NCBI RefSeq assembly: GCF_036588685.1
Contig: NC_086381.1
Coordinates: forward strand, 24,614,001 to 24,678,000
Origin: Mytilus trossulus
Taxonomy: Eukaryota
DNA: 64,000 nucleotides
Reading direction: 5' to 3'
In this document: positions 1-64,000 of the stretch, in pieces
Position numbering within the stretch: position 1 is the first letter of the stretch
Layout of the letters: every line of letters starts with the position of its first letter
Made by a program: the position numbers and the translations under genes
The notes under the pieces: model-generated
Databases searched by the model: none
What the model was told of the DNA's origin: nothing
What the model saw: only the letters and a program-made list of their open reading frames with translations

Positions 1-18
1 TTCAAACAAATCAAAACG

Positions 19-302
19 ACATAATGTCATTATTTCTGAATCACTATATATAAAATTCAATCTGTAAGATCTCATACAGAAAGGTTTTAGGACTTTTCAG
101 GGGGCGGGAATTTCTCGCTACATTAAAGACCTGCAAGTGAACTTAAAATTTAGGCTATTAATATTACTAGCTACAAACATAATGTGATTATTTCTGAAAC
201 ACTATATATAAAATTCAATCTCTAAGATATCATACAGAAAGGGTTTAGGACTCTTCAGGGTGCGGGAATATCTCGCTACATTGAGGACCTGTAAGTGAAC
301 TT
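19..302 (+). repeat. Tandem duplication of a ~125-bp block (offset 158 bp) running into a common interspersed repeat tail
   Basis: acataatgt..tatataaaattcaatct..tcgctacatt..gtgaactt at 19-145 and 177-302. The following ttgtctctttgacacattccc motif recurs at ~12355 (+) and ~11975 (-). Confidence 0.8.
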
Positions 303-680
303 CTGCTGTTGTCTTTTCTATGATCAGGTTGTTGTCTCTTTGACACATTCCCAATTTCCATTCACAATTTCATTTAAAACATTTTTGATAGATGGTGAAA
401 CCTGTTACTATTTTGATAAAGTATAACTTTTGTGATAAAGATATAACTTGAGGTTTATTTTTCATTAACACTAAAGTTGCTTTCAAGAACAAAACTTCTA
501 TGAATAAAATGATTTTCAAAAGTGTGAAAAATTGATGGCATACAACGCAAGTCTAAAGTTTTAAGCTATTCTACATGTTCAGTATGTTTTTTTTCTCAAT
601 TTCTAATAAACACAACATCAAGAAATTCTTTTGAATATTGTTTTACTTTAATCATTTTGTTTTTAGTCACATGAACGTAC

Positions 681-849
681 GTTTACGATATATCGCCAAA
701 TCCTGTTCGTTTACAATATATCGCCAAATCCTGTTCGTTTACGATATATCGCCAAATCCTGTACGTTAACGATATATCGCCAAAATCCTGTTCGTTTACG
801 ATATATCGCCAAATCCTGTTCGTTTACGATATATCGCCAAATCCTGTTC
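681..849. repeat. 28-bp minisatellite, 6 copies, with internal palindrome CGATATATCG
   Basis: Unit gtttacgatatatcgccaaatcctgttc starts at 681, 709, 737, 765, 794 and 822, with no spacers. Confidence 0.95.
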
Positions 850-872
850 GTTTCGTTAATTGTTCCTGTATG

Positions 873-1145
873 ATTGATTGATTGATTGTTAGTGGTTTAA
901 CATTCAGAGGCAAATATTTCATGCACATTCAGGACGAGAACAAGTAAACAGAAATACAATATGTAGGTTTAGAAATAGAGGCCATCCGGAAAAAGGGCTG
1001 ATCAATTTGGACTGCCAGAGGGTATATTGGATAGGGACATATATTTTGCCTTGCAACAGGACACATCAATGAATTGTTGCAATGCTTCTTAACGTGCAGA
1101 GAGCGTTGCACTCTTTTTACACGAGGCATCGGATTTAACGTCCCC
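873..1145 (-). mobile_element. SINE/LINE-like 3' end with (CAAT)n tail
   Basis: (gatt)n followed by gttagtggtttaacattcagaggcaaatattt; a second copy at ~26478-26521. Confidence 0.45.
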
Positions 1146-1629
1146 ATTGGCATTCTGACCGGACGTTTTTCTTGTATGAAGTGTGTGCTAAATTGCAAAA
1201 AAGTGAAGATGTTGTAGCCTTTGAATGAGTTCAAAAATCAAACATCTCATTTTGTTTAAAACATATATATGCTTTTTTATTTACAAGTATAATATTGTTT
1301 TTTTTATGAATAGATTGACCAACAATTAATCTATCTGTATGAAAAATTAATTCATTGATATGCAGATAATCAATTGGCTGGAAGTTCAATACTATATATC
1401 ATATTATTTATTTTTATAGATTGTTTCCATAGATACTAAAAATAACTATACAGCGATCGATAATAGAGTTGTAATATACTGTATATTTTATATAGTAACA
1501 TGCTGGATATTCTATATAAAACATTGATTATACATATTTTAATTGCTTCCTCTTTACATTTTAGTTTACCCAATATGTTACAGACAATAATCAAACGACA
1601 ACCCTAGTATTTGCTTAACTGACTAAAAC

Positions 1630-2679
1630 ATGGAGTTGAAGAGGAAATATGCCATTAGTGCTGTGTCATTAGTTATAATTATTGCATGGATTTTAATTCC
1701 AAACAATGTTCTTCAAACAGTTAGTGATAAAACAACAGTTGTTTTGAACGTTTTTGGAAACCGTAAGACTGCTACTACCAAGAGTAAGCCGAAATTACCA
1801 CTAAATATATCCCCTACTGACCCTTTGGAAGTAATCCGTAAAGACTGTGGTCAGTTGTGTGATACGTCAAGAAAAGGATCACCAGGACCATATTTTGATC
1901 ATGTCAATGCAGATATTAACTGTCAAGCGATATTCAGAAACGAGTATGTTGACCGTGGTCATGAACTACCACATGCACCAAAGTCGATTCCTAAACATCT
2001 AATGATTGAGTATACTATGAACAATCGTATTCCAGTGAAGTATTGGTATTTTGATAATCAGTATTTAGGTAAAACAGCAAGATCACCTGTTTGGACAGAG
2101 AAAGGTATTCAAGACTGGATGATTAGTGCAAAGCAAGGTAAATTAAGCGGGAATTATGGTATTGGAGAAACAAATGCTCTTAGGGATGCATTGAAACATG
2201 CACCAGGTATTGTTGATGGCAGAGTTATGGTGATAGGTTCCGAAACTCCATGGGTTGAGGCATGCGTATTAGAAGCAGGTGCGCGTGAAGTTTTCACATT
2301 AGAGTATGGCAGTATCAAATCAGAACATCCAAAAGTGAAAACTATTGTTCCGTTAGATTTTCGTATGCGTTATCTAAACAATACTTTGGGAACATTTGAT
2401 GCCATTGTTACTTTCAGTTCTATAGAACACTCGGGATTAGGGAGATATGGGGACGCTTTGAATCCCTGGGGTGATATCATTGCAATAGCACGATCCTGGT
2501 GTGTAACAAAACCTGGAGGTTCACTGACTATAGGTGTGCAGTATGATTATGATCATGAATACCTTAGATTTAACGCTGACCGATGGTATGGCAAAATAAG
2601 ATATCCATATTTAACAACAAATTGGAAACAACACTACAGAGGCAAAGGTTCGCAGCGTGTTCATGTTTTTACGAAATAA
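1630..2679 (+). CDS. DUF268-family protein (SAM-methyltransferase-like fold) with N-terminal membrane anchor, single coding exon
   Basis: 349-aa ORF. Hydrophobic N-terminus (AISAVSLVIIIAWILI). Motifs VIGSETPWVE, TLEY and FSSIEHSGLGRYGDALNPWGD are typical of DUF268. A possible 5'UTR splice acceptor ends at 1564. Confidence 0.85.
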   Translation: MELKRKYAISAVSLVIIIAWILIPNNVLQTVSDKTTVVLNVFGNRKTATTKSKPKLPLNISPTDPLEVIRKDCGQLCDTSRKGSPGPYFDHVNADINCQAIFRNEYVDRGHELPHAPKSIPKHLMIEYTMNNRIPVKYWYFDNQYLGKTARSPVWTEKGIQDWMISAKQGKLSGNYGIGETNALRDALKHAPGIVDGRVMVIGSETPWVEACVLEAGAREVFTLEYGSIKSEHPKVKTIVPLDFRMRYLNNTLGTFDAIVTFSSIEHSGLGRYGDALNPWGDIIAIARSWCVTKPGGSLTIGVQYDYDHEYLRFNADRWYGKIRYPYLTTNWKQHYRGKGSQRVHVFTK

Positions 2680-4178
2680 AAAAAAATGTATTTAAGTTAT
2701 TCATTTTATTTATTTGTCTATAGATAATAATAGAGTAAGTAAATTTTGATAAGATCCACGTAAACTAATAAGCTTTCTCTAATAATGTTATCAATGTTAC
2801 ACTGTCGTAACTTAAGATCTTTGAATATACTTCTAATCGACACTATCATTGATTGTGTTTTATATACACTGAAACTTATTTAAATGTATACTGTATTAAA
2901 AAGTTCTAACCACTTTATATGGTCATACATTATAGTGTTTATTGCGTCTTCACACTAAATTTGTTGGATGTGTACTGATTGATATTGTTTTTTAATTAAA
3001 AGTTGTGACAAAAAACTACAAAATTAGTTTATTTGCTGTCAGTTCGAACTCTACACTAACGTTACAACATGTACATATCAGTTCATATAGCTTGGCTTAA
3101 TGGATTGGTATGAAGAACGCGAAAAATTAAAAATAGTTGTTTTTTGTCTTTTGAATTGTTACTTTGGGAAACTTTATATAAAAAAGAAGATGTGGAATGA
3201 TTGCCAATGAGACAGGTCTCTACATAGATAGATAGTTTATTCCCATAAAACCATGCAAATACAAAGGTTACAGAGAAGTTAAAAAATAATATACATAAAA
3301 ATAAAAATGCATTATAAATGCATGAAATTAAAAATTTCGGATGAGATAACGTATAAAAGATTTACAGATCTAACATTGTTGGGTTGATGATTAGACGAGT
3401 TGTATAAACATAATGAACTCAGCCATGTATCACCATCACTTCATGTGATCCGATGGATAAATCTGTTGTAGAGTTTATTTTGCCTATGTGCAGTGTTGTC
3501 CCATGAACAATCATAACACATCTGCTTAATTTCATATTTAAAATAAAAATAATAGACACAATGCACAAATACTCAGAGTTGCGCAACCGGCTGGTCCAAA
3601 GTCAATTACAATAAGTAAATGAATCGTGTTCTGCGGCACTAAAAGTATCCATCAGTTCTCATCCAACAGATTTAATGTGAATACGTCATAAATAGTCCGA
3701 AAAAGCGAATAATCTTGTACAAGGCCAAATGAAAGGAAACAGTATCGACCGGATTAAGGAGCATGATTACTCATAATTGAATCCGACAATTATATATTTA
3801 GTTATAATATTTTAATTTTCAAAAACAAATGTAAGAACTTATATAAATGATATTTTATGATTTTACTGCCATGTTTATTTGATAGCCATTATAAGAAAGG
3901 ACTATATTCCTTTTATAACAGGTACTGGTTCTTCATTTATAATAGGGCTGAAAGTAAATGTGTATTCAGGGCGAAATCATATTTTGATAGAATGTGTAAT
4001 TTTAGCAAGCTTAGAAGGTAACAATTTAACGAGGGCTCACACAGGCAAAGACTTATGTTTGCATTGCACAACGGAGAAGAAGGACATGCATATTTTAGTA
4101 TCTGATTTGACTCGACCGAGGACCAAACTAAAGATGGTTATGCATACAGTCTTATCAAATGTCAATAATTACATTAGA

Positions 4179-4924
4179 CTAGAACACACCCGTGATATCA
4201 CGGGTCCGTGACTGAATTAAAGTATATAACTATGCGCAAGTATAGTATTAGTATTGTCATCTGATAAAGTCATGCCGGTTATAAGATACACAGTTTTCTC
4301 TGATTTCAAGTCTTTCTGTTTGAACCCGTCGAACTGGACCTTATCAATTATTGGTAATATTAATTATTTGGAAAACAAAAGGTCCTGGAATGGAGTATTT
4401 TTAATCAACAGCATTGTCCTATATAAGTTATAAATAAAGTTGATTTTTTTGATTCGCTGTTTTACGTCATGCCCACTAACAAATTGAAAACTGTACCTAT
4501 ACGCCTTATTTTTAGTCCAGATTTTTAATATTTGTATTGTTATCTTAGAAAGTCTTACTGATTAAACTACTACAATAGGTAACAATTTGACAATTTAGTA
4601 GTGTCAACCCTATGATTATGACCCGTGTATATAGCATATTAATCCTGAATACACCGTTTGGTGGTGCGCCTGTCAGATGCGGAACGTACAGATAAGGTAA
4701 TGGTAACAGGTGAATATACTGTTGGTATCGATATCGGACTCGACCCGGAACTTCTTAATTATTGACAATATTAATTACGTGGAAAACAAAAGGGCCTGGA
4801 GTGGTGTAATTTTTAATCTACACCTTTGTACTATATTAGTTAAATATAAAGTTGAAATCTGTGATTCGTCGTTTTTACGTGATGACGGCTGACAAATTGG
4901 ACCTCGTAATTTTAGTAATATAGA
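4179..4924 (-). mobile_element. Non-autonomous Helitron
   Basis: The minus strand starts TC (TCTATATTAC) and ends CTAG, inserted between A and T with no TSD. An 18-bp perfect palindrome acccgtgatatcacgggt (4188-4205) sits just before the 3' end. An internal block is duplicated (~4347 and ~4757). Confidence 0.9.
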
Positions 4925-4929
4925 TGTAT

Positions 4930-5268
4930 GTTTCATTATAATACGTTATTCTGATTGGCTATCTGCACATCACCTGTTATTCCGTGAGCAATTGCATTAC
5001 ACAATAAAACTTTTCATTCATGATGACACGAGGTCACATAATAAAGTTCACAAGTAAAAACTTGATGTAAATCGTGATTTCATGATCTTAGCTAAAAAAT
5101 GTAATTATAAGTATTGAATGCTCCTTTTTGTAACTTCATAGGGTTGTAAAAGCGTTGACCGTGCGCACATTTTTAGAATGAAGCGCTTCCGCGCTTCATA
5201 CAAAATGTACTTCGGTCAACGCTTTAACACCCCAATAAAGTTACAAAAAGAAGCATTCAATTCTTAAA
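4930..5268. mobile_element. MITE-like repeat with ~150-bp terminal hairpin
   Basis: 5113-5261 folds back: attgaatgct..gtaact..agcgttgaccg..atgaagcg / cgcttcat..cggtcaacgct..agttac..agcattcaat. Confidence 0.65.
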
Positions 5269-5979
5269 TGTCAATCAATATGGCGGGAATTGTCCAGGGT
5301 CGCATCCATTCAACAAGGTAGGATCAATACCTCATGTATATGTTTCACTCACATGGAATTTGAATATTGAATAAAATAAAATAAAAAGATGTGGTATTAG
5401 TGCCAATGAGAAAACTCTCTATCCAAGTCAAAATGTGTAAAAAGTAAACATTTGTAGGTCAAAATATGGCCTTCAACACGGAGACTTGGCTCATCAACAA
5501 GATACAAAGAATGCCAAAATGATTTATACAGAACAATCCAAACAGGAAAACCAACCGTCTTATCTATATTTTAAAAAAAAAAGAGTAACAAGAAACTATT
5601 AACAAAGAGCATCTTTCGTGTTCTCAACTTTCCGACTGTTCATATGATCAAAATGTTATGAGCGCAACATGTTACTGTTCAATTTGATACAGTTAACATT
5701 GTAAGTTGACATAATGTTGTATTGTATGGTCAGAAATAATCCATAATATTGGTAGAACCTATTAGTACACACATGGAGCTGTGAAGCATTAAATTTAAGT
5801 AAAGAACCTGAAAATTGTCCTGTTTTGAGATTATTCAGAGGGATCTGGTACTATACCATTTGATTACGTTGGTCACAAACCCACCTTGAATTTATTCACT
5901 ATTAGTCACTATAGTTATTTCTATGAGAGTCAAGTAAGTGCAAAAGGCAAAATAGAACATTGAAATAAAGAAAAGATAA

Positions 5980-6130
5980 TAATAGGACAAAAAAATATAG
6001 AACTGAGAAAACTTGATAGGACAAAAAAATATAGAACTGAGAAAAATAGGACAAACAAAAAAATATAGAACTGAGAAAATAGGACAAAAAATAAGAGAAT
6101 TGAGAAAAATAGGCCAAAAAAATATAGAAA
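5980..6130. repeat. ~30-bp purine-rich tandem repeat (~5 copies)
   Basis: Unit ataggacaaaaaaatatagaactgagaaaa. It produces spurious ORFs on the minus strand. Confidence 0.85.
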
Positions 6131-6583
6131 AGAGATTAATGGGTAAAATGTAGAAAGAATAGAGAAAAAATACCCAAATGAATAAACAAAAACTGAAGGA
6201 CACCATCCATGTAATAGTATTCATCGAAGTTGTAAACTTGTCTACATATGTAACAGAAAGTCCGATCAAATATAATTTATTATTGTTCGTGCATGTTTGG
6301 ATTTTAAATCTTGCTCGTGAAATGCCATTCCTATATACTAGAACTAGTATATTGTGCATACAGGGAACTAACTGGAAAGCAAATACTATCTGGAAATACA
6401 AAATATTTAGTATGATTGCCAATGAAACGAATTTCCACCACGAACAAATGACGAAGGAGTTAACATGAGTTTATGAGTGGCGATAAAGGCATCAGAGAGG
6501 CAATAACCCAGATCGACCAATACAATTCAAAGTAATACTAGTATTGAAGAACACCGTTGTAAATGTTTGTTTCTGTATAGAAT

Positions 6584-7016
6584 CATATTCAAAACAGTGT
6601 GGTCCTGGCCATTGATTGACGACCTGAATTATCCCATTGACTGGGACAGATAAGGTGAACGTTTGTCTGTAACGACCATTGCTCACTTCTTACTTATTAT
6701 ATAATTTAAACTGTGGGGTCACCAAAGGTTCCTAACGCCTTTAATGATAAAATAATTCGAAAAATTATTCAGGAATAACCTTTATGTTTTGATTTATATT
6801 ATTGATATAAATCAACACATCGTATTATTCCGGATTCGTTTTTCGAATTGCTTTTTTTAGGTGTTGAGAACCTTTGGTGACCCCACAGATTCAGTGTCTT
6901 TAACAAGTACATAGTGAGCAGTGATTGTTACCGACAAACGTTCACCTAATCTGTCCCAGTCAATGGGATAATTTAGGTCGTCAATCAATGGCCAGGACCA
7001 CACTGTTTTGAATATG
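6584..7016. mobile_element. Fold-back/MITE element, almost entirely palindromic
   Basis: Outer arms 6584-6740 and 6859-7016 are reverse complements. Inner arms (aattcgaaaa..tgatttatat / atataaatca..ttttcgaatt) close around ~6800. Confidence 0.85.
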
Positions 7017-8379
7017 TTATAGTTATTGACCAAGCAAGTCGGTATATAGAAGTTAATCTGCACATTTTTTATTTAATAAATGACGATTAAGACTTTGACA
7101 AATTGGGTACTTTCAAATTGTTGTATGAAAAAAAAACATAACCGAAATGATAATTAAGCTTTTTAATTTCTTTCCCTCAATAATATGCTTGAAAAGAGAA
7201 AGATAAACCGAGGAAGATTACCTAAACTTTAAATGTTGAATAAACAGAAAATACGTTTCTCTCCCCAAAATTTTGTATTTACTGTATTACTTTTTTAAAA
7301 CACGTCCTTCTAAACGAAGTCTGTTTGAACTCCAGCTTATCTCCCTGTTTTAAAAGAAACCGTTAACATGACCCCTTTAAATTCGATCCAAAAATATGGG
7401 GAATAGATATTCAAAAAGTCGTTATAATTTCCATTAAGTCTAAAGATAATCCAAATCAGAATTCTTTAATTCAGATATTCTTAGATATATTTCTTTTTTG
7501 GCAGAAATTACAAAAAAAAAAATAACCATTTTTCTGAATTTAAAACACTTACTAGTATTTAAGATTTATCTTGTACACAAAATATGATAATACATTTCAT
7601 GTTCAAGCTAAGATGAAAAAAATGGAATTAGAAACCTTTCATTTTTCCTATTTTTTGAAACTACGATGTTTGTACAAAGTTCAACTTTGTTGTAATTTCA
7701 AGGCAGATGGTTGATTCGGGGGGGGGGGGGTTTGGGGGGTGGGGGGTGGGGGTGGCTAACATGTCGTCACCATAGTATTGGACAAAGTGTCGAGTTTTAG
7801 CTCAATATTGTCAATATTGTTCTTGGTCTCGCTACACTCGGCGATGTCTTTTTTAATTTTATAGAATAACGCCCCTTCAAAATCTAGGAACCGCCCCTAC
7901 AGGTAAAAATAGATTTGAACTGTGCAGTATATCTGAGGTAGTTAATGCACACCTTAACTGTGCATTATCCAGATTATACCACAGTAAGAACAAAGAGATT
8001 TCACTCATGCCATGTGTTAAGATTCTATATACATCCTATCAAGGATAATTCATTGTATGATGACAGTACACCTCAGCGATAGCAAACTCAAGTTGAACAT
8101 ACCGCATTTCTGCGTTTATAGCGTTTCCCCACCGAAATGACGCTGTTTGTAGCCCTAAAGCTCAGAAAAAGAAACCATAGAGATGAGAAATTTTGGTATA
8201 ATTGATAATTAGACAACTATCTACCTGAAACCTTATGGCGTATATGTGACTGTACGATTTTCAACAAACACCCGTACCATATGGTAAATTATCAAAAGAC
8301 CGAAATTGCAGAATGTATAACAATTAAGCAGGCTGATTTATGTTTTAACGTAAACATGTCATTTTATAAAAAGTCGATA

Positions 8380-9310
8380 TCTGTTACATGCCTGAAATCA
8401 ACATACACTAAAGGTCCGATCTGTTACACATATGAAGTCAACATACGCACCAAAAAAAAAAAGACCCAGGATGTTACACAAATGAAGTCAACATACTCCC
8501 CAAAAGGCCCGATCCCGATCTGTTACACGCCAGAAGTACATGCAAAAGGCCCGATATGTTAAACGCATGAAGTAAACATACGCCCAAGATTCCTGATCTG
8601 TTATACACCTGCAGTAAACATACGCCAAAGAGGCCCGATCTGTTACACACATGATGTCACATTATGCCGAAAAGGCCCGATCTGTTTCACAACTGATGTT
8701 AGCATAAGCCCAACATACCCAATACCCTACACACATAAAGTCAACATACACCCCAACATTTCCAATCTGTTACACACATGAAGTAAAAATACTCCCAAAA
8801 GACCCTATCTGGTTCACACCAGTGTCAACATACACACAAAAAGCCCAATATCTTACACACCTGAAGTCAGAATTCTCGCAAAAGGTCCGATCTGTTTCAC
8901 ACCAGTGTCAACACACGCAAAAGGCCCAATCTCTTACACACCTGAAGTCAAAATACGCCCAAAGGCCCGATCTGTTTCACACCTTAGGTCAATATACATC
9001 AACATGTCCAATCTCTTACACACATAAAGTCAACATACACCAATATGTCCAATCTTTTACACACCTGAAGTCGACATACACACCAAATGTCCAATCTTTT
9101 ACTCACCTGAAGTCGACATACACACAAATTGACCAATCTTTTACATACACGAAGTCGACATACACACAAAATGTCCAATCTCTTACACACCTGAAATCAA
9201 CATACTCTCAAAAGGTCAGCTATGTATCATACCTGAAATCAACGTATACTCAAACGTCACGATCTGTTTCACACTGAAGTTAACGTACATCAAAATGTCA
9301 GATGTGTTAC
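8380..9310. repeat. ~39-40-bp minisatellite, ~23 diverged copies
   Basis: Consensus-like ttacacacctgaagtcaacatacacacaaaatgtccaatct; ends ~200 bp upstream of the ABCC start codon. Confidence 0.9.
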
Positions 9311-9506
9311 AAGGTGACCCAATCTAACATTTAGATCAGTGTATATTTACATAAGAGATGACTTTTATAATCATTTACAGACCAGTTATCACTCGGTCAT
9401 CATATCACATCTTTATCTATTGAAATAACTATCGAAATATCTATTGAAATATGTAGTCATAGGTTGATAATAAACATAATTTAAAACGTGCAAAGATTTG
9501 TGTTCA

Positions 9507-45532
<36,026 letters not shown>

Positions 45533-46699
45533 TTACAATCCTAGCGCGAATGACTTGATCATGTTGATATGAATCGTATTTAAATTGCTGGGTTTTGTAA
45601 TCAACATCATCATATAAACTAGGATGCGATATCCCGTTTGTATTAAGAATTCTACGAAAGGTGCAAACATGCTCAGCCAAATTTACAAAAGTCGTACCAA
45701 AGAAACAATTTGATAAAATAAAACATTAATTAATATGTGGAAATGAATTGAAGGACTTGATGATTCGTCTTATGTACATAGATTATGTAAATCAAAATCT
45801 ATAACGACACAAAACATATGTTCAAAGTTGGGAAATATACATTCTTTAAGAACACAAGGAATAACACTGTCAAAAACAGAAACGATAACAATATAGAAAA
45901 AATAATGTGCTATCTGCTATAAATCTGGTATAGAGTTTTCCGTGTGAATCTGAAATATTTAAATCAAGAATATATCTATCATTGTTGTTATTGCTAGAGT
46001 GCTTCAGTAAACGTTATTCCCGCCAGATAAGTTTTCGAAGCATAGTTATAGAAATCTCAATTTTTCTAGCTGGTAATTGTTATCCAGGTAGGTATGGTTA
46101 GTTTAAATTTAGGAATACAACTCGCATTTGATTTAGTAAAAATTAAAATCACAAACATACTTTACTCCGAGGAAAATCAAAAATGGGAAAAGTCCCTAAT
46201 AAAATGGTAAAATCAAAAACGCAAACACATCAAACAACTGTCATATTCCTGACTTGTTACAGGCATTTACTGATGGTGAAAATGGTGGTTTAAACCTGGT
46301 TTTATTGCTACTTTAACCTCTCACTTGTATAACATTCGAACAAAATTTCTTTATTCTGACAACGATGTGTGAACAAAACAAACAAACATAATAGGTATAA
46401 ATGTAATAAAAAGTAGGGGTACATCAGTCAACATTGCGTTATTATCTTTAAAATTACTCTCAACAAACAGATACATCAATAAACATTTAACATGCCACAA
46501 TAGCACATTGGCGGGATGTATCAGTTCAGAGTCGCGTCGTATGTAACCAAGAAACACAAAAAGGCATACATAAAAAGCATATTATATTAGCAAAAATGGA
46601 AGACAAAAATACAAAAATTATTACAGAACAATTACACAATGACGGGATATATAAGTGAAGAGCCATGTCAAATGAATACCACCGAAAAAACATTAAAAA

Positions 46700-47580
46700 G
46701 TAAAAGTAAAATGAATAAAAAAAAAATAGAATGATAACACCTGATCAAGATGATAAACAACGTCAGTACCCAGAATCTTTACTTCAAGACCATCGTGTAT
46801 TATTTGTGAAGCTGATACGAAATATTTATCAACAAGGTCCTGATACCTTCTGAAGATGTTTTCTTTAGAAAAAGGACGAGACGTTCTTTGACATAACCCT
46901 TGTTCATCAACTATTTGCTCATACACTGGTGACGTTTTACAAAGACTGAGTAGTTGCTGCATCGTTTAGGATACCGAGAAAGTTGGGAAATGTATATCAA
47001 ATATGCAGGTGAAGTTGGTATATTGCTACTTAGGTGGGGGAAATTGATAATGTCAAAATTAAAATCGTCTCGTTTGTCATAGAATTTCTTACAGCGACGA
47101 CCATGTATGTCCAATTCCAGGTATAGGTCTGGGGATATATTAATGGAACCCAATCATATAAGTTTGGATTGTTAAAGGGAAGAACATCGTCAATTAATAT
47201 ATCTGAATGACTTTATGAAATTAAATGACAGGGCTTCTGTGATCTTTTTATTTTTTACAAGTCTCTGAAGTCAGCTAGAAGAGGCGCACAGTTTGTTCCC
47301 ATAGGAATACCGACCATTTGTTGAAATGTCTACCTCACAATTCGACAAATACGTTGTAAATATAAAATTCAAGCATACTGATCACTTGTTTCTCTGTGTA
47401 ACATATTTGACATTTTTCTTCACTTTTTAATGTATGATATCCCAATATAATAAATTTACAGCGTATGATACCATTTAATGTTTATTCTTTTAGACTGTTT
47501 TTCAATTTCACATTGGGATTAAGGGTAAACAGGGTTGAAAAATCAAAAGTATCGATAAAATAAAATTCAGAAGAGTTTTT
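46700..47580 (-). mobile_element. Degenerate Penelope-like element reverse transcriptase
   Basis: Minus strand DTFDFSTL, GIPMGTNCAPL (47281-47315), FYDKRDDFNFDIINFPHLSSNIPTSPAY..ISQL. A further decayed 3' part lies at ~49800-50470. Confidence 0.85.
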
Positions 47581-47825
47581 TTAGGCAATCAAATCGCATT
47601 TTGCTTTTATAAGTCCTCCGGCATGTTGTTCTATGTAATATTCATTGAAGCCATGGTGAACTTCTGGTTCGCCAAAATCTGATCCTGGTCAAATAATATG
47701 TTTTTGTATGTGAGTTTACGTGAGTGCTCATTTATGATAGACATTTCACAGCCTCTTTGTCTCTAAAAACGGACTTTGGTCGATCATTCACACTGTTTTT
47801 CAACTGATGAATGCGAAAAAGGTAT

Positions 47826-47937
47826 CCGGTCGTTCCGTCTCCAAACCGATCAGGCCCCAATTCGATCCGACCAAAAGTCAATCCGTCCCAAGTCGATCCG
47901 GCCGACGTCGATCCGGCCCAAAGTCGATTCGGCCCAA
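47826..47937. repeat. ~15-bp GC-rich tandem repeat (aagtcgatccggccc), ~7 copies
   Basis: Read directly; it is interrupted on the right by the Kolobok-type insertion. Confidence 0.8.
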
Positions 47938-47944
47938 ATGTTAA

Positions 47945-49275
47945 GGGGGCTCCTGGGTATAAATGATTTTTTTTTCCTAATATAGGATTTCGCTATATTT
48001 TTTCATAAATGAACTAAATCATATACTTAAAAGTAAAATGAAATAAAAAAATGGGGTCACCGTTCATTTAAGCTAAAATCTGCCACTGGAAGAAGCATAC
48101 ATTTTTGTTAATGTCCTTTTTTTCTGTTGAACTAATAGGAGAAAAAGAGGAAATATCGAAATAAAAAAATAACCTAATATAAGAAATCGCTTAAATTTTA
48201 CAATTATTAAGTTTATGTACAGCTTATTTGAAAACAATAATAAAAAATATAGGTCACCGATGAGTTATAAAAGATATTTTAAATTTAAGGATGTACACCT
48301 CTGAGGAGCCAAAAATTTCTAGAATTAAACTTTTTTTCTTAACCTGATTTTTAGGTTTATAGGACTGTAACAAAACAATTGGTGAAGAAAAAATCATATG
48401 GTGGTGTGCTTCTTTTTTTGCTACGGCCCTTTGAAAATGCCCAATTTTGATGATTTTCTCACTTTTCATCGATTTGTACCTATTTTTGGGCTATTATCGT
48501 GAAAAAAATCAAAGTTCCACAATTAAACTTTTTTTCATACTTTCCATAAAGATGAAGTGGACCAATCTGAATAAATTTAACTTACAAAAACTAAAGGTAG
48601 GTGTTAATATAAGAAAGTTTTATCATATTTTGATGCTTTTTTGTGTAAAATTTACCATACTGCCAATTTTGTATTTTTATGATTTTTCTCATTTTAAAGA
48701 ACAAAATGCATATTAATTCAACTTTTTTGTTATAAATGATTGAAAAAATACATATCTAAGAAATTTGAAAAGACCAAAATGAGATGGGATGTATATTATT
48801 CTTGTAAAATCATTTTTTGTATCCCTCACCCATTTTCTCAAAATTTTGACTAAAAATACTGACTTGAATCGTCGTAAAATTTGAAAACTGGATTATTCAA
48901 AAACCGTTCATGGTAAATACACAATTTTTTCACACAGTTATGTTTGATTATAATATTTTTAAAATTCATTGATATTTTCCACTTCTATCATATGTTTATG
49001 AAATAATTTAAGAACGAGATTTCAACGAGACTGAACGAGACTGAAAAGTCAGAAGAATACATCCTTAAGGCCAAGAAATTGCAGTTTTGCACCAAAGGGA
49101 GATAATTTGGAGCTTTTTCAATTTTTAAAGTCATCTGGGGCCAAACCAAATCAATTTTCTGGGTTGTTTTTTGTACCATATCATAAAGTAACAACTAATA
49201 GTGTAATAAATAAAATTTGTAATGAAAAAATAAAGGTTTAATTTTTTGCTAAAATTTTTGTACCCACGAGCCACC
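47945..49275. mobile_element. Non-autonomous Kolobok-type DNA transposon
   Basis: TTAA TSD at 47941-47944 and 49276-49279. Imperfect TIR GGGGGCTCCTGGGTA / TACCCACGAGCCACC. Purine (GG) termini fit Kolobok rather than piggyBac (CC). Confidence 0.8.
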
Positions 49276-50845
49276 TTAAATAGAATTTGCAAAAAAGTAT
49301 CGATGATGGATGACAACAGGTAAGTGAAGTATTGGAGAACCAGTTAAAGAATTATTTTAAATCGATAAGAAACTGAGTGTGATTGTGTCTGTTTGAATGA
49401 CAGCTTTAACATATTAATATGAAGGTATTTTCCATGAAAACTTAGAATGTCATGACAATTCTTATTTTATTTAATTCAAATCAGAATAGATAAATAAATA
49501 TTTACAGTCAAATGGAATTTATAAAATCTTACTCATCATATGATAACGTGTTTAATCAAATCATTATAGTCTATAATTGGTTTGTTTATTCAACAATTGT
49601 CTGATTGTCTTAGATTGTGAACTAAGGTAATGCCACTAGTAATCACTTACTTCAATCAAATCCTGATTGATTCAAGTTGAGTAATCAACAATGTCTTTAT
49701 AGTTAAATAGACTATTTATTAGAAACCTGATTATTTGACTCATTCTGACAAAGTGTCCGTTTCAATTTCTTTTCTTTTAAAGTGTCTTAATCAAACACTT
49801 TAACACACTGAACAACTGTCATACTTCCGACTTGACCTTATGAAGGAATTGGTGATTTAAATTGATGAAAAAGCTAGCTTTACCTCTAACTCGTAAGGAT
49901 ATTTCAATAATGACAAAAAATATGTGAACCAAGCATACAGACATTATTTGTAAAAGTATCAAATATATAAATACAACAGTACACATTTTGTTATAATGTT
50001 AATCACTATATGTCAACATAGAAAAACAAAATGCTTTATAGACAAAGTACATACATTAAAAATGAAAGACAAGATAAATAGTACTGAAAATGAAAAAGAG
50101 GATTACTAAAAATTACCATATAATTAAAACACAATGTATAAGAACCGAGCCATGCACAAAAGATATTATCAAAATCGGACTAAACAGTAAAGGTTAATTA
50201 ATGATATACAGTTTTGGACTTTTGTTAGGTTTATAAAATCAGATTTCAACCCCGGTTATGTGATATTCACTAAGGCCGACAGCATTTGAAAAACACTATA
50301 ACACGTTATTAAGATAATTAACGACTTCGGTACCTTGAAAATATACTTCAAGACCAAGTATCCTATAAAAAGAAAGTTGATTTGGAATATTTATCAACAA
50401 AGTCTTGGTATCTTCCTATGAACTGCCTTTTTGTATAAAAAGGACGAGACGTTTTTTGACATAACGTATTATCGACAAAATTGACAAATCTTCAATAATC
50501 AAGACTTATGAAGACTTTCATAAACTATAAAATGAACACTAGTATATGTAATGAAACAGCAATCGTACCAATCACGTCATATTATATATTCAAACACATC
50601 AATACATACGAATTAATTTATACCAGTGAGTGATTTTCTATCCCGTGACTTTTTGTCCTGTGAACGATTTCATTCAACGATCATTGACCGCAAGCTTATT
50701 ACATATTTCAGCTTTTTAAAAAAGTTTACCGGACTAGTTGAACTAGATTTAAAAACATAATTGAAAAACAGCCCTGAGATATTTTCACAACGTTAAGTCC
50801 AGCTGTTATGAGAACGTTCAATAATACGATCTAGATTTACAATAT

Positions 50846-52151
50846 AGGCGTTTTTCAATAAAAGCGTAACTTTCAGACATAAAAAAAGGAAAAATCAACT
50901 TGTCTAAAATTTAATTTCAAGAGTTATTTAGAATATCTCTACTATAGACGTGTTTGTAAACAAAAAGTGCTATCTGAAATACTCTTTAAAATGATAGTAT
51001 TTTCATAATGTGTGAACTGTTTCGTAGGGGACTTTACGAAGCTGCTTCTAAACACACATATTTTTGCAATTTTAAATGTTTCCTATAGACATTCCAGGTT
51101 GTTTACTTTATATACTAGAAAAATCTCATTTTTTTCTGAATTGGAGAACCATTTTATATCGATAAGGATAAGATAGTACTTCACATATGAAGGTACAACT
51201 CGTGTTACGTAGTGGACATTTCGATGCCTTTCGTTGTTGACAAATCCGTTTCGTAGTGGACAAAAAATTTCGTAGTTGACATCAACCCTATTCTATGTTG
51301 ATAAAAACATAAAACAAATTACATGGAACTAATCCTTTTTATTTGTTTTGCACGAATATAACTGACAAAAGAGTAAAAAAAGACTGCATGGTAGTGGTAG
51401 TGTCCAATACGAAACGTTTTTCTCCAGTATTTGTTTCGTATGTGACCGTTTTGTAGGGGACAAGACTGATTGTACTCTTCAAAGCATGTATTAGGCTGTA
51501 TACTGATATTATTTTCATAATTTTAAAAACCAGATACTGAAGTAGATTGGAACCGTTTCGTAGTGGACATCAACAAAACTACGGTATCACTCTGGTCTAT
51601 TTGATGTGCTCAAATTTTCTTACCAACAATTTAATTGCCGTTATAAAAGCATCCCTTCTTTTGTAAGACCCTAATGTTTATATCTCTTGCAAACAAAAAT
51701 TACATTGATTTTATAAAATACATTGATTTTATAAAACTGTTTATAAGCAAATTATAATAACTTCGTTTCGTAGTGGACATTTTGTGAGGGACACACTTTC
51801 TGAAATAAAAAATCCTATGTTAAAAGCTGTTTATTAACATATGTTGGCTTTAAACATACCTTTGAATTATTAAAGAACTTATATTAAGTATTAATAACAT
51901 GTATTTCTACATTTTGTTACGATATTTTAGAGTATGAATGTTGAACAGGCGGTCTAGGGACATTCCATGTTGGTTGTTTTGGACCATTCAGGAATCAATA
52001 TATTATTAATCCCTCTAACAATGTTTCTTTGCTTAAAAAAGTTAAATCTAATTCAATGTACTGACAGCACAAAAAATCACTTGCAAAGATCAAACACATT
52101 TTTTTAAAAAGTGGCTAGGACAAGAAAGTACATTTTTATTGAAAAACGCCC
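50846..52151. mobile_element. Non-autonomous Sola-like DNA transposon with internal iterated motif
   Basis: TIR (A/G)GGCGTTTTTCAATAAAA, 4-bp TSD ATAT (50842-50845, 52152-52155), and ~10 internal copies of a TTTCGTAGTGGACA-like motif. Confidence 0.7.
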
Positions 52152-53759
52152 ATATACATTATTTTCTAATACATTTTCAATGATCATAAGGGTAATAATA
52201 TTTTATTAATCAGATTAAAATTGAAATTATATCTCTTTAGCATTAACATATTAATACGACTGAATAATCAATAGGATCCGGAAACAAGATATAAACTTAC
52301 ATTTATTTTTCCTAATAAAAAAAGAACAATTTTTATATGAAATATACTCGAGGGAAGTGCTCTGTAAGGTAAATAATAATAACTGATTCTTATAGAACAC
52401 ATTCAATACAACAAATCTTTTAAACTGTTGAGTTTAAATGACATTTGAGAACGCATGGAAAACATAAAAAATCATAGCTCTTTCTATTTACTTACTCTTT
52501 TTTAACATTCATGAATTCTTTATTGCACTCTTTGCTGTTTTAAAAAAATACTTAAGTTAACTTATTTGTTGCAATTTTACACGTGCTCTGTGTTACTGTA
52601 CTTGTATTTTTTGTTGCGAATTGTGTATTTCAAACAAGTTCGCGAGTATTTATTTTCGCGATTATTTCCCGAAAATAAAATTAAAAAACAAATAGCGTGC
52701 AATCAGCAATCACTGAATGAAATGAAATTTGTCGATAATACGTTATAGATTCATAATATATATATAATGTCTGCAACAATCAACATGCAATCTATGCAGG
52801 CGTGGATCAGTTTGTGGAAATAAACTAATACATTTACTGAATGCAAAAATTATATAAATGTCTACGAATATAACTTTAACACGCTAACTAAGACAAATAA
52901 ACTATATTTCGCTAGACAAACTAGCTTCATTAGGCGTGTGCAACTCTCAAGATGAAATCGGATGAATGACTAGTAATACTTTTGTAGCTCAAACTACACA
53001 AAGTTGGAGTAAAAGTTTAACATATTTATAGATTGTCTATATTAAAGGAAAAATAAATACTTTTTCAGCTTAAACTTTGCAAAGTTCGTGTTTCAGCTAT
53101 ATTCTTAGATAGTTATATGAATGTAAATACAAGAGTAAGTTTAGTTTATACGCATATATTGCTCAATAACTTCGAAAATATTGAAATTTCAAGAAACGCG
53201 TACAAAACGTCTTTGAATACCAACATTTCAATCATATATACGGGTGTCATTCGGTATATATGTAATGATTTTATAGGAATAGTGTATGCAATATATTACC
53301 TATAATATCACAATCCTATGCTTGAGTCATAAGTCGTCTATTAGGCCGCTCGTCAATCTGGGGACGTCCGCTCTGGATAACAACTTGGGTAATGACTGCC
53401 TAATAATCCATGGGAAATCCCGGAATTCCTTGGTATGACGTAGTAGTGTAAATGTATAAGGATAAAGGCCAAGAATATTTAGTTCCGAATAAACTGTTGA
53501 TATAATACCATATTCTTAACATTCCTCCCTCTTTCGTAGAAATGAACCCGTTCTGTAGAATAAATTTATAGGTATTCCTTTTACTTAACACTTTGAAGTT
53601 CGATGTAGGGAAATAAATCCTTAATTTGGAATGCAGTTGTCCGTAAATTGAGGTAGATACATGTGGCCATAACGTTGTAATGTCACAAAATGATCACAAT
53701 AAACTATGTACAATAACTATGTACAAAAAATGTACTATATACACAATATCCGCCATGAT

Positions 53760-54911
53760 TTAAATGATGCTGTAGACGTCTGTGGCATTCTTGGTCGTAA
53801 TATTGGCAATTTCTTCTACGCTACACAAGAAAATGTTTGCCAATTTTTCACAGATATCCTTTATCATCAACGGTGAACCAAAATCTTCAAACTCAGGATG
53901 TAGATACGGGGCATCTGTCTCCAATACAATGTCTTTTAATTTCATGTTACAAACTAGAGACCTATATTTTTGATATTTTTTGTCATTTAGGATGAAAGGT
54001 GAAATGCCAAATTTGCAGTTTGGAAATGACGTTTTCCATTTCCGATACATCACTTCATCTCCATTAAAACAGTGCCTGTGTAATTTTAAACTTTTCGGCA
54101 GCAACCGAACAAGTGTATTCAAACATATCTCATCCGTACGCCCATCTCCTCTGCAATGAATAACCAGCGGTAAATCTCTTTTAACTGCAATTGCTATTTG
54201 TTTTTCAAAAAACTTGATCTGTTTTTCTAAATCACATTTCCTCCCACTATTATCTAAACCACACTCACTGACAGCAACCACTCTATTCGCTTTCAACAGC
54301 CATTCCAAATCCGAAATCCATCCATTTAATTTTGATGTATTTTCCATCTCCACAATTCTTGGGTGAATGCCGAAAGTAAGTTTAATCCTGTTATCCTGCC
54401 TAATTTTAGATCTTAAATCACTAGATGGCCAGTTTCTTGGATAACAGTAATTGCTAATAAGATATGAAATTTTATAATCCTTATTGTTCCATGTCCAAAA
54501 AGATTGAGGTAATGAAATATGGCCTATTTTTTTCGATAGCATATCCAAATGAAAATGAGAGTCCGTAAGGTGTAGTGTCTCTTTTACCTCCAAAACGGGT
54601 CTTAAAGATATAATTTTCTCAACGGAAATAAAGTTCTCGCCCATTTCTGTTTGTTGGATCAATGAAGCTAATATTCGCCAATGTAACAATAACGGTATAC
54701 TGTATGGAGGTTGAACTATAATATTTTTACTTCCAAATTCAAATACACATTCATTCGTGGCATTAAATATGAATACCATTTTTAAATCTTTTCCCTGAAA
54801 AATGGGCTCTGAATGCTTAGGATAAACACAGATTTTGTCAGCTAAATTACAAAGATCTTGTAGCGTATCACATTCGAGTTCTTTAGAAACAACCTCCGAT
54901 AAACCATTCAT
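53760..54911 (-). CDS. tatD: TatD-family nuclease ORF; the frame stays open up to ~55040 and includes a C2H2 zinc finger
   Basis: Motifs TDSHFHL, GIHP, SECGLD, VIHCR, HCF and ETDAPY (metal ligands retained). The in-frame upstream sequence reads CQCKIQFAQNSVLDAHIAEWH. Confidence 0.9.
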   Translation of the reverse strand: MNGLSEVVSKELECDTLQDLCNLADKICVYPKHSEPIFQGKDLKMVFIFNATNECVFEFGSKNIIVQPPYSIPLLLHWRILASLIQQTEMGENFISVEKIISLRPVLEVKETLHLTDSHFHLDMLSKKIGHISLPQSFWTWNNKDYKISYLISNYCYPRNWPSSDLRSKIRQDNRIKLTFGIHPRIVEMENTSKLNGWISDLEWLLKANRVVAVSECGLDNSGRKCDLEKQIKFFEKQIAIAVKRDLPLVIHCRGDGRTDEICLNTLVRLLPKSLKLHRHCFNGDEVMYRKWKTSFPNCKFGISPFILNDKKYQKYRSLVCNMKLKDIVLETDAPYLHPEFEDFGSPLMIKDICEKLANIFLCSVEEIANITTKNATDVYSII

Positions 54912-55000
54912 TAGGTTAACCCAGCGTTCATATTTGTCTTCCGAGAATTTAATATTTGTATTCTTAATGTCAGATTGATGCCACTCTGCAATATGAGCAT

Positions 55001-55183
55001 CTAAAACACTGTTCTGAGCAAATTGTATTTTGCACTGACATTAGTGAAAATTTCCGCACACGTCGGACACTTTCTTCCCTTTTTGTATCTCTTTGTACTC
55101 GCACGAAGATACATTGCATCATTTTTTGGTAGTTCATTCTCAAAAGGTCCATAGTCTGGCTCAAATTCATCATCCTCATGCAT
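55001..55183 (-). pseudogene. Frameshifted N-terminus of the ZnF-TatD ORF (acidic leader, basic patch, CxxC)
   Basis: MHEDDEFEPDY..KRYKKGRKCPTCAEIF. The ATG follows a splice acceptor (minus strand ttttacttattcctgcag|tATG). Confidence 0.65.
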
Positions 55184-55264
55184 ACTGCAGGAATAAGTAA
55201 AACAGTGAGATGAAACATATACGACAAATAAAGAAAAATATCAAAATATATTAAGTTTCTTGAA

Positions 55265-55362
55265 AAGCAAAAATTATAAGCAAAATTATATATATGCAAA
55301 AAATTACGAGCAAAAATTATATATGCAAAAATTACGAGCAAAAAAAATATATGCAAAAATTG
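55265..55362. repeat. Short gcaaaaatta tandem array between pol and the TatD ORF
   Basis: gcaaaaatta(ta/cga) repeated ~7 times. Confidence 0.75.
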
Positions 55363-55496
55363 CGCACACTCATACATTAGTAAAGCTTAAAAATATGTTA
55401 CACTTTGGCTAAAAATTTCTTTTCTCAGTACCAATAGTGGACAAAAAACTATATTACAATATTATACATAAATAATGATTATCTGTAACAAAATCA

Positions 55497-58400
55497 TTAA
55501 TCCTCGACATAGTCTGATAAGTAGGCAGGTTTTTTCCTTTGCCTCCTCCTACTTAACATATCGGATTCAACAGCAGATGCATCCATTTTATGAACATGAA
55601 GATCCGCATTAACATTCTTCTCGCCCACGTCGGTTTCAGCTTTCTTCTCTGAAGAAGTCGAATTACTGACTGTGTGAGACACCAGAGGATCTGGCGCACT
55701 CGCAATAGCAGCATCACCAATTAAATGAGACATCAGAGGATCTGACGAACTCTTGACATTGGTGTTTTCTTTAAATATATCTGGCATTCCAATTGGACAT
55801 TCGTCAATCTCATTGGTTTCTTCATCCATCGTTTGATCCACTTCTTGATTCCTCATCCTTTTAATCCAGATTGGAAGTTCCAAAGTTTAATTCTGTCATG
55901 ATGAATCCAAGATTCTGTTTTCCTATCCTTAATCTTGTATAATACAAGTGAACGCTGTTATCAAATATGGTCCTTTCCACGGAGATTTCAATTTCGCAGA
56001 CTGTCCCACCTTTGTAGCTTGATTGAGTTTATGAACGACATCTCCAACATTATACTTATTCTGGTTATATTTCAAATCATATATGCCTTTTTGTCGTTCC
56101 TGTGAAGCCTTCAAATTATCTCTGGCGATGTCATGCACCCTGTTTAAATTCTCCACGAAATCCTTAATATATTGTGGAACTTCTTTTCTGTCAGCATTCC
56201 AGTTTGAAGTGCCTAAAATTACATCAATTGGTTGAAAAACTTCTCTTCCCAGCATCATCATGTTAGCAGAGAATCCTGTTTGCGAGTTGCGTGTTGCTCG
56301 GACAGCTCCAACTAGTTGTTGAAAAAATAAATCCCAGTTGTGTTGTTTACTTTTGATGAAACATCTTATTGTCTGTAGTATTGTTTTGTTATACCGTTCC
56401 ACTTGTCCATTAGACGACGGATGATATGGTGTGGTTCTAGTCTTGGCTATTTGTAGTAGTTCACAGAGTTGCCTTACTAAGTTTCCATCCATGTTTATTC
56501 CTTGGTCTGTGTGGAGTTCAATTGGACAGCCAAATCTAAGAAAAAAAATGATCCACCAGGGTTCTTGCCACAGCTTCAGCTGTCTGTGTTGCAATTGGGA
56601 AGCATTCTAACCACTTTGTATACTGATCAATTACCATAAGCAAATATTTACTTTCCATTTTTGTAACAGGAAGAGGCCCTAAGATGTCCATGTGTACTCG
56701 TTCCATTGGGAAACCAGCATGGTATTGTCCTAACTTCGATCTGGCAGTTCGTGTTGTTTTGTTGTTAAGATTACATGTAGTGCATGATTTCACATACAGT
56801 TTGCAGGATTGCGTCATATTTAACCAAACAGCTATTTGTTTCAGTTTCTCTAATGTTTTATACTGTCCCATGTGACCAGACGAGACTACATCATGTCAAT
56901 CATGTAGAAGTTCCCTTTGCATCTGTTTTGGTGTCATGAAAAGGAGTCTTGGCAAAATAGGATATTCCCATTTGTAAAGTAAAATATTGTCTTTTATCTG
57001 TATTTGCTGTCGTAATGACCAAAAATGTCGGACTACTTCACTACACTGTTTTAGTTCTGCTTTAGTTGGCTCATATTTATCCTCGATCCATCTCTTTAAA
57101 GTTTTTAAATCAGAATCTCTCATTTGTTCTTCATGCAGTTCTACTGGAGAGTATGAAGGAGTCCAATTTGTTTTATATGAACCTTCGTCAACAAGTCTCC
57201 TTATGGTTAAGGGGACAACAAAATCCACTTCTTCCTCAAATGTTTGCTACTGTTGCCGTTCCCTTGTGCAAAACTTGCAACCCCCACAAGGTAACTCTTC
57301 TAAATTGAAATCTGGTCTGTAATTACGGCATGCATCAATGTCATCAGGTATTCTTGACAATCCATCTGCGTTAATGTGTTTCTTTCCAGCTCTGTGTTGT
57401 ATAATCATGTTATACTGAGACAGTTCTTCTATCCATCTTGCCAGTTGTCCTTTGATATTTTCAAAGTTTAGTAACCAGGTTAAACTGTTGTGGTCCGTTC
57501 TTATCACAAAAGTACGATCTAATAGATAGTGACGACATTGTCTAGTAAAACATATTATAGCCAATAATTCCTTTCTTGTTGTACAATAATTCCGCTGAGC
57601 AGGTGTCAAGACTTTACTTGCGAAGCTTACTGTTCTTTCCACTCCATCTTGTATCTGACTTAATTCTGCCCCGATAGATTTTTTGTGAAGCATCTGTATC
57701 TAGAATAAATAAGTCATCAGGTGTTGGATAACTTAAGATCACTGAATATATCAAAGCTTCATTAAGATTTTGAAAAGACTGTGTTTGTTCTTCATCCCAT
57801 GCAAATTCTGCCTTTGGACCAGTAAGTCGATGTAAAGGTTCCGCAATTTGGGCAAATTGTTCTATGTGATCACGATGATAGTTAACAAACCCTATAAAGG
57901 ATTCTACTTCTTTTCTGTTCCTTGGTGTTGGCCATTTCTTTACAGATCCTATACTGTCAGGATTCACTGCAACTCCATCGGCGCTGACTATTTTCCCCCA
58001 AAACTTCACTTGTGTTTGCAGCAGCTGACATTTGCTCGGTTTTAACTTTAGGTTATACTTCTGGAACCTCGAAAAAACTTCACTTAAACTACAGATGTGG
58101 TCATCAAAATCTTTGACTAAAACAATTACATCGTCAAGATATGCTAGACATTCTTTCCAGGAAAGGCCTTGCAGAACAAGCTGAATTACCCTGCTGAATG
58201 TTGCAGGACTATTACATAGACCAAATGGAAGTTTTGTATACTGAAATAGACCGTATTTAGTAACACACGCTGTCTTGTGTCTGTCGTTTTCGTCTAAGTT
58301 TACCTGATAATATCCTGAGGCCATATCCAGCGTTGACATGTGTCTATGTTCGAAATCTGGAACGCGTCTTTTATAGTACCGTCATTAAACTTCCGGAAGT

Positions 58401-59607
58401 CTATGCAGTATCTGAGCTTCCCGTCTTTCTTCCTTACTAATACTGGTGGCGATGCCCATTCCGAAGTAGACGGTTCAATAATTCCTTTATCTAACAGTTG
58501 CTGTAAATGTTCTTCTTCTTCTTTCTGAAATCCCAGGGGTGTTCTTCGCATTTTCTGTTTAATGGGATGGGAATTTCCAGTATCAATCTCATGTTGAATA
58601 TCTCCATTGAAAAGTCCAATATCCAGGTCATCCTTAGCGAAAATATCTTGGAACTTCAGTAATAATGTGGCTAGCTGTAATGACTGTTGGTTGTTTAAAT
58701 TTGCTAGTGATCTGTTGAATAGTTCTTTTAAATGTGTTGGTAGCTTCTCTCTTAGCTGGTTCAGGTCAAAGGACTGCTTTGGATCAATATCTATTTTATT
58801 CAACTTTAATCTATTTTCGTCTGTTTCCTCCATTACAGCATTAATCTCTAATCCTATACCCATCTGAAAATCCTTTTTCAGAGTTTTAAATTGTTCTGTT
58901 GGATTTCGTAGCATTACAGGAACTTGTTTTTTACCCATACAGAGCATATTTGGAACCAACAGGCCCTTCATGAAATTGGTTGGTTGAATTACAATATCAT
59001 TCATCGGTTTCTCATCTAACTCAACAATGGCAACTTTACTAGAACCAGGTGGTATGACTGTTTTCTTTTTTATCTTTATTCTGTTTATTTTCATTTGTTG
59101 GTCCTGTCTGTTTGAAGTCATAAAAGATGGAACTTTTTCACCTTTAAGTTTGATGGAATAGTCTGTTAAGTCAATAATTGCTTTTTGGCTCTCAAGAAAA
59201 TCTATACCTAGAATGAGATTATCTGTTATTTCAGCTACAACCATATCCCATTTAACTGTGGAACTGCCTATGTACAAGTTTACATTTTCTGCTATTCCTG
59301 CATTCATTTCTGAACAAGCTCCAGCACCTTTAAGTACGATGTTATCTTTGATTTTTGGTTTATAAGTTAACTGGTCAAAGAATGTCTTACTTATAACCGA
59401 CACCTGTGCTGCTGTGTATATTACTCCGAAAGTTTTCTTACTGTTCACCACTACAGGAATATATAATGTTTTGGCGTCTGAGTCTGGGATATTTGACTAA
59501 TATAAATTGACTTCAGTTTGTTTTTCTAAAGATAGAGTTGGTGGCCTTCCAGTATCACCTGGATAGGCTGAAGATCGGCCTACTGCTTCAACCCGTTGGA
59601 GTTTAAA
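55497..59607 (-). pseudogene. pol: Gypsy pol (protease, RT, RNase H, integrase), multiply disrupted
   Basis: PR IYTAAQVS (catalytic D replaced by Y) and ILGIDFL. RT WASPPVLV..RYCIDFR, LPFGLCNSPATF, YLDD. RH LDTDAS, NYCTTRKELLA, TDHNSL, NADGLSR. IN H..GH..CTTC, MDILGP, TDQG, NGQVERYN, WKGPY. Confidence 0.95.
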
Positions 59608-61256
59608 GACTCCCTGTTAACATTTAGTGAGGGTGACCTTGACCTGTTTCTTTATCTTTGTGGCGATCTACTCTTTGGTTTTTCACATTGTGCAATAAAA
59701 TGCCCTTCTTCGCCACAGTTAAAGCATTTATTATCTCTTATAGGACTTCTTCCTGGACTTGATAATCTTTGTGATTGTCCAAATTTAATGGTTGAATTAC
59801 CTCTTTTCAAGATGTCCAGTATCTGTTTGATGCTTGTCTTTGTGTCCTGAACATCTTCTTCTGTCTTTTTAAGTCTCGACTCAAATCTGCTAATTACATC
59901 AGTATCACTTGCTCCTTTTCTGTACAAAGCTCTTACACTTGTTGTAGATTCCTGATCCCCGTGTGAGTCATACATGTCCGTTTCTGTTTCGTGGAATATC
60001 ACCCTTTTAACCTCAGGCTTTTTATTTCATAAAATAACTTTTTGATTGGTAACAGCACTCTTCACATATTTAAGGGCTTTGTCCAAACTATCAGGATCCT
60101 TATCCATTGCTGTTAAAGCTGCCTTTTTGTCCATGCATCCTTTCAGAAAAGCATTAGTGGCAACTATCTGAATAAAATCATCAGGTGTTCCTGGAAACCC
60201 ATCAGTTGCAAGATCCTGTGTTCTCTCTGCACACTCATCAAGAGGTTCCTCTGGCAATTGACGAAGGTCTTGTAGTTGTCTCCTTATAACATGAAGTAAG
60301 TCCTTTCTTCCAAATCTGTCCTCCATTTTTTTTACAAACAGCTTGGTATCCTTCCTAGACTGACTTTGGCATTGTGGTAAAAAACTTAAGTGCTCTGTCT
60401 CTCAAACATTCAATGAGCTTGTCCAGTCTGTCTTGATTCGTCCAGTTATATCTATTGGCAATATGATTGAATTGAACAAGGTACGGCCGCCAGTCACTTC
60501 TACCATCATAGGTGCTAATTTTAGGTGGCAACGGACCATCTTGTCGTTTACTGCCCTGTCCGGTGTGTGTTTTGGTTTTCCAACTAGGTTCATCTTTAGT
60601 TTCTGCTATTTGCATGCTGGGCTTCTCTTTTGATAATGACCATTTTTCAATCATCTCGTGTAACTTCGTTTTATTATCTGTCTCCGTTTTCATAGTCATC
60701 TGTATTTTTCTCATCTGTTCGTCTCGTTCTTCTATAGATTGATTTAATTTCAGCTCTCTTTCGCTAAATTTGTTAATCAATTCTTCCATTTCTTCCTTAT
60801 GTCTCTTGCCAAGGTTATCATACTGTTGTTCGTAATCATGTTCTCTGTTTTTCATCTTCACTGTGAAATCCTGGTTTACAGCTGCAATCCTGTTTTCCTA
60901 ATCTGCTTTCATTAGTGCTTTGTCTTTCTCTGCATTTGAAAAGTATGTTTTTAATTTTTCATTCATTGCTGCCATCTTCTTTATTTCTTTGGCATTTTTT
61001 TCTGCTTTCCCCGTAACATTTTTTGGATACCTTCTTGGATTTCTTCGGATGGTTCCAATATTATAACCCCAGTCTTCATCAGTGGATCCCACATGGTGTT
61101 AGGAATATCCGTCATAAGTTTAAGGTCTTCCAAAATAAGAGGGGAGCCTTTCTCTTCTCTTTTGTTAATAATCTTTTGTGCTCTTCTGTCACTTATTCCT
61201 GTTATCTGTTTAAGTTGTTCCAATGAAGCTGTGTTTATTTTGATAGGTTGTGACAT
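59580..61256 (-). pseudogene. gag: Gypsy gag with N-terminal helix-hairpin-helix domain, coiled coil, capsid-like region and CCHC knuckle; disrupted
   Basis: MSQPIKINTASLEQLKQITGISDRRAQKII (HhH); YDGRSDWRPYLVQF; AFLKG; CFNCGEEGHFIAQC; ends SLNSNGLKQ*. Confidence 0.9.
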
Positions 61257-61960
61257 GATTACCAAATTAAAGTTTAGTAATCAAAATCTAATAAACTTTT
61301 ATAAAAAAAAAAATAATCTATGTATATTACTACTTGTATAGGAATTGAATAATGTCAGGATGAATAACAAAAGTAATATGTACGCACAGGTTATTATAAT
61401 ACAGACACAAGCACTATCACAAAACAAAAAGCTTATTTGTATTTAATCACAAGCTTAAAAAACACTACACCATAAACAATATTTTTTTTTAAAAATCACA
61501 AACACTTTTACATACAATCACAACTATAGAAAATTTGGTATATTAATCTTATTCTGATTTGCCAATGAAAACACAAGTATAGAAAAAAACAAAACTCAAT
61601 CTGAAAACACCTATGACATCAGAGGATCTGACGCGCAAAGCTGTTTCAGAAATTAACTTATTTTAATAAACCTGTTTATATTTTCATCTAAGTTAAAGGA
61701 CATAAATATTTAAAACTTTATATGCATAAGTGTAAATAAATATATGAGTGACACAATCAAATATGTTTATATTTGTCTTTCTTTTTAATATCAAACATAC
61801 TTACAACTTCTTGTCCAATCAAATTGCTTGAATTTGCCTTCTAATTTTCATAGTAAATATTTTTCCCGTGTACTAAATACCTACGCATGAATGACCACAA
61901 GGATAAGATTTCATTGTATTGTAATCAAGATATTCGAACAAAAATTCCTACTGGCTATTA

Positions 61961-63067
61961 AAAAATGTGTGGCGTGACCTGCCAAACCAACCAAGATGGC
62001 CGCCATGGCTAAAAATAGAACATAGGGGTAAAATGCAGTTTTTGGCTTTTAACTCAAAAACCAAAGCATTAAGAGCAAATCTGACAAGGAGTTAAATTGT
62101 TTATCAGGTGAACATCTATCTGCCCTGAAATTTTCAGATGAATCAGACAACCCCTTGTTTGGTGGCTGCCCCTGAATTGGTAATTTTAGGGAAATTTTGC
62201 TGTTTTTTGTTATTATCTTGAATATTATTATAGATAGAGATAAACTAGAAACAGCAATAATGTTCAGCAAAGTAAGATTTACAAATAAGTCAACATGACC
62301 AAAATGGTCAGTTGACCCCTTTAGGAGTTATTGCCCTTTATAGTCAATTTTTACCATTTTTCGTAAATTTTATATATCTTTTACAAAAATCTTCTTCTCT
62401 GAAACTACTGGGCCAAATTAATCCAAACTTGGCTACAATCATCTTTCGGGTATCTAATTTAAAAAATGTGTGGCGTGACCCGCCAGAATAACCAAGATGG
62501 CCGCCATGGCTAAAAATAGAACATAGGGGTGAAATGCAGCTTTTGGCATATAACTCAAAAACCAAAGCATTTAGAGCACTTCTGACAAGCAGTTAAATTG
62601 TTTATCAGGTCAACTATCTCCCCTGAAATTTTCAGAGGAATCAGAGAACCTGTTGTTGGGTTGCTGTCCCTGAATTGGTAATTTTAAGGAAATTTTACTG
62701 TTTTTGGTTATTATCTTGAATATTATTATAGATAGAGATAAACTGTAAACAGCAATATTGATCAGCAAAGGAAGATTTACAAATAAGTCAACATGACCAA
62801 AATGGAGTTATTTCCCTTTATAGTCAATTTTAAACAATTTTCATAAAATTTGTTAATTTTTACTACGGGTAACATTTTCCACAGAAACTACTGGGCCAAG
62901 TTCATTATAGATAGTGATAATTGTAAGCAGCAAGAATGTTCAGTAAAGTAAGATGTACAAACATATCACCATCGACAAAACACAATTTTGTCATGATTCC
63001 ATCTGCTTCCTTTGTTTAATATTCACATAGACCAAGGTGAGCGACACAGGCTCTTTAGAGCCTCTAG
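61961..63067 (+). mobile_element. 5'-truncated Helentron-associated (HINE-type) element with ~501-bp tandem units
   Basis: Unit starts at 61961 and 62462 (aaaaatgtgtggcgtgacc..ccaagatggccgccatggc). The 3' end is aggtgagcg, then hairpin aggctc-ttta-gagcct, then ctag and a T run. Confidence 0.8.
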
Positions 63068-64000
63068 TTTTGTAATAAATTTAAAACATATTTTATTCTG
63101 TTATATCTGATAATATGTATCAGGTATTTGAGATTTTTCATTTGATGTGTACTGGTACTCTCTGGTAATGTCAGTATCAACATGATTAGTTGATTGGTTG
63201 TGATAAAAAAAAAAATTGGGCAGTTGTCATGTGCAGGTACACCACATGCGGATCTTCTTTCTCTCTCATTTATTAAATTGTGCATGATATTTATCACAGA
63301 AACGCACCAGTATTTTGGTGAATGAAACACTTGTCATATTAAATTAAAGTCAGAGGTTGAGTTAGAGGGTTTTTCTGGGGGCCTGGGCCACCCATTTTGT
63401 AGGATAAAAATTTGTTGTTTTTATAGGGAATCACTGAGGCATGACTGGAGTTGGCCCCTTCTTAGGCAGTCAGTGGGTTCTGATTATGAAAATTTCTGGA
63501 TCCACCACTGAAAGTTTGAGTGCAGTTAGATAACAATTTAATTTATGACAAATAATGTTAAAATTTACACAGATAATGAATGAAAAATCTAGTAAATTAA
63601 AAAATAGGCACTACATGTATTATTAAAAGCTTTCCTTGCTTATTCACATATATACATATAATATCCTTCATGCTATTCTGATCTGAGTTTTTATTCATAC
63701 ATACATGTAATCTGGTGCTGTTCCAAGTAGTCTTCTTTTTTCTGTTTCTTGAGAAGTATTTGTTTTACCTGTTTAGTCACTGTAAAGTGTTACAATTCAT
63801 ATTTAAATGCAACACATAAATAGTGACCAAAAAGGTACGGCTATCACATGAGAATCTAGAAAAAAGTAAAATGTATAAATTTTAAACATTTTTGTGGGAT
63901 TATAGATAGACCATAGAACAAATAAGCAAACAAATTCAAAGGAGGTGTACATGTAAGATGAATTATGAAAAAAAGAGCCATGGCCAGGGGCCCTAAGGTT

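Follow-up and report, generated by a model that had tools for sequence, protein, structure and literature searches.

Structure of the element in the window

The window, a 64,000-nt stretch of Mytilus trossulus DNA, contains a copy, now dead, of an LTR retrotransposon of the Ty3/Gypsy type, and the clade to which it belongs is old. Read along the minus strand, the element consists of HhH-Gag, PR-RT-RH-IN, a third ORF that joins a zinc-finger module to a TatD domain, a polypurine tract (PPT) and a 3′ LTR. Pfam searches placed HhH-Gag, PR-RT-RH-IN and TatD on this strand, where the original prediction had put them. The features are as follows:

61257–61800, minus strand: remnant of the 5′ leader; the blastn match to sister copies L031 and L032 stops at 61800
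60981–61256, minus strand: N-terminus of Gag with a helix-hairpin-helix domain (HHH_3, Pfam E 8e-10, match within 60981–61280); ATG at 61256
59652–60980, minus strand: remainder of gag, with a coiled coil, a capsid-like region and a CCHC zinc knuckle (zf-CCHC match within 59655–60026); frameshifts and stops
55497–59651, minus strand: pol, with protease (aspartyl protease match within 58303–59496), RT (RVT_1 within 57617–58381, E 2e-26), RNase H (RT_RNaseH within 57250–57699) and integrase with a C-terminal tail (Integrase_H2C2 and rve within 55932–56895); frameshifts and stops
55184–55496, minus strand: AT-rich spacer; in the sequence its 3′ end is a pyrimidine tract plus AG directly before the third-ORF ATG, resembling a splice acceptor
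54570–55183, minus strand: N-terminal part of the third ORF, with an acidic leader, two C2H2-like zinc fingers and a helical “LHWR” module; broken near 55035–55040
53760–54569, minus strand: class II TatD domain of the third ORF (TatD_DNase match within 53763–55040, E 3.8e-41, profile positions 1–252 of 253; invariant columns)
53522–53534, minus strand: PPT, recognized from sequence at a position common to sister copies
53261–53521, minus strand: 3′ LTR with TG...CA ends, about 260 bp, matching sister LTRs

The distance from the pol stop (55497–55499) to the third-ORF ATG (55183) is 314 bp, in line with the estimate of about 310 bp made beforehand. All three genes are interrupted, with frameshifts near 61019, 60326, 58335, 57680, 56539, 55955 and 55035–55040 in addition to in-frame stops, and because the break near 55040 falls within the zinc-finger part, the 426-aa open frame represents only the downstream part of its gene. 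The copy is truncated at 61800, with loss of the 5′ LTR, the PBS and the start of the leader, and within the window we found neither a self-match for the 3′ LTR nor a tRNA. The LTRs had been described as missing, which was correct for the 5′ LTR and incorrect for the 3′ LTR, which lies behind the PPT and matches the 5′ LTRs of L031 and L032 at 95.4 and 85.0%, respectively.

Linkage of TatD to the element and its evolution

The original prediction had conceded that linkage of TatD to the element was unproven from the window copy alone, and the LTR pairs of sister copies have now demonstrated it. In 26 of 27 sister copies (17/18 and 9/9 in two sets) TatD was enclosed by the two LTRs, instead of being separated from integrase by an intervening 3′ LTR, and with 100 matches it was not a single-copy gene, syntenic without the element; these were the two arrangements that had been named in advance as fatal to the claim. 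An LTR pair with TG...CA ends, a PBS, a PPT and a target-site duplication were likewise present in 26/27 sister copies, one family ending in TG...TA, and the target duplication, read by eye, was an exact 4 bp in 25 of 26. The two LTRs were identical in 14 of 26 copies, and the clade is still transposing in this genome. The pol order of Ty3/Gypsy elements (Metaviridae), PR-RT-RH-IN, was found in the window and in sister copies, in which gag contained Retrotrans_gag, PNMA and zf-CCHC, and in which HhH, Retrotrans_gag and zf-CCHC shared one open frame. TatD occurred within 9 kb downstream of 60 of the 63 closest integrase matches, 6 of the next 37 and none of the 50 most distant.

Trees of RT-RH and TatD from 20 elements were congruent (Mantel r 0.86, p 1e-4), sharing 11 of 17 splits and differing in six; broken RTs entered the RT trees as their longest single aligned piece, which lengthened the branches of L059 and L061. 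Together with the copy number and the position inside the LTR pair, this congruence upheld the proposal that TatD is cargo defining a lineage, and we regard its status as element cargo as very nearly certain. Within the window family, two pairs compared at subfamily level gave a dN/dS of 0.124 and 0.116 in the TatD domain (dS 0.28–0.30; Fisher p about 1e-14), close to the 0.111 of RT-RH, and the domain is under purifying selection. Very close pairs gave values of 0.17–0.80 from few changes, as expected if dead copies decay and not in itself evidence of constraint. TatD evolved 2.9 times faster than RT-RH, with no sign of positive selection in its pairwise dN/dS. For L051 and L053, dS was saturated in TatD versus 0.26 in RT-RH, hinting at an exchange of the 3′ module.

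The cargo varies within the clade. One young nested subfamily, with LTRs 98.6–99.4% identical, has a ubiquitin-like domain in place of TatD and retains the N-terminal module; since this subfamily transposes, TatD is accessory rather than essential. HhH occurs on Gag in both sub-lineages, with TatD downstream of 29 of 39 HhH matches, and its single-sequence structure model was poor (pLDDT 64.6). One sub-lineage in this genome carries Tpt1/KptA within pol (Pfam E 1e-35; 8 loci). NADAR was fused to this type of TatD in 5 of 40 longer relatives scanned (four above the Pfam cut-off; N-terminal in four and C-terminal in one), and also in P0137; none of the 31 NADAR matches in this genome, compared by eye, fell at a listed TatD position.

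The third-ORF protein and its relatives

The TatD domain has the HxH motif and the Glu, His, His and Asp ligands of class II enzymes, and all six metal ligands (H162, H164, E259, H295, H323 and D376 in the 426-aa frame) were invariant among 14 aligned sequences. All five strict motifs were matched by 92 of 130 new database relatives; we set aside a count of 32/32 frames with motifs, which is partly circular because the frames had been chosen by three of those motifs. The model of a sister third-ORF protein (pLDDT 88.6) adopted a TIM-barrel fold (Foldseek E 7e-16) and matched class II TatD structures at Z 29.9–32.5, including 6l25 (Z 32.5, rmsd 2.1, 251 residues aligned). TatD_DNase was the sole Pfam domain found in the third ORF of the window and sister copies, with DEDDy/RNase D absent. 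The protein is very probably an active two-metal nuclease.

In two trees without a TATDN1 row, the first of which also left out six rows with a short or unfound domain, element TatDs and host TATDN2 shared a branch to which neither TATDN3 nor bacterial TatD belonged (support 98, and 99/99 in the second tree). Over the domain, element TatDs share only about 25–34% identity with a fish TATDN2. Host TATDN2 was placed beside one sub-lineage of the elements with support of 88/94 (not starred), an AU test did not reject monophyly of the element sequences (p 0.324), and a derivation of host TATDN2 from within the element-borne TatDs seems very unlikely. Host TATDN2 is a separate intron-containing gene (G000:C1, L071), with five TatD exons, outside any element; the window gene, intronless and element-borne, does not sit at the host locus expected of a TATDN2 orthologue, and the element TatD proved distinct from both the host TATDN2 gene and TATDN3, a comparison that the original prediction had asked for. 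Element TatD genes appear in Mytilus, scallop and oyster records under the labels “tatD” or “putative deoxyribonuclease TATDN2”, and what look like expansions of TATDN2 in bivalves may therefore consist of transposon cargo. A metagenome scan, from which we kept 80 of 564 confirmed loci, returned matches to the TatD domain only (24–36%); none of the 80 had a pol match, and they served only as outgroups.

The N-terminal module was well predicted in the sister-protein model. The whole-protein fold search scarcely covered it, and a Protein Atlas search with the module itself gave only C2H2-type leads, with best scores of 0.88–0.90. It was absent from the fish, reptile and marsupial TATDN2 proteins compared, nor did the host gene encode it in the large open frame that lies upstream. 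Outgroup third ORFs also start with C2H2-like fingers. No membrane segment was detected in the third ORF, the highest 19-residue hydropathy being 0.9–1.74 in 32 frames and 1.06 for the window. The acceptor-like context before the third-ORF ATG was similar in 10 families; the joint between leader and third ORF was absent from the contigs of four runs that we guessed to be RNA, which weighs neither for nor against splicing.

Errantiviruses, the env-bearing Metaviridae, have a gag-pol-ORF3 layout with an acceptor-like signal before ORF3. The mussel ORF3 differs from such env-type ORF3s in being a predicted soluble nuclease with no membrane segment. As described in PMC5408684, the rotifer element TelKA shares with the mussel element both this layout and the acceptor-like signal, and the closest precedent is provided by the bdelloid rotifer LTR retrotransposons Juno and Vesta, which are Gypsy-like and carry a catalytically intact nuclease as a third ORF replacing env. 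Their ORF3 is a DEDDy 3′-5′ exonuclease of RNase D fold, unrelated to the TatD TIM barrel, and is described as recent, confined to particular families and neutral within the genome, whereas the mussel cargo goes back to the ancestor of a deep clade, has diverged together with RT, experiences purifying selection and is joined to a zinc-finger module. The HxH motif, six ligands and TatD fold are common to human TATDN2 (PMC10711561) and to TATDN3, YcfH and YjjV (PMC10085689); the element TatD differs from host TATDN2 in being intronless, inside LTRs, present in many copies and equipped with a folded double zinc-finger/helical N-terminus. QatD of the QatABCD anti-phage system is, as here, a class II TatD co-opted into genetic conflict, although it serves bacterial host defence rather than an animal retroelement (PMC13434339).

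Possible roles of the nuclease

The target of human TATDN2 is the RNA of R-loops and not DNA (PMC10711561); one study could not assay the enzyme for reasons of solubility (PMC10085689). Since the third-ORF nuclease belongs to the TATDN2 type (class II, HxH) and the human enzyme of that type works on RNA, the cDNA end or gap processing suggested originally is only one of several readings. We consider it most likely, with a probability of roughly 0.4, that a zinc-finger-targeted, TATDN2-like nuclease would clear RNA from R-loop-type intermediates. The third ORF would be translated from a spliced subgenomic RNA, yielding a soluble accessory protein of its own, its zinc-finger module would take the targeting role of the host enzyme's disordered N-terminus, and the nuclease, like human TATDN2, would trim the RNA strand from three-stranded RNA:DNA structures of the element itself. 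Substrates could be R-loops at transcribed copies, or RNA flaps from strand transfer and strand-displacement synthesis, and trimming might raise element output or lower its visibility to host silencing, which would be helpful but not essential. This role has to contend with the element's own RNase H, which makes a second RNA-removing enzyme not obviously necessary, with the weak action of human TATDN2 on plain RNA:DNA duplexes, with an identity to fish TATDN2 so low that substrate choice need not be kept, and with the existence of the nested subfamily without TatD. Other enzymes of class II, moreover, act on DNA as 3′ exonucleases and AP endonucleases (PMC10085689; PMC13434339).

Those same activities, which QatD is among the class II enzymes to possess, would suit a repair function, in which TatD acts as AP endonuclease or 3′ clean-up exonuclease, RT as polymerase and the Gag HhH as DNA binder, together mending cDNA damaged by base-modifying host defences (deamination leading to abasic sites, or ADP-ribosylation). 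The HhH on Gag, the NADAR fusions and the Tpt1/KptA in pol fit such a function, KptA and NADAR being known from viral conflict and RNA-repair settings (PMC9503650). We nevertheless find it possible but doubtful, since TATDN2, the nearest characterized relative, has very weak AP activity only, the NADAR fusions come from records without genomic context and have no counterpart at TatD positions here, and a separate third ORF has no known route into the particle. Rather unlikely, in our view, is a nuclease that destroys surplus cDNA or hybrids sensed by the host, small-RNA guides, or the intermediates of rival elements. A swappable, dispensable payload is usual for accessory conflict genes, and both the fast evolution of TatD and the replaceable C-terminal payload would accord with this, as would the co-option of TatD for conflict elsewhere (QatD, PMC13434339; parasite TatD, PMC10085689); the lack of a positive selection signal in pairwise dN/dS speaks against it.

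The env position and the acceptor-like signal could instead suggest an env-like role in cell exit or entry, and the persistence of the N-terminal module after TatD loss, together with the C2H2-like fingers of outgroup third ORFs, a non-catalytic scaffold whose zinc-finger module does the work while the barrel merely binds nucleic acid. Given that a membrane segment is lacking and all six metal ligands are conserved, we judge either to be improbable. Least probable by far is that TatD was captured as a host retrocopy and does nothing for the element, or is a neighbor by chance, as the TatD-less transposing subfamily and the rotifer ORF3s, whose evolution within the genome did not depart from neutral (PMC5408684), might lead one to think. 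This view is already largely refuted by LTR linkage, integrase linkage, tree agreement and dN/dS (about 0.12), and the ligands remain intact down to about 25% identity.

In the main text of a study of mollusc Gypsy clades (A/B/C, MolGy; PMC6238403), the terms ORF, DNase, nuclease and envelope do not occur; these families may be present in the supplementary files of that study or in the TE libraries of PMC10294476. In the literature searched, which takes in neither most subscription papers nor Repbase, Dfam and GyDB, no prior description of TatD-bearing LTR retroelements turned up. On the usual view, an LTR retrotransposon can manage with gag and pol, at times joined by env. That a deep, mobile clade keeps a nuclease of a DNA/RNA-repair family under strong constraint implies that the life cycle of LTR elements includes a step, or meets a host barrier, that has gone unrecognized, and for this the TatD cargo offers a concrete enzyme with which to search, and the element supplies a natural, predicted soluble TATDN2-like enzyme with a folded targeting module. 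It is conceivable, though on balance unlikely, that the clade carries a modular nucleic-acid repair and counter-defence kit (TatD and HhH in most members, Tpt1/KptA or NADAR in a few sub-lineages or relatives) for reversing damage to retroelement RNA or cDNA. This would presume an undescribed invertebrate defence that modifies bases or ends, for example by ADP-ribosylation or by creating abasic sites, in which case the cargo would be a lead to the host pathway concerned.

Element structure and linkage of TatD

The element copy in the window is a full member of Ty3/Gypsy, running on the minus strand from 61256 to 53760 with Pfam domains in the order HHH_3, zf-CCHC, aspartyl protease, RVT_1, RT_RNaseH, Integrase_H2C2/rve and TatD_DNase, the last of these being full-length (E 3.8e-41). 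The third ORF begins at an ATG (55183) 314 bp after the pol stop. The original prediction had held the LTRs to be missing, which is correct for the 5′ LTR (the copy is truncated at 61800) but not for the 3′ LTR; because the 5′ LTR is gone, two features had been overlooked:

53522-53534, minus strand: polypurine tract, after the third ORF
53261-53521, minus strand: 3′ LTR, beyond the polypurine tract

Gag, pol and the third ORF are each interrupted in this copy (the third ORF near 55035-55040, in its zinc-finger part), and the nearest named relatives are Mytilus proteins, suggesting a mussel host. Just past the 5′ truncation point, an unrelated repeat stands in two tandem copies of ~500 bp (61958-62805). 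Elsewhere in the window, inverted arms of 461 nt, 99% complementary and 926 nt apart (42976-44823), are likely a recent non-autonomous DNA element, and tandem arrays of 42-bp and 28-bp units lie at 8409-9274 and 670-880, respectively.

At least 100 matches to the window TatD protein occur in the genome (1.30 Gb; 153 candidates, 98 scored), and the predicted proximity to Gypsy integrases recurs at many loci, with a piece of pol ≤1.5 kb upstream in 27 of the best 30 and co-oriented pol upstream in 18 of the 20 weaker matches fetched (24–29% identity). By comparing the DNA 3′ of TatD with the DNA 5′ of gag, copy by copy, we found an LTR pair enclosing TatD in 17/18 close and 9/9 distant copies. 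These 26 pairs measure 196–290 bp and are 93.7–100% identical (14 of them identical), with a primer site starting TGG behind the 5′ LTR, a purine tract ahead of the 3′ LTR and, in 25 of the 26, an exact 4-bp target duplication, read by eye. In the converse test, the best 150 of 1325 integrase candidates were scored, and any of 114 TatD positions was sought up to 9 kb downstream. A TatD match lay within this distance for 60 of ranks 1–63, for 6/37 at ranks 64–100 and for 0/50 at ranks 101–150; among the three exceptions in the first group, pol is followed by an inserted second RT frame in one, the fetched stretch has no third ORF in another, and the last is a member of a TatD-less subfamily. 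In an RT-RNase H tree, 14/14 TatD-bearing rows and five further rows group together (100/100), apart from the nine other Gypsy elements included. Multi-copy, inside LTR pairs and tied to the closest integrases, TatD is element cargo as had been proposed, and the third ORF that carries it is real and element-borne.

About 20 kb past the window end lies another TatD-bearing element, which belongs to the other sub-lineage (L056, G000:C9:24696859-24706858). Head-to-head inverted pairs of element parts occur at L014/L015/L043 (G000:C11), at L006 (G000:C3) and at G000:C11:14404551-14411001.

Origin, co-divergence and constraint

The same genome holds a separate, intron-containing host TATDN2 (L071; five TatD exons, 42–55% identity to a fish TATDN2) as well as a frame resembling TATDN3 (L073; 2y1h matched at E 1e-85), and comparison with these host genes bore out that the element TatD is distinct from both. 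In trees containing no TATDN1, host TATDN2 shares a single branch with the element TatDs, to the exclusion of TATDN3 and bacterial TatD. Within it, TATDN2 may nest among the elements, falling next to one element sub-lineage at 88/94, or the elements may be a single clade, element monophyly not being rejected (AU p 0.324). Because TATDN2 is present in most eukaryotes (PMC10085689), capture from the host by the element is the simpler reading. Proteins of Mytilus, a scallop and oysters annotated 'tatD' or 'TATDN2' group among the element proteins. In the giant squid Hox cluster, a 'TATDN2' annotated amid transposon-related genes (PMC6962438, figure legend) may, speculatively, be element-borne. 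Intronless TatD frames nearer host TATDN2 and without Gypsy pol were seen at L070:6559-8500 (G000:C14), following an OTU-protease frame beside ~225-bp tandem repeats, and at L072:6888-7847 (G000:C22); these are possibly retrocopies or another mobile element.

For 20 elements, the RT-RH and TatD trees proved congruent (Mantel r 0.86, p 1e-4; 11/17 splits in common), the deep splits that differ having bootstraps of 42–85 in one or other tree, and TatD evolved at 2.9 times the RT-RH rate. Far greater divergence in TatD than in RT between copies L051 and L053 suggests that the 3′ module was exchanged. The TatD domain is under constraint: within the window family, dN/dS was 0.124 (L001/L003) and 0.116 (L002/L003) at dS 0.28–0.30 (Fisher p about 1e-14), compared with 0.111 for RT-RH; near-identical pairs gave 0.17–0.80 on few changes, and deep pairs were saturated. 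The class II TatD ligands (HxH, Glu, His, His, Asp, as defined in PMC10085689) are intact, being invariant across 14 aligned sequences, and the fold is that of TatD, with TatD structures the best structural matches to the model of a sister third-ORF protein (pLDDT 88.6; Z 32.5, rmsd 2.1, 251 residues).

Third-ORF anatomy and companion domains

The third ORF, which in the families inspected starts directly behind a pyrimidine tract and AG, runs through an acidic leader, two C2H2-like fingers, a helical 'LHWR' module and TatD; no membrane segment was found in it. The fingers and helical module (N-module) were not found in the named vertebrate TATDN2 proteins compared. Among the best 150 clusters at 50% identity from a profile search, 126 of the 130 new ones have the N-module, toward which the profile is biased, and these clusters are known as proteins alone. 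TatD is dispensable in one young subfamily nested in the TatD clade (LTR pairs 99.4% and 98.6% identical; gag and pol in a single long frame), which retains the N-module (matches at E 2e-14 to 1e-5) and, where the ORF end is seen, carries a ubiquitin-like domain where TatD would otherwise stand (TM 0.67–0.76 between predicted models):

L187:2398-3741, TatD-less subfamily
L188:2930-4318, TatD-less subfamily
L190:5226-6191, TatD-less subfamily

Gypsy elements outside the clade likewise have third ORFs starting with weak C2H2 matches. Given these starts and the N-module kept with another domain, the third ORF is a zinc-finger scaffold whose payload can be swapped, TatD being accessory. Non-env third ORFs of 242–566 aa with C2H2-like fingers at the start were seen outside the clade at L189-L195, L197 and L198.

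HhH occurs on Gag in both sub-lineages, with TatD downstream of 29/39 HhH matches. Apparent single open frames joining HhH to the C-terminal part of TatD (G000:C4:35414768-35415919, 416 aa; G000:C12:11260362-11261108, 258 aa) are probably internal deletions. One sub-lineage has a PHD finger at the integrase C-terminus, and part of it a Tpt1/KptA RNA 2′-phosphotransferase domain in pol, ahead of the protease (PF01885, E 1e-35); judged by titles, a literature search listed no paper on such a domain in a retrotransposon. NADAR is fused to element-type TatD in 5/40 longer database relatives, plus P0137, all seen as proteins alone.

PHD finger: L054-L062, L064-L067, L177, L179, L182, L185-L188, L190
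Tpt1/KptA, TatD-bearing: L054:400-5856 (G000:C10), L055, L057, L058, L059, L172, L176, L184
NADAR-TatD fusions (N-terminal in five, C-terminal in one): P0137, P0264, P0281, P0293, P0311, P0322

Possible function and precedent

Human TATDN2 strips the RNA strand from R-loops, hardly acts on DNA and depends on its N-terminus for binding (PMC10711561). Because this nearest characterised enzyme removes R-loop RNA, we favour, at a probability of roughly 0.4, a third-ORF protein that would serve as a targeted RNase for three-stranded RNA:DNA structures belonging to the element itself; it would be made separately, through splicing, and act as a nuclease, with the N-module doing the targeting. Against this stand the RNase H that the element already carries and the great distance of its TatD from TATDN2. 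The main rival, an AP-endonuclease or 3′ clean-up activity repairing cDNA damage inflicted by the host, would be suited by HhH, Tpt1 and NADAR as companions (PMC9503650), but fits poorly with the weak AP activity of TATDN2, and we consider it somewhat less likely. Immune evasion or competition seems unlikely, a scaffold or env-like role more so, and a mere passenger highly improbable.

Our literature search, whose scope took in neither subscription journals and mollusc TE survey supplements nor Repbase, Dfam and GyDB, listed no paper on TatD-bearing retrotransposons, and an element-borne TatD in LTR retrotransposons is apparently undescribed. The only close precedent found is that of rotifer Juno and Vesta, whose ORF3 is a DEDDy exonuclease of another fold, recent and family-specific (PMC5408684). 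A nuclease in the env position was already known, and it is the depth, constraint and recent mobility of the TatD clade that notably set it apart.

Follow-up and report, generated by a model that had tools for sequence, protein, structure and literature searches.

The TatD-type nuclease frame that follows a retrotransposon pol in the mussel Mytilus trossulus raises the question of what gene it belongs to, how that gene is expressed, and what its product might do. The frame lies in the window, which is the whole 64,000-nucleotide stretch of DNA analysed here, and the original prediction held that it is the remains of a spliced gene in which two zinc fingers were joined to the nuclease. We found that the frame belongs to the minus-strand remains (53261-61800) of a Ty3/Gypsy LTR retrotransposon that has decayed and lacks its 5' LTR. 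The pol domains follow the Ty3/Gypsy order of protease, RT, RNase H and integrase, as judged by Pfam and the list of open reading frames (ORFs). Sibling elements carry two LTRs (256 bp, TG..CA), a primer-binding site, a polypurine tract and a 4-bp target-site duplication; of these terminal hallmarks the window copy retains the 3' LTR and polypurine tract only. It aligns with its sibling (L031 plus L032) at 90-92% from 61800 on, and because the similarity ends at that point, the window copy is without a 5' LTR and primer-binding site and is therefore itself unable to produce an LTR-spliced RNA. The third gene of the element is called ORF3, and the features, with a slash marking the splice point, are as follows.

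53261..53521, minus strand: 3' LTR, the sole LTR of the window copy, 85% to the LTR of sibling L031
53294..53302, minus strand: LTR splice-donor site TAG/GTAATA, here in the 3' LTR (sequence; junction contig of run X5 on L031)
53522..53536, minus strand: polypurine tract (sequence; same position in siblings)
53760..54566, minus strand: TatD nuclease domain of ORF3, frame open (Pfam PF01026, E 3.8e-41)
54600..54977, minus strand: helical part of the N-terminal zinc domain, W..L.NG ... PP ... LLHW (alignments; model of the sibling domain)
54978..55037, minus strand: finger 2 remnant, truncated at its start (ORF list; sibling alignment)
55037..55038, minus strand: break, 61 nt missing relative to sibling L003/L031, frameshift (sibling alignment)
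55038..55183, minus strand: start of ORF3 (ATG 55183), with a leader that is first acidic and then basic and the Cys half of finger 1 (sequence)
55185..55212, minus strand: splice acceptor, pyrimidine-rich run plus CAG at 55187-55185 (sequence; joined in two contigs on the sibling)
55497..59496, minus strand: pol (protease, RT, RNase H, integrase), interrupted by stops and frameshifts (Pfam; ORF list)
59652..61256, minus strand: gag, broken, with N-terminal helix-hairpin-helix and CCHC knuckle (Pfam HHH_3 8e-10, zf-CCHC 5e-6)
61257..61800, minus strand: remaining 5' leader, element cut at 61800 (sibling alignment)

The donor that is joined to ORF3 is the matching site of a 5' LTR, not the copy at 53294..53302 in the window's 3' LTR.

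Several side features were seen in the element and around it. A motif of about 25 nt is found three times in the 5' leader of sibling L031 (about 1898, 1977 and 2372) and twice near the end of pol, its window positions being 55675-55701, 55726-55752 and 61612-61638; it might act as a signal for packaging, dimer formation or protein binding. The Gag N-terminus (60984-61256) is a ComEA-like helix-hairpin-helix (HHH_3, E 8e-10), and several related families have a gag that opens with a similar N-terminus. Between pol and the acceptor, a short tandem repeat in the spacer (55283-55359) is about 60 nt longer here than in the sibling. Elsewhere in the window lie an inverted repeat at 42976-44823 (461-nt arms, 99% complementary, 926 nt apart), possibly a young non-autonomous DNA transposon, a 42-nt tandem array (8379-9274) and a 350-aa open frame on the plus strand (1627-2679).

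The two overlapping frames at the start of ORF3 read as the original prediction had described them, and all of its coordinates are correct. The minus-strand frame 53760..55040 is open for 426 aa, starts CQCKIQFAQNSVLDAHIAEWH and has its first ATG at codon 44 (54911). The other frame begins at ATG 55183, encodes an acidic and then basic leader followed by CPTCAEIFTNV (CPTC of finger 1 at 55069-55058), and stops at 55001-55003. A T/C-rich run, CAG at 55187-55185 and a single T precede this ATG. Compared with sibling L003/L031 (94% identity), the window copy lacks 61 nt at 55037/55038, a position ambiguous by about 6 nt, so that both His of finger 1 and the beginning of finger 2 are gone; a deletion near 55040 that fused the fingers and shifted the frame had been foreseen. 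The C2H2 pattern read in the TatD frame holds as the remnant of finger 2, and the first Cys of its 'C.C' is a product of the letters at the break junction. In the sibling, ORF3 runs on uninterrupted from that ATG for 494 aa, in the order acidic leader, basic stretch, CxxC..RH..H-LPW..CWxC..H, helical region and TatD, which is the continuous leader-finger-finger-TatD frame expected of intact copies. Both fingers are likewise read through in P0002 (19 member sequences, Mytilus edulis) and in seven other families. A second sibling, C12, is nearer to the window copy (dS 0.056) and keeps the inter-finger region, though broken further up; since P0002 also has both fingers, the 61-nt loss is particular to the window copy. 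We regard it as virtually certain that the natural architecture of ORF3 is a zinc-finger-like domain joined to TatD.

The C-terminal part of ORF3 belongs to the TatD family. Pfam PF01026 is matched by all 21 members, the best Foldseek matches are TatD structures (TM 0.82 by target), and the metal-binding residues H232, E327, H363, H391, E442 and D444 are invariant. In the window copy DSHFH, IHCR, HRHCF and ETDAPY are present, and GECG reads SECG. The motifs suggest that the natural product is probably an active metal-dependent nuclease. The best named protein relatives of the window come from Mytilus mussels and the best named cellular matches to ORF3 are fish TATDN2; a PDB profile search placed bacterial YcfH first, with TATDN2 absent from its matches. 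We built a quick tree of 90 TatD domains, composed of a third of 80 metagenome loci, 10 fish proteins named TATDN2 and a selection of further domains. In it the eight element TatDs and every other row with the zinc domain form one 46-row clade (SH-aLRT 98) that includes oyster- and scallop-named proteins. This clade groups with TATDN2, apart from prokaryote-type TatD (SH-aLRT 100), in a tree that is without TATDN1 and TATDN3 and that does not fix the branching order among the element clade, TATDN2 and two unnamed proteins. The zinc module had no match among the 10 named fish TATDN2 proteins of the tree.

The TATDN2 study describes the human enzyme as degrading R-loop RNA and hairpin RNA, with a requirement for E593 and E705, little DNA nuclease activity, and loss of R-loop binding when the N-terminus is removed; it also describes 3' exonuclease activity of bacterial TatD towards single-stranded DNA and RNA, as well as abasic endonuclease activity of TATDN1 and TATDN3 (PMC10711561). 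Matched by motif, E593 and E705 are the invariant E327 and E442 of ORF3. Cellular TATDN2 thus resembles the mussel protein in its C-terminal TatD with the same acidic catalytic residues. They differ in that the human N-terminus is long and disordered (PMC10711561), whereas ORF3 has the zinc domain, is intronless and lies inside an LTR element. Public annotations call the ORF3-type proteins P0001, P0003, P0006, P0009 and P0012 tatD or putative deoxyribonuclease TATDN2, treating them like host genes, yet P0006 and an element family in this genome share an identical TatD domain. Some bivalve 'TATDN2' or 'tatD' annotations are retrotransposon ORFs.

Searching the 1.3-Gb genome gave at least 68 TatD-like and at least 60 zinc-domain matches. 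At 15 of the 16 loci fetched, ORF3 lies between pol and the 3' LTR of an element with an LTR pair of 210-263 bp, 10 pairs being identical, and the 4-bp target duplication is exact in 12 of the 14 elements examined, one more having a one-base shift. Eight diverged families carry ORF3 (TatD identity 26-51%), and all eight keep the TatD motifs DxHxH, GExGLD, HCR/HSR, HCF and E[TS]DxP. Mean identity across these families, one element each, is 53% for integrase, 38% for TatD and 32% for the zinc domain. An RT-based tree recovered five of the eight families only (Mantel p 0.06), and integrase was therefore used for the final comparison. The integrase and TatD trees have groupings in common (Mantel r 0.86, p 0.002, 8 families), and zinc-domain distances also follow those of integrase (r 0.80, p 0.006, 8 families); the families are kin with a shared history, so this agreement shows co-inheritance only. 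The best 29 of 150 integrase matches each lie, by eye, within about 3 kb of an ORF3 match, the next integrase family (56% identity) has no ORF3 among the matches listed, and a further family at 57% has one. The dN/dS between subfamilies is 0.12 (424 codons) and that between the two decayed copies is 0.42. ORF3 is co-inherited with integrase and is under purifying selection. Co-inheritance, low dN/dS and motifs kept in eight families together point to one old capture of a TATDN2-like gene by the clade, followed by continued selection.

Scans of metagenome and viral contigs gave 80 and 19 TatD-domain loci, none of which reached the zinc domain, and further protein searches added nothing. Two proteins, P0167 and P0187, join integrase pieces to the zinc module in a context outside this genome. 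Elements with ORF3 stand in close inverted pairs at three places (C3:91493530-91499817, C11:5641882-5648460 and C35:715361-724814). LTR-motif pairs only 4.8 kb apart, with no ORF3 listed, were seen at C3:64043872 and 64048654 and at C3:89626587 and 89631400; these are possibly internally deleted derivatives of the family of the window element.

The structure prediction that had been proposed for a consensus protein was run on the natural sibling protein. The full 494-aa model has a mean pLDDT of 83.7 and a pTM of 0.57, with the first 33 residues disordered and the C-terminus matching TatD. Residues 34-212 modelled alone with 96 sequences reach a pLDDT of 93.8 and a pTM of 0.89, and because of this confidence we take the fingers and the supposed linker as one rigid domain of about 170 aa. 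The fingers and the helical region are thus predicted to form a single 170-aa domain, and the idea of a mere linker gives way to a conserved folded region. This zinc domain has no Pfam family, Foldseek matched it to nothing in PDB or BFVD at E 0.001, and none of 48,161 chains reached a Z of 5 (best 4.3), which is not proof of a new fold. The matches to domain residues 1-60 are DNA-bound C2H2 pairs, the best at Z 4.3 and rmsd 3.3 over 56 residues; these superpositions are weak overall (Z 3-4.3, under 8; rmsd about 3 across 51-58 residues). Residues 72-178 give weak XRE-type helix-turn-helix matches (Z 3.2-3.3). The ESM Atlas returned, as leads only, unnamed clusters at 0.90 and C2H2 families under 0.9.

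Finger 1 is short, with 9-10 residues between the second Cys and the first His in 91 of 94 sequences where a classical C2H2 finger has 12. In finger 2 the first His is in place in 54/94, and both His are kept in only 38/94. The inter-finger linker has 10 residues in all 55 sequences compared (HLPW), and a TGEKP-type linker occurs in 0/150 relatives. At the contact positions, finger 2 has Q at -1 in 26/55 and K or R at 6 in 23/55, RR or KR stands before the finger 1 His in 35/55, and position 3 is hydrophobic or small in 36/55. The basic residues and the Q at -1 leave it plausible that the zinc domain binds nucleic acid. Like Kruppel-type C2H2 arrays, ORF3 has CxxC...H...H twice and a pair that overlaps weakly in structure; it differs from them in the short first finger, the 10-residue HLPW linker, the variable finger 2 His and the predicted packing of the pair with a helical region.

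The zinc domain comprises 278 representatives at 50% clustering. Among the best 150 relatives 64 match TatD, and of those with at least 200 residues after the domain 53/59 do so. Seven large unnamed proteins of 1400-3000 aa (P0123, P0126, P0140, P0143, P0153, P0158 and P0218) lack TatD and combine several copies of the domain with B-box or ankyrin regions. In the two ankyrin proteins that were read, the copies retain finger 1 together with HLPW and the helical region, and finger 2 is missing. The domain is thus confidently predicted, belongs to no Pfam family and is shared with unrelated large proteins.

How ORF3 might be expressed is indicated by its start. An AG stands 0-1 nt upstream of the first ATG in six of the eight families (0.49 expected, P 1.3e-6), a seventh has CAG-T before the second ATG, and the eighth has CAG 13 nt upstream of the ATG. 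Every family has a donor-like GT in its LTR, 29-62 nt from the LTR end. This GT ranks first within the LTR in three families, second in four and third in one, with a combined p of 0.001 that rests on a region picked after the LTRs had been viewed and on approximate base frequencies.

We mapped 8 of 24 listed sequencing runs on the sibling element in search of junctions; the search for runs listed no holder recorded as RNA. Run X5, which is only guessed to be RNA, gave a 608-nt contig (depth 5.6) that consists of LTR 1216-1422, three other letters and 8785-9087. On the sibling sequence the joint runs from donor AG/GTAATA at 1428/1429 to acceptor CAG/T-ATG at 8786/8787; the intron between them is of the GT-AG type, is 7.36 kb long and takes out gag and pol together with the primer-binding site. 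The donor is inside the LTR, 40 nt short of the LTR end and ahead of the primer-binding site, and the coverage of the run is confined to the LTR and ORF3. The three letters at the joint differ from the reference LTR, and the exact variant was not found in this genome; letters immediately upstream of the donor vary among genomic LTRs. No joined LTR-ORF3 DNA form was found in this genome, the three pattern matches not being similar to the element. We infer that the X5 junction represents spliced RNA. An RNA of this kind is without the primer-binding site and therefore would not be primed for reverse transcription or copied to DNA.

In run X1, also only guessed to be RNA, a contig starts at the same acceptor AG with 28 foreign letters. 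These match a host repeat (32 matches), in which they are followed by AAG/GTATGG in 9 of the 10 loci read; the acceptor therefore takes a host donor too. The repeat loci L051-L060 hold a 42-nt stretch between acceptor-like and donor-like sites, L056 being without the donor. The element's own junction was seen in one of the eight runs only, in a single contig. One contig of run X8 passes unspliced across the acceptor; a second joint in that run (4214 to 9548) has the ends AC..CA and was not taken as splicing. Run X2 covers most of the element in a DNA-like manner, with no LTR-to-ORF3 joint, and in runs X3 and X6 the acceptor is uncovered. Two runs on record as RNA, read to 6% and 18%, gave 48 and 5 reads with no joint; expression in them is very low. 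Overall, ORF3 is very probably expressed from a spliced RNA. The env gene of envelope-carrying Ty3/Gypsy elements is spliced to an acceptor of its own, and the env-style expression proposed for ORF3 agrees in its acceptor, which is conserved and used in two contigs. It departs from the proposal in its donor, which lies inside the LTR and precedes the primer-binding site rather than following it in the leader. In foamy viruses the splice donor is in R.

We prefer the reading that ORF3 encodes a TATDN2-type accessory nuclease, made from an LTR-spliced RNA and acting on structured RNA or R-loops; taken as a whole chain, it comes near an even chance without reaching it. A clade of mussel Ty3/Gypsy elements would keep a third gene after pol for a zinc-finger-like domain joined to TatD, and the 5' LTR would drive a short RNA spliced from its own donor to the acceptor just upstream of the ORF3 ATG. 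The zinc domain would substitute for TATDN2's own substrate-binding N-terminus and bind nucleic acid by shape, not by long sequence. The nuclease would then remove R-loops or double-stranded RNA that form at the element or come from it, and the element would thereby be transcribed or escape RNA silencing. That the substrate is RNA or an R-loop is tentatively predicted by analogy with the human enzyme; against it, single-stranded DNA is also a substrate of TatD enzymes (PMC10711561).

The original prediction had proposed that the product could be a sequence-targeted nuclease. In that case the fingers would read DNA sequence and bring TatD to the element's own LTR, to rival elements or to host loci. 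The weak superposition of the finger pair on DNA-bound C2H2 pairs, the weak helix-turn-helix likeness of the helical part, and the Q and basic residues at and near the contact positions all speak for such a protein, but Z values under 8 may reflect a common arrangement. Moreover, finger 1 is three residues short, finger 2 often lacks its His pair, the linker is fixed and never TGEKP-like, position 3 is mostly hydrophobic or small, and large ankyrin proteins carry the module with finger 2 missing. Two C2H2 fingers would read about 6 bp only, and 14 insertion sites have, by eye, no long motif in common, only the 4-bp duplication. We therefore consider sequence targeting quite unlikely.

A helper of reverse transcription or integration that processes DNA, either a 3' exonuclease or an abasic endonuclease trimming or cleaning the element's cDNA with the zinc domain docked on Gag, integrase or chromatin, would fit the activities of bacterial TatD and of TATDN1 and TATDN3 (PMC10711561), and the domain's pairing with ankyrin and B-box regions suits an adaptor. 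Yet the nearest named relatives are TATDN2, with its little DNA nuclease activity (PMC10711561), and no ORF3 is among the matches listed for the related family with 56% identity in integrase, so the core cycle likely runs without ORF3; this role seems rather unlikely. ORF3 could also be a captured host gene carried as passive cargo, its junctions arising from chance use of a cryptic acceptor, as the host-repeat donor in one of the two junction contigs and the very low expression in RNA runs would allow. This is contradicted by the selection evidence, since in eight families at 26-51% identity the frames stay open and the catalytic residues do not vary, dN/dS is low and the acceptor beside the ATG is conserved, and we regard it as most improbable.

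Compared with known systems, the accessory-nuclease gene has parallels in position. Errantivirus env and other envelope-carrying Ty3/Gypsy elements likewise have a third ORF between pol and the 3' LTR (PMC13524379). In ORF3 a nuclease domain stands instead of a fusion glycoprotein: the acidic leader, zinc domain and TatD account for the 494-aa product, and its domain content includes no fusion glycoprotein of the env type, with signal peptide and membrane anchor. In the bdelloid rotifer elements Juno and Vesta, too, the env position downstream of pol is taken by an enzyme, the ORF3 product being a DEDDy exonuclease or a GDSL esterase, and such ORF3s are typically expressed from spliced messages (PMC5408684). 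The mussel ORF3 differs from them in having a TatD barrel rather than DEDDy, a fused zinc domain, and a clade-wide rather than family-by-family occurrence (PMC5408684); the main text of that paper has no TatD. A literature search for TatD or TATDN2 in LTR elements, which covered papers and not repeat databases (Repbase, Dfam) or supplements, found nothing; the available text of PMC6238403 contains neither 'nuclease' nor 'ORF', and that of PMC12709183 contains no transposon terms.

Enzymatic third ORFs in LTR elements are thus already known from rotifers, and the TatD cargo with its undescribed domain appears to be the new part. Few env-position enzymes of LTR retrotransposons are known, and to these a TatD nuclease is added in at least eight recently active families of one genome, and annotations from oyster and scallop contain similar proteins. 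More broadly, a marine-invertebrate clade of elements may encode a natural targeted nuclease, in which the zinc domain would steer a TATDN2-derived enzyme to particular nucleic acids by way of an LTR-spliced RNA that cannot itself retrotranspose; we hold this as doubtful. It would be directed at R-loops of the element itself, at silencing RNAs or at a short DNA motif. If true, the retroelement would carry in ORF3 an enzyme for counter-defence, and in host ankyrin and B-box proteins the zinc domain would serve as a reader. ORF3 permits a direct test of the roles that an accessory nuclease may have in such elements, namely R-loop clearing, anti-silencing and cDNA processing.
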